DNA of 64,000 nucleotides from an uncultured Ureaplasma sp. Lineage in GTDB: Bacteria; Bacillota_I; Bacilli_A; Mycoplasmatales; Mycoplasmoidaceae. Below are positions 1 to 64,000 of the stretch, one piece after another. Numbering within the stretch: the stretch's first letter is position 1; each line of letters begins with the position of its first letter. Under the pieces are notes generated by a model. It searched no databases. It was not told the DNA's origin and was given only the letters and a program-made list of their open reading frames with translations. The DNA lies in NCBI GenBank assembly GCA_947039515.1, contig CAMQYY010000001.1, positions 126,902 through 190,901 of the forward strand, written 5' to 3'. The translations under genes and the position numbers were made by a program.

Positions 1-591
1 AATGATACCTATCTTTTCTCTTATTTGGTTTAAAAAAATAATAGTTGTTTCAGAATTTGATAATAATGTTTGAATTTTTCTTAATCCTTTTGACATTAAT
101 CTAGCATGTAGCCCCATTTGCTGACTATTAATATCATTTTCATATTCATCACTAGGAACCATTGCTGCAACTGAATCAACTACAACAATATCAGCAATTT
201 TATTTTTAATAACAAATTCTAAAATTTCAAATACTTGTTCGCCTGTCTTTGGTTTAGCTATTAGAATATGATCTAAATCTATTCCAATATTTTTAGCATA
301 TTTACCATTAAATGTATGTTCAACATCAATAAACATAACTTTATACCCATCTTTTTGTCCTTGGGCTAATATTTGAAGTGATATTGTTGTTTTAGCAGAT
401 GATTCATTCCCAAATATTTCAATTATTCTTCCTTTAGGTATTCCATTCATTCCTGTTATTTTATCTAAATTTAAACTTCCTGTTTTATAAATATCACATG
501 TAAAATTATCATTACCTAAATAAATTAAATCCTTCCCTAATTTTGATTCTATTAATTTAGCATCAGTATTAATATTGTTTTCAATTTTCAT
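1..591 (-). CDS. recA: Recombinase RecA, N-terminal 197 codons (the gene runs off the window start)
   Basis: Not in the ORF track because it is open at the window edge. My minus-strand translation from ATG 589-591 reads MKIENNINTDAKLIESKLGKDLIYLG...GIPKGRIIEIFGNESSAKTTISLQILAQ...FIDVEHTF...IVVVDSVAAMVP...QMGLHARLMSKGLRKI...IFLNQIREKIG. These correspond to the RecA P-loop, Walker B and L1/L2 regions. cinA lies directly upstream, as in many Firmicutes. Confidence 0.9.
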   Translation of the reverse strand, partial: MKIENNINTDAKLIESKLGKDLIYLGNDNFTCDIYKTGSLNLDKITGMNGIPKGRIIEIFGNESSAKTTISLQILAQGQKDGYKVMFIDVEHTFNGKYAKNIGIDLDHILIAKPKTGEQVFEILEFVIKNKIADIVVVDSVAAMVPSDEYENDINSQQMGLHARLMSKGLRKIQTLLSNSETTIIFLNQIREKIGII

Positions 592-738
592 TAATTTATT
601 GCTCCTCTATTAATAATTAAGTAAAGCAAGTGTTATAGAAAATACTAAAAAAGTAGTTTATTTTATATATAATCAATATAAAATAATAGAAAAATAATAA
701 CTATTCTATTTTTATAGTTATAAAAATAAAGGATTTAG

Positions 739-1212
739 TTACTTAATCAAGTTTAATATTTCTTCATAAACAATTTCAACAATCTCTTCTAAGTTCTTTT
801 TTCGATCGTTTTTTGAAATAACATATTTTTTAAATAATGGTTTTTGATTTATTAAAAAACAAGTGAAGAAAACACCTATTTCATGATTTGAAATATTAGT
901 AGGTCCAGCATTGCCAGAAATTGAAACTATTATGTTAGCAGGATATATTTTATTTAAATTAAAAGCCATTTCATAAACAACTTCTTCTGAGATAACACCA
1001 TAATTGGAAATAATTTTTTCATCAATATTTAATACTTTGGTTTTAAAATCATTACTATATGTTATTAAAGATCCGTTAAATATTTTTGAAATATCACTAT
1101 ATTGAACAAGTTCAGATGTTAAAAGTCCACAAGTTGCTGATTCAGCAAAACTAATAGTTAATTTTTTCTCTTTTAAGATATTTACAACTAATTCAGAATT
1201 AATCATCTTCAT
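739..1212 (-). CDS. cinA: CinA-family protein, C-terminal PncC-like (NMN amidohydrolase) domain only
   Basis: Track ORF 739..1233. The likely start is ATG 1212 (MKMINSEL...), which overlaps the ferredoxin stop. CinA/PncC motifs are present: FAESATCGLL, ITYSNDFK, SISGNAGP. The position upstream of recA is classical. Confidence 0.8.
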   Translation of the reverse strand: MKMINSELVVNILKEKKLTISFAESATCGLLTSELVQYSDISKIFNGSLITYSNDFKTKVLNIDEKIISNYGVISEEVVYEMAFNLNKIYPANIIVSISGNAGPTNISNHEIGVFFTCFLINQKPLFKKYVISKNDRKKNLEEIVEIVYEEILNLIK

Positions 1213-1426
1213 CTTCCATTTTTTTCTTTTCAATTAAAAATTGTTCTTCATCACCTATTATTAAGGCATCAACTGGACAAACTTCAGTAACTTCAATATT
1301 ATCTTCAAAAATACCATCTTCGCATCAAACTTTAGAGTTTTTAAAATCACATCTCCCTTCACTAGCAGGAACACATGCGCCACAAGAAATACATTTATCT
1401 CTAATAACAATTAATCTATTCTTCAT
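1199..1426 (-). CDS. Small 4Fe-4S ferredoxin (75 aa) with an acidic tail
   Basis: Missed by the track because it is short and contains one TGA. My translation is MKNRLIVIRDKCISCGACVPASEGRCDFKNSKVWCEDGIFEDNIEVTEVCPVDALIIGDEEQFLIEKKKMEDEDD. It has a CxxCxxC motif plus a distal CP motif. The length is 228 nt (76 codons), and the TAA stop at 1199-1201 overlaps the cinA start. Confidence 0.8.
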
Positions 1427-1436
1427 TTTTAAAATC

Positions 1437-2459
1437 TCAAAGATACATTTTATTTGTATCTAAATACTTTCTTCCAACTTTTGCAAAATTATCATCACCT
1501 ATTTTTACTAAATCACAAGTAAAATGTGTTGATTGTTTGTTAAAATAAGCTCCAACTCCATAGAAATCAACAGGAGCTTTTAATTCTTCTAATTCTTTAA
1601 TTTTTTCTAAATTCAAACCTGATGAAACAACTATTTTAATATCTTTTCCATTATTTTCATCTAGAAAATTTCTAACCAAATTAATTAAATGAATATTAAC
1701 ACCATATTTTTCATTATTAGGAATATTTAACTTTTCTAATGACTTATCAATCAAATTAATAGATGTATCTATTCTAACACCTTTCAAAAGATGAAAATAA
1801 TTTCTAATTGATTTAAGCGTTTTTATAACATCATTTTCAAAATCAATTAAAAGAATCAGATCAGAAAACAATTCATTATATTTTTTAATTATTTCTTCAA
1901 TATTATTTCTAAATTGTTGAAAAATAGCATGAGGAAGTGTACCTATTACTTTAATTGATTCATCTTTAATTAAATTAACTTGAGCATCTGTTGTAAATAA
2001 TTTGATACCACTTAATGAACTAGAATATCCATCAATTTCTTGTAGCGAATAATGATCACTTCTTTCATTCATATTAATTATCTTTTTAATATCAACAACT
2101 TTAGATAATTTATAGGAATTAGTAGCAACTGATGAGTTTCTACAAAGAATTGAATTAAAAATATTTTCATATTGACACAATAATGAATAATCACCAGTAA
2201 TAGAAATAACAGGTTCATTTTGATTAATAATTTCTCCATCATTTCTAAAATAGAATTCTAATTTTTCTAATGATTCTTTCTCAAAGTTATGAAGAATAAT
2301 TTTTTTAATTTCTTCAATACCACTAAGCATATAATCATTACATTTTAAGCAATAGAACTGCATTGTTGTTTTATTATGCATTTTGTTGTTAATTAATATT
2401 TTTTTAGTTTTTTTAAAATATTCAGTTGTATAAAAACCTTTTTGAATCTTATTTTCCAT
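1437..2459 (-). CDS. pncB: Nicotinate phosphoribosyltransferase-like protein
   Basis: Complete track ORF of 340 aa. The C-terminal region ...VRIDTS...IKIVVSSGLNLEKIKELEELKAPVDFYGVG matches the NAPRTase-family pattern (RxDSGD-like, then SxxLDE...FGVGT). It lies in an NAD-salvage neighbourhood with cinA/pncC, with nadD further on. Confidence 0.7.
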   Translation of the reverse strand: MENKIQKGFYTTEYFKKTKKILINNKMHNKTTMQFYCLKCNDYMLSGIEEIKKIILHNFEKESLEKLEFYFRNDGEIINQNEPVISITGDYSLLCQYENIFNSILCRNSSVATNSYKLSKVVDIKKIINMNERSDHYSLQEIDGYSSSLSGIKLFTTDAQVNLIKDESIKVIGTLPHAIFQQFRNNIEEIIKKYNELFSDLILLIDFENDVIKTLKSIRNYFHLLKGVRIDTSINLIDKSLEKLNIPNNEKYGVNIHLINLVRNFLDENNGKDIKIVVSSGLNLEKIKELEELKAPVDFYGVGAYFNKQSTHFTCDLVKIGDDNFAKVGRKYLDTNKMYL

Positions 2460-4429
2460 TAAACCTCTTGAGAATATTTTTTAATAATAGTAGCAATATA
2501 ATATTCAACAGCTACCATAGCTCTTACATCATTCTCACAGTATAATTTTAAATTATAACTCAAATCTTCTCATTCCTTTTCAGTTAGAAGATTGAAAAAT
2601 CTTTTAGTAGTAGCATTTTGACATATTAAACCATTATTAATTTTAAGACTTTTATAATCAATACATTTAGTTTGATTAAAAATATTAGGATATTCATCTT
2701 TAATAATTGGTAATACTTTTTTAATTGAATAATATCCATATAATTTTTTTAAAAAGATATTTTGTTTATTTTTGGTGAAATTAAAAAAATCAGCTAAATC
2801 AAATAAATTATCAATAATAATATCAATCTTATCAATGTATTGCTCATTATTAATATATTTTTTAAATTCATTTAGTCTACTTTTTTCAAAATTAATATTA
2901 TAAACAACATAAGAATAATCACTACCTTGAAATAATTCATCAACTATTTCTTCAAAAAAAGATAATTTAATATTATATGGATCTGTTAATAAGTTTTTAC
3001 AAATAGCTTTATCAATCCCTTTTCCATCATCAATTAAAATTGAACATTGTGTAACAACTTGAGTAAATGGAGTAGTATCATCAAAAGCTCTAATAGCTGA
3101 ATTAATTGTTTCAAAATCAAAATAAACTTTTTTATTTTTTAATTTTAAAAACAAGTCAATTCCATTTTGTAAAACAAAAATATCATTTTTATTACTATCA
3201 AATCAACTTTTATTTTCACCTTTAAAAAAAATTTTTTCTTTAATTTTATCAAGATTTAAATGTGAATTTTCATAATTTTTAGTAATATCGTTTATTGATT
3301 GTTGAGTTGAATTTCCACTATAAAGAAAATTTTTAAAACCATAAGAAGCATAATAATCTTTTAGTAGAACTGAAAAGGGAGAATTTTTATATTTTCCTTT
3401 ATCTCTTCAAGATGGAAAAAAAGAAGTAGGAAATGGTTGGGTTTTATTTTCCAAATAGAAATTCATTTGTTCTTTTTTAACAATTCTTAATTCATTTAAA
3501 CAAGAATCAAATGATTCATAAATATCTTTTATATTTTTTATTTGCTTATTTGATTCACTAGGAAAATCACTATAATCTCCTTTAACACACTTATTAAAGG
3601 TTATTTTATAAGTTGCTTCTAATTTTTTATCAAAACAAATACCTATTTTTTTTTTAGATTTTTCTTCAATAAATTCATCTTCAGACATATCGCCTTGTTT
3701 AGGTGATGAAAATGATTTTGTGGCATTAAAACTATTTGATAAAATAAAACTTATTTCTTTAGCATTTAATTTTTCATATTTAACTAAGCAAAGTGAATAG
3801 TAAAAATTTAATTTATAATTTTCTTTATTTACAGCTTCTTTAACAGCTTTTTCAACTACTTTTGATTGAAAAAAAATATCTAAAAAATGGTTAATTTTAG
3901 AAGTTGATGTTCCTTTTGTTTCTATTATATGAATATCATTTTTTTCTTTTATAAAAGCATCTGGTCTTGTTATCAAATCATCATGAATAAGTGTTGGTTG
4001 AAAAATAATTACATCTTCATTTTCATTAATAATTTTTTTTGAAATTTCAAAAAGTTCTTCAATTGATTTTCATCGGTATTCTGAACTATCAAAATCAATA
4101 ATTAATGAAATTTTTGGATATTGAAGAGTAATAAATTTCTTTGTTTTTTGATCAATAAGATTACCTTCATAAACTCTTGGATCATCATCATCTTTTTTAA
4201 TTTCACCTTTTAATAGAGTTTCTTTATATAGTTCATAATAATTATTATTCTCACTATCATTTTCTTCATCATTTTCATCATAATTATCAAAATTATTTTC
4301 CATATTCTTTTCTTTAATTAATGAATTCAAAACAAATTCAATTTCTGAATTTGAAAAAAATCAAGTATTTTTTGGTTTTGTAAAATAACCAATGTAATCA
4401 TATTTGTTGATATATTTAGATATTTTCAT
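2459..4429 (-). CDS. DUF2779-type protein with an N-terminal PD-(D/E)xK nuclease-like module and a C-terminal FDFET (RNase H-like/exonuclease-like) module, 656 aa
   Basis: Joins track ORFs 4070..4330, 3407..3976 and 2570..3154, which are all in one frame. I scanned every gap and found only TGA, with no TAA or TAG. The start is ATG 4427-4429 (MKISKYINKYDY...). The TAA stop at 2459-2461 shares one base with the pncB ATG. Motifs: DAFIKEKNDIHIIETKGT (D...ExK) and KVYFDFETINSAIRAFDDTTPFTQVVTQCSI. Confidence 0.7.
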
Positions 4430-4557
4430 AAATTTAATCCTTAATAATTAATTTTATATTTATTATTTATTAAAAATATAAATTTTTATATTGAAAATAA
4501 ATTAAAAAAAAGTTAAAATATAAATTGTAATATTATTAATATGTGAGTAATATAAAA

Positions 4558-5325
4558 ATGAAAAAAAGAACTAAAATAATTAATGGTTTATTTCTATCGA
4601 CAATAGCTTTAAGTTCTATAACTGCTTTAAGTATTGTTAGTTTTGATAATCAAAATAAAATTTCTAACTATAATGTGAATACAAACAATCATAATTTGAG
4701 TTCAAAAGTTAATGAAAATCAATCAACATATATAACAGCTTCAGAAAGAAGTACTTTTGTTGCTGCTAAAAATCAATTACCAACTGATGTTGTTAATTCT
4801 TTAACAGTTAAAAGTGAATATGTTTCAAATGATGCTCAAAAAGTTTGATTCAAACCTTCTGATAATGCTTTAAGATTTGTTGAAGTTATAAATCCAAGTG
4901 TGGAATGAAATTCTAAAGAAGATATGGCTGTGTGTGTTGATGCAGCTGATGATTGAAGTGGTTCACTACGTCTTGAATTTGTTCTATTAAAGAATTATAG
5001 TATTGGTGGTGTTCCAATTACTCCTCCTGGTGGTAATGGGATATTACCGAGTTCACCATATCATATTGATGTTGGATATATGAATAGCTTTACAGTTATA
5101 ATCCCAATGTTAACTATTTTGGGATTAATTGCATTAATTATTTTAATTGGTGGTATTGGTAGTGCTGTTATTATTCGTAAAAATTCAGTTGCAAAATCAC
5201 AAGATAATGCAAAAGAAAATGGTGTTGTAACTGCTTCTAAAAAACCTAAATCTCGTGAAAATGAAAATAAGAAAAAAACTAAACCTGTAAAACAAGATAA
5301 AAAAAGTCTTGAAGAAACAATCTAA
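4558..5325 (+). CDS. Membrane-anchored surface protein of unknown function (N-terminal signal/anchor, C-terminal TM helix plus Lys-rich tail), 255 aa
   Basis: Joins track ORFs 4543..4848 and 5080..5325 (in frame, 537 nt apart) through three TGA codons. The likely start is ATG 4558 (MKKRTKIINGLFLSTIALSSITALS). The C-terminus reads ...TVIIPMLTILGLIALIILIGGIGSAVIIRKNS..KKKTKPVKQDKK. No lipobox Cys is present. Confidence 0.65.
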
Positions 5326-5333
5326 ACTAAATA

Positions 5334-5370
5334 TAAAAAAAAGAGATGGATAATATCCATCTCTTTTTTT
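5334..5370. terminator. Rho-independent-type hairpin between a convergent CDS and tRNA
   Basis: aaaaaaaagagatgga-taat-atccatctcttttttttt. This is a perfect GC-containing stem flanked by an A-run and a T-run, so it could act in both directions. Confidence 0.7.
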
Positions 5371-5388
5371 TATATTTAGTTTTTAAAA

Positions 5389-5465
5389 TGGCGTGCTATA
5401 AAGGATTTGAACCCTCAACCTTTTGGTCCGAAGCCAAATGCTCTATCCAATTGAGCTAATAGCAC
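5389..5465 (-). tRNA. tRNA-Arg (anticodon TCG)
   Basis: The reverse complement is gtgctat-ta-gctc-aattggata-gagc-a-tttgg-CTTCGGA-ccaaa-aggtt-gaggg-ttcaaat-ccttt-atagcac-g-cca. It folds as a cloverleaf with a 7-bp acceptor stem, a TTCAAAT T-loop and an encoded CCA. The anticodon loop CT-TCG-GA gives anticodon TCG. Confidence 0.85.
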
Positions 5466-5471
5466 AAATAA

Positions 5472-6197
5472 TTATTTTAAATTTTCAAAAACTAATTTTT
5501 CTGAAATATTATATATGATATCAGAAATCATAATTGCTATCTTTTTTAAATTATCATCAAATTCAATTGAACTCTTCTTTTTTGAAAATAAATAATCACT
5601 TACTATTTTAATACAAGAAAATTTTACTTTAAATTCATTACAAGTTTGAGCAATACTACAACTTTCCATATCAATAACATCCGGATTGTTTTTAAGAAAG
5701 AAATTATACTTAGATAAATTTTGATTACTTAAAAAAGAATCTCCTGTTGAGCAAGTTCCATTTCTAGTATTAAAGTTATTGAAAGACTTTAAAACTTCTT
5801 CTATTATTTTATTACTAAATGGATCTGTATTAAAAAAAAGTGGTTGTTTTGGTAGAACACCATATTCATAACCAAATGCTGTTAAATCTACATCAAAATA
5901 ATAATTCTTATTAACTAAAACTACATCAAAAAGATTTAAATTATCCAAAAATGCTCCAGCTGAACCGATATTAACAATTAGATCAATATTAAAATTAGCA
6001 ATCATTTGTGTAGCACAAATTGCTGCATTAGTTTTGCCAATACCAGAAAATCCTATAACAATATTTTCACCACTATTCGTTTCAAAAATATAATATTTTC
6101 TTGATTTTATTTTATGACTATAATTTTTTTTAAAATTAGTATGGGTTAAAAAGTCATCAATAACTTCTTTTTCCATAGCGATAATTATACCAATCAT
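5472..6197 (-). CDS. mtnN: 5'-methylthioadenosine/S-adenosylhomocysteine nucleosidase
   Basis: Complete track ORF of 241 aa. The pattern MIGIIIAMEKE...GFSGIGKTNAAICATQMI...NIGSAGA...DMESCSIAQ is typical of Pfs/MtnN. Confidence 0.85.
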   Translation of the reverse strand: MIGIIIAMEKEVIDDFLTHTNFKKNYSHKIKSRKYYIFETNSGENIVIGFSGIGKTNAAICATQMIANFNIDLIVNIGSAGAFLDNLNLFDVVLVNKNYYFDVDLTAFGYEYGVLPKQPLFFNTDPFSNKIIEEVLKSFNNFNTRNGTCSTGDSFLSNQNLSKYNFFLKNNPDVIDMESCSIAQTCNEFKVKFSCIKIVSDYLFSKKKSSIEFDDNLKKIAIMISDIIYNISEKLVFENLK

Positions 6198-6198
6198 T

Positions 6199-7296
6199 TT
6201 ATCTATCCTTATTTAATTGTTTATATAAAAAATCAAAACCTTTATTGATATCTATATTAACCATTTCTCTTATTTTATCAATATTTTCTACATCTTCATT
6301 AGTTCTTAAATATTCTAATTTATCTGCACAATATACTACTTTATCAAGTAAAGATATATTATGGTCAGGATAGTCAAAATTATATGGCATTGTATGTCTT
6401 CTAATTCCTCTTAAAATATCTTTATTTTCATATAACAAGTACTTTTCTAAAAATCAAGCAGCAATTGGTCCATGAAGTACTTTATATGAAATAATATCTT
6501 TATTTGGATAAATATCTTTAAAAATTTGAATTTGAATATTTTTATCCATGTTTTTAAAGAGATCATGAATTAAACTAGCTTGATATATTTCATTAACATT
6601 TTCAAGGTTATTATTTTTGGCAATAATCTTAGCCATAGAGCTTGTTCTCATCATATGCTTATAACGTTCATCTAATACAGAAAAAGTAGTATTGTAATCT
6701 TTAAAATTAAAAATAAAATCAGGTTTAATATACTCTTTTAAAAAAATTAGATGATCATTAATATAATTTTTTACTTCTTTGTTCAAATATTCATATTTAA
6801 AATTATTCTTAATATCACTTGAACTAATATGTTTATTTTCATTTTCTTTAATATAAATAATATCCTTATTATATTCAGAAATTAATGGTTCAATGTTTTC
6901 ATTATTACGATTAAAACAAATAATTTTAACTTTACTTAATATTTTTTTATAATCTTTTCATTTTTTGAAATTAATAAGTAAATCACTTCCCATCAGTAAG
7001 TAGAATTCATCATTCTCATACTTAGCTAAAAAATGATCAATTGTATCAATTGTGTAGTTTGTTTTTTCATTTTCAATTTCAAATTTTGATAAACAAAAAT
7101 CATTATTATAGTCAATAGCTAAATTAATCATATTAATTCTATCTTCACTAGGGATTAAAGTTTTATTATCAAAAGAAGCAAAAGAAGGTATAAAAATAAC
7201 TTTATCAGCTAAAACTTTTTTTTGAGCTTTTTTTACTATTGATATGTGAGCTTGATGGATAGGACTAAAACTTCCGCCAAAAAGAATTACTTTCAT
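6199..7296 (-). CDS. nadD: Fused nicotinate-nucleotide adenylyltransferase (NadD) and YqeK HD-domain phosphohydrolase, 365 aa
   Basis: Track ORFs 6958..7296, 6454..6786 and 6199..6438 share one frame. I translated 6787-6960 myself (W-KDYKKILSKVKIICFNRNNENIEPLISEYNKDIIYIKENENKHISSSDIKNNFKYEYL) and found no TAA or TAG. The NadD motif is GGSFSPIHQAHI. The YqeK HD part reads ...YKHMMRTSSMAKIIA...SLIHDLFK...VLHGPIAAW. Confidence 0.8.
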
Positions 7297-7304
7297 TTTA
7301 CTCC

Positions 7305-8372
7305 TTATATTATTGAATATTCCAGTAATGAAATATCAACATCTTTATGAGTAATAATTTCAATATCTTCAATACCTTTTTTAATAGAAAGTAAACCTAA
7401 ATTAGAAATAACTAAATTATTTTTAATTTCATTATTAAGCTTAAATTTAAATGATTTCAAATCATCATCAACTAAATTAATTAATGTACCATTATTAGGT
7501 CTTAAAGATGTTTCACTGTTATATTTACCTTTAATAATTTTTAAGTCATCATTAATATAAAAACTAATACTAAAGGGATCATTTGTCACTAAATTAATTT
7601 TTAAAAAGTTTTCAACATATAGTGTTTGATTATGATTAACTTGATAAGTTCTAACTTTATTAATTTTTTTATAGATAACATCATTAATGTCTTTTTGACT
7701 AATTCAATTTAAAATTGAATTAGGGTTTGTAATACCAGGTGTATCTAGAATATAAATTCTTTTATATTTTATTTGATTAATATTTAGTGTTGTATTTAAA
7801 TACGGACTAATAGTAATATCTAAATCTATTTTCTTATTTAATAAACTATTTATTAAAGAAGATTTTCCAACATTTGTTTTACCAACAAAAATTGATTTCT
7901 TTTTATCTATATTAGTAATATTTTCTATTTCTTCATAAACTCTATTTAAGTTTTTCTTTCTTAAAGCTGAAACAAAGAATATTTTATTGTATTCAAAACC
8001 ATAATATTCTAAAAGACTCATAATATTTTTTTCAGTTACTTCAACATCATATTTTAAAGGAAGGCAATCCATCTTATTAAAAATGATATTTACATTCATA
8101 TCCTTAAATTCAGGAATAAGAGAGTTTTTAAAATCCAAAATATCGACAATTAAAAATATTTGATGCTTCTTAAAATCAATATTTTTAATTACATCATCAA
8201 CCAAAATAGATGAATTATTTTTAGTTGTAATTAATTTATTGTAATTTTTAATAGAAAAACATCTTTGGCATAGTCTTTTTTTCTCATCAATATTATTAGG
8301 AATATAACCTAATGAATCGATATCATCATTTAAAAAAATTCCACAACCTTTACATTTAACTTTATATTGCAT
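7305..8372 (-). CDS. yqeH: Ribosome-biogenesis GTPase YqeH (circularly permuted GTPase with an N-terminal zinc finger)
   Basis: Track ORFs 7704..8372 and 7305..7589 are in frame. I scanned the gap and found only TGA. Motifs: CKGCG...CQRCF zinc finger, NKMD, VGKTNVGKSSLIN, LDTPG. The neighbourhood is the conserved yqeH...nadD-yqeK arrangement. Confidence 0.85.
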
Positions 8373-8443
8373 TTCTATATTACATCCAGAATATTTTTCT
8401 AATTCAAATAACTCATTATCAATTTATGAGTATTAATGATTAG

Positions 8444-8500
8444 ATCATTTTATTTATATATATTTTACATTCATTATAAAATATATATAAATAAAATGAT
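8444..8500. repeat. Perfect 24-bp inverted repeat with a 9-nt spacer
   Basis: The left arm is atcattttatttatatatatttta (8444-8467). The loop is cattcatta. The right arm is taaaatatatataaataaaatgat (8477-8500) and is the exact reverse complement of the left arm. Confidence 0.9.
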
Positions 8501-8511
8501 TTTTCTATAAT

Positions 8512-8545
8512 AAAAAATCTTTGATAGTGATCAAAGATTTTTTAT
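8512..8545 (-). terminator. Hairpin terminator downstream of the small membrane-protein gene
   Basis: aaaaaatctttgat-agtg-atcaaagatttttt, with a 10-bp stem and a T-run on the minus-strand transcript. Confidence 0.65.
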
Positions 8546-8563
8546 TAAATTAGTTAAAGTTGC

Positions 8564-8749
8564 TTATCTTGAAGCTTTGTTAAATTTCATAGAAAGATTT
8601 TTTCTATTTCTAATTGCTCATGTAATTATTGGCATAATAGCAACTGGCAATAAAGATATTGCATAAGAACAATATACAGCTCCTACTATTGCTATTGTTC
8701 CAAGTACAACAGCAAATACTATTGAAGCTAAAAGTGTTTTTTTATTCAT
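8564..8749 (-). CDS. Small hydrophobic protein, 61 aa, two predicted TM helices
   Basis: My translation includes one TGA: MNKKTLLASIVFAVVLGTIAIVGAVYCSYAISLLPVAIMPIITWAIRNRKNLSMKFNKASR. The length is 186 nt. It starts 7 nt after the stop of the upstream gene and is followed by a terminator. There is no homology argument, so the call rests on context and hydrophobicity only. Confidence 0.45.
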
Positions 8750-8755
8750 TTTAAT

Positions 8756-9187
8756 TTATTCCTTAATTTTTTTTATTATTTTTTGACTTGTTACGCCCAT
8801 TAAGTCCCGGATTCTATCATGGTGATGATTTTCAGATTCTATATCTCTTCTAAAGAAGAAAATAGTCAATAATTGAATATAATCTATAAATGTGATTTCA
8901 TCATTTTTTAATAATTCAACAAGAGAGTCTGAATCAAGAGAGCCTATTCTACCAAGAAGAGGTCCGAAATGAGCTTGTTGCATTTTTCTAGTTTCTTCAA
9001 CTCTTGCATTTGAAATTAATATTTCAACTGCTTTGTCTAATTTTGATTTTTGTTCAATAGGTAAATTATTATAATAATCTTCATCTTCTAAAGCATTTTC
9101 AATAAACGCCAATCTTGAATCATTAGTATTTAAAACTTCTAAAAAAAGTTTTCTACACAAATCAATATTTTCTTTAAAATTATCCAC
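8756..9187 (-). CDS. Hypothetical cytoplasmic protein, 143 aa
   Basis: Complete track ORF with no TGA and no TM segment. It contains an ENHHHD run. I do not recognise a family. Confidence 0.5.
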   Translation of the reverse strand: MDNFKENIDLCRKLFLEVLNTNDSRLAFIENALEDEDYYNNLPIEQKSKLDKAVEILISNARVEETRKMQQAHFGPLLGRIGSLDSDSLVELLKNDEITFIDYIQLLTIFFFRRDIESENHHHDRIRDLMGVTSQKIIKKIKE

Positions 9188-9269
9188 TAATATTATCCTT
9201 TCTATAGGTGTATGTTATATTTTATAATAAATACTTGACTTTTTAAATATTATTATTAATAATTATTTT

Positions 9270-11689
9270 TTATATTTCGTCTAAATCATTTGGTTTATTG
9301 AAAATATACTCATCTAAATACACTTCTTTAATGATTTTATTTTTCAAATCAGTACTAGAAATTTTATCTATTTGGCTATTTATACATTCATTATTTTCAT
9401 ATAGAATATTGAAAATGAAATATTCTCTAAAGATAGTTGTATTAATAATTATGTTATTTTTTTTATGAACTTCTATTAGAATATTTTTAGGTTCATTGTA
9501 TCTTTTGGTCAACTTTAAATCTTCTATTTTTATTTTTTTAAAAACATGATTTGTTGCTAATAAAAAATATTTTTCATCATTAAAAATAAAGAATGATTTC
9601 AATTCATCATCATCCTTTAGTTTAAGAGCCTTAATACCTATACTGCTCTTGTTAGTAATAGCAATTTCATCAATTAAATATTTTGAATAGAAACCTTTTT
9701 TTGTAAAGACAGCAATTTCATTTTCCTGGTTTTGAATTGTTGTTGAAACAATTTCGTCATTGCTATTTTTAAAACTAATAATATTGCTAGACTTAACATT
9801 GTTAGAGAAAGTTAAACTAGAAATTTTTAGTCTCTTAATATAACCATTTTTTGTCATAATAATAATTTTTCGATCATCACTTATTAAATTTGAAACATTA
9901 AAACTATTAATGATTTTCTCGTTTTCATTTAAAGAAATAAAACTACTTAAATGAGTACCTGGTTCCTTGTACTTAGAACTTTCTATTTTAGATACTGGAA
10001 TATTTATATATCTACCTTGTGATGTTATTAAAACTATTTGATTTTGACTATTAGATGCAAAAATATTTACTAAAATATCACCTGGTTTTAGTATATGTGA
10101 ACCATAAACAGAAGAATCTATTGATTTTTTTGTTGTTGATTTAATATAACCATCTCTTGTAACCATTAGATAACAATTTTTTTTATCTAAAATATCACTA
10201 TTTTCAATTATAATTTTTTCAATTTCTTTTTCAATAACTGTTTTTCTTTTATGTCCGAATTCTTCATTGAATTGTCTAATAATTGCTTTTAATTCATTTT
10301 CTTGAATATTTTTATCATTAATTAGTAATTCTAATTTATCAATTTTTTCATTTAAATTATTTAATTCTTTTCTCAGATCTAGAATATCAGTTGAAGTTAA
10401 TCTATACAATCTTAAAAGAACAATTGCTTCAGCTTGATTATTAGTAAAAAAGAATTTATTTATTAAATTCTTTTTAGCATCTTCTTTATTAAGGCTAATT
10501 CTAATTAATTCAATAATTTCATCTAGAATGGAAACTGCTTTAATTAAACCTGAAACAATTTCTTTTCTTTTTAAAAATTTATCAAGATCATATTTAGTTG
10601 TTTTAACAATAATATTAATAGCATGATTAATGAATTTTTCAATAGCATAATTCAATGGCATTAAAACAGGATTTTTATTATCTATACAAACAAAATTATG
10701 ATTATAAAATATTTGTAATTGAGTATTTTTATAAAGAAATTTTTTATAAATATCGAATGATTTTGATTTATCAATATCGATAACAATACTAATACCATTT
10801 CTATCCGATTCATCCCTTACTTCAAGTATTCCAGGAATTTTATTATTAATAATAATGTCATCAATTGATTTAATGATATTAGCTTTATTAGTTTCATAAG
10901 GGATTTCTGTAATAATTAATTGATTGTTTTTCTCATTCTTAAGTTCTTTATCAATTATTTTTGCTCTAATGATGAACTTACCTTTGCCAGTTTGATAAGC
11001 ATCATAAATACCGCTCAAACCTTGAACAATACCACCTGTTGGAAAATCTGGACCTTTTACTATTTTCATAATTTTTTCAACAGAAGCATTTTTATTATCA
11101 ATACAAAAAATAATTGCCTCAAAAACTTCTGAAATATTCATAGGTGATATATTAGTAGCAAATCCTGCTGCTATTCCAGTAGCCCCATTTACTAACAGAT
11201 TAGGAAAAAGGGAAGGAAGAAAAACTGGTTCAATTTCTGAATCATCAAAATTATTAATAAAATCAACTGTGTTTTTCTCAATATTATTTAACATCAAGTC
11301 ACATATTTTGCTTAATCTGGTTTCAGTATAACGCATAGCAGCAGCATTATCACCATCAATAGAACCTTTGTTACCATGCATATCTAATAAAGGAATATTA
11401 TTTTTTCACTCTTGACTCATTCGAACCATAGCTTCATAAATTGATGAATCTCCATGCGGATGGTACTTACCAATTACTTCACCAACTGATCTAGCAGATT
11501 TTTTATATTGTTTATCATGAGTTATTTTTAAATCATTCATAGCATATAAAATTCTTCTTTGAACTGGTTTTAAACCATCTCTAATGTCAGGTAATGCTCT
11601 TTCTTGAATAACATATTTTGCATATCTGCTATAACTTTCATTAATAACTTCGTCTAAATTTTTTATAATAATTTTATTATTGTTAATCA

Positions 11690-11690
<1 letters not shown>
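9270..11690 (-). CDS. parC: DNA topoisomerase IV subunit A
   Basis: Track ORFs 11406..11690 and 9270..11381 are in frame, separated by one TGA at the Firmicute-conserved Trp (MSQE-W-K). Motifs: [24 protein letters not shown] (active-site Tyr). I saw no QRRGGKG GyrA-box in the C-terminal domain, and the ATG overlaps the stop of the B-subunit gene, so I call ParC rather than GyrA. Confidence 0.85.
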
Positions 11691-13600
<1,910 letters not shown>

Positions 13601-13640
13601 TTAATTTCTAATATAATTATAAATTAAAAGAATAAATATA

Positions 13641-13678
13641 AAAAAAGATATAAAAATTTTTTATATCTTTTTTTTATT
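13641..13678 (-). terminator. AT-rich hairpin followed by a T-run, downstream of the acidic repeat-protein gene
   Basis: aaaaaagatataaaaa-tt-ttttatatcttttttt, located between the stop at 13688 and the parE start at 13591. Confidence 0.5.
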
Positions 13679-13687
13679 ATTTTATTT

Positions 13688-14962
13688 TTACTTTTTCTTT
13701 AATGAAGCTTTAAATTGTTCATTTTCTAATTTTAATTTTTCATTTTCTAATTTCATGTTTTTCAATAAAAGTTTATTAAGTTCAAATTCTAAAAATTCTT
13801 CTTCCTTTTTTTGAAGTTCTTTTATTTTATTCTTATATTTTTTTATAAGTTTATCTTTATTTTTAAGAGCATCATCAGTTGTTTTAGTACCAGCTTTTTT
13901 ATCATCTTTTTTCTTGTCTGATGAATCATTTTCCTCTTTAGAATCACTATCATCAGTTTCATTAACTTCTTCATTATTTGTATCATTAGCTATAGTTTCA
14001 ACAACATCATTATTATTTTCTTCATTATTTGTATCATCAGCTATAGTTTCAACAACATTATTATTAGTTTCTTCATTATTTGTATCATCAGCTATAGTTT
14101 CAACAACATTATTATTAGTTTCTTCATTATTTGTATCATCAGTTATAATTTCAACAACATCATTATTAGTTTCTTCATTATTTGTATCAATAGCTATAGC
14201 TTCAACAATATTATTATTAGTTTCTTCATTATTTGTATCAATAGCTATAACTTCAATAATATTATTATTAGTTTCTTCATTATTTGTATCAATAGCTATA
14301 ACTTCAATAGCATCATTACTTGTTGAATCAAAACTTGTATTGCTAATTATATAATCATTATTTATTGAATCAGAACTTGTGTTGTTGTTTGAATAATTAT
14401 TGGTTGCATTACTGCTTGAATAACTAAAACTTGTATTGTTTGAATAGGCATCGCTCGGAATACCATAATTTGTAGTGTTGTTTAAATAATCATTAGTTGT
14501 GCTGCTTGAATAACTAAAACTTGTATTATTATCTGTGCTGTTATTTGAATAATCAAAACTTGTATCAGTATTTATGCTTTCAACAACATTATTACTTATT
14601 GGATCAACATTTGTATCTTTTGAAATCGTAACTATATCTTCATCAATGTCATCGCTAATATCACCAATATCATCATCAATATCAATATCAATATCATCAT
14701 CTTCAACTAAATCATCAAAAGATAACGATACATCTAAATCCATAAGATCATCTTCATCATCTAATTCTTTATGATTAATTTTAGGATTTTCAATTTTTTT
14801 TGCAGGTGCTTCAACTTTTGAAATCTCAACTTTTTTTAGAGTTTTTTCAACTTTTGAAGTAGTTTTTTTATTATTTATATTTTTTGGTTTATTTGATTCA
14901 ATTTCTTTAGTTGAAGAATCATTATTTTTTTTATTTTTTTTTGGTTTTTTATTCAATGCCAT
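13688..14962 (-). CDS. Highly acidic repeat protein (424 aa) with a Lys-rich N-terminus, a D/E/N-rich core carrying 17-aa tandem repeats, and a Lys/Glu coiled-coil C-terminus
   Basis: Track ORF 13688..14980. The likely start is ATG 14962 (MALNKKPKKNKK), preceded by GAGG 8 nt upstream. There is no signal peptide or TM segment. The core reads ...DTNNEETNNNIIEVIAI DTNNEETNNNIVEAIAI DTNNEETNNDVVEIITD DTNNEETNNNVVETIAD... The C-terminus reads KIKELQKKEEEFLEFELNKLLLKNMKLENEKLKLENEQFKASLKKK. Confidence 0.75.
   Translation of the reverse strand: MALNKKPKKNKKNNDSSTKEIESNKPKNINNKKTTSKVEKTLKKVEISKVEAPAKKIENPKINHKELDDEDDLMDLDVSLSFDDLVEDDDIDIDIDDDIGDISDDIDEDIVTISKDTNVDPISNNVVESINTDTSFDYSNNSTDNNTSFSYSSSTTNDYLNNTTNYGIPSDAYSNNTSFSYSSSNATNNYSNNNTSSDSINNDYIISNTSFDSTSNDAIEVIAIDTNNEETNNNIIEVIAIDTNNEETNNNIVEAIAIDTNNEETNNDVVEIITDDTNNEETNNNVVETIADDTNNEETNNNVVETIADDTNNEENNNDVVETIANDTNNEEVNETDDSDSKEENDSSDKKKDDKKAGTKTTDDALKNKDKLIKKYKNKIKELQKKEEEFLEFELNKLLLKNMKLENEKLKLENEQFKASLKKK
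13967..14318. repeat. About 6.9 copies of a 51-bp in-frame tandem repeat (17 aa each)
   Basis: The plus-strand unit is ttcttcattatttgtatcatcagctatagtttcaacaacattattattagt. It is repeated head-to-tail with a few substitutions per copy. Two central copies appear identical. Confidence 0.85.
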
Positions 14963-16043
14963 TAGGAAAACCTCATTCAATCATTTTCTATAAATTTAAT
15001 ATAATTATATTTTATATTTTAAAATATAATTAAAAATAGTTTAAAATAATATGTATATTAATTAGAATAATAATAATAATTTTAAGACTATAATCTCTAA
15101 ATAAACAATAAAAAATTATAATAAATCGCTTAAATTATTAATTATCATAATTTAAGTAATTGCCATTAATGTAATGTATTTAATTTATGAATCTGATAAA
15201 TATAAGTTCTTGATGGGCAACAGAGAACTATTTCTTTTTGTGAATATATTAATGTAGATTTTCCATTAGCTCATATATTTTTCATAATTTAACAAAAAAG
15301 AAAAATATTGAATTATGAACTAAATATTTATATTTGTGAAGATACACATAAAGAAAAAATAACAGATTAATAATTACTTAATGCAGTTTATACTGATGCT
15401 AAAAAACATTTTAGCAATAATAATTGTATTACATATAATATATCTAATCAATATATTAAAAGCGAACTTAAAAGATAAATATAATTATAAACCCATTAAA
15501 ATGAAATAATTAATGGTGAATCTATTGAAAAATATATGTCATAATATCAAAATCATTCTAATTCTAATGAACTATGATTATAGTTTAAAAAAGTAATTAA
15601 TTGAGTAGGTATTTTTTTATAACTATCGCAAATAACTGTATGAATTAAATTGAATTCTTTATTATAATAAAAATAATAATTTTGATCAAAAATTCCTTGA
15701 AGAAGAAATTAAAATTTTTGTTAAAATTGAAGAAGTTTAAAATAAAAAAGAATTACTAATATGTTTTTTCTAATCATAAATTAGAAAATTTTAAGATAAA
15801 AAAGAGTCATTTGTGTTAAATATCTTCATAATTTTTTTTGATAAAATGCAAGTTGACCATATAATAACATTGTCAAAAATGTAATGGTTCTAAAGTTGAT
15901 AATTAATTCATCTCTTTGAGAAAATTTATTTTATATAATTAGAAAAAAATAAATAATGTTTTTAGTCCTATTTCAGAAATCTAAATAAATAAAAATAAAA
16001 GATAAAAAAGTATAATTGATATAAAAAATAAAATTAGGTATTT

Positions 16044-16631
16044 ATGCAAAAAATTCAAAGTATTAAAATAAATTTAGAATCTGAATATACTCCTACTATG
16101 GAATGAGTAAAATTCGATGATGATCCTTGTTTAAAAAGAATTTCGGAACCTGTTACTCAATTAGAAGAATCAGATATTGAAACTATTAAAAAGATGATTA
16201 AGTATGTTGATGCTTGTTATAATAATGAAAGTGATAAATATAAAATAAAGAATGGAATTGCTATAGCAGCTCCTCAACTTGGTTTAAATAAAAGGATTAT
16301 TTATGTTCATTTTAAAGATAGAAATATTGAATATAAATATTTACTTATAAACCCAAAAATAATTGCTAAAGGTAATTATAGTTCCTTTATTGAAAATGGC
16401 GAAGGTTGTCTAAGTGTTAAAAAAGATATTAAAGCAAATATTGAAAGAAGTTATAAAATAATTGTTGAAGGATATGACTTATTTAAGCATAAAACTATTG
16501 AAATAGCTGCTAATGAATTATTATCAATTTGCTTTCAACATGAAATTGATCATTTAGATGGAATTTTATATACTGATAGAATTAATAAGAAAAAACCAAT
16601 GTATATTAATTCATCATGATTTAAAATATAG
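16044..16631 (+). CDS. def: Peptide deformylase, 195 aa
   Basis: Extends track ORF 16194..16619 upstream to ATG 16044 (in frame, one TGA) and downstream through TGA to TAG 16629-16631. All three PDF motifs are present: GIAIAAPQLG, EGCLSV, QHEIDHLDG. Confidence 0.9.
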
Positions 16632-16642
16632 TTGATAAAATA

Positions 16643-16687
16643 AAAAACAATCTCTTTATTATATGTATAATAAAGAGATTGTTTTTT
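16643..16687. terminator. Bidirectional hairpin terminator between def and the convergent DUF885 gene
   Basis: aaaaaacaatctctttatta-tatg-tataataaagagattgtttttt, a ~16-bp stem with A/T runs on both sides. Confidence 0.75.
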
Positions 16688-16806
16688 ATTAGGATTATTA
16701 AAAATTTATTTCTAAAATATTTTTGAATAGCATTTTATATAATCCAAAATATTATAATTATTTATCATTTATATTTTTTCAATATTGATAAAAAATTATT
16801 GAATGG

Positions 16807-19785
16807 TTATTTAGATACTTTTTCTTCATTACCAATTGCTTTTTCAATATCTCTAATTGGTTTTATTTTTTTAATATATAAAAAAGTAGATAAAGCAATA
16901 ATCACTGAAATAAAAGCTATACTTCCCAAAACAATTCCCACAATACCACCAACTTCAAGACTAGAAGATGACGGTGCAACTGGAGGTGGAAATGTTTGAT
17001 TAACATAACCATTTACATAATTATTAAGAGGTTCAAGAGCAACTGCTCCGTTTCTTAAAATTAAATCAAATAAACCTTGAGTATTATCTTTTGAAGCAGG
17101 TAAATTACTAGGATCTATAAATAACTTATCAGGATTTGCTTTTTGATAATTATAAGAAGCATCAATGAATGCATCTTCAATAATTTCTTGACCAGTTGTA
17201 TAAGCTGTAGCTTGTCCAACATAACCTAAATATCGATATGATTCTCTACTAATATCACCAAATCCAAGAGCTGAATTTTTTGACATATATTCTCTTTGTC
17301 CATTAATAGAAAGACCTGTTCCAGTTGTTCCATTACCATTACCAGTTTGAGAAGCTGAATCAAGATATAATCTCATTGCTCTAAGTTGTCTTTCATTTAA
17401 AAAACCAAAGTATTGCAATGCTTCATATAAAGTTTGTGATTGTTCTCCGTTTGAATCACTATAAACTCCATTATCAAACTGATAACTTGCATTATTTTGT
17501 TGAGCTAATTTAATCGAAGTTCCATTAGTTCCAAATTTTGGTAAAGTTAATCTTTCAAGTTCACTATTAGGGTTTGTACTTGGTAGAGTTATTGGGCTTA
17601 TATCACCATAAATGTTAATTCTAGTAGCTAAGAATTCTGTAAATAATCCCCAACCTTCACTATAAGCTGAGTTTCTAATACTAGGTGCATCTTCAGTTGC
17701 TGGATATGTTTCAGCATAAGCGAATTGGAAATCATGTCCTGGAACTGCTTCATGTGTTGAAAGCGTTGAAACACTTCATTTTTGTAAACCAAAGTAAGGA
17801 TCAATATCTAAATAAAAAGTTGGTTGAAAATAAGTAGAACCTGTAGGGCTAGCTAAATTTTCAACACTAGCATATGCAGCACCACCTGTTCCTGATTTTA
17901 AATTATAGTCATAACGAACATTTTTGAATAAATCTTGAAAACTTGGTTGAGTGCTCTTTTTATATTTTAAATAACTATTAATTGAATGAGTAGCTCCAAT
18001 ATAAGCGTCATTACCAACTACACCGCCTACAACAATTGGATTTGATCCATTATTAGCATCTGTTACTCATTTATTATATAAATTACCAGCATCTCCAAGA
18101 TTATTAGGGTTATTTACATTTGGTCCACCTAATACATTGCCAACATTAATATCAACATTTGTTAAAGGAAGTTTTTGACTAGTAGGTTGAGGATTTCAAG
18201 GTTCTAATACTCCTAAAGTTTCCACATTTATAATATTTTTATATTGATTAGTACTTGTTGGTACTTCTGAAGCATTAAGAACAGCTGATTGAGCGTTTTC
18301 ACCAACTCTTCTATCTCTACCATAAAATCATTCTTCATTATTTAATCATAAGAAGAAGTTTTCTAAATTAATAGCACCATTAGCATCTCTAATTGCAAGT
18401 ACTTTATCTGCTGCTGGTATTGGACCAAAACCATCTGTATCATATCTAACTGTAGGAGCTCATTCTGTTGTTTCATTTCCTGTTTTTATTTTTGAAACAA
18501 TTTTTGCAATTTCAGTCATTCTTTGACTAATAACTTTTACTTTATTTTGACCATTATTAACTAAATCAGCAGAAACTAAATTATTATCAGAAGTTCTAGT
18601 TCCAAGCATATACTCATAAATTTCGATACCCATTTTTCCATTTCTAGAAAAACCAATACCTACATCTTTAACATCTAAATCTGCAGGAACAAATCCCATT
18701 CCTGTTATCCCTGAAAAAGAATTTTCAAGATTAGCTGTTGTTGAACCTTTTAAAACATATGCATCTTGATTAATAGTACTTTTACCATAATAAGTTTTAG
18801 GACTTGTCTCTTCTATAGTTGCATTAAATCAATAGTCACCAATAAGAAAGCTAAGAAATTTATCAAAAATGATTTGAGCATCATTTATTTTATTTTTCAA
18901 TGCTTCTTTATTAGCAGTTGGTAAACTTGTAGCTGAATCAATAATATTAGTAATTCCAGAATCTTGTAAAAAACCAATTCCATTAAAAGAGGCAATTCTT
19001 ACTCCAGTATTTTTGTCAATAAAATTACTATCAAATACTAGTTCACTATTTGCCTTTAAAGCTTCTATTTCCTTAGTAAAAATTCCATAATTAGTTCTAA
19101 AACCACCTAATAAGCTTTGTAAAAACATTTTTAAATAAATTTGACTAAAATTGACACCATTATTTAAACCTTCTTTTAAATTTGCAATTAAATTTTCTAT
19201 ATGTTTAATATATTCATCTATATTTGCAATTCTTGAATTTGAATTAGTTACCGCATTAGCTTCAGTATCATTAGGAATAGGTTTTCTTAAATCTTGATTT
19301 AATAATGCTATATTTCTACTTTCTTGATTACTATAAGCATCAAGAACACCAGAACCATTATCACCTAAATAATATGATTTAGCCTCTAAACCTTTTATAA
19401 CAGTAGTTCATCTAGCAACAATGCTTTCACCAATCATTTTGCCATCAACAGTTTGAAAAGTATTCATTGATTTTTCTAAATTTAATATATATTTTTTATA
19501 AATAGGAATAATAGTTGTAGCAACACTATCATTTCAAAGTCCATAACGGTTAGTATTAATTTTATTAATTTCAGCTATTAATTCATTATTAATTTTGCTA
19601 ACTTCACTAACTTCATTTTTACTTTTTTTAGCGTTTCTACTATAGTCTAAATTATTATAATTAATTGATGAATTATTGTTAATATCTCCAGCTATTGTTA
19701 CTGGAATAATGATGCTACCAGCTGTAGCTAAAGTAGCTGTTATTATTGTTGAACTTAATAACATATTATTAAAATTTTTTTTCAT
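16807..19785 (-). CDS. DUF885-family protein (putative zinc metallopeptidase fold) displayed on the surface, 992 aa, with an N-terminal signal/anchor and a C-terminal TM anchor
   Basis: Track ORFs 19534..19785, 18829..19128, 18460..18699 and 16807..17418 share one frame. I scanned all gaps codon by codon and found many TGA but no TAA or TAG. The DUF885 signature HEAVPGHDFQFAYAE reads from about 17700-17760. The N-terminus is MKKNFNNMLLSSTIITATLATAGSIIIPVTIAG. The C-terminus is ...VGGIVGIVLGSIAFISVIIALSTFLYIKKIKP... Confidence 0.75.
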
Positions 19786-19794
19786 AAAAGTCCT

Positions 19795-19836
19795 AGTTTT
19801 TTTTAAAATTTACCATTATAAATTTTAAAAAAAACT
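19795..19836. repeat. Perfect 17-bp inverted repeat (8-nt loop) in the 5' leader of the DUF885 gene
   Basis: agttttttttaaaattt-accattat-aaattttaaaaaaaact. It ends 10 nt upstream of the ATG at 19783-19785 and abuts the AGGA ribosome-binding site on the minus-strand mRNA. Confidence 0.8.
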
Positions 19837-19913
19837 TCTAATAGCTTACTAATATTATATCTAAATAAAATAATCAAAAAATAATTTATAAGGGTATAAA
19901 ATTACCTTTTTAT

Positions 19914-20327
19914 ATGAAAAATTGAAGAGTGTAAAATAAATTTATAATTTTAGTATATTTGTAATAATGAGCTATATTAAAAGATGATTTTAAGGTCTTT
20001 TAGTGAGTTAAAAAAATATGCATTATGTCTATATTGAGTTCTACTATAACAAGTAAAATAAGAGATATAAAATAGAAAATAGAAAATTTTGTAATAATTA
20101 CTCAATTTAGCCTAAATAAAAGAATAATTATGTTCATTTAAAAGATAAAAATATCAAAATAATATTTAGTTATAAAACTAGAAAATAATTTTTAATAAAG
20201 AATTATTGAGATCATTTAAATCTTAAGATAACGTTTAATTATTAGTCTACTTCTATCTTAAAATTTTATACAATCATAGAATTAAATCTATATTATTTCA
20301 TCATAATTTAAAAACTAGTTGATCTCG
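19914..20327 (+). pseudogene. Decayed paralog of peptide deformylase (psi-def)
   Basis: Three collinear blocks align by eye to def at 16044-16631.
- Block 1: 19914 atgaaaaattgaagagtgtaaaataaatttataat matches 16044 atgcaaaaaattcaaagtattaaaataaatttagaat.
- Block 2: 20101 ctcaatttagcctaaataaaagaataattatgttcatttaaaagataaaaatat matches 16273 ctcaacttggtttaaataaaaggattatttatgttcattttaaagatagaaatat.
- Block 3: 20291 tattatttcatcataatttaaaaactagttgat matches 16604 tattaattcatcatgatttaaaatatagttgat.
The copy has multiple stops (the first after 6 codons) and deletions of roughly 75 nt and 140 nt. The EGCLS region is missing. Confidence 0.7.
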
Positions 20328-21786
20328 TTAAAATAACTTCTTTCTTTTTAAAATATATTCAAGGAATAACAATAAAAGAAAAATTAAAAATTAATAGAAG
20401 TACTTTAAAAATATTGCCAACCATTATTCGATTTTTATATTCATCGATTCAATAATCATTTGAAATCATAAAAATGGTATTATACAAAGTTTCAAAAACA
20501 ATAAATAATAGAGGGATTATCATCATTATAATAGTTGTAATATCAAATATTTTTTCTTTCTTATTACACTTCTTTAAGTTGGCACCTATTGGTAATAATA
20601 AAATTGAAAAAATAAACACTGATGATCAGTTTATTAAAAGATCATTAAAACTTAGTAAGTTATTAGTATATTCACTTTGATAACCATATGATGAAAAATT
20701 AAAAAATCAAAAAGTACCTATTAATGACAAAGGTATAAAATACATCAATGTTACTAAATAAGATAATAAACTACCATTATAAGGATTGATTGAGCTTGAA
20801 TTATTAATCTTAAAATATTTTTGAATTCAATTTGGTCTTGTTTTATCAAAATATTCAATTTCATATAATCTAGAAGCCATAATTGCATTTAGATTAAAAT
20901 TACCAAGAGCAGATCCTATTATTAATCAATTAGCTACTTTAACAATATTGATGTTCTCGCTACTATTCAAATTTCCATTAAATGCAGCAATTAAGAAAAT
21001 TGACATAATAATATTAATCAAAACAAGAGCAATCATTCCAAATAAAATCACATATTTAATTTTATGTGGTTCTTTCATATCAGAATGCATATTAGCTACT
21101 TTATAAAAACCATCATAGACAAAATAGATTGATGGAATGGATGATAATAACCCAATATAAGGACTATTTGCTAATAAAGGATTAGAAACTACAATATTAT
21201 CACTTGGTGTCTCATTTGGTAATATTTGAAAAATATTACCACCTTCTGTTGATAGAACATAAATTCCATAAATAACTACAAAAAGAATTGGAAGGATTTG
21301 AGTAAAAATAAAAATCTTATTTGTAAATTTTGTTGTTTTTATTCAAGTTCCTCCGGTTAGTTGAATAACTGTAATAGCAGCAATCATAATTAGGAAAATT
21401 TCATATCATTCAACATCACTTCAGCCAATCGCATTAATAAATGCAATTACAGCATAAAAAATTACTCCAAATTTAATAAGAGGCATGTAATATAGATTAA
21501 TAAAATTTTTAATTGCTTTTGCTAAAGTTTTTTGATTATGTTGTTCTATCCAAGAAACGATTCCTAAATCAGATATTTTAGTGTTTCTAATAGTTCTTGA
21601 TAAGGATATTCCGAATAATAAAATTCCAATTGATGAAAAAATTCAAGAAAAAATTAATAATAATAGTGAATTCCAATTCATAGCTAGTATTTCAGAATTT
21701 TTAAAAAAAATACCTGTTCCAATACTACCCATAATTAAAATGATAGTAGCTAATAATAAAGACATTTTACTATTTTTTTTGAACAT
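20308..21786 (-). CDS. APC-family amino acid permease-like membrane protein, 492 aa
   Basis: No fragment of this gene appears in the track because TGA codons are too dense. The track shows only antisense shadow ORFs here. I scanned every codon from ATG 21784-21786 to TAA 20308-20310 and found no TAA or TAG. The sequence MFKKNSKMSLLLATIILIMGSIGTGIFFKNSE... carries the APC GxxGxGIF motif. It is hydrophobic throughout, with roughly 12 TM segments by eye. Confidence 0.7.
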
Positions 21787-21813
21787 AATAGTTATCCCTA
21801 TATATTTGTATTA

Positions 21814-21843
21814 AAAGAGAAAAGTTAAAAAACTTTTCTCTTT
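21814..21843 (-). terminator. Hairpin terminator downstream of tRNA-Gly
   Basis: aaagagaaaagtt-aaaa-aacttttctcttt, a 13-bp stem. Confidence 0.65.
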
Positions 21844-21855
21844 CTTATATTAATT

Positions 21856-21929
21856 TGGAGCAGATGAAGGGAATCGAACCCTCGTATCAACCTTGGCAAG
21901 GTTGTGTTCTACCATTAAACTACATCTGC
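21856..21929 (-). tRNA. tRNA-Gly (anticodon GCC)
   Basis: The reverse complement is gcagatg-ta-gttt-aatggta-gaac-a-caacc-TTGCCAA-ggttg-atac-gaggg-ttcgatt-ccctt-catctgc-t-cca. The anticodon loop TT-GCC-AA gives GCC. CCA is encoded. Confidence 0.9.
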
Positions 21930-22084
21930 ATTAATTACATTATAATTAATAAATAATGATTTATATAAAAAATTATAATAATATTCTTTATTAAATATAC
22001 TTATTCTTAATAAAGAATTAACTTATATAAATGAAAATATTTTTGTTTATAATGTATATTAAATTAAAATTGAGGTTTTTAAAA

Positions 22085-22798
22085 ATGGATAAAATAAATG
22101 ATGGAACTTTTAAATGAATAACTAGTGCTGTTAATTTAACAAAAGAATCATACCCTGATATTGTTTCAAAATCGGAATTTAAAACTCCTTTTGAATGAGT
22201 AATTTTTTGAAAGATTAATGATAATGAAATCAAAGGAATTAAATACTCTTATAACTTTGAAATAGAGTTATTAAAATTCTTTAAAAGAATAAAAAAAATA
22301 GAAGATCAAAATACTTGAAGTGTATTACTTGAACTTTCTAAGTTTCATTTAGACACTAAGATTTATCCTGATATCCATTTAAACTTATTTAATAATAGAA
22401 TTATTAGTAATTACTATGATGGTTTAATTAAGGATAATGAATCAATTATTTATAAAACATTATTCGATATGATTTGTTTTAATACTTTAGATGAAGCTGA
22501 TTTAAGAGATATTGAAGATAATCATTTTGGTATCTTTAATGTTGACCAAAAAAAATCATGAAAACAATATTGATTGGATAAAGACATCATTAATGATAAA
22601 GCTAACCTAACTAAAGTTATTAAAGAAATAAAGATTTTATTAAAAACTCATAATGTTTTAATTAATAGTAATTTCAAAATTAAGAATAATCCAGATTCAA
22701 AAGAAAATATTATCAAAACATTAACTAAATTAAAAACTCTTTTTAATAAGAGTTTTGTTGATGAATTAAAAAATGATCAACTAAAAATTAATAATTAA
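22085..22798 (+). CDS. Hypothetical cytoplasmic protein, 237 aa, Trp-rich (8 TGA codons)
   Basis: Extends track ORF 22574..22798 upstream to ATG 22085, with GAGG 9 nt upstream. I scanned all codons and found no TAA or TAG. The sequence begins MDKINDGTFKWITSAVNLTKESYPDIVSKSEFKTPFEWVIFWKINDNEIKG... I do not recognise a family. Confidence 0.6.
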
Positions 22799-22809
22799 TT
22801 GAGTTTTTA

Positions 22810-23799
22810 ATGACTAATAATGATAATCAAAAACTTAATGGAAAAGAAAAACAAAATAGAATTTCCTTATTAAAAAATAAGATAAAGCAATTAAAAAATA
22901 ATGATAATCCTAAAGATTATAATAAAATAAAGAATTTAGAAATAGAGTTATATGAATTAGAAAATACAAATAAAGCAAAAGAAATATCTGGTGATTTTAA
23001 GAAAAACATTGAAGAACCTTTAGTTATCAAAAGTAATAAAAAACAAAAAACTAATTCAATTAGTTATAAAACTCTTGAAAATAAAGATAATCAAATAAAT
23101 AACTTAAAAAAACAAATTGATAAATCTAACTCTAAAATAAAAGAATTAACAAAAAATAATGAACTTTTAAAAAGAGAAAATATTACCTTATCTAAATCTA
23201 AAATTCTTGAAAATAAAAATAATCAAATAACTAGCTTAAAAAAGCGAATTGAAGATTTGAATAATTCTATTAATAAACAAGAAATAATAATAAAAAAACT
23301 ATCTAAAACAAATTTAAAAATTCTTAATTCACTAAATAAAAATTTTAAATTTTTATTATATTGAAATTTTTTGGAATCAAATTACAAACTGAAAAAAGAT
23401 GATTTGATATTTCAAAAAATTGAAATATCAAAAGAGAAATTTCTTTTATCATTAAGAGAATTTTTATTAATTTATAAAACAACATTAAATATTGAGGATG
23501 ATAGATTTGATATTATAAAAAAAGTTGTTCAATACACTTTAAAATCAACTTCATGCAATCAAAAAGATCTTATCTTGAATTTGCACAAACTAGCTCATGT
23601 TAGTAGTTTATTTATATTAAAAGATAAAGAAGAATCTTTTATAAAAAATCTATTTACTGAAAGCAATTATCTTTTATTCTTCCCAAATACAAAAGAATTA
23701 AAATTAAAGTTCAAAGAAACTCACTATGAAGTATTGAGAAGTTATTATATCATGCCTACTAGTTCAATTAATTTATCTCCTTTAGTAAAAATTAAATAA
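22810..23799 (+). CDS. Hypothetical protein, 329 aa, with an N-terminal Lys/Asn-rich coiled coil (internal ~40-aa duplication) and a C-terminal globular domain
   Basis: Track ORFs 22810..23364 and 23371..23799 are in frame, joined by one TGA. The internal repeat is YKTLENKDNQINNLKKQIDKSNSKIKELTKNN versus SKILENKNNQITSLKKRIEDLNNSINKQEIII. It starts 12 nt after the previous gene. Confidence 0.6.
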
Positions 23800-24044
23800 G
23801 GTATCAAAATTAGTTAATTATTTTTTTATCAAATAGAATTAAAAAAATAAGAATAAATCCTAAACTTCTTGAAAATGGAAAAATGAAAGAATTTTTAAGA
23901 ACAAGAGGTATTTTAAATTCATAATTCAAAAATCATTAAATAAATAAATTTTATAAAAGAAGTAAGAGACAAAAATTATTAATTACCTTAATATTTAATA
24001 TATAATTTAAATAAAATAAAATTTTTAAATAAGGTTGGTTATAT

Positions 24045-24350
24045 ATGGCATTAAAGAAAAAGGAATTAATAGAAACATTAATTATTGAAATGGCTGAATT
24101 AGGTAGTAATGAAATAACTAAAGCTGATGCTGAAAATTTCTTAAAATCTTATGAAAAAATTATTTTTAGTGAACTTACTAATGAATCTAAAGAATTTAAA
24201 TTATTGGATATTGGAAAAATTAAAATTGTTTCAAAATTACCAAGAACAGGTAAGAATCCTTTTACAGGAGAAACAGTTGATTATCCTGCTAAAGTTAGTC
24301 CTAAATTCACTTTTACAAAAGCTTTAAAAGAATTAGTTAATAAAGAATAA
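24045..24350 (+). CDS. hup: HU/IHF-family DNA-binding protein
   Basis: Complete 101-aa track ORF. The arm region PRTGKNPFTGETVDYPAKVSPKFTFTKALK matches the HU consensus (R-x-G-R-N-P-x-T-G...P-x-F). Confidence 0.85.
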   Translation: MALKKKELIETLIIEMAELGSNEITKADAENFLKSYEKIIFSELTNESKEFKLLDIGKIKIVSKLPRTGKNPFTGETVDYPAKVSPKFTFTKALKELVNKE

Positions 24351-24376
24351 AAAAGAGCAGATTATCTGCTCTTTTT
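24351..24376 (+). terminator. Hairpin terminator after hup
   Basis: aaaagagcag-attat-ctgctctttt followed by a T-run. The stem is GC-containing. Confidence 0.75.
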
Positions 24377-24390
24377 TATTTAAATTCTAT

Positions 24391-24417
24391 AAAAATGTAA
24401 TCTTTTATTACATTTTT
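24391..24417 (-). terminator. Hairpin overlapping the argS stop codon
   Basis: aaaaatgtaat-ctttt-attacattttt, an 11-bp AT-rich stem. It is the second hairpin at the hup/argS convergent junction. Confidence 0.45.
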
Positions 24418-26051
24418 ATTTTTGCTTCAATACCTAATAAATCAAGGCATAAACCAATAATCATTTTTACAATATAGATTAAACTATATTGTTCGTTTAA
24501 TTTTTCATTATTGTCCTCAAATATTTTTACATTACTATAATATTTATGAAAAAGTTTTGCTAAATTATATAAATAATTTATTAACTTGTATGGTTCAAAA
24601 GTTTTAACACAGCTTTCAATTGTATATTTAGCTAAATTAATTTCAACAATTAATTCTCTTTCTATTTCAGAATTTAATAACTTAAATTCTGAAACTATAT
24701 CTATCTTTTTTTTCTCTAATAATTGATTAGCTCTAGCATTTGCATATTGAACATAATAATAAGGATTGTTATGTTCTTGTTTTGTAGCAATATCAACATC
24801 TATTTCAATATGACTATTAACAGATTGAGATAGTAAGAATCATCTAGCAGGGTCTTTACCAATTGATGCTACTAAATCTCTTAAAGTTAAAGATGATCCT
24901 GTTCTTTTAGACATTTTATATTCAGCGCCATTTTTTGTTAGTTTAACCATTTGCAAACAAATAACAATTAAATCGTCTGGATTATAACCTAAAACTTTCA
25001 TAGCTGCTTTCATTCTAGTAATATAACTATAATGGTCAGCACCTCAAATATTTACTAAAACATCAACATTATTACTTTTTCATTTCATATCATGATAAAC
25101 AATATCAGGAGCAAAATATGTTTTAGATTGATCAGATTTAACCAATACTCTATCTTTTTCATCACCAAAATCAGTAGTTCTTAATCAAATAGCACCATCT
25201 TTTTTATAAGCTTTATCTTTTTTAATTAAATCTTCAATTAAAATATCATCAAGTTTTTTGTCACGAATAGATTGTTCTGAGGTATATATTTCAATTTCAA
25301 CACCAATACTCTTTAAATCACTTTTAATAATTTCAAGTAATTCACATCGAGCAAATCACTTAATTTCATCTTTTATTTTTACATCAGTAATTTGGTTTTC
25401 TAGTAATTCATATTTTATAAATTTATCACCAAATTTATCTTTTAATTTTTGAGCTACTATTTTTATTTCTTCGCCATGATAAGAATCCTTAGGTAGTTCA
25501 ATTTCATTTCCAAATATTTGCAAATATCGAATGAAAACAGCAGTTGCTAAATTATTCATTTGATTACCAGCATCATTTACAACATATTCAGTAATAACAT
25601 CATAACCATATGTTATTAATAGGTTTTTAATAACATCACCCAAAACACCATTTCTAGAATGACCTATGTGCAAATATCCTGTTGGATTTGCTGAAACATA
25701 TTCCACACTATATTTTTTGTCTTTCTTATCAAATAAAAGGTATTTATCTTTTTTATTTAAAACCTCTAATAATGATTTTGAAAATAATTCTTCTGCAATA
25801 AAAAAATTGATAAAACCAGGATTTGTTACTGTTATTTTTTTAAATAAACTTTTATCAAAAAGTTCAATTAATTCATTTGCAAATTCAATTGGAGATTTTT
25901 TATTTTCTTTTGCATATATTAAAGCTACATTAGAACTAAAATCCCCAATTTCAATATTTTTACTTTTATCAATAATAATATTTTTATTATTGATAATCTC
26001 CATTTTTTCTAAAGCATTATTTATTTCATTCTTAATAACTTCTATTATCAT
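24408..26051 (-). CDS. argS: Arginyl-tRNA synthetase, 547 aa
   Basis: Track ORF 25356..26051 gives the N-terminal 231 aa, with [20 protein letters not shown]. The frame continues through TGA codons to TAA 24408-24410 (1641 nt, in frame). The protein ends ...LGIEAKIKM, with the C-terminal Met typical of ArgRS. Confidence 0.9.
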
Positions 26052-26174
26052 AATTCACCAGTTGATATTAATATTTTAAGATTTTAATAATTTCAATATA
26101 TCTTATTAAGTCTTTATGTCTTTATTATATAATATATATAATTAGAATATTAAAAATCAAAGTAAAGATAAATT

Positions 26175-28874
26175 ATGAAAAAACTTTCATCAAATGAAAT
26201 TAGAAAAATATGATTGGATTATTTTAAAAAAAATGATCATTTTGAATTGGAATCAGCATCCTTAATTCCGATTAATGATAAATCATTATTATGAATAAAT
26301 TCAGGTGTTGCCACTTTAAAAAAATACTTTAGTGGTCAAGAAAATGCTCCGCATGAGAATTTAGTAAATTCTCAAAAGGCAATTAGAACTAATGATATTT
26401 TTAATGTAGGAAAAACAAGTAGACATCATACCTTTTTTGAAATGTTAGGTAGTTTTTCTATAGGTGGATATTTTAAAGAAAAAGCAATCAATTTAGCTTA
26501 TGATCTTTTAATCAATGAGTTTAAAATTGATATTAATAAATTATATTTTACAGTATTTGAAGATGATATTGATGCATATAATTTTTGATTAAAACTAAAA
26601 ATAGATGAAAAAAAGATTATTAAATGTAATAGAGATAGAAATTTTTGAGATGTTGGTTCTGGTCCATGTGGTCCATGTACTGAAATTTTCTATGATAGAG
26701 GAGTTGAATTTGATCCGGAAAATGTTGGTGAAAAGCTTTTCTTTGAAGATATTGAAAATGATCGATATATTGAAATTTGAAATATAGTTTTTTCTGAATA
26801 TAACAATGATGGTGAAAATAACTATACACCACTTGAAAGAAAAAATATTGATACTGGTGCTGGACTTGAAAGAATAACTGCTATATCACAATCTGTTCCA
26901 ACAAATTTTGATACAGATTTATTTCTTCCTATTATTAATGAAATTGAGAAATTTACAAAAAATAAATATGTGATAAATGCATATTTTGAAAGCAAAAATA
27001 ATCCTGAACAAACATTAATTAACCAATCTTTTAAAATAATTTCAGATCATATGAGAACTATTTGTTTTGCTATAGCAGATGGTGCTATACCTTCTAATAA
27101 AGAAAGAGGTTATATCCTTAGAAGATTAATTAGAAGAACTATTGTTATGTTATATAAATTGAATATAAAAGAAAATATTTTTTCTGATTTAATTAATATC
27201 ACTATTAAAAACATGAATAATTATTATCCTTATTTAGAAAATCATAATAAAAAAATTAATTTACTATTAAATAATGAATATATTGCTTTTAATAAAACCT
27301 TAACTAATGGAATAAAATTATTTGAAGAAGCAATTAAAAAGTCATCAAAATTAGATAAAAATACTACTTTTAAATTAGTTGAAACTTATGGTTTTCCTAT
27401 TGAATTAATTAAAGAATTAGCTACTGAAAAAGATATTGAAATAGATATTAATGGTTTTAATGAGTTATTTATAAATCATCAAAAAATTTCAAATTCTAAC
27501 CAATCAAAAATTGCTCTATTAAATCAAAATGGAGAATTATTAAATTTAGATGATGAATCAATTTTTATTAGTGATAAATATAATTTACAAGGTAAAGTAA
27601 TTAAACTTTATGATGAAAATTTTAATCCTATTGAACATTTGATTGGTGATGGTTATGTTATTTTTGATCAAACTTGTTTTTATTCAACTAGTGGTGGTCA
27701 ACTACATGATTTTGGAACAATTAATAATTTTGAAGTTCATGATGTTTTTAAAGGACCTAATCAACAACATATCCACCATATTCTACAAACTAATTTAAAA
27801 CATGGTGAAGTTTGTGAATTAGTAATTGATGAGGATTTAAGAAAAAAGGTTACTAGAAATCATTCGGTTGAGCATTTACTTCATGCAGTTCTTGGTGAAC
27901 TAGTTGATAAGAATATTAAGCAAGAAGGTGCGTTTAAATCTCCTTCTAAAGTTACATTTGATTTTCAACATCATGAAAGATTAACTAATGAAAAAATTAA
28001 AGAAATTGAAGATAGAATTAATTTTATTATTAATCAAAAAATTGATGTTAATATTTTAAAACTAACTTTAGATGAAGCTAAAGAAATTGGTGCTAAAGCT
28101 TATTTTGAAGATGTTTATAAAAAAATAAAAGGAAAACTAAGAGTTGTTAAAATGGGGCATTTTAGTGCTGAACTATGTGGTGGTACTCATGTTTCAAATA
28201 CTGCTGATATTCAGCAATTTAAGATTATTGAATTCTATCCAAATGGAGCTGGTTCTTGAAGAATAGGTGCTATTACTTCAGATTCTACTGTTGATAAATA
28301 TTTAAAAAATCAAATTAGTGAAATTAAAAATGAACTTAATATCATTAAAAATAAAGTAAATAATTTTATTGAAGTAAATGATGATTTTATTGGTGAGATA
28401 GATTCAATTCAATTAAATGAAAAAGAATCTGAAATTAATTTGGAAAAACTAAGTAAAATTAAAATTAAATATGAATCTTTAAAAGTTGAAAATAATAAAA
28501 AAATTACTATATTTGAAATTAATGAAATTAAAAAGCAAGTTGTTAAAGATAAAAAATTAATAAACATTAAAGTTAATAACTTTGAATTAAAAAATATTGG
28601 AATGGCTTTAAGTGAAATTATTAATGAAAATAAAGAAAATTTTGTTTCTTTATTAAATATTACAACTGATAAGATTAAATATATTTTTGCTGTTAATGAG
28701 AATTATGCAAAAGAAAATAATTTTAACTTAAATCAAGTAATAAAAGTTATCAATATTAAATTCAATGGTAAAGGTGGCGGAAAATTTAATTATGTTCAAG
28801 GTGGAACTAATGAAATTAATAGATTAGAAGAAATTGAAATAAGTATTAATAATGAGTTTAAAAAATTATCGTAA
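26175..28874 (+). CDS. alaS: Alanyl-tRNA synthetase, 899 aa
   Basis: From ATG 26175 ([23 protein letters not shown]...) through track ORFs 26970..28259 and 28440..28874, all in frame. I translated 26175-26970 fully and found only TGA interruptions. Motifs: [47 protein letters not shown], and the editing-domain HSVEHLLH...CGGTH. Confidence 0.95.
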
Positions 28875-29298
28875 AATAGGTCTTGATCTCGGAAGTAAAA
28901 GTTGTGGCATTAGTATTAGTTCATATAATAATGAATTTGCAACTCCTATTTGTAATCTTGTATTTGCTGAAAATGATTTTGAAAAAATCATTACTAAGTT
29001 AAAAATAATTATTGAAGATTATGATTATAAAATTGATGTTTTTGTTTTAGGTATATCAAAAAATATGAATAGTAACAACGAAACAAAAAGTTCTATAAGA
29101 TCAAAGAATTTTGCTTTAATGCTAAAAGAAAAATTCTCAAATATTGATGTAGTTTTTGTTGATGAAAATTATTCAACTAAACAAGCTACTGAATCTCTAA
29201 TGCAGTTTAATATTAAATCTTCTAAAAGAAAAAAAATAATAGACCAAGTAAGTTCTTTAATTATTCTAGAAAGATATTTAAATAGTAATAAATTTTAA
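28852..29298 (+). CDS. ruvX: YqgF/RuvX-family putative pre-16S rRNA nuclease / Holliday junction resolvase-like protein
   Basis: Complete 148-aa track ORF. It begins ...[16 protein letters not shown] (the YqgF N-terminal DxG motif) and contains ...VDENYSTKQA. It overlaps the alaS end by 23 nt. alaS-yqgF synteny is common in Firmicutes. Confidence 0.8.
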   Translation: MSLKNYRKIGLDLGSKSCGISISSYNNEFATPICNLVFAENDFEKIITKLKIIIEDYDYKIDVFVLGISKNMNSNNETKSSIRSKNFALMLKEKFSNIDVVFVDENYSTKQATESLMQFNIKSSKRKKIIDQVSSLIILERYLNSNKF

Positions 29299-29394
29299 AA
29301 ATATCTCTTTTTAAAAAAAATAAAAAAATTATTATCAATTAGATATCCAGCTATTCTAAAATAGGAAATTAAGATTATTTGATGAATATATATA

Positions 29395-29430
29395 ATAAAA
29401 AACTAGAAAATTAATTTTCTAGTTTTTTAT
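29395..29430. terminator. Hairpin terminator downstream of LRR gene copy A (also faces ruvX)
   Basis: aaaaaactagaaaa-ttaa-ttttctagtttttt. The same sequence recurs at 32551-32583. Confidence 0.7.
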
Positions 29431-29450
29431 ATATTTAAAATAAATTATTT

Positions 29451-32441
29451 TTATTCTTCTGAATCGCTATAGTCTTCTGATGAATCAGAACTTTCTAAAG
29501 CTTTTCTTTTAGATAATACAATCCTTCTAATAATAAATATTAAAGCGATTATTAAAATAAGACCTGCAATACCACCAACTATAGCAAATATTATTCCAAA
29601 TGTATCAGCAACAACATTAGTTCCACCACCAGCAGATAAAATAGCAGTATTTGAATTTGCATTTAAAATACTACCTAAATCAATAGCTGCATTATTGTTA
29701 TAAATAGATTTAAAAGTAAACCCATCAATTGTTGTATTTAATTTAGTATCAGTTTGAGGTTTAAAGTTTAATAAAGTATCATCAGTAGTAATTGTAGCAT
29801 CCAAAGTACCACCAGTAAATTGAATTCTATCACCAAGAGCATCTACTTTTAAAGTTTTTAAAACTTCATCACTTAAAAGTTTTTCATCAACACCTTGTGT
29901 TGTAAATCATAGTCTTTTTTTAGCTAAATTCAATGTAGGTTCTCCACCTTCAACACCTGGAGTAGGATAATTATCATTAAATGCAGTCATTAATTCTTGA
30001 AGTGCTGGAATTAAAGTAGAGTCGCCTTTTGCAGCTATTGCTGCTTTTTCAAGCTCTTTATAATCATTATTATTAATATTTACATTTGTTCCAGCTTGAA
30101 TTAAATCATTTTGTTTATAGAATTTAATATTACCAACAGATGGAGCAGTAATACCACCATGATTAGCATTATTAAATTTTGTTAAATCTCCAAAAGGAAT
30201 GAATAATTTAGAAACATTATTATTTAAAAACATATCAGTATAGTCAATAGCAGCAGCACTTTGTGCAGTATCACTAGCACCAGCTAAAGAAGGCATAGTA
30301 AATCTTGTTAAAGAAGGAGTGTCAGCAAATGCACCTTTTCCTAAAGATGTTAAACTACTTGGTAAAGTAGCTGAAGTTAGAGCTGAAGAATTAGCAACTA
30401 AATTTGTTCCAATAGATGTTAAAGTTTTTGGTAATTCTAAAGTTTTTAAAGCTGTGAAATTAGAAAATACATTATTACCAATAGTTTTTAATTGAGAAAG
30501 AACTGAATCAAATTTTGTTACTTTTGCTACTAATTGTCCACCAACACCAGGTATTGTTTCAATAGATTGAGCATTTGGTAAAAAATCATTAAATTTAATA
30601 ACTTGAGCACTATTTTTTGTAGATTCTCATAAATAAGAATAATTAGTAGTATTTGGAGTACCAAATGGAAGATCATTTGATAAAGAATTAGGAACATCCT
30701 TAAATTCAGTAATATACTCAGGAATAGTTAATACATTAGTTTGGTTGTTGAAAATTGGATCACCAGTTAATTTATGTTTTGTTGTATAGTCATAATTAGG
30801 AAAATTTCATGTTGCTTTGTCTGGACTTCTATATTGTAGTGAATCAAATATTTTATCTTCTTCTGTGATTACATATGGTTCTCATTTTGCAGAAGCTTCT
30901 TTTTCAACAGCAGTAGTTTTTAAAGCTCTATAATAATTACCACCATCAGTTGTATCATTAACTAAATAACCATTAGTACCAACTAAATTACTTGTATATT
31001 CCATTTTATTAATACCTATTGCATTAGCATTATAAGAGAATATTGAATTTGCTGGTGTAGGACTAGGAGCTCCTTCATTTATGTATCTATTAGATATAAC
31101 ACCTAATTCATTAATTGTTTCAAAACCAGACATTAAATGAGAAACACGATTTCAATCATTATTTAAATTATTTAAATAATTACTTTGATTAACAGTGCCT
31201 GAATTCAAAGTAGCATTAAATATTGCATATTCATTTGAATTTGGAGCATATTTATTTGCAAAAGCTGTTTGAGCAGCAGCTATTTTTGATGTTTCAGTAG
31301 CTGGTGTAATAACATGACTTGTAGCAGGAACATAATTTGTCACTTCACCTGTAGTAGTACCTGTTACTTCATAAAAGTTAGCAACATCATTAAATCAAAT
31401 ACTTTCTCTTACAACATGACCTTGCTTATCAAAACAAAATTTAAACATATCAACAATTTCAGGTACATTCGGAATAGAAATAGTTACATTAGTAAAAAAT
31501 AATGGATTAATAGAAGTTGGTTCTACTTCAGGATGTTGAGGAAAAGGATGAGATCCTGGTTCTTCATAATATCGATTAGAAACAATTGTATTATTGAATA
31601 TTCCTAAGTAATTATTCTCACCCAAAGCAATCAAATCAGATGGAGTTGGAGTTGTTTTACTAATATTATTTTCAATAGGAGCAGCAGGATTAATTAAAGC
31701 AAATCTCATATTAGCTGGATAAACTATTTCTCTTTCAACATCATTAGATGGTTTTAAACTAGCTGGTGTTGAACCAGTTTGTGTAGCACTTTTTGCAATA
31801 AAACGGCCAAGAGAAAAATTACTTGTTATTGTATAAGTACGATTGTCTGAAGGTGCATCTCCTTGTGTTCTTTCAAATAATCCATTATGAAAAACTATTT
31901 TATCTGGAGAAGATGAATGCATATTATCTGGTTGAGGAAAGTAAACTTTTACTAAAGCTTCCATAAAATTAAATACTTCACTACCAACTGTCTTTAATTT
32001 TGAATTATCTTGAAAACGAATTTCTTTAACATTATCAATTCATGGATTTCCTCTATCAAACATACTAGTAAGACCATATCTATTACTACCTGGTGCCATT
32101 GAGAATTCTGTTGAAAGTGACTTTACATAATTAGGAATAGTAAAAACACCTGTCTCAGCATTTCAAGCTGGTTTACTAGCATCAACATTTACAGCATCAA
32201 CATCACCAAGACCTCATGTTGTAATATCACCTGCAAATGCCATATTAAAATCAGTACGTACTACTGTAACAATCTTATTATTAGTATTATTAGTACCTTC
32301 TTTTAAAAGAACATTACTAAGATTATTATTAGTATCTACATTACTATTAGCAAGACTTATTCCAAGTCCTAATCCTGAAGCAATAATAGCACCTGTAAAT
32401 AAAGAAGCAATTGTAACTTTTTTTATATTTTGTTTTTTCAT
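29451..32441 (-). CDS. BspA-type leucine-rich-repeat surface protein, copy A, 996 aa (signal peptide, LRR ectodomain, C-terminal TM anchor, acidic Ser-rich tail)
   Basis: Six track ORFs share one frame: 32214..32441, 31395..31964, 31152..31343, 30882..31133, 29907..30296 and 29451..29804. I scanned the largest gap (30297-30881) codon by codon and found only TGA. The LRR_5-like repeats read IGNNVFSNFTALKTLELPKTLTSIGTNLVANSSALTSATLPSSLTSLGKGAFADTPSLTRFTMP. The N-terminus is MKKQNIKKVTIASLFTGAIIASGLGLGISLA, with no lipobox Cys. The C-terminus is FGIIFAIVGGIAGLILIIALIFIIRRIVLSKRKALESSDSSEDYSDSEE. Confidence 0.75.
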
Positions 32442-32550
32442 TTTTATCCCTTTTGTAATAATTTTATTTAACTAATAAAATTATAGAGTAAAAATTTAAA
32501 AAATTGAAATTAAAATAGGAAATCAAAAGTATTTGATGAATAATATGTTA

Positions 32551-32583
32551 AAAAAAACTAGAAAATTAATTTTCTAGTTTTTA
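32551..32583 (-). terminator. Hairpin terminator downstream of LRR gene copy B
   Basis: aaaaaaactagaaaa-ttaa-ttttctagttttt. It is a duplicate of the terminator at 29395-29430. Confidence 0.7.
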
Positions 32584-32604
32584 TATATTTAAAATAAATT
32601 ATTT

Positions 32605-35562
32605 TTATTCTTCTGAATCGCTATAGTCTTCTGATGAATCAGAACTTTCTAAAGCTTTTCTTTTAGATAATACAATCCTTCTAATAATAAATATTAAAGC
32701 GATTATTAAAATAAGACCTGCAATACCACCAACTATAGCAAATATTATTCCAAATGTATCAGCAACAACATTAGTTCCACCACCAGCAGATAAAATAGCA
32801 GTATTTGAATTTGCATTTAAAATACTACCTAAATCAATAGCTGCATTATTGTTATAAATAGATTTAAAAGTAAACCCATCAATTGTTGTATTTAATTTAG
32901 TATCAGTTTGAGGTTTAAAGTTTAATAAAGTATCATCAGTAGTAATTGTAGCATCCAAAGTACCACCAGTAAATTGAATTCTATCACCAAGAGCATCTAC
33001 TTTTAAAGTTTTTAAAACTTCATCACTTAAAAGTTTTTCATCAACACCTTGTGTTGTAAATCATAGTCTTTTTTTAGCTAAATTCAATGTAGGTTCTCCA
33101 CCTTCAACACCTGGAGTAGGATAATTATCATTAAATGCAGTCATTAATTCTTGAAGTGCTGGAATTAAAGTAGAGTCGCCTTTTGCAGCTATTGCTGCTT
33201 TTTCAAGCTCTTTATAATCATTATTATTAATATTTACATTTGTTCCAGCTTGAATTAAATCATTTTGTTTATAGAATTTAATATTACCAACAGATGGAGC
33301 AGTAATACCACCATGATTAGCATTATTAAATTTTGTTAAATCTCCAAAAGGAATGAATAATTTAGAAACATTATTATTTAAAAACATATCAGTATAGTCA
33401 ATAGCAGCAGCACTTTGTGCAGTATCACTAGCACCAGCTAAAGAAGGCATAGTAAATCTTGTTAAAGAAGGAGTGTCAGCAAATGCACCTTTTCCTAAAG
33501 ATGTTAAACTACTTGGTAAAGTAGCTGAAGTTAGAGTTGAAGAATTAGAAGCTAAATTTGTTCCAATAGATGTTAAAGTTCTTGGTAATTCTAAAGTTTT
33601 TAAAGATGTGAAATTAGAAAATACATTATTACCAATAGTTTTTAATTGAGAAGAAACTCTATCACCTTTTGTTACTTTAGCTGTTAATTGTCCATCAGAA
33701 CCAACTTCTGTTATAATAGATTCAGGATTTGGTAAGAAATCATTAAATTTAATAACTTGTGCAACATTTTTTGTAGATTCTCATAAATAACTATAAATAA
33801 CTGTATCTGGAGTACCTATCTGAAGATTATTTGCTAAAGAATTAGGAACATCCTTAAATTCAGTAATATATTCAGGAATAGTCAATACATTAGTTTGATT
33901 GTTGAAAATTGGATCACCAGTTAATTTATGTTTTGTTGTATAGTCATACTTAGGAAAATTTCATGTTGGTTTGTCTGGACTTCTATAATCCAATACATCA
34001 AAAGTTTTATCTTCTTCTGTGATTACATATGGTTCTCATTTTGCAGAAGCTTCTTTTTCAACAGCAGTAGTTTTTAAAGCTCTATAATAATTACCACCAT
34101 CAGTTGTATCATTAACTAAATAACCATTAGTACCAACTAAATTACTTGTATATTCCATTTTATTAATACCTATTGCATTAGCATTATAAGAGAATATTGA
34201 ATTTGCTGGTGTAGGACTAGGAGCTCCTTCATTTATGTATCTATTAGATATAACACCTAATTCATTAATTGTTTCAAAACCAGACATTAAATGAGAAACA
34301 CGATTTCAATCATTATTTAAATTATTTAAATAATTACTTTGATTAACAGTGCCTGAATTCAAAGTAGCATTAAATATTGCATATTCATTTGAATTTGGAG
34401 CATATTTATTTGCAAAAGCTGTTTGAGCAGCAGCTATTTTTGATGTTTCAGTAGCTGGTGTCATAACATGGCTTGTAGCAGGAACATAATTTGTCACTTT
34501 ACCTGTAGTAGTACCTGTTACTTCATAAAAATTAGTAACATCTTGAAATCACATACTTTCAGCAAATATTCTATTTGAATTATTTGTCAAAGGATATTGC
34601 ATTGTTTGAACTACTGAAGGTACATTTGGAACTGAAATAGTTAGATTATTATAAAACAAAGGATTAATAGCAGATGATTCAACATTAGATAAAGGTGGAG
34701 TACCAAGAGGTGGATTAGTATAATATTTATTAGAAACAATTGTATTATTGAATAATCCTAAGTAGTTAGCTTTATCACCTAAACTATTTAATTCATGAGG
34801 AGTTGGACTTTCTAGGTTCATCACATTAGTAGTATTATTTAGAACAGATCATTGCATATTTGCTGGATAAACTATTTCTCTAGAAACATCTTTACTTGGT
34901 TTTGGTAATCCAGCTCATCTTGAAAGAGAAAAATCACTTCTACCTGTAAATGGTGCCAACTGTCCAGGTGCTTCAGTCGGTGGGACTGTATCAAATTTAT
35001 GTATACCATTATGAAAATATATTTTATTATTTTTAAAACTCGTATGCATATCAGCTGGTTGAGGAAAATAAACTTTTGTCAATTCTGACATTCAACTAAA
35101 TACTTCAGTACCAACTTTTCCTAACATTGAACCTTTTTGAAAACGAATTTCTTTAACCTGACTCATTCAAGGATTTGCAACATTATCAGTAGCATGACCA
35201 TATTCATTACCACCTGGTGCTAATTTAAGTGTCGCTTCAAGTGACCTTACATAATTAGGAATAGTAAAAACACCTGTATCAGGATTTCAAGCTGGTTTAT
35301 TAGTATCAACATTGTCACCAGTAGGAGTACCAAGACCTCATGTTGTAATATCACCAAGATATCCACTACTAAATTGAGCACGCACAGTAGTAATAATTCT
35401 ATTACTATTATTAGTACCTTCTTTTAATAGAACATTACTAAGATTATTATTAGTATCTACATTACTATTAGCAAGACTTATTCCAAGTCCTAATCCTGAA
35501 GCAATAACAACACCTGTAAATAAAGAAGCTATTGTAATTTTTTTTATATTTTGTTTTTTCAT
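32605..35562 (-). CDS. BspA-type leucine-rich-repeat surface protein, copy B, 985 aa
   Basis: Six track ORFs share one frame: 35338..35562, 34549..34824, 34306..34497, 34036..34287, 33061..33450 and 32605..32958. The three C-terminal fragments translate identically to copy A (117, 129 and 83 aa). A fourth fragment differs by one residue. The N-terminal ectodomain is divergent. Confidence 0.75.
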
Positions 35563-35617
35563 TTTTTATCCTTTTTCATTTTAAAAAATTAATATTAAAT
35601 AATTATACATCAAATAA

Positions 35618-36073
35618 TTATTTAATGTGGAAAATATCCTTATTTAAATTTTTATCATAATCTATAATGTCATTATTATCAAAATAGATACCCATTTCAT
35701 ACTCAGCATTTTCAAGATTATCACTTCCATGAATAATGTTCATACCTAAATCATTAGAAAAATCACCTCTAATTGTACCTATACTAGATTCTAAAGGATT
35801 AGTTGCTCCAATAAACTTTCTTGACATTTCTATAATATTATTACCGCTAATAACCATTAAAACAACAGGATTTGAAGTAATTGATTGAACTAATTCATCA
35901 TAAAAAGGTCTTTCTCTATGAACATAATAATGTTTTTTAGCTTGTTCTTCAGTTACTAAAGCAAATTTAATAGCATTAATCATGAAACCTTTCTTTTCAA
36001 ATCTAGTAATAATTTCACCAATTAAATTTCTTTGAACTGCATTGGGTTTGATCATAATAAATGTTTTTTCCAT
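35618..36073 (-). CDS. ndk: Nucleoside diphosphate kinase
   Basis: Complete 151-aa track ORF. The pattern MEKTFIMIKPNAVQRNLIGEIITRFEKKGF...HYYVHRERPFY...GATNP...GTIRGDF...NIIHGSD includes the catalytic His in NxxHGSD. It contains no Trp or TGA. Confidence 0.85.
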   Translation of the reverse strand: MEKTFIMIKPNAVQRNLIGEIITRFEKKGFMINAIKFALVTEEQAKKHYYVHRERPFYDELVQSITSNPVVLMVISGNNIIEMSRKFIGATNPLESSIGTIRGDFSNDLGMNIIHGSDNLENAEYEMGIYFDNNDIIDYDKNLNKDIFHIK

Positions 36074-36129
36074 ATTTTTCTCTTTTCTATATAAAATATA
36101 TAATATATTTTATATTTATATTAATTATT

Positions 36130-38046
36130 CTAAATATTTTCAATTTCATCTTCAAATTGGCTATTAAACATTTTAGAATAGAAACCATCTTCATTTTTTA
36201 ATAAACTATCATGATTACCTTTTTCAATAATTCTTCCATTTTTAAGAACTATTATTAAATCAGAGTTAACAATTGTTGAAAGTCTATGAGCAATGATTAT
36301 TGATGTTTTTCTTTTCATTAATTCATTTAAAGCTAATTGAATGTCGATTTCTGTTTTAGTATCAACATTACTAGTAGCTTCATCTAAAATTAAAATTTTA
36401 GCTGGATCTATAATTGCTCTTGCTATTGATATTAATTGTTTTTGACCAACTGAAAGAGAATCTCCATTATTATGTAAAATTGTGTCATAACCATTTTCTA
36501 ATTGACTAATAAAGAAATCACATCTTGTTAATTTAGCAGCAGCATAAATTTCTTCGTCAGTTGCATTTAAATTACCTAATCTAATATTGTCTTTAACAGA
36601 AGTATTAAAAATAAATGGATTTTGTAAAACTATAGCAATATTATCTCTTACAGATTCTTTTTTAACATTAGCAATATCTTTTCCATCAAAAAGAATTTTA
36701 CCTTCACTAATATTATAAAATTTAGTTAATAAATTAATAATAGTAGATTTACCACTACCTGTTGGACCAACTATTGCTATTGATTGATTTTTAGTAATTT
36801 CAAAAGAAACATCTTTTAAAATTCTTTTATTTTTTGAATAAGAGAAATTTAAATTTTCAATTGATATATTTCCTTGAACATCTTCTAATAAATCATTTTC
36901 ATTTTCTAAATCTTCATTTTCTTCTTTATAAATACTAAAAATTCTTTTTGCCGATGAAAAACCCATTTGGAACATACTTGTTAAAGATAAAAGATTACTA
37001 ATAGGACTTATTACTTGTCTTGTTAAAATAGTAAAAATAGTAATAATAGCTATATTTTGAGTTATACTAGCAGTTGTACCTCCCATAATAACACTTGCAA
37101 ATGGTGGATTATCCATTAATGCAAAAACACCACCAATAATTGAAATTAATAAAATAATAAAGTTAATCATAAAGATACTTCATGGCATAACAAAAGAACT
37201 TATTTTTTCTCCTTTGTATGAAACATTAACTAATTCTTTATTTTTTTCATTAAATTGTTTAGATATTTTTTCTTGTTGATTAAATAAGTTAGTAAGATTT
37301 TGTCCAGAAAACATTTCTTCAACAAATCCATTAGTTTCACCTAAGTACTCTTGTCTCTTTTGAAAGAAAGGTTGAGTTTTCTTAACAATAAAGAAAACAA
37401 CTATTAAAAATGTTGGTACTGTTACTAAAACAATAGCAGCTAATGTTGCTGAAATTAAAAACATTGTAATCATTGAACCAAAGATTGTTAAAAATCCTGT
37501 TATTAAATCAGACAAAGTAAAAGATAAAACAAAAGTAATATTCATTGTATCATTAGTCGAAATTGAAATTAAATCACCAGATGATCGTGTATCAAAAAAA
37601 GACATTTTTAACTTTTGGAGTTTAGTAAATAAGTCATAACGAATTTCATGACTAATTTTTTCACCTAACCTAATTAATAGAATTCTTTGTATATAAGTGA
37701 ATATAGCATATAGCAAATACCAAATACCAAGAATAGTTACAAAAGTTGTGAATTCACCTTGAGAAGTTAAAGTAGTAAAAGATGTTACATACATTAAAGT
37801 AATAACAGATGCCATATTGAAAGCTATTGTAAAAATTACAGAAATAAAAGCAAAAAATAATAACTTCTTATAATTTTTCATATAAGCAAAAATAATTCTA
37901 ACAACTGATTGTCCTTCTTTTGCTCTTTGAAAAGGTGATTTCTTTTTATTATCATTTAAAATAGCTATTGGATTTTCAAAACTAGTACTTGTCTCATTAA
38001 ATATCGGACTAGGAATATTTTTTTCTTCAAGATTATTTGGTGTCAT
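36130..38046 (-). CDS. ABC exporter half-transporter (TMD-NBD), consensus-site subunit, 638 aa
   Basis: Track ORFs 37180..38046 and 36130..37170 are in frame, joined by one TGA. Motifs: Walker A GPTGSGKST, signature LSVGQKQL (Gly to Val), Walker B ILILDEATSNVD, H-loop IIAHRLST. Confidence 0.85.
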
Positions 38047-39832
38047 TTTTTATTTCCTCCTCTCCTAATTGATTTAAAGCAATATCATAATAATATTCAC
38101 AATTATTCAATAAATATTTATGTGTTCCTTGACTAATTATTTTTCCATTTTCCATAACAATAATATTATCTAAATTTTTTAAAGCGGTTATTCTTTGAGC
38201 AATAAAGATTTTAGTTGCATTTTGATAATTTTTGTTAATCATGCTTTGAACATTTTTTTCAGTTAACATATCAAGAGCTGAAGTTGAGTCATCAAAAATA
38301 AGAACTCTTGGTTCTTTGATTAAACTTCTAGCAATTGATATTCTTTGCTTTTGGCCACCAGAGAAATTCTCTCCTCTTTGTTCAACAATTTCATCTAAAC
38401 CATCTACTTTTGTTGCTAGAACTTCATTTACACAACTTGATTCAAGTGCTTTTTCTAATTCTTCTTCTGTTGGATCATCTTTTCCATAGTAAATATTAGA
38501 TCTAATAGTACCTGAAAATAATACTGATTTTTGAGGTGTAATAGAAATATTATCTCTTAATGATTTCAAAGATAAATCTTTAATATCATTATCATTAATT
38601 AATAATTTACCAGAATCAATATCATATAATCTTGTAATTAAATTAATTAAACTAGTTTTACCAGAGCCTGAATGTCCAATAATACCTAATGATGATTTAT
38701 TTTTAATTTTCAAATTAATATCATTTAGAATTCACTCTTCAGAATTATTATATTTGAAATTAACGTTTTCAAACACAATATCAAAATTAGTATCAATATT
38801 AATTGGATTTTCTGATTCTTGAATACTAGGATTAGTGAAAAATACTTCATTAACTCTTCTAATAGTTGCTTGAGATCAACCTATTTCACCAACTATTGAA
38901 CTTAGTAACATTAATCCAGCAGCTGTTAGTGCTGCTAAGTTTGTTAAACTAGCTATTTCATCATTAACTGTACCTGGTGGATTAGTTGCTATAATAAGAA
39001 CAATTACTAAATTAATAAGAATTAAAACAAATGGAGAAAAACTTAAAGAAGCTATTGAAGAACTGATTCCATATTTTGTTAATTTATCATTAACCTTATT
39101 AAAATATTTTATTTCTAATTTTTGTAAATTATTTGATTTAACAATTCTTACTCCAAGTAAATTTTCTCTCATTTTTTCATTAGCACTATCAAGTGAAGAT
39201 TGTAGATTATAAAATGTTGGAATCATTATTTTAAATAGGATTCCTAAGATTATTATTAAAAGAAACAAAGCTCCTAAAAAATAAGTTCCATAAATCGGAT
39301 TAATAAAAAAGGCAAAAATAATACTACCAACAAAAAGAGCAATTGCTCTTGGAATAATTGATAAAGATCTAATAAAAACATTTTGAATCATTGTAATATC
39401 AGCTGTCATTCTAGTAGTTAAAGAAGAAATTGAAAACTTATCAATATCACTAGCTGATAAACTTTGAACTTTATTATAATATCTATCTCTGATATTATAA
39501 CCAAAACCCATACCTATTCTAGCAGTTAAAACATTAGAAACTGCTCCTGAAATTAATGTAAATAAAGCACCTGTTGCCATTATTACAAATACAATTGATA
39601 AAGATGCCATTTGATTACCATTAAACATCGCTCTAAAATGTTGAGACATAGTAACAATAAATTGCATAAATGGATTCAGGTCGTTTGCTAAATTTGGATT
39701 AATAATATCAAAAATAACTAAAAGCATTAAAGGTTGAACAAAATCACCTAGTGTTTGAATTAGTCTAACAAATAAAATGGTAAGTAATAATTTCTTATCC
39801 TTTTTAGAAAAGAATGTAAATAAATGTTTCAT
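38033..39832 (-). CDS. ABC exporter half-transporter (TMD-NBD), degenerate-site subunit, 599 aa
   Basis: Track ORFs 38876..39832 and 38033..38713 are in frame. Motifs: Walker A GHSGSGKTS, signature FSGGQKQR, Walker B LIFDDSTSALD (Asp in place of the catalytic Glu), H-loop position IFIAQRIT (Gln in place of His). It overlaps the downstream partner by 14 nt. Confidence 0.85.
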
Positions 39833-39901
39833 ATATATATCCTATACATCCTTTTTATTATATATGATATAAAAATTAAATAGAAATATTATATAGACAT
39901 A

Positions 39902-40468
39902 ATGCAAAATATTTTAGACAAAATTTATCAAGATTCAATAAAAGAAAAAATAGCACCACTAAAATTAAGTGCTTCAAAATTTATTATGGACTTAATTAAC
40001 AAAAATAATTATGAAAAATACCTTGAAATTGGTAGTGGACTTGGTTATAGTTCTCTTTTAATTTATGAAAACACTACTATAAATAAAATAACAACTATTG
40101 AAAGAGATCCTACTCGTTTTTCAAAAGCAAAAGAAAACTTAAAAGGATATCAAAAAATTGATTTAATTAATATTGATTGTTTTGATTATGAAACTAATGA
40201 TAAATATGATTTTATTCTTCTAGATGGACCAAAAACTAGGTTAGAAGAATTATTTTTAAAATATATTAAATTATTAAATCAAAATGGAATGATGATTATT
40301 GATAATATTTATTTAAAGAATTTAGCAGATTTAGAAATAAAAACTAATAATCAAATGCGAATACTATTAAAATTAAATGAGTTCAAAGATTGAATTTTTA
40401 AAAATGATGATTATTCAATTCAACTAATTGATATTGATGATGGTTTATTAATGATTCAATTAAAATAG
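39902..40468 (+). CDS. trmR: SAM-dependent O-methyltransferase, YrrM/TrmR-like (tRNA 5-hydroxyuridine methyltransferase), 188 aa
   Basis: Track ORF 39902..40393 extended through TGA to TAG 40466-40468. The SAM motif is LEIGSGLGYSSL, followed by ...FILLDGPK... Its position directly upstream of two U32 genes mirrors B. subtilis yrrM-yrrN-yrrO. Confidence 0.7.
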
Positions 40469-40477
40469 GAGTAAAAA

Positions 40478-41380
40478 ATGAAGTTAAAAATTGCAATTAA
40501 TAGTATTGAGCATTTAGATTATTGTTTAGAAAATAGCGTTGATGCTCTTATTATTGGTAATGAATCTTTTGCACTAAGAAATTCTATTTCTTTTAATATT
40601 AATGAAATAGATAAAATTAATAAAAGAAGAAATAAATCTGAAATATATGTTTTAGTTAACAAAATATTTGTTGAAGATGAATTAGAAGCATTAGAAAAGT
40701 ATTTAATTGATTTAGATAGAATTAAAATTAATAAAATTATTTTTCAAGATTTTGCAGTTGTTCATTTAATCGAAAGAAATAATTTAAATTTTTATTTAAA
40801 TTATAATCCAGAAACACTAATAACTTCTCATTATCAGTTTGATTTTTATAAGAAATGTCAAGTTAATGAAGTGAGTTTAAGTAAGGAATTAACTCTTTAT
40901 GAAGTTAATGAAATTACTAAAAATAAAAATAATTTATCGATTGAAATTTTAGGACATGGTTATTGTTTTATTATGCACTCAAGATGGAATTTAATTTCTA
41001 ACTTTGAAAAATATTATGAAACAATTCTTGATAAGAAAATATGAATTAGAGAAGAAATGCGTAAATTAAGTAATTTAATTTATGAAGATAAAAATGGAAG
41101 TCATATGTTCTCTGGTTATGAATTAGCAACAATTAATATCTTAGATAAAGTAAATGATCTTGATTATTTAAAAATTGATACCTTTTTCTATGATTCGAAT
41201 AAATCAATATTGGTTACAAAAATATATCAAGATGCTTTTAATAAAATCAAAAGTAATGAATATAATCTTGATTTTAAAACTCAAGCATTTGAAAAATTAG
41301 ATAAAACCGCTGATAAATTTATTGATAATGGTTTTTTAAAAAATAATATGAAACACCCACATTTAAAAAAATATGAATAA
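40478..41380 (+). CDS. yrrN: Peptidase U32-family protein, short paralog (YrrN-like), 300 aa
   Basis: Track ORFs 40478..41044 and 41057..41380 are in frame, joined by TGA. Its size, its order in the operon and the 8-nt overlap with the next U32 gene fit the yrrN/yrrO pair. Confidence 0.7.
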
Positions 41381-42581
41381 AATAATAAATAAAATTGAAT
41401 TATTATCTCCAAGTGGAGATAAAACAAAAGCATATTATGCACTTAATTATGGAGCTGATGCTATTTATATCGGTGCTAAAGAGTTCAGCTTAAGAAAAAG
41501 AGCTGGAAATTTTGATATTGAAGATATTAAAGAAATTGTTAATTATGCTCATAGTTTAAATAAAAAAGTTTACTTGGTAATGAATGTTATTTGTCGTAAT
41601 TTTTTATTTAAAGACTTTCATATTTTCTTTAAGAAAATAGAAGATATTGAAATAGATGCTTATATTGTTGCTGATGTTGCTATTATTAATTTTCTAAATG
41701 AAAATTATCCTAAAAAAGAAATTCATATTTCAACTCAACAATCAACAACAAATTCAGCAAGTTGCTTATTTTGAAAAAAATATGGAAATGCTACTAGAGT
41801 TGTTTTGGGAAGAGAATTGAAATTAGATGAAATTAGAAAAACATCTGAAAATTTAAAAAATGAAATTGAACTTGAAATTTTTATACATGGAGCTGTTTGT
41901 ATTTCATATAGTGGTAGATGTATGATGTCTAATAACTTTAGTCTAAGAGATGCTAATGTTGGTGGATGTGCTCAATCTTGTCGATGAAAATATCATATTG
42001 AAGATAAAGATAATAAAGTTTATAATAATCATTTTTTTACAATGAGTCCTAAAGATATGAGTTATATTAACTATTTAGATGAATTAATGAAACTTAATAT
42101 TGCTTCATTTAAAATTGAAGGAAGAATGAAATCAGTTAATTATATTGCTGAAGTTGTCAAAACTTATCGTGAAATAATGGATAAGCACTATGAGAATGTT
42201 AATTTTGATACAAATGTTTATTTTAATAAAATTAAAAATATTGCAAATAGAGATATTGATTCAGCTTTTATTTCTAATGCAGATGAATCAAAAATGCTTT
42301 ATCATGATGAAAAAAAATTAACTAATCAAGATTTCATCTTTACTATTGAAAAAATTATTGATGAATCAAAATTTTTAATTAGAACTAAAAATAACTTTAA
42401 TATTGAACAAAAAATAAGACTTGTTAATCCATTTTTAGAAGATCAATTTGTCTATCTTGATGAAATATTAGATTTGAATAATAACTCAATAAAAAATGCA
42501 AATATCCCTGATTCAGAGTTATATATTACTATTAAAAGTGATTGTACTATTAATGATTATACACTTGGTAAGTTAAACTAA
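41373..42581 (+). CDS. yrrO: Peptidase U32-family protein (YrrO-like), 402 aa
   Basis: Track ORFs 41373..41774, 41805..41987 and 42042..42581 are in frame. The U32 signature is EIFIHGAVCISYSGRCMMSNNFSLRDANVGGCAQSCRW. Confidence 0.8.
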
Positions 42582-43720
42582 AATTTCTTCACTAATTCAA
42601 AACTATTTTTAATAACATCATCCATATCATAATATTTATATTCACTCAATCTACCTATTAAAAATAGGTTAGAATATTTAGAAGATTTTTTTTGATATTT
42701 TAAATATTTTTTATTATTTTCATCATTATTAATTGGATAAAAAGGAATATTAAACACTTTATCATTAATATCAAAATTACCAGGATATTCCCTTGTAATT
42801 GTTGTATTTTCCTTATTAATTTGCTTAGTCATATGTTTATATTCACATATTCTTGTTAATGATTTATGAGCTGGATAGTTAACTACTGCTGTTTCTTGAA
42901 AAAATTCTTGTTTTAAATCTTCAAATTGAATATCTAAAGAACGATATTGAAGTTTTTCATACTCATATTTAAAAAGCTCATCAATTCTACCACTAAAAAT
43001 AACATCTAATTCTTCATTTTTAAAGATTATTTTTGAATCTTTAAAACTAATAAAATCAATGCCATTTTGGTTTTTAAAAACAGTAATATTTTTATGATCT
43101 AATATTTTATTAATCATCTCAGTATAACCTAATAAAGGTAGTCCTTGATATTTATCATCAGGGAAATAATTTCAAACATGATTTAAATTAATTTTTACCC
43201 TTTTAAGAACATTAATATCAATATCTTTAATATCAATTCCTCACATTTTCATTGTATAGTTTGCATATATTTTTAAATATATATTATTAATTAATTTTTT
43301 AAGATCAACATCATCTATCTTTTCAAGTAGTTCATGAATACTAATACTTGTTTCATTTTTGAATAGTTTCTTAACTTCTGTTTGAAATTTTTCAAACAAA
43401 TCAGAATCAATAGCTTTAATAGAGTCAAAATTAATTGGAAACTTAATTAATTTTGAATCATATTCGACTTGAACTTCATTAATATAATCATTAAAATTAG
43501 TAAATCTATTAACAAATTCTCAAACATCATCATAATTTGTATGAAAAATATGTGGTCCATATTTGTGAACTAAAATATTATTATCACGATAATAATCATA
43601 GACATGTCCGCCTAGATGATTTTTAATTTCATAGACTTCAACTAAATAACCTTTTTCACTTAATAACCGAGCACAAACAGAACCAGAAAGACCAGAACCA
43701 ATAATAATAATTTTCTTCAT
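42578..43720 (-). CDS. glf: UDP-galactopyranose mutase, 380 aa
   Basis: Track ORFs 43520..43720 and 42578..43117 are in frame. I scanned the gap and found only TGA. The N-terminal FAD fold is MKKIIIIGSGLSGSVCARLLSEKGYLVEVYEIKNHLGGHVYD...VHKYGPHIFHT. The TAG stop overlaps the yrrO stop region by 4 nt (convergent genes). Confidence 0.85.
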
Positions 43721-43828
43721 ATTTAACCTTTTTTATTAAGCTTCATTATTATTATTATAAAATTAATTTTGACTAATGAAAAAGAATAAAATATTCTTTT
43801 TTTATAAATTAAGTATCTAGGAAAAATA

Positions 43829-45238
43829 ATGAAAAAATTAGATCGAATAATAACAAGAGAAGAAGATTTTGCTGAATGATATACAAGTATTATTCATAAT
43901 GCAAAACTTTCTTTATATACAAATATTAAAGGGATGATGATTTTTCAACCATATGCTTGAAGTATTTGAGAAAATATTAGAGATATTTTAGATAAACAAT
44001 TCAAAGAAAAAGGAATTAAAAATCTAGCAATGCCTCTATTAATTCCTCTAGCTGATTTAGAAAAAGAAAAGGATCACATTAAAGGTTTTAGTCCAGAAGT
44101 TTATACTATTACTAAAATTGGTAATAAAGAAATTAATGAACATTATATTATTAGACCTACAAGTGAAATAATTTTTTGTGAATACTTTAGAAATATTTTA
44201 AATAGTTATAAGGATTTACCAATTAAACTAAATCAATGATGTAGTGTTTTAAGAGCTGAAAAAACTACTAGACCATTCTTAAGAAATAGTGAATTTTATT
44301 GACAAGAAACTCATTCTATTCATATCGATGAAGCAGATGCTTTAAATTTTACAGAAGATATGATCAATACTTATGAAAAATTTATCGAAGAAGATTTATT
44401 AATTCCAGTTATTAAAGGTGAAAAAACTTTAAATGAAAGATTTGCTGGAGCTAATAAAACTTATACAGTTGAAGCTCTTATGCAAGATGGACAAGTTCTT
44501 CAATGTGGAACTAGTCATTATCTTTCTGATAATTTTGCTAAAAATTTTCAAATAAAATTTCAAAATAATAATAATGAATATGAATATGTAAAACAAACAT
44601 CAGCTGGGGTATCTACTAGATTAATAGGTGCTATTATTATGGTTCATGCTGATGATAAAGGTTTAAATTTACCTTGAAATATTGCCCCGACTCAAATTAT
44701 TCTTAACTTAGCTAATAGTGATGAACAAGTGAATAAAATAGCTCATAAAATTAAAGATTCATTAGAAAAATATCGTGTTGAAATTGATAATTCAGATAAA
44801 GGATTAGGTTATAAAATTAGTAATAATGAAATCTTAGGTATTCCTTTACAAGTTATTATTGGTAAAAAAACAATTAGTGAAAGTATTGTTACTGTTTATA
44901 GGAGAGATCTTAGTCAAAAAGAGGATATCCATCTTGATGAATTAAGTGATTATTTAGAAAGGGTAATTGTTGATATTAAAGAATCAATGTTTAATAAAGC
45001 TAAAAATCATCTTGATTCATCAATTGAATTTATTTCATCAATTGATGAATTAAAAACAACACTATCAAAAAGAAAAGTAGCTAAGGCTTATTTCTGTGGT
45101 AATGAAGATGATGAAATAAGAATTAAAGAAGAAACAAAAGCAACACCTAGATGTATTATTGATAATGACATAGAAGGTATTTGTTTTATTACTAATAAAA
45201 AAACAAAGAATATGATTATTATTGCAAGAGCTTATTAG
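43829..45238 (+). CDS. proS: Prolyl-tRNA synthetase, archaeal/eukaryote-like short type, 469 aa
   Basis: From ATG 43829 (MKKLDRIITREEDFAEWYTSIIHNAKL...) through track ORFs 44030, 44360 and 44729, all in frame. There is no bacterial INS domain. The protein ends in ...IIARAY, with the C-terminal Tyr characteristic of this ProRS type. Confidence 0.9.
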
Positions 45239-45285
45239 TATTTTATAAAATAGATTGACCTACATAGAAATATGGAGGTTTTTTT

Positions 45286-45978
45286 ATGGAACAAATACTT
45301 ATTTTATTTAACGAAAGGTATGAAGGAAATTGAGATTTAATTTATCAAGCAATTAAGAATTCAGAATTTCAAAAGATAAATTTAGAAAAAATAAAAAGCA
45401 TTAAGAATGATCAAATTAATATTATGACTATTTTAGATGATAAATATCCTAATAAATTCAAGAATATTTATATGCCACCATTTATTATTTTTAATAAAGG
45501 AAACATTAATTTAATTGATAAACAAGTAATTGGTATTTGAGGTAATGTTGAGGTTGAATATTTTTTAAAAAATAGATTATCAAAGAATATTGTTTATGCC
45601 TTCAATTGAAATGCTAAAAATCATTTGATAGCTAAAAAACTTATCAACTATGGGTATAAGATAATTTTAGTTGATAAGAATGGTTATAAAAAATCAATTA
45701 CAAGCAACATAGACTCTAATAATATTTTATATATATCAGAGTTGCCTAAAAATATTAAAATTAATGATCATTATCCTGAACTACAAAAAATAAATAGATT
45801 ATTAAATGCTGTTAGTGATAAAGTTTTATTATTAAATGCCAATGAAAAAACTGTTTTGGAATGTGAAAAAATTACTAAATTTGAAAATAAGCAAATTTAT
45901 AGTTTTAATAATGATAATACTTTTTTAAAGGACCAAAAAGGTATTAAATTAGTCAATTCTATAAATGATATTTGATAA
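45286..45978 (+). CDS. dprA: DprA/Smf-like protein, short and degenerate, 230 aa
   Basis: ATG 45286 is preceded by GGAGG. It is in frame with track ORF 45625..45975 and ends TGA-TAA, read as W-stop. ILDDKYPNKFKNIYMPPFIIFNKGNINLIDKQVIGIWGN fits the DprA N-terminal pattern (YP..L..i.dPP.vLf.kG). ILYISELP...INRLLNAVSDKVLLLNANEKT fits the liSE...RNRii....vvvvEa block. The GSR and SGxAxGID motifs are not conserved. Confidence 0.55.
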
Positions 45979-47535
<1,557 letters not shown>

Positions 47536-48270
47536 TTATCCTTTTGAAATATTGAAAATCTCACTTTTTTCAATAAGAAGATTATTGGTATATATAATTG
47601 AAGAAGCTGTCACTATTAATCCTAAATAAAAGAGAGAAACATAAAAAATTAAAATTTGAGCTGTAATTCTTAAATCTCATCACGTATATGCTATTGATTC
47701 AGTATTACCTTTATTAAAATTATAAGTAAAGATAAATGAAAATTCTCAAGTACCAATTTTTTGAGCCATGGAAAGATTAACAAAAAATCCATTTTGATAT
47801 AAAATATTTGGTTCAAAAAGTACATCTGAAATTTCATTTATTCAAGGGTTATTATGAATAACTGAACTTGGTCTATTAATAAAAGCAATAATAAAAAGTA
47901 ATAAAAGAAATAAATTACCAATAATCATAAGTGCCGAGATATGATTTGAATTATATACTGCTAAATAATCTGATTTTTTATATTTTCAATAACCATAAGC
48001 AGACATTGGGATAATTATTGATATTAATATTGTTGTCAATATACCAATAAAATTAAGATATTTACTACTAATATCAATTGTTGTATTTTCAACTAAATCT
48101 ATGTTAAAAAAATTTATATAAAGTGTGTTATTTCAAATAAATGGCGGAATAAAAATATAGGTAGTTAAAAAGATAATCATAAAAATCATCAAAGAAAAAC
48201 TAGTAATTAAAAAGAACCTACTAGTTTTATTGATATCTTTATTAAGCAATTGAATAAATTTTAAATTCAT
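47536..48270 (-). CDS. Hypothetical integral membrane protein, 244 aa
   Basis: Absent from the track because it contains 9 TGA codons. I scanned every codon from ATG 48268-48270 to TAA 47536-47538 and found no TAA or TAG. The sequence begins MNLKFIQLLNKDINKTSRFFLITSFSLMIFMIIFLTTYIFIPPFIW... It has about 5 hydrophobic helices. The stop lies 3 nt upstream of the metG start. Confidence 0.6.
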
Positions 48271-48381
48271 AATATTAATATTATATAATTTCTTTTTTTT
48301 ATTATTTTTATTTATGTTTTGTTTGTCATATTATTTCTTGTACTTGTATAGTTATAGTTCTCTACTATTGTTAATATATGA

Positions 48382-49206
48382 CTATATAATATGCATTTTA
48401 TTATATAGAGAATACAGTGCATTAGATTTAACAGAATATTTGTATGCAACCATTTTACAAGCTATTTTTAATTGAATATTGCTCTTAACTAAATTTTCAA
48501 TTTCTATTAATAATAAATTGTCATCCATTTCAATTTTTGTTCTATTGTTAATAACAATAACTATTTCTCCTTTTAAGGTGATTATTTTTAAGATTTCAGA
48601 AATTTTATCAACATAAATAGTTTGATTTTTTTTAGATATTTCTCTACAAACTGAAATTTCAATATCACCAAAAATATTCTTAATATTTTCTAATGTGTTA
48701 ATAATTCTATGAACTGATTCATAAATAATTAATGTTGTTTGAAAACTTTTTAATTCACTTAATCTATTACTTTGTTCATTAGCTTTATATGGTAAAAAAC
48801 CAACAAAGAAAAAATCAGTTGTAGGAGCTGATGAAAGAATAAGACCATGAATCAAAGCAGAAGGTCCCGCTGTAACTTCAATTAAAATATTTTCATTTAT
48901 TAATTTTTTTATTAAAACATATCCAGGGTCAGAAATTAAAGGATAACCAGCATCTGAAATTAATCCTGATTGATTATTCTTAATAATTTCAAAAATTTCA
49001 TCAGTTTTTTTATTTTCAGAATGATTATGAAAGCTAATTAATTTTGGTCTATTTTTAATATTTAACAATGAAAGTAATTTAGCTGTATTTCTAGTATCTT
49101 CACAAAAAAGATATTCTAATTTTTCTAAAACTTCAAGTGAATTCAAAGAAATATCTTTTAAATTCCCAATAGGAGAAGAAATTATATAAAAAGTATTGTT
49201 ATTCAT
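48382..49206 (-). CDS. rsmI: 16S rRNA (cytidine1402-2'-O)-methyltransferase
   Basis: Complete 274-aa track ORF. The pattern FYIISSPIGNLKDISLNSLEVLEKLEYLFCEDTR... places it in the tetrapyrrole-methylase fold family typical of RsmI. Confidence 0.85.
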   Translation of the reverse strand: MNNNTFYIISSPIGNLKDISLNSLEVLEKLEYLFCEDTRNTAKLLSLLNIKNRPKLISFHNHSENKKTDEIFEIIKNNQSGLISDAGYPLISDPGYVLIKKLINENILIEVTAGPSALIHGLILSSAPTTDFFFVGFLPYKANEQSNRLSELKSFQTTLIIYESVHRIINTLENIKNIFGDIEISVCREISKKNQTIYVDKISEILKIITLKGEIVIVINNRTKIEMDDNLLLIEIENLVKSNIQLKIACKMVAYKYSVKSNALYSLYNKMHII

Positions 49207-49720
49207 GTAAATCCTTGATAATTTTTTTTAATTTAAGCAAATCAATATTTAGCATATTTAAAGTTTTAAATAGTGTTTTATTATTACAATAGGAAATGCC
49301 TATTTTTTCGCATATTTTTTCTCTTAGGATTTTTGAAGAAATATCTAATGATAAATATTCATTAAAAAGTAATGAAAGATTATCTTTTTTGAATTTTATT
49401 TTATTTTCAAAAGCTTTAATAATTGCTTCATCTTTAGCCTCAGCCACACCAATTTTTTTAGAAAATGGTTCCATATCATTTTTATTGATATAAATGTTTT
49501 CAACGTGAGGAATATGTTTTAGAATTGATTGTCTAATTTTTTCTCCAGAACGATCAGGATCTAAAAAAAGGATTAGATTATACGTCTTAGAGAGTTTTTT
49601 TAAATTATCAATATCTGAATCATTAAAACCAAATCCATGGGTTTCATATGTTAAGATATTGAAAAGTTTTTTAATCTTTTCACTATCTTTTTTACCTTCG
49701 ACAACAACAATATCGATCAT
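49199..49720 (-). CDS. rnmV: Ribonuclease M5 (5S rRNA maturase, Toprim domain)
   Basis: Complete 173-aa track ORF. Motifs: IVVVEGKKD...LFLDPDRSGEKIR. It overlaps the rsmI start by 8 nt. Confidence 0.85.
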   Translation of the reverse strand: MIDIVVVEGKKDSEKIKKLFNILTYETHGFGFNDSDIDNLKKLSKTYNLILFLDPDRSGEKIRQSILKHIPHVENIYINKNDMEPFSKKIGVAEAKDEAIIKAFENKIKFKKDNLSLLFNEYLSLDISSKILREKICEKIGISYCNNKTLFKTLNMLNIDLLKLKKIIKDLHE

Positions 49721-49726
49721 TAGTAA

Positions 49727-50722
49727 TTATTCAAAAAACTTAAAGAAAGAATATTTTTCATAAACAGCTGAAATACAGTGTTTACCATGAGCAAAAATTG
49801 ATACAGCTGAAGATATTAACCCTGCTATTGAAATAATTGAGAAAAAATCTGGTAACTTCTCTTCTCTTTGAATTGTATCTGTAATATAAATTTTATTAAT
49901 TAAACCATTTTTATTTGCTTCAATAAAATTAACAATAGAATCTTTATTTAATAAACCATGAGTTGCTACAATATCAATACTTTTAGCACCTTTTTGTTTT
50001 AGAATTTTACAACCTTCAATAATTGTTCCGCCTGTGTCGATTATGTCATCAAAAATTAAACAATTTTTATTATCAACATTACCTAAAATTTCTGAAGATT
50101 CAACTTTGTTTTGACCAACTCTATTTTTATCAATAATAGCAAAATCAGAATTAATTTTATTAGCAATGCTTCTTGTTCTTTTTACACTTCCATAATCAGG
50201 AGAAACAATAACCAAATCTTCTCTAATGATTTTTTTATTTTTAATTAACTCATCAAGCATTAATCAAATAGCTGTTAATGAATCAAAAGGTATTGTAAAA
50301 AAACCTTGTTGTTGTTGAGAATGAATATCAACTGTTAATACTCTAGTAGCACCAGCTTTTTCTAATAAATCTGCAATAAGTCTACTTGTAATAGGTTCTC
50401 TACCTTTTGCTTTTCTATCTTGTCTTGAATAACCATAATAAGGGATTAAAACATTAATTGTTTTAGCAGATGCTCTTCTAACAGCATCAATAGCTATTAA
50501 AAGTTCCATAATACTATCATTAACTGGTTTTGAAGTTGATTGAACTAAAAAAACATTTAATTCTCTTATAGGTTCTGGAATTGAAAATAGAAGTTCACCA
50601 TCAGCAAATTTAGTAATTATTGGCTCTATTAAACGAATATCAGATAATTTTGAAATATCTTCAGCTAATTTCTTACTCTGGCTTAAACCAATTATGACAC
50701 TATCATTAATATTATTAGTCAT
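49727..50722 (-). CDS. prs: Ribose-phosphate pyrophosphokinase, 331 aa
   Basis: Track ORFs 50264..50740 and 49727..50260 are in frame, joined by one TGA. The likely start is ATG 50722 (MTNNINDS), preceded by AAGGA. Motifs: YYGYSRQDRK, DIHS, and the PRPP loop LIFDDIIDTGGTI. Confidence 0.9.
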
Positions 50723-50820
50723 ATATATCCTTATTATCAAAATATTATTTCATTTATATTTATATTTAATATTATAGATTAAAAAATAAATCAAAATTAA
50801 TTTTATAATATAATATATAT

Positions 50821-50899
50821 GTCATCACAATATTAATTAGTGAACCTTGTCAGGGTAGAAATACAGCAGCAATAAATTGAGTCTTATGTGTGGTGATGT
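50821..50899 (+). ncRNA. ffs: Small SRP RNA (4.5S/scRNA type)
   Basis: The sequence is gtcatcacaatattaattagtgaaccttgtcagggtagaaatacagcagcaataaattgagtcttatgtgtggtgatg. The terminal helix pairs catcac with gtgatg. The apical part GUCAGGGU-AGAAAU-ACAGCAGC resembles the conserved domain IV (E. coli GUCAGGUCCGGAAGGAAGCAGCC) with a GNRA-type loop. A TATAAT-like box lies about 12 nt upstream. The ends are approximate. Confidence 0.65.
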
Positions 50900-50904
50900 T
50901 TTAT

Positions 50905-50994
50905 GGAAGCATACTCAAGTGGTTAAGAGGGCACCCTGCTAAGGTGTTAGATCGGGTAACTGGTGCGAGAGTTCGAATCTCTCTGCTTCCGCCA
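50905..50994 (+). tRNA. tRNA-Ser (anticodon GCT), class II with a long variable arm
   Basis: The sequence is ggaagca...gcacc-CTGCTAA-ggtgt-tagatcgggtaactggtgc-gagag-ttcgaat-ctctc-tgcttcc-g-cca. The acceptor stem is 7 bp, the anticodon is GCT, and CCA is encoded. Confidence 0.9.
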
Positions 50995-51075
50995 TTATTA
51001 AAATATAAAATAAAATCAAAAAACAATAGTTTTTTGATTTTATTTTATAAATACTTTTATATAATTATTATTAAT

Positions 51076-52641
51076 ATGCAAAAAAAGAATATTTTAAATA
51101 TTATGATGATTGTTTTTATATCACTTTTATTTATTACAGTAATAACTTTAACAATAGTTACATCAATCATTTTTCAACCATTAGCTTGAATACCTTTTGT
51201 TATTTTTATTGTGATTATGTATTTTATAAATACTTACTATACTATTAAAATTTTTTATGATAAAGATCGAATTGACACTTCTAAAAAAAATTGATTACTA
51301 GGTTTTTGTTTATTACCAGGGTTTGCTACTTTTTTCTATTTATGATTAGGTTTTAAACCTGACCTAAATAATGCTAAAGATGATTATATTAATAAGCGAA
51401 AATTAATTAAAAAATATGAATCTAAGCAAGAAGATCCAACTAATCATGATTTAAAAAAATTATCAAGTTTTTTTAAAAATACTTGAGATATTGATTATTC
51501 AAGTAATAACAATATCAAGTTAATTGAAGATAATTATGATTTATATAAAAAAAGTATTGATTTAATAAGAAGTGCTAAAAAATCTATTATTGTTCAATAT
51601 TATATTATTTCAAATGATGAATGATTTAATACATTTACAAATGAACTTATTAAAAAATCAAAACAAGGTGTTGAAATCTACTTTTTAGTTGATTGAATTG
51701 GTTCTATTGGAAGATATAATAAAAGAGTTATTAATAAATTAAGAAAAAATAATATTAATTTTCAATTATTTACCAATAATAAGTTTCCTTTATTACACTA
51801 TGCTCACAATACTAGAAATCATAAAAAAATTGTAATAGTAGATAATAAAAAAGCTCTTTATGGTGGTAGTAATTTAAGTGAAGAATATTTACCATTTAGA
51901 AAAAATACTTCTTATTGAAGAGATATTAATTTCGATATTGAAGGCGAAATTGTTAATAAATTCACATTAAACTTTATTTTTGATTATGTTAAAAATACTA
52001 AAACCAAAGAAACAGTTGAACAAATGCTTAAGAAGTTTAATAATAAAGGCGTTATTAAATTGAATGGTAATGATGAAATTTTAGAGAAAAATGCTAAATC
52101 ATTTGTAGTAGAATCTGATCCTAGTATGTATCACAATCCAATTGAAAATTCTCTTTTGCAATTAATTATGAAAGCAAAAGATTCTATTTACATAACAACA
52201 CCATATTTTGATACAACTGATGTTATTGTTGATGCTTTAATAACGGCTTCTCTTTCTGGTGTTAATGTTCAAATTTTGCTTCCAGGAAAACCAGATAATA
52301 AAAACTTTATCATCCCTTTTAATCAAAAAAATTATGAAAAATTAAAAAATACAAATATTAAAATTTTTGAATATGAAGGTTTTTATCACGGGAAAATGAC
52401 ATTAATTGATAATGATATTTCTCTTATAGGTAGTTTCAATTATGATTTAAGATCTATTTATTTGAATAAAGAAGATTTTATAATTTCATATTCAAATCAA
52501 TTAAATCAAGAATTAAAAGATTTATTTTATAAAGATCTTAAAAATTGTAAATCAGTTAATTTAGAAGAAAATAAAGAAAAGAAAAAATTAAGTGAAAGGT
52601 TTAAAGTCAATATTTTAGAAATATTTGCTTTAATATTTTAG
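51076..52641 (+). CDS. cls: Cardiolipin synthase (PLD superfamily, two HKD motifs), 521 aa
   Basis: ATG 51076 (MQKKNILNIMMIVFISLLFITVITL...) is in frame with track ORF 52024..52641. I scanned all codons from 51076 to 52024 and found only TGA. The HKD motifs are NHKKIVIVDNKKALYGGSN and HGKMTLIDNDISLIGSFN. There are two N-terminal TM helices. Confidence 0.85.
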
Positions 52642-52660
52642 ATAAGGTATTGGTGTAAAA

Positions 52661-53329
52661 ATGAAACTTTCTAAATATATAGATCACACTGATCTAAAAC
52701 AAGATGCAAGTCATAATGATATTAAAAAACTATGTGAAGAAGCTATAAACTATGATTTTATGGCAGTTTGTATTAACCCTTCATTTGTTTCTCTTGCTAA
52801 AAATTTATTAGAAAAATCTAATGTTTTAGTATGTACAGTTGTAGGATTCCCTTTAGGACAAAATACAACTGATACTAAAGTTTTTGAAACAAAACAGGCT
52901 ATCGAAGATGGTGCTGATGAAATTGATATGGTTATTAACATTACTAAATTAAAAGCAAATGATATGAAATATTGTGTTAATGAAATTAATGAAATTAAAA
53001 AAGCTGCTGGTGATAAAGTATTAAAAGTTATTGTTGAAACTTGTCTATTAAATTCTAAAGAAATAATAAGAGCTATGGAATTTGTTAATGAATCTAATGC
53101 TGATTTTATTAAAACTTCTACAGGTTTTTCAACATCTGGTGCTAATATTGAAGATATTATCATATGAAAAAAAATAATTAAAGATAATAAAAAAATAAAA
53201 GCTGCTGGGGGAATAAGAAGTCATGATGACCTTCTTCAATTCATAAAAGAAGGTGCTCATAGAATTGGAACCAGTTCTGGAATTAAATTAATAACAAAAG
53301 ATAGTGTTATTGATTCTAATGAATATTAG
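52661..53329 (+). CDS. deoC: Deoxyribose-phosphate aldolase, 222 aa
   Basis: Track ORF 52661..53167 extended through TGA to TAG 53327-53329. Motifs: IDHTDLK, VCTVVGFPLG, DEIDMVIN, the Schiff-base Lys context DFIKTSTGF, and IKAAGGIR. Confidence 0.9.
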
Positions 53330-53353
53330 AATCAATAAATTGGAGAAATAATA

Positions 53354-53644
53354 ATGTCATATACTATAAAATATAATAATCTTGATAAATCTGAATCATT
53401 AGATTTATTTATTGAAAAAAAAGTTAATAAAATTACTAAATTTTCATGAGTTGAAGATATTAAATTTGAATTATCAAAAAATGAAATAAATTTGTTTGTT
53501 TGTAAAATATCAGCTTTTATTCCAAAACATGGAGATGTAAGAAGTGAATCTACAAATTCTGATATTTTGGTAAGTATAACTGATTCGATTCAAAAAATGG
53601 TTGATCTTCTAGTTACAATAAAAGAAAAAAGAATTTCTCATTAA
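53354..53644 (+). CDS. hpf: Short ribosome hibernation/ribosome-associated inhibitor family protein (HPF/RaiA-like), 96 aa
   Basis: My translation includes one TGA: MSYTIKYNNLDKSESLDLFIEKKVNKITKFSWVEDIKFELSKNEINLFVCKISAFIPKHGDVRSESTNSDILVSITDSIQKMVDLLVTIKEKRISH. It fits the S30AE/HPF pattern (I..nl..se.l..yiekK..Kl.kf ... D...ai...i.kl...l.k.Kek). GGAG lies 9 nt upstream. Confidence 0.6.
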
Positions 53645-53658
53645 AAAATCTTTTTTAT

Positions 53659-54141
53659 TTAAGCTATTTTTTTAATATTTAGTATATCTAGGATTCCAGG
53701 AAAAACTATTTTTAATTCTGTTGCATTTTCAATGAATGATGAATATTTTATCCTTTTCTTTTTACTACTAATGATTTGATCGATTTCAACTTTGAAAAAA
53801 GTGTCATATTTATTAAAATAGACAATCAAAAAAACAACTGCTCCATTTTCTTTCATTCGTATTAAATGAAGAATTTGGTGTTTTTTGATGTTGTTAATAT
53901 TGAAGAAATCATCATTTGTTTGTTTTGCTTCAAAATCATACATTTTACTTTCAAAAATACCATAATAATCTGATTGAGATTTTTCTTTTAAATAACCAGT
54001 TACGTGGTTATTATTTATTGAAGCAATTTTAATTGGTACTGTTCTTTTATCAAATCAACCAATATCATTAGTATTATAAAAATTGATAGTTCTATCAATA
54101 ATACTTTCCAAGTACATTCCTTTATTTTGATAAAATTTCAT
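53659..54141 (-). CDS. recU: Holliday junction resolvase RecU, 160 aa
   Basis: Track ORF 53659..53943 extended upstream (in frame, 198 nt, one TGA) to ATG 54141. MKFYQNKGMYLESIIDRTINFYNTNDIGWFDKRTVPIKI...SDYYGIFESKMYDFEAKQTNDDFFNINNIKKHQILHL matches the RecU core (DY.G...FEAK.T...N...HQ). Confidence 0.8.
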
Positions 54142-54219
54142 TTGATTAACCTTATAGAGAATATATTTATTTAAAATAATAAAAAATACTATAATTAAAT
54201 TTAGGTTTTGGGAGATTGT

Positions 54220-55122
54220 ATGAAAAATAATAAACTAATAATAGGTTCACATGTTTCTTTAAAAGCACCTAATTATCTAGTTGATAGCGTTAATGAAGCT
54301 ATTGAAGCTAATGCTAATTCATTTATGGTTTATACTGGTCCTAATCAATCAAGTAAGAGAATTGATACTCAACTTTTTAAAGCTAAAGAGGCTTTTGAAT
54401 TAATGAAAGAAAATAATATCAACCCTGAAGATGTTTTAGTACATGCTTCATATTTGATTAATTTAGCTTCAAATAAAGAATCAACTAGAGAATTTGGTTG
54501 TGATTTTTTAATTCAAGAGATAAAAAGAACTAGTCAAATGGGATTTAAGTATATTGTTCTTCATCCAGGAAGTAAACTTGATAATTCTCTTGAACAAGGA
54601 ATTAAGTATATTAGTGACAACCTAAATTTTGTTTTTGAACAAACTAAATCCTTAAATGTTGTTCTTCTACTTGAAACTATGAGCGGAAAAGGTAGTGAAG
54701 TTGGTTCATCTATTCATGAAATAAATGAAATAATCAATAATATCAATTTAAAAGAAAAAATTGGTGTTTGTCTTGATACATGTCATTTAAATGATGCTGG
54801 TTATGATATTGATTTTTTTGATGATTTCTTGGATGATTTTGATAAGTTAATTGGTATTGATAAAATAAAAGCTGTTCATTTAAATGATTCAAAAAATGTC
54901 TTGAATGCTAGAAAAGATAGACATGAAAATATTGGTTATGGAACTATTAAATTTAATTCACTACAAAATGTTGTTCATAACAAAAGATTAATGAATATCC
55001 CAATGATCCTTGAAACTCCATATGTTGAAAAGAATAAAAAATATTTTTCACCTTATAAACAAGAAATTGAGATGTTAAAAAATAAAAAATTTGATAATTG
55101 AATTGAAAAAATACCTGAGTAA
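54220..55122 (+). CDS. nfo: Endonuclease IV (AP endonuclease), 300 aa
   Basis: Track ORF 54208..55101. The likely start is ATG 54220, after GGGAG. The ORF extends through TGA to TAA 55120-55122. Motifs: IGSHVS, HASYLINLAS, VLHPGS, LLETMSGKG, CLDTCHLNDAGYD, HLNDSK. Confidence 0.9.
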
Positions 55123-55151
55123 ATAATAAATATTATCTTATATATAAAACA

Positions 55152-55180
55152 AAAAAGTTCTAATAAATTAGAACTTTTTT
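55152..55180. terminator. Bidirectional hairpin between convergent nfo and the FtsX permease gene
   Basis: aaaaagttctaat-aaa-ttagaacttttt, with flanking A and T runs. Confidence 0.7.
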
Positions 55181-55192
55181 TAATATAAATAT

Positions 55193-58100
55193 TTACATGT
55201 ATTTAGTAATGTCATCATTTTTCAATCTATAAATACCATATCCTAGAATAATTAAAACAACTAAACTATTAATGATAAGTGAAGATAAAAATAAAAGAGG
55301 ATTTAAAGTTACTGGTAAATAAATGGATGAAATATTAAAGATAACGTTTATATACATATTAATAAAAGTACTACTTAATGAGAAACCAATTATACTACCT
55401 AATATTAATGGTGGGAAATATGCTGATAAAAATGAAAGCATATTACTTCTATCACTAAAACCAAGAGCTTTTAATGTAGCAGCAACTGATAATGAATTTT
55501 CAATTAAATCAATTGACATAATTAATGTAGTTAATAAACTAATTGAAATAAGAATTGAAAATAATAGTGTTTGCAATGAATAAATTAAGTTCTCAGAAGT
55601 ATCAAATATTCCACTTATTTTATCTGAAACTTGTGTTGTTTTATTCATTAATGAAAAAACTGAAGAACCATAAGTATTAATTATTCTATTAATAACATCC
55701 TTATTTCTAAGAGTGACATCAGAAAATCCTTGTAAATATGTATTGAATGTTGCAACATCAGGATAATTAAGAGCTTTCATAATTGCTATTTTAGAATTAA
55801 AAGCATCATCATAAACATTATTACCAGGAGCTATTGATGTTGGATTTAGTGAATAATTTAAAATTGATGTAAATTTTTCACTATGACTAAAGGTATCAAT
55901 AGCAGGATATAAACCAGAATATGAATAAGTAGAATTTGATGATGTTAAAATTGGATGTGTTTTGCTTAGAGAAAAGAATCCATTAAAAGGAATTGTTTCA
56001 TTATTTTTTATTTCTCAGTAGCCTGGAACTCATTCTCCTGTTATTGACTCTTTACCATCTATTCATTCTCTATCAATATAATATGAATTTGTATTAAATT
56101 CTGGATCATTATATCCCAATATTTCATTAGCAACTTTTTGATTAATAAAAAATTCATCACCATAATAACTACTATAAATACCTTTAATTGTAAATGTATA
56201 AATATTTTCATTTTTTTTATAATATCTATCAATATCATTTTTAGGTTGAATATTTATTTTTGAACCAATACCTATATTATATTTATATGCAGTTGCTTCA
56301 CTTATTAAAAGATTCAAATTATCAGGATCTATAATATTTTCATTTTTTAATGCTAACTCACTATTTAAATTTTCATCATTACTATTAAATAAGTTTGGAA
56401 CAAATTCATTTTTTAGGGTTTTAGGATTGATTATAGGATTTGGATCGATTCCTCTTGCTACAAATGTTTTTGTATTTGTTTTATCAAGAGAAATATTTTC
56501 ATTATTAGTATTTGATCCGAATTCTAAATAAGTATAAGGAATGTCATTTTTTAACATTGGAGCATAATTAAAAATTATACGATATAGGTCATCTTGGTAA
56601 TAAGGATCTAAATAGATATTTGTTAAAAATCAAATAAAGAATGGTTGTAATTCAATTGCTGGAATAAATTGTAGTGCACCTATGTTAGTTAAATTCTTTT
56701 TATTAATTTTATATCAACCTGTTTTTGGTCAAATTGGTTGATTAGGTTCATGAGGATTTTCAGCATTATTAACATGAAATTCACGATAAGCAAAACTACT
56801 ATCAATAACTTCTGGTTTTACATCTGATACAAAATCAAAAACAGGTGATTTTCTTGTAGTTGTTCCATTTGTATCAGTTAATGATCCAGCTACTGTTTTA
56901 GATTCTCTAATCATTTTTTCATAATTAAAATAATATCTATTTTCAAGCCCTAAAAATTGAGAATAATATTCAGGAACATATTCTTCAGTTTGAATTTCTC
57001 CTAATGGTATAAGTGGTCTATATAATCTATTATCATTTATTGCTTTATTTCAAAGATTAGCAGTTTTGTCATCCATTACTGATAATATATTTTCTGATGC
57101 TAGAGAATCTACAATATCAAATGGATTAACTCCTGCAATGTTAATGTCTAAAGCTGTTTGGTGTTGAACAATATTTTTCAAGAATAACATATTAGTATTT
57201 TCACCATTACTATCATCAACTGATGGGAAATGAGTATTACCTAATAATCCAAAATTATTTTTACCATAAATATTAGTAGCAGGAACATCATATCCCTTTC
57301 ATTTTCTATAATTAACAAGTGCTGATATTCCTTTATAATTACTTTCTCTTATTTTTGAATTATTAAGAACTTCATTTGTATCATTAACAATAGCTATTCC
57401 CATATTTTCAGGTTCACTTCTGAAATATTGACCTCCTTGTCTTGTTGGTGATGCTAAATCAAAAGCATAGTTATAATTTTGAACTTCACTAGTTTCTTTT
57501 TGTGCTACTGAAAAAATATTAGTTGTTGATGATGAAATTGTTATCATTAATGTTGAAATAGCTATCATTATTGTTATATAAATTGTTTTTGAAATTGAAG
57601 CAAAAGCAACGGATGATCTAAATCTTACTAATACAGGTGTATGAGTAAACATTTTTTTAATTCAACCTGATAATAATGAAGTTTTATATTTAGAATTATT
57701 TTCCATCATTTCAACAACGGGTTCTTTTTCAATTTTAAAGAAAACAACTGAAACAGAAACTATTGCCATAATTATCATAGGAATAAAAATTAATATGAAA
57801 AATCAAATTGATGCATATCTATCAATTTCAACAGTTTCAAATGTATTAAATCAAAAGTCTTGATAAATTGTAAATAAGAAATTTTGAGTAAAAAAAGCAA
57901 TTAGTCAGCTAATTATTCCTGCAACAATTGATGGAATAATTCCTATCACTGAAACTGAGAATAAAATATATCTTCTATTAAGTCCATTAGCTATCATAAT
58001 ACCTAATACAGATTTATTATCTTTGATAAACTTACTAACAAAGAAAATACATAAAATCAAACTTCCCATTAAAATAAAAATTGATAATGTATCGGTAATT

Positions 58101-59632
58101 GAATGTTGAAAAACTAAAAGTTTTGGTAAAAAATCTAATCTTAATGGAGCTGGACTTAAAAAATTGCTTGTATCAGTAGCTAAATATGTTGATTTAATAT
58201 CGGATGGTCAAGACATATATTCTATTGATTTTTCATTAATTGAGCTAATTGCTTCATTTACTGATATATTTTTTTGTCTAAGACTATTCGTATCAACCTT
58301 CATAACAATATAATTTTCAGTAGGATTATCTCTAAAAGAATAAAGTATTCTTTCATATCCACTATTTTGCATATATATTAATAACTCATTATCAGGATTA
58401 GGAATTGAATTTTCAAAATTAATAATCGGATACATGTAATTAGGAGTAATACCAGTACCTAATATTAAATAAGATGTTCCATCTATTAAAATTTTATTTT
58501 TAGTAGGAATTGATTCTATAAAAGTTTCAAAATTTTCTTGTGATGCTGAATTAATATTTGAAGATCCTATTTTTTCCTGTGCTTCTAAAATTCTTAAATA
58601 TTCATTATATAAGTCTGGTGGTAATATTTCTTTTTTAAGATTTTTTAATGAATAGTCAGGAATAACAGCACTCAAATTAGAGAAATTTTCATAATAACCA
58701 ATGGTAGGGAATGGAACACCTGCTATTGAATCTCTAAAATTAAAATTAATTTTATATTCTAAATTTGATGGAGGATTATAAAAAGCTGGACTTGTAGGGT
58801 CAATATTACTTGGATTAATTCAAGATTCAAAATTATTCAAAAACTTTTTTAAATCCATATCAGGATTTGCACCAGTTGTAGTTAATCCAATTTTAGTTGA
58901 TACTTCTGCTAATTTTTGAGTATTATAAGTTTGTCAAACTTTAATATCAGGATCTATTAAAGGGTCAGGGAATGTACCATTTAATGCTATATATATTTTA
59001 CTAGCTGTAGCATTAATACCATTTTGAGTTCATTTAGAATTAGCAACAATATCTAAAAGTTTCTTTCTCATATTTAATGGTGATTCATTAGGGTTATTAG
59101 GATTAGGAATAGCATTTCAACTTGCCTTATCTAATATATCTTTAAAATTAATTTCAGATAAAGATGGTAGATTATTTCCAGTATTAATAACTAATTTATT
59201 AACCTCATCAGTTGGATTTGATTCGATTGCTTTATATAAAAAATTATTACTATTATTACCAATTTCTAATGATCTTGATTTATTAAATTGAACATTAGAA
59301 TATTTTGGTGGTAAATTAGGATCTAAGTTTGAATATTCAACTTTTAATCAAGATAAAAAAAGTTCTTCATTTTTTTTCCTAGCAGCTTCACCTTCTAAAG
59401 TATCATTAGGATCATTTGGATTTGAATAAGTAGATTTATATCTTTCATAAATAGTAATATTATTTAGATTACCTTTTTCAACTAAAGTGTTATAAGAATT
59501 AGATAAATTTTGAGAAAGAAATGTAGTAGAGGTAAATATGGAAAGGGAAAGAGTTAATAAAAATGTCAAACCCAATAGTCAAATTTTTTTACTAAAAATA
59601 TATCTAAAAATACTTTTAAAAAGATTTATCAA
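55193..59632 (-). CDS. Giant ABC-transporter permease with two FtsX-type membrane modules and two large extracytoplasmic domains, 1479 aa
   Basis: Six track ORFs are all in one frame: 59348..59575, 58208..58675, 57299..57652, 56729..56914, 56063..56557 and 55193..55780. I scanned every gap codon by codon and found only TGA. The start is TTG 59630-59632 (LINLFKSIFRYIFSKKIWLLGLTFLLTLSLSIF), with AAGGA upstream and an in-frame TAA 4 codons above. The FtsX motifs are LGIMIANGLNRRYI (central) and LKALGFSDRSNMLSF (C-terminal). Confidence 0.8.
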
Positions 59633-59693
59633 AATATTCCTTAATTATTTATTTAAAAATAAATTATTTATGTTATCTATATATTAACAAAAT

Positions 59694-60845
59694 ATGAATA
59701 AAGTTATTAGGTTTTTAAAACAAATAAAGAGCAAGAGTAAAATAATTACTATTAGTTTTTTTGGAGTTGTCGGTATATCTACAATCATTTTAACTAGTGT
59801 TAACTTTACTGGTATAAGTATTATTACTGCTGCTGGTTCAAGTTCTATTTTCCCTTTAATGAACGCTATGGCTAATGTTTATTCAGAAGTTGAACGTTCA
59901 ACTGAAATAATGGTTGAATCAGGTGGTAGTGGAGCTGGTTTAACTGCTGCTTCTAGATTATCAAAAGATATTGGTAATGTTACTGGAACTATAACAACAA
60001 AAAAAGTTGGTGCTCCTGCAACATCTACTCAACCTGCAATTGAAGATGGAGCTTGAGTTAATTGAGAAGCTAATGAAATGAAAACAATTACAATTGGATG
60101 AGATGCTATTGGAATTGTATATAAACCATTAAATGATGGAGTTCAATTAGATATTAATGAAAGTAATATTCTTAAACTATTCGAAACCTTTACTGGTTAT
60201 AAAACACATAAGATGTCTGAATTAACTAATAATGTAGCTGATGATGTTTCAGCAAGTGGTCAATCAGATATTTTAACTCCTTTTTCAAGAACTGGCGGAT
60301 ATGAAGCTTCTGGAACTGCTAGTAATTTTTCTAAGAACACTAATTTAAATCCAAATACACCTCCAGAAATTGAAGAAATTTTAAGAACTGGTGCTTATCT
60401 AAATAATGTAGTAGCAACTCCTGAATCGAATGTAGAAGCTTGAAAACAATTTAGTTTAAGTGGTAAAGATAATACAATGATTTATCTTTCATCATATTTT
60501 ATTTTAGCTAATGAACAATTTATTAGAGATAGTGGATTTAAAATTGCTACATATAATGGTGTTGAATTAGCAAAACAAAATATAACCCAAACTTATAATT
60601 GATTTACATCAGCTAATGCAATTGTAAGTACTAAAGGAATTCAAAATGCAAATACTCCTTTAAAGAGATTTATTGAATGAATTATAGTAGATGAAACACT
60701 AAGTCAAAAAATTCCTCATTGAATTAGATTAACTCCTGCTCAAATTAATAGTATGAAAAATGCTGCAGGTGAATTTTGAGTTAGTGATTATGCACTCATT
60801 AGAGAAATTGATGATCAAAATAGAGGGTATGGTGCAATAGTTTAG
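59694..60845 (+). CDS. pstS: Phosphate ABC transporter substrate-binding protein, membrane-anchored by an uncleaved N-terminal helix (no lipobox), 383 aa
   Basis: Track ORFs 59694..60056 and 60213..60443 are in frame and continue through TGA codons to TAG 60843-60845 (1152 nt). The PBP motifs are AAGSSSIFPLM and ESGGSGAGL. It lies upstream of pstCA-pstB. Confidence 0.8.
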
Positions 60846-60846
60846 T

Positions 60847-63015
60847 ATGTTAGATTTTAGGCAACAAAAAGTTATTACTAAAAAATTAAAATCAGATAAA
60901 ATAGGAAAAATAACATCTGTTAGTATTTCTTGATTTTTAGCAGTCATTTTTTTAGCTATTATTGGTTTTATTGTTTTTTCATCAATTGCAGGTTTTGAAG
61001 AATATGGATGAACTATCTTAGGTAGTCTTGATTTTAACTTGGCTGCTGGACAAGGTTCTGTTTGATATCCATTAGCAATTACATTATTAATAACAATTGG
61101 TGCTGTTATTATAGCCAGTCCTATCGGAATAAAGACTGCTACTTTTATTCATTTTAGGTTAAATAAAAAATATCAAAAAAGAGCACGAATTGTTATTTCA
61201 ACATTAAGTGGAATTCCATCAGTTATTTTTGGAATATTTGCATATAACTCCCTTTGGTTTGTAACTAAAATGTTTGGAGCAACGACACCTTATACTATTT
61301 TAAATGCAATGATCATGTTAGCTTTTATGATTCTACCAACAATTATTAGTTTAACTTTAAATTCATATCATGGTATTTCAAATAATTTAATAACAGGTCC
61401 AACTGCTCTTGGTCTTACTAAAACAGCAGCAATCTACAAGGTTTATCGAAAAGAAGCTACTTCTGGAATTATCGTTGCAATAATTATAGCAACAGGTAGA
61501 GCTATTGGTGAAACTATGGCTTTATCAATGATTCTTTCTGCTGATAATTATAATGCTCTTGGTGATTCAAATATTTTTCTTTCAGCATTTAAGCCATTAG
61601 CTGTTATTATTTCAAGTTATATGTTTTCAGAAAGTTCATCACCTGCATTAAGAGGTATTTTATATGTTTTTGCTATTATTTTATTAATTATCATTCTAAT
61701 AATAAATGCTTTAGTAATGTTTGTTACTTCAAAAAGAAGTGTCTATAAAAATACAAAGTGAACTCAATTTGAGAGGAAAATAGGAGAAATATTCCTATAT
61801 TTCCCAAATTTGTTTTCAATGGCATTTGAAAGAGTTATGTATAAGAATTCTAAGAATTTTGATTATAAAAATGAATCTTCTGTTAATTTTTATATAAGTG
61901 ATCGGATTGTTAATCATAAATTATTAAATCTTTATAGTTTTAAAAAAATAGCATTGGAATGAATTTCTATTACGATTTCTTTTTCATTTTTAATTTGAAT
62001 AATTGGTGATATCTTAATTAAAGGTGGAAATGTTATTTTTGTTAATGCTGGTGGATTTTCTACTATCTTCCAATACACAAGAGATACAACGGGTTTAGCT
62101 ATCATTAATACCATTATCATTATTATTGTTAGTTTATTAGTAGCACTACCGATTGCATTCTTTGTAGCTTTATATTTAAATGAGTTTTCAAAAGATGGTA
62201 AATCTAAAAAAGCAATATTATTCTTTAATGATTCCTTGAGTTCAGCACCAAGTATTATTTATGGGATGTTTGGTTTAGCTTTCTTTATTGAACTATTAGG
62301 TTTAACATCCTCTGGATCAATGGGTAGATCTTTATTAGCTGGTGCTTTAACTATTTCCTTAGTTATAATTCCTACTTTAGTTAGAACATTTGAACAAGCA
62401 TTAAAAAGAGTTCCTATGAGTTTAAGACATAATGCTTATTCTTTAGGTTGTGGAAAAATGGAAACTATTTGAAAAATAGTTATTCCTTATGCTTATTCTA
62501 GTTTGAGTGCTTCAATAATTTTAGCTATTGGTAGAATAATGGCTGAAACAGCCCCATTATTCTTAACAGCAGGATTATCATCAATTTCAACTATTGGTTT
62601 ATTAAATCCAGGTCAAACTTTAACAACAAGAATTTATGCTCAAATTTTTTCAAATAATTTAAGTGGAGCAAATGATATTAGTTATGAATGTGCTTTTATA
62701 GCTTTCATTATTATTTTAGGAATAATCTATATTGGATATGGAATCATTCCAATATATAAAGATTGAAAACAAGTAATAATCTACAAAATAAGAGAACATA
62801 AAAGTCTAGGTTCAAGTTTTGATAAAATACCATTAGATATTTATTACAAACAAATTATAAATAAAACTCTTTATTTAACTTATGAACAAGCTGATAATCT
62901 TAAATTAAATCGTTTTATGAATATTGCAATAAAATATAATAAAAAAATTATAAAAATTAAATATATTGATGATTTAAAAATGCAACAATTAGTGGAAAGG
63001 AAACTCTATGAATAA
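60847..63015 (+). CDS. pstA: Fused phosphate ABC transporter permease PstC-PstA, 722 aa, with a ~80-aa hydrophilic C-terminal tail
   Basis: ATG 60847 starts 1 nt after the pstS stop. Track ORFs 61270, 62236 and 62503 are all in this frame. I scanned every codon between them and found only TGA. Two EAA-type permease cores are present: ...ATGRAIGETMAL... and ...AIGRIMAETAPL... The stop is TAA 63013-63015. Confidence 0.85.
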
Positions 63016-63979
63016 TAATAATGTTTTTAATATTGAAAAAAAAGAGAAGGATTTTTCTGAACTTCTTGATAATGAATTGTTTAACTTTATTGAATCTTTA
63101 AATTGAAATCAAAAAATGATTTATAAAGTAAAAATGTCTTCTAAACAAAAACAAAATTATAAAAATTATACTGATTTAATCAAAAATAATATTGAAAAGA
63201 AAAAAGAAGATTTTAACGAATCAAATATTATTGAAGTAGAAAATCTAAATCTTTGATATAAAAATGGTGATCATCAAGCTCTGTTTGATATTAACGTTAA
63301 TATTGAAAAAAATAAAGTTACTTCTTTAATTGGTCCTAGTGGGTGTGGAAAATCTACTTTTATAAAATGTTTAAATAGAATGAATGATTTAATTTTAGGT
63401 TGTACTCAAACCGGAGATATATATTTTGAATCTATAAATATTCAATCAAAAAAACTTCATTTAATTTCATTAAGAACAAAAATTGGAATGGTTTTTCAAA
63501 GCCCTGTTCCTTTTGAAATGAGTATTTATGAAAATGTTGCTTTTGGACCGAAATCACATGGAATAAAAGACAAAGAAACATTGGATAAAATTGTTGAAGA
63601 TTCATTAATTAATGCTGCTTTATGAAATGAAGTAAAAGGTGATTTAAATGCACCAGCAACTGGACTTAGTGGTGGTCAACAACAAAGACTATGTATTGCA
63701 AGAACAATAGCTTTACAACCAACTATTATTTTAATGGATGAACCTACTTCAGCACTTGATCCTATTGCTACTTCTAAAATTGAAAAACTTATTTTAGAAC
63801 TAAGAAAGAAATTTACGGTAATAATAGTGACTCACTCAATGGCACAAGCTCAAAGAATAAGTGATAATACTATTTTCTTTTTTGAAGGTAAAGTGATTGA
63901 ATCTGGTAAGACAAAGGATGTTTTTATTTCTCCAAAAGAGAAAAAAACATATGATTATATCAATGGAAAGATAGGTTAA
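63008..63979 (+). CDS. pstB: Phosphate ABC transporter ATP-binding protein with a ~70-aa N-terminal extension, 323 aa
   Basis: ATG 63008 overlaps the pstCA stop by 8 nt. It is in frame with track ORFs 63380 and 63734, and I scanned the gap. Motifs: Walker [10 protein letters not shown], signature LSGGQQQRL, Walker [14 protein letters not shown]-loop VTHSM. An internal Met (MIYKVKMSS) is an alternative start. Confidence 0.9.
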
Positions 63980-64000
63980 TACTAATGGCTAACTATTTAT

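What the first reader, a model, noticed from the sequence alone, without database searches (positions are those of the whole stretch)
29343..35580. Tandemly duplicated LRR surface-protein genes with block-mosaic identity, a candidate gene-conversion or surface-variation locus
Two intact, co-oriented genes of roughly 990 aa (29451..32441 and 32605..35562) form a ~3.15 kb direct tandem repeat. The repeat includes the terminator and part of the 3' flank. Divergence between the copies is not uniform.
- Block 1 is the terminator plus roughly the C-terminal third of the gene (about 29395-30382 versus 32551-33536). It looks identical by eye, and the track translations of 117 and 129 aa are identical.
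- Block 2 is the LRR segment (30383 to about 30870). It has scattered substitutions, with roughly 10-15 percent of positions differing by eye.
- Block 3 (about 30870-31380) is again nearly identical. The 83-aa fragments match exactly and the 63-aa fragments differ at one residue.
- Block 4 is the N-terminal ectodomain (about 31385-32290 versus 34540-35410). It is strongly divergent and has a net 33-nt length difference.
- Block 5 is the signal peptide and first ~50 codons, which are nearly identical again.
Alternating identical and divergent blocks are what repeated gene conversion or recombination between paralogs produces. This pattern is not expected from simple divergence after a single duplication. 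The divergent parts are the exposed ectodomain, while the anchor, stalk and export signal are homogenised. In a wall-less bacterium this looks like a two-cassette surface-diversity locus. It is built on a BspA-like LRR scaffold with a C-terminal TM anchor rather than on the usual lipoprotein families.
Basis: partly seen in the sequence, partly recalled or inferred. Interest (0 to 1): 0.7.

Follow-up and report, generated by a model that had tools for sequence, protein, structure and literature searches.

The report
Tandem LRR surface genes, assembler-homogenised blocks
Two neighbouring genes for leucine-rich-repeat surface proteins in a fish-gut Mycoplasma really are old duplicates whose rear two-thirds have been kept similar by copying between them, but the strikingly "perfectly identical" blocks are most likely written by the short-read assembler, not by biology.

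Summary
Read with TGA=Trp, two intact co-oriented genes (996 and 985 aa) form a 3,154-nt tandem repeat. Exact-identity runs of 954 and 457 nt alternate with an 11.8%-divergent LRR block and a roughly 50%-aa-identical N-terminal domain.

Seven other assemblies of the same organism change the reading. They form two clonal lineages with no flank SNPs within a lineage. Yet the "identical" blocks carry 51 biallelic sites in seven linkage groups, and copy A equals copy B at every site in every assembly. The groups assort like independent coin flips with no phylogenetic signal. Linkage breaks only across SNP-free gaps of 56 nt or more and never across 52 nt or less. That is the signature of bubble collapse at k=55 in SPAdes-type assemblies of 2x125-bp reads.

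True divergence in those blocks is probably about 3-4%. A coarser mosaic is real. Synonymous divergence in the N-terminal domain matches that to a sister species, while the C-terminal two-thirds is about six-fold younger. Ca. Mycoplasma liparidae carries the same tandem pair.

Nothing supports a programmed variation locus. The BspA-LRR plus C-terminal TM architecture is already known in Ca. M. girerdii.

The parts
32605..35562 (-). Copy B (ndk-proximal), 985-aa BspA-type LRR type-I membrane protein
   Evidence: Intact ORF under table 4. LRR_5 PF13306 scores 57.6 bits against a cut-off of 27.7. It is identical to P0098.
29451..32441 (-). Copy A (ruvX-proximal), 996-aa paralog
   Evidence: Intact ORF under table 4. 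LRR_5 scores 58.6 bits. It is identical to P0092.
29429..30382 (-). 'Block 1' in copy A: 954-nt run identical to 32583-33536. It covers C-terminal aa 687-996 plus the stop codon and 22 nt downstream. It contains collapsed-bubble clusters s (30321), c (30085-29944), d (29888-29846), e (29759-29632) and f (29523-29482).
   Evidence: Exact run. It holds 32 sites that are polymorphic among 8 assemblies, always with A==B.
32583..33536 (-). 'Block 1' in copy B, the counterpart of 29429-30382
30383..30850 (-). 'Block 2' in copy A (aa 531-687, the lead-in and first part of the LRR region). It has 55 A/B differences, all less than 56 nt apart, so they form one 523-edge bubble at k=55. It was kept distinct in all 8 assemblies and is invariant between strains. 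The counterpart in copy B is 33537-34004.
   Evidence: dN/dS is about 1.09 with dS 0.12.
30851..31307 (-). 'Block 3' in copy A: 457-nt run identical to 34005-34461 (aa 379-530). It contains collapsed-bubble clusters a (31234-31181) and b (31125-30972).
31385..32290 (-). Divergent N-terminal ectodomain of copy A (aa ~51-352). The counterpart in copy B is 34540-35410. It is 51% aa identical, with indels that sum to 33 nt.
   Evidence: dN/dS is about 1.4 with dS 0.29. Third-position divergence is 0.12, about the same as to the sister species. Only 4 SNPs separate the two lineages across both N-terminal regions.
32291..32441 (-). Signal peptide or N-terminal hydrophobic segment and the first ~50 codons of copy A. 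The counterpart in copy B is 35411-35562. There is no lipobox cysteine.
   Evidence: 94% aa identity between the copies, and 76-92% to orthologs. The sequence itself is shown.
30288..30497 (-). Pfam LRR_5 (BspA-type) match in copy A, aa 649-718. In copy B it is 33442-33654.
   Evidence: PDB relatives are 4gt6, 4fs7, 4h09, PcpA 4cp6 and TpLRR 6mlx.
29529..29600 (-). C-terminal transmembrane anchor (FGIIFAIVGGIAGLILIIALIFII, aa 948-971). It is followed by a basic stop-transfer segment and an acidic Ser-rich tail (29451-29528).
   Evidence: Read directly from the sequence. The model gives a helix at 943-982. There are weak hits to TM-segment families.
32549..32591 (-). Hairpin terminator after copy B, inside the 163-nt intergenic spacer (32442-32604) that also holds copy A's own TATAAT box and RBS
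   Evidence: The palindrome AAAAACTAGAAAATTAATTTTCTAGTTTTT is shown.
29389..29431 (-). Duplicate of the same hairpin terminator after copy A. The repeat decays by about 29343.

Best explanation
The locus is a real, ancient tandem pair of genes. Each encodes a type-I membrane protein with a signal peptide, an orphan ectodomain containing a BspA-type LRR_5 segment, a C-terminal TM anchor and an acidic tail. These are probably host- or mucus-binding adhesins of a codfish-gut Mycoplasma.

The duplication predates the split from a sister species. The two N-terminal domains have diverged since then with dN/dS of 1 or more, so they look like functionally differentiated paralogs rather than variable cassettes. 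The C-terminal two-thirds has been homogenised more recently by intergenic recombination (gene conversion).

On top of this real coarse mosaic sits an assembly artefact. The two copies truly differ at about 51 further sites, clustered in seven short patches. A k=55 de Bruijn assembler merged each short patch as a 'bulge', kept one allele at random, and then walked that merged edge twice. This produced the 954-nt and 457-nt runs of perfect identity. Only the long bubbles survived as A/B differences: block 2 (523 edges) and the N-terminal domain.

Shown: the anatomy, the population pattern, the threshold and the heterogeneity in synonymous divergence. Inferred: the assembler mechanism, the adhesin function and the direction of conversion.
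For: 1. Two clonal lineages. Eight assemblies (the window plus L001 and L004-L009) split into two lineages on 37 flank variants. There are 0-4 flank differences within a lineage over 16.7 kb; the few seen all involve the window and are end-of-alignment indels. The same assemblies differ at up to 100 positions in the 3.9 kb of 'identical' blocks.
2. Complete homogenisation. At all 51 such sites copy A equals copy B in every assembly, so 56 of 56 bubble states are homogenised. Both alleles occur in both lineages for 5 of 7 groups. An allele lost by real homogenisation could not reappear inside a clone.
3. A sharp linkage threshold. Linkage breaks only across gaps of 56, 56, 87, 109 and 236 nt, and across block 2. 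It never breaks across the 44 gaps of 52 nt or less. P=0.0018 if breakpoints fell in proportion to gap length, and the maximum likelihood of this configuration under that model is 4e-4.
4. A clean size split. Every cluster with a k=55 bubble length of 209 or less is collapsed. Every retained A/B difference lies in a bubble of 523 or in the N-terminal region.
5. Random allele choice. Allele frequency is 0.43. Mean Hamming distance is 3.50 within a lineage and 3.88 between lineages, against 3.5 expected for fair independent picks. Mean |phi| is 0.31, the same as the random expectation.
6. Assembly type. Contig names are in SPAdes NODE_ format. The 'RIIS20' samples match a codfish-gut study that used 2x125-bp reads (PMC7054092). 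The default top k of 55 for such reads is from my own knowledge.
7. A natural comparison. The Ca. M. liparidae pair came from a MiSeq plus Nanopore assembly at k up to 127 (PMC6965317). It keeps isolated SNPs and 15 short patches, 159 differences in all. That is what an uncollapsed pair looks like.
8. The coarse mosaic is real. Third-position divergence between A and B is 0.12 in the N-terminal domain and at most 0.026 in the middle and C-terminal blocks even when maximally un-collapsed (p=4e-5). The middle and C-terminal value is far below the 0.155 to the sister species (p=8e-11). The N-terminal A/B value equals the N-terminal B/sister value (p=0.5).
9. Positional orthology. In the N-terminal domain copy B is closer to the sister species' ndk-proximal copy (56%) than to copy A (51%), with bootstrap 0.96.
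10. Conserved arrangement. The tandem pair sits directly downstream of ndk in Ca. M. liparidae as well.
Against: - I could not look at reads, so the collapse is inferred from assemblies only.
- I could not verify how the window's own contig was assembled. It is a 268,964-nt contig held by NCBI and ENA.
- The SPAdes bulge parameters (maximum length 3k+100, coverage cap 1000) and default k values are recalled from memory, not checked.
- Two of the eight assemblies ('METAG-scaffold') come from an unidentified pipeline.
- It is not obvious how a short-insert assembler walks a 954-nt collapsed repeat twice. My account is that the Eulerian path is forced because each unique edge is used once, and that is an inference.
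- Two linkage-breaking gaps of exactly 56 nt is itself a coincidence.
- In lineage 1, groups a and d show only one allele in all four assemblies, so some segments may truly be homogenised.
- The order 'duplication before speciation' rests on a 5-point identity difference with bootstrap 0.96. The second copy in the sister species was not recovered.
Confidence: 0.78

Rival explanations
1. The assemblies are correct. The two expressed genes exchange short segments by very frequent gene conversion, so each host population has fixed a different combination of segment alleles in both copies. On this reading the locus is a genuine two-gene segmental diversity generator.
For: - A==B at every polymorphic site in 8 of 8 assemblies, and segment alleles recombine freely.
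- The segment differences are mostly nonsynonymous: 36 nonsynonymous against 15 synonymous.
- The M. liparidae pair shows patchy differences with pN/pS of 1.83, and some patches lie in similar places.
- Groups a and d are monomorphic in lineage 1.
Against: - Homogenised genomes cannot regenerate a lost allele, yet both alleles occur inside each clonal lineage, where there are no flank SNPs.
- None of the 56 segment states is caught un-homogenised.
- Breakpoints respect a sharp 52/56-nt threshold that matches k=55 (P=0.0018).
- Allele combinations carry no phylogenetic signal.
- The long divergent block 2 is never converted in any assembly, although converted segments flank it on both sides.
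Confidence: 0.1
2. There has been no gene conversion. A single fairly recent duplication was followed by rapid, selection-driven divergence of the N-terminal domain and the LRR block, while the rest stayed similar under constraint.
For: - dN/dS is about 1.4 in the N-terminal domain and about 1.1 in block 2.
- The paralogs of each species are closer to each other than to any ortholog over most of the gene, which is also what independent recent duplications would give.
Against: - Synonymous-type divergence should be uniform after a single duplication. It is 0.12 in the N-terminal domain against at most 0.026 in the middle and C-terminal blocks (p=4e-5).
- N-terminal paralog divergence equals the divergence from the sister species.
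- Copy B's N-terminal domain is closer to the sister ortholog than to copy A.
- The same tandem arrangement at the same chromosomal site in Ca. M. liparidae would require repeated independent duplications.
Confidence: 0.08
3. The whole tandem duplication is a mis-assembly. Two strain variants of a single gene were laid out in tandem.
For: - Sister-species contigs break at this gene in three assemblies.
- BspA genes are known sites of assembly gaps in Ca. M. girerdii.
Against: - The N-terminal domains are only 51% identical, with indels, which is far beyond the 0.2% difference between strains.
- Each copy has its own upstream region and a terminator.
- The arrangement is the same in 8 assemblies from at least two pipelines and in a Nanopore-assisted assembly of another species.
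Confidence: 0.03

Closest known systems
BspA-like (TpLRR / Pfam LRR_5) surface proteins of Candidatus Mycoplasma girerdii (Fettweis 2014, PMC4206474; Costello 2017, PMC5476646)
   Same: Both are Mycoplasma surface proteins built on BspA-type LRRs with a C-terminal TM anchor, some with an N-terminal signal peptide. Both are multi-copy, and both are trouble spots for short-read assembly.
   Different: M. girerdii has 26-28 scattered, highly diverse copies, several with phase-variable dinucleotide repeats. Here there are only two copies, in tandem, with no dinucleotide repeats. Most of the ectodomain (aa 51-640 and 720-945) matches no known family.
Tannerella forsythia BspA, Treponema LrrA/TpLRR and Streptococcus PcpA (LRR_5 adhesins)
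   Same: They share the LRR_5 repeat type, with PDB hits to TpLRR 6mlx and PcpA 4cp6. Adhesion or host-receptor binding is the presumed role (function as cited).
   Different: The match covers only about 70-90 residues, roughly three repeats. The anchoring differs (TM helix rather than a wall, choline or Por anchor). No function has been tested here.
Concerted evolution of tandem surface-protein paralogs by gene conversion (for example Listeria internalin clusters and Neisseria opa genes; from my own knowledge, not checked here)
   Same: The paralogs are mosaic, with conserved anchor and export parts. Some regions group by genome and others by ortholog. dN/dS is raised in the ligand-binding parts.
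   Different: Only two copies are involved. The fine block structure is not trustworthy in these assemblies.
Mycoplasma programmed antigenic-variation systems (vsp, vsa, vlp, mpl, vlhA, MgPa/RepMP)
   Same: They are multi-copy surface-protein genes in a wall-less bacterium, and recombination between copies is involved.
   Different: There is no lipoprotein signal, site-specific recombinase, silent donor cassette or simple-sequence-repeat switch. The divergent domains do not vary between strains.
Collapsed paralog variants ('bulge' or bubble merging) in de Bruijn graph assemblies (bulge collapsing is described for SPAdes in PMC6736328)
   Same: Equal-coverage, equal-length alternative paths are merged into one. 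The merged sequence is reused for each repeat copy. Independent units are delimited by shared k-mers.
   Different: In this case the artefact mimics gene conversion tracts closely enough to pass a run-length permutation test.

Membership tests
Pfam LRR_5 (PF13306) BspA-type leucine-rich repeat proteins | Match to the family HMM above the gathering threshold | tested here: met
   58.6 and 57.6 bits against a cut-off of 27.7, at aa 649-718 and 637-707. PDB LRR_5 structures match at E values down to 2.6e-22 with the family profile.
BspA-like membrane-anchored surface proteins (Ca. M. girerdii / Trichomonas type) | LRR_5/TpLRR domain plus a C-terminal transmembrane helix and a short cytoplasmic tail | tested here: met
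   A 24-residue hydrophobic segment at aa 948-971 is followed by RRIVLSKRK and an acidic tail. The model gives a helix at 943-982. The M. girerdii architecture is described in PMC4206474. No dedicated TM predictor was available.
BspA-like membrane-anchored surface proteins (Ca. M. girerdii / Trichomonas type) | Sequence relatedness outside the LRR region | tested here: not met
   Only 2 full-length 50%-identity clusters were found among 1.84 billion representatives, and all other hits cover profile positions ~560-750 only, mostly 620-730. The N-terminal, middle and C-terminal parts have no Pfam hit.
Mycoplasma phase- or antigenic-variation loci (vsp/vsa/vlp/mpl/vlhA/MgPar) | Several cassettes or silent donor copies | tested here: not met
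   There are two intact copies and no other paralog in the 64-kb window. The whole database holds only clusters A and B for this species. The rest of the genome could not be scanned directly.
Mycoplasma phase- or antigenic-variation loci (vsp/vsa/vlp/mpl/vlhA/MgPar) | A switch element: a site-specific recombinase with inverted repeats, or simple-sequence repeats in the promoter or 5' CDS | tested here: not met
   The neighbours are ndk, ABC transporter genes, ruvX, alaS, argS and hup. The only inverted repeat is the duplicated terminator. There are no dinucleotide, trinucleotide or tetranucleotide repeats. There is only an A8 run at codons 6-8 of copy B, and its length is the same in all 8 assemblies.
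Mycoplasma phase- or antigenic-variation loci (vsp/vsa/vlp/mpl/vlhA/MgPar) | The divergent (exposed) region varies between strains | tested here: not met
   The paralog-specific N-terminal regions show 0 differences within a lineage and 4 between lineages in about 2 kb. Block 2 is invariant.
Mycoplasma phase- or antigenic-variation loci (vsp/vsa/vlp/mpl/vlhA/MgPar) | Lipoprotein signal peptide (lipobox Cys) | tested here: not met
   The N-terminus MKKQNIKKVTIASLFTGAIIASGLGLGISLANSN contains no cysteine.
Concerted evolution / gene conversion between paralogs | Some regions group by genome while others keep orthologous or ancient divergence, with heterogeneous synonymous divergence | tested here: met
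   Third-position divergence is 0.12 in the N-terminal domain against at most 0.026 in the middle and C-terminal blocks (p=4e-5). The middle and C-terminal value is far below the sister-species divergence (p=8e-11). N-terminal copy B is closer to the sister ortholog than to copy A (bootstrap 0.96).
Concerted evolution / gene conversion between paralogs | Conversion tracts verified on phased (long-read) sequence | not testable with these tools
   No reads are available. The short-read assemblies are unreliable exactly in the candidate tracts.
De Bruijn bubble-collapse artefact | Sites polymorphic among assemblies of one clone, always identical between the repeat copies, in units delimited by shared k-mers, with random allele choice | tested here: met
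   Searches show 56 of 56 states homogenised, a 52/56-nt threshold, Hamming distance 3.50 within a lineage against 3.5 expected, and mean |phi| equal to the random value.
De Bruijn bubble-collapse artefact | About 50:50 read support for both alleles at the collapsed sites within one sample | not testable with these tools
   Raw reads (probably ENA study PRJEB31095) cannot be accessed here.

The most novel reading that the evidence does not exclude
The allele shuffling among assemblies is real. On this reading, two co-expressed LRR adhesin genes exchange patches of about 50-150 nt by extremely frequent bidirectional gene conversion, with re-supply of alleles by recombination between cells. Clonal gut populations would then differ combinatorially in seven exposed patches while both copies stay matched. 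That would be a minimal two-gene segmental diversity generator with no silent cassettes.
Probability: 0.08. Interest if true: 0.65.

Novelty: new member of a known kind. Interest (0 to 1): 0.22.

Why it matters
Biologically this is a modest result. It adds a small, clade-specific pair of BspA-type, TM-anchored surface proteins to the fish-gut Mycoplasma clade (codfish MAGs and Ca. M. liparidae). The pair shows real coarse concerted evolution and signs of diversifying selection, which makes the proteins reasonable candidates for host-attachment factors in these little-understood symbionts.

Methodologically it is a useful warning. Short-read de Bruijn assemblers can produce long stretches of perfect identity between paralogs. 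Those stretches pass run-length or GENECONV-style tests and look like recent gene conversion. Comparing several assemblies of the same clone exposes the problem without needing the reads.

Tried and rejected
- Table-11 ORF calling breaks the genes into fragments, so I switched to table 4.
- A third paralog in the window: the 992-aa ORF at 16807-19785 is an unrelated DUF885 protein.
- Structure prediction of copy A from the 6-sequence family alignment gave mean pLDDT 37.5 and pTM 0.28. Only the LRR segment reached about 70. I ran no fold search because the matches would be meaningless.
- Pfam on the isolated N-terminal, middle and C-terminal parts returned nothing. NCBIfam gave only a sub-threshold HupY/LrrG hit over the LRR.
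- The profile search of 1.84 billion representatives was swamped by giant LRR_5 proteins and added only the two full-length clusters already known.
- The metagenome scan added one 1.85-kb fragment (L014, 55% identity) and some LRR-only hits. The genome scan did not return the window's own species.
- A literature search for the sample and run accessions found nothing. The link to Riiser et al. 2020 therefore rests on the 'RIIS20' label.
- I tested whether the sister-species contig end repeats the gene's upstream region, which would indicate a collapsed loop. It does not.
- I considered horizontal import of divergent segments followed by conversion. I rejected it because it would need four separate tracts per strain inside clones that have no flank SNPs.
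- I considered opposite-direction conversions in two lineages. I rejected that as the sole cause because both alleles occur within each clonal lineage.
Full report
**1. What is in the sequence.**

The window is about 23% G+C. Under table 11 the region shows only ORF fragments that end at TGA. Under table 4 there are two intact, co-oriented minus-strand genes:
- copy A, 29451-32441, 996 aa
- copy B, 32605-35562, 985 aa

- Block 1: a 954-nt exact run, 29429-30382 = 32583-33536. It covers the C-terminal third, the stop codon and the first 22 nt downstream. The rest of the terminator continues the repeat after a 1-nt indel.
- Block 2: 55 differences in 468 nt at 30383-30850.
- Block 3: a 457-nt exact run at 30851-31307.
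- Block 4: a strongly divergent N-terminal domain whose indels sum to 33 nt.
- Block 5: a near-identical 5' end.

The longest exact run inside the CDS is 932 nt. In 10,000 permutations of the same 389 differences the maximum was 105 nt.

**2. What the proteins are.**

- Both carry one Pfam LRR_5 (BspA-type) segment, at aa 649-718 in copy A and aa 637-707 in copy B.
- Solved relatives are limited to that segment: 4gt6, 4fs7, PcpA and TpLRR.
- The N-terminus is a hydrophobic signal-like segment with no lipobox cysteine.
- The C-terminus is a 24-residue TM helix followed by a basic stretch and then an acidic, Ser-rich tail.
- The rest of the ectodomain matches no known family.
- Among 1.84 billion representative proteins, only two 50%-identity clusters align over the full length.
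- An AlphaFold model from the 6-sequence alignment was too poor to use, with mean pLDDT 37.5.
- The architecture is not new for Mollicutes. Ca. Mycoplasma girerdii has 26-28 BspA-like proteins, 23 with a C-terminal TM domain. Some are phase-variable through dinucleotide repeats, and they were assembly gap sites (PMC4206474 and PMC5476646).
- This locus has no such repeats, no recombinase nearby and no third copy in the window.

**3. Relatives.**

Full-length homologs are few.
- Near-identical A and B orthologs occur in seven other assemblies.
- A sister species is 62-64% aa identical (L002, L013, L010, the last labelled 'uncultured Ureaplasma sp.' MAG).
- A tandem pair occurs in the MAG of Candidatus Mycoplasma liparidae, the hadal snailfish gut symbiont.

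In the window, in L001 and in M. liparidae the pair lies directly downstream of ndk, and ruvX/alaS follow it in the window's species. In the sister species two assemblies stop at the same nucleotide, 134 nt after the first copy. A third stops inside the gene.

**4. The population test, which changes the interpretation.**

I aligned 23 kb around the locus from the window and the seven other assemblies.

The 37 variable flank positions define exactly two clonal lineages:
- lineage 1: W, L004, L005, L007
- lineage 2: L001, L006, L008, L009

Within a lineage the flanks are identical over 16.7 kb. The only exceptions are a few end-of-alignment indels that involve the window. The paralog-specific N-terminal regions differ at only 4 sites between the lineages, and block 2 is invariant.

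The paralog-'identical' blocks behave very differently. They hold 51 biallelic sites, and assemblies of the same lineage differ at up to 100 positions across the two copies. At every one of those sites, in every assembly, copy A equals copy B.

The sites form seven linkage groups:

| Group | Copy A coordinates |
|---|---|
| a | 31234-31181 |
| b | 31125-30972 |
| s | 30321 |
| c | 30085-29944 |
| d | 29888-29846 |
| e | 29759-29632 |
| f | 29523-29482 |

Two single sites, 29953 and 29646, behave as ordinary lineage-specific SNPs on one allele.

- Linkage changes only across SNP-free gaps of 56, 56, 87, 109 and 236 nt, and across block 2. It never changes across the 44 gaps of 52 nt or less.
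- If breakpoints fell in proportion to gap length, P=0.0018. The best likelihood of the observed configuration under that model is 4e-4.
- Group alleles behave as independent fair coin flips. Allele frequency is 0.43. Mean Hamming distance is 3.50 within a lineage and 3.88 between lineages, against 3.5 expected. Mean |phi| is 0.31, the same as random.
- Clusters that would form k=55 bubbles of 209 edges or fewer are all 'polymorphic between assemblies, identical between copies'. All retained A/B differences lie in the 523-edge bubble (block 2) or in the N-terminal region.

**5. Reading of that pattern.**

Real conversion cannot easily do this. Once both copies carry allele 2, allele 1 is gone from that clone. 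Yet both alleles occur inside each clonal lineage for 5 of 7 groups, and none of the 56 group states is caught un-homogenised.

A de Bruijn assembler at k=55 explains every feature.
- Variants separated by 55 or more shared bases form separate bubbles.
- Equal-length, equal-coverage bubbles are merged and one allele is kept. Bulge collapsing in SPAdes is described in PMC6736328.
- The merged edge is then used for both repeat copies.

Six of the eight contig names are in SPAdes NODE_ format or come from the same submission series. The 'RIIS20' sample label fits Riiser et al. 2020, a codfish-gut metagenome study with 2x125-bp HiSeq reads (PMC7054092). For such reads the default largest k in SPAdes and metaSPAdes is 55 (from my own knowledge).

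The M. liparidae pair was assembled from very deep MiSeq data plus Nanopore reads at k up to 127 (PMC6965317). It keeps isolated SNPs and 15 short patches, 159 differences in all. That is what the window's pair would look like if groups a-f were restored as A/B differences, giving about 3.5-4% divergence in blocks 1 and 3.

I therefore put about 0.8 on the perfect identity being an assembly product. The unknowns are listed under evidence against.

**6. What remains real.**

I used third codon positions of codons with a conserved amino acid as a synonymous proxy, and assigned all 51 sites as A/B differences, which is the worst case.

| Region | A vs B | W vs sister species |
|---|---|---|
| N-terminal domain | 0.12 | 0.15-0.18 |
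| Block 2 | 0.06 | 0.09-0.11 |
| Middle + C-terminal blocks | 0.026 | 0.14-0.16 |

The tests below are.
- N-terminal domain against the rest: p=4e-5.
- Middle and C-terminal paralog divergence against species divergence: p=8e-11.
- N-terminal paralog divergence against species divergence: p=0.5.
- Block 2 against blocks 1 and 3: p=0.15, not significant.

In the N-terminal domain copy B is closer to the sister species' ndk-proximal copy (56%) than to copy A (51%), with bootstrap 0.96.

The duplication is therefore at least as old as that speciation, and the C-terminal two-thirds was homogenised later. This is real concerted evolution at a coarse scale.

Selection signals:
- dN/dS is about 1.4 in the N-terminal domain, about 1.1 in block 2 and about 0.7 for the patch alleles.
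- The M. liparidae pair has pN/pS of 1.83, with 95 nonsynonymous and 15 synonymous differences (p=0.015).
- The exposed parts seem to be under relaxed or diversifying selection between paralogs, but they are stable between strains.

**7. Mechanism (inferred).**

Each gene has its own promoter-like TATAAT box and RBS, and each shares the duplicated hairpin terminator. Both are probably expressed.

The likely function is attachment to host or mucus ligands through the LRR and the orphan ectodomain, with the two N-terminal domains giving two specificities. Homologous recombination between the 3.15-kb direct repeats periodically homogenises the stalk, anchor and tail, and to a lesser degree the LRR block. 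None of this function has been tested.

**8. Verdict.**

However, the feature that made it striking, alternating perfectly identical blocks, is most probably an artefact of short-read assembly. The 'surface-variation cassette' reading is not supported. The scaffold is already known in Mycoplasma. This is a new member of a known kind, of low to moderate interest, and a useful cautionary example.

Noticed in passing
L003 6920-9853 and 10001-12937 (Ca. Mycoplasma liparidae RHHX01000001.1): The tandem pair in this species differs at 159 nt, in 15 patches separated by exact runs of up to 867 nt. The differences are overwhelmingly nonsynonymous (95 against 15; pN/pS 1.83; p=0.015). Some patches fall at roughly the same protein positions as groups c and e of the window's genes.
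   Followed up: partly
L002 13116 (contig end), L013 13123 (contig end), L010 8931 (contig end): Two independent sister-species assemblies stop at the same nucleotide, 134 nt after the stop codon of the ndk-proximal copy. A third stops inside the gene at residue ~978. This suggests an unresolved second copy there. The contig end does not repeat the gene's upstream region.
   Followed up: partly
window 19400-42500 compared with L001 and L004-L009: Eight public assemblies of this organism reduce to just two clonal genotypes, about 0.2% apart. There are no SNPs within a genotype across 16.7 kb of flanks. Either several assemblies come from the same samples, or a very clonal symbiont is shared among fish.
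   Followed up: partly
window 35538-35545 (- strand, codons 6-8 of copy B): There is an A8 run in the 5' coding region of copy B. In copy A the run is interrupted (A6 then G). Poly-A tracts in the 5' CDS act as phase switches in some mycoplasmas (from my own knowledge). Here the length is the same in all 8 assemblies, and such runs are common at 23% G+C.
   Followed up: partly
window 16807-19785 (-): This 992-aa DUF885-family protein has an N-terminal signal-like segment and a C-terminal TM anchor with a basic tail. Its topology and size are close to the LRR proteins, but it is unrelated in sequence.
   Followed up: no
window 13688-14962 (-): This 424-aa, highly acidic, Asn-rich protein has about eight tandem 16-residue repeats (consensus roughly NNxVExIAxDTNNEET) between Lys-rich ends.
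   Followed up: no
window 50814-50991 (+): The SRP RNA (50814-50912) directly abuts or overlaps a tRNA (50905-50991). The mechanically called ORF that starts at 50896 begins inside these RNA genes, so its true start is probably further downstream.
   Followed up: no
window 4558-5325 (+): This 255-aa protein has a signal peptide, a C-terminal TM helix and a Lys-rich tail. It is another small type-I membrane protein in a genome where lipoproteins are the usual surface class.
   Followed up: no
L014 (SAMEA5043679 co-assembly contig, 1850 nt): This fragment encodes residues 1-511 of a further family member at 55% identity, so at least one more species carries this orphan ectodomain.
   Followed up: no
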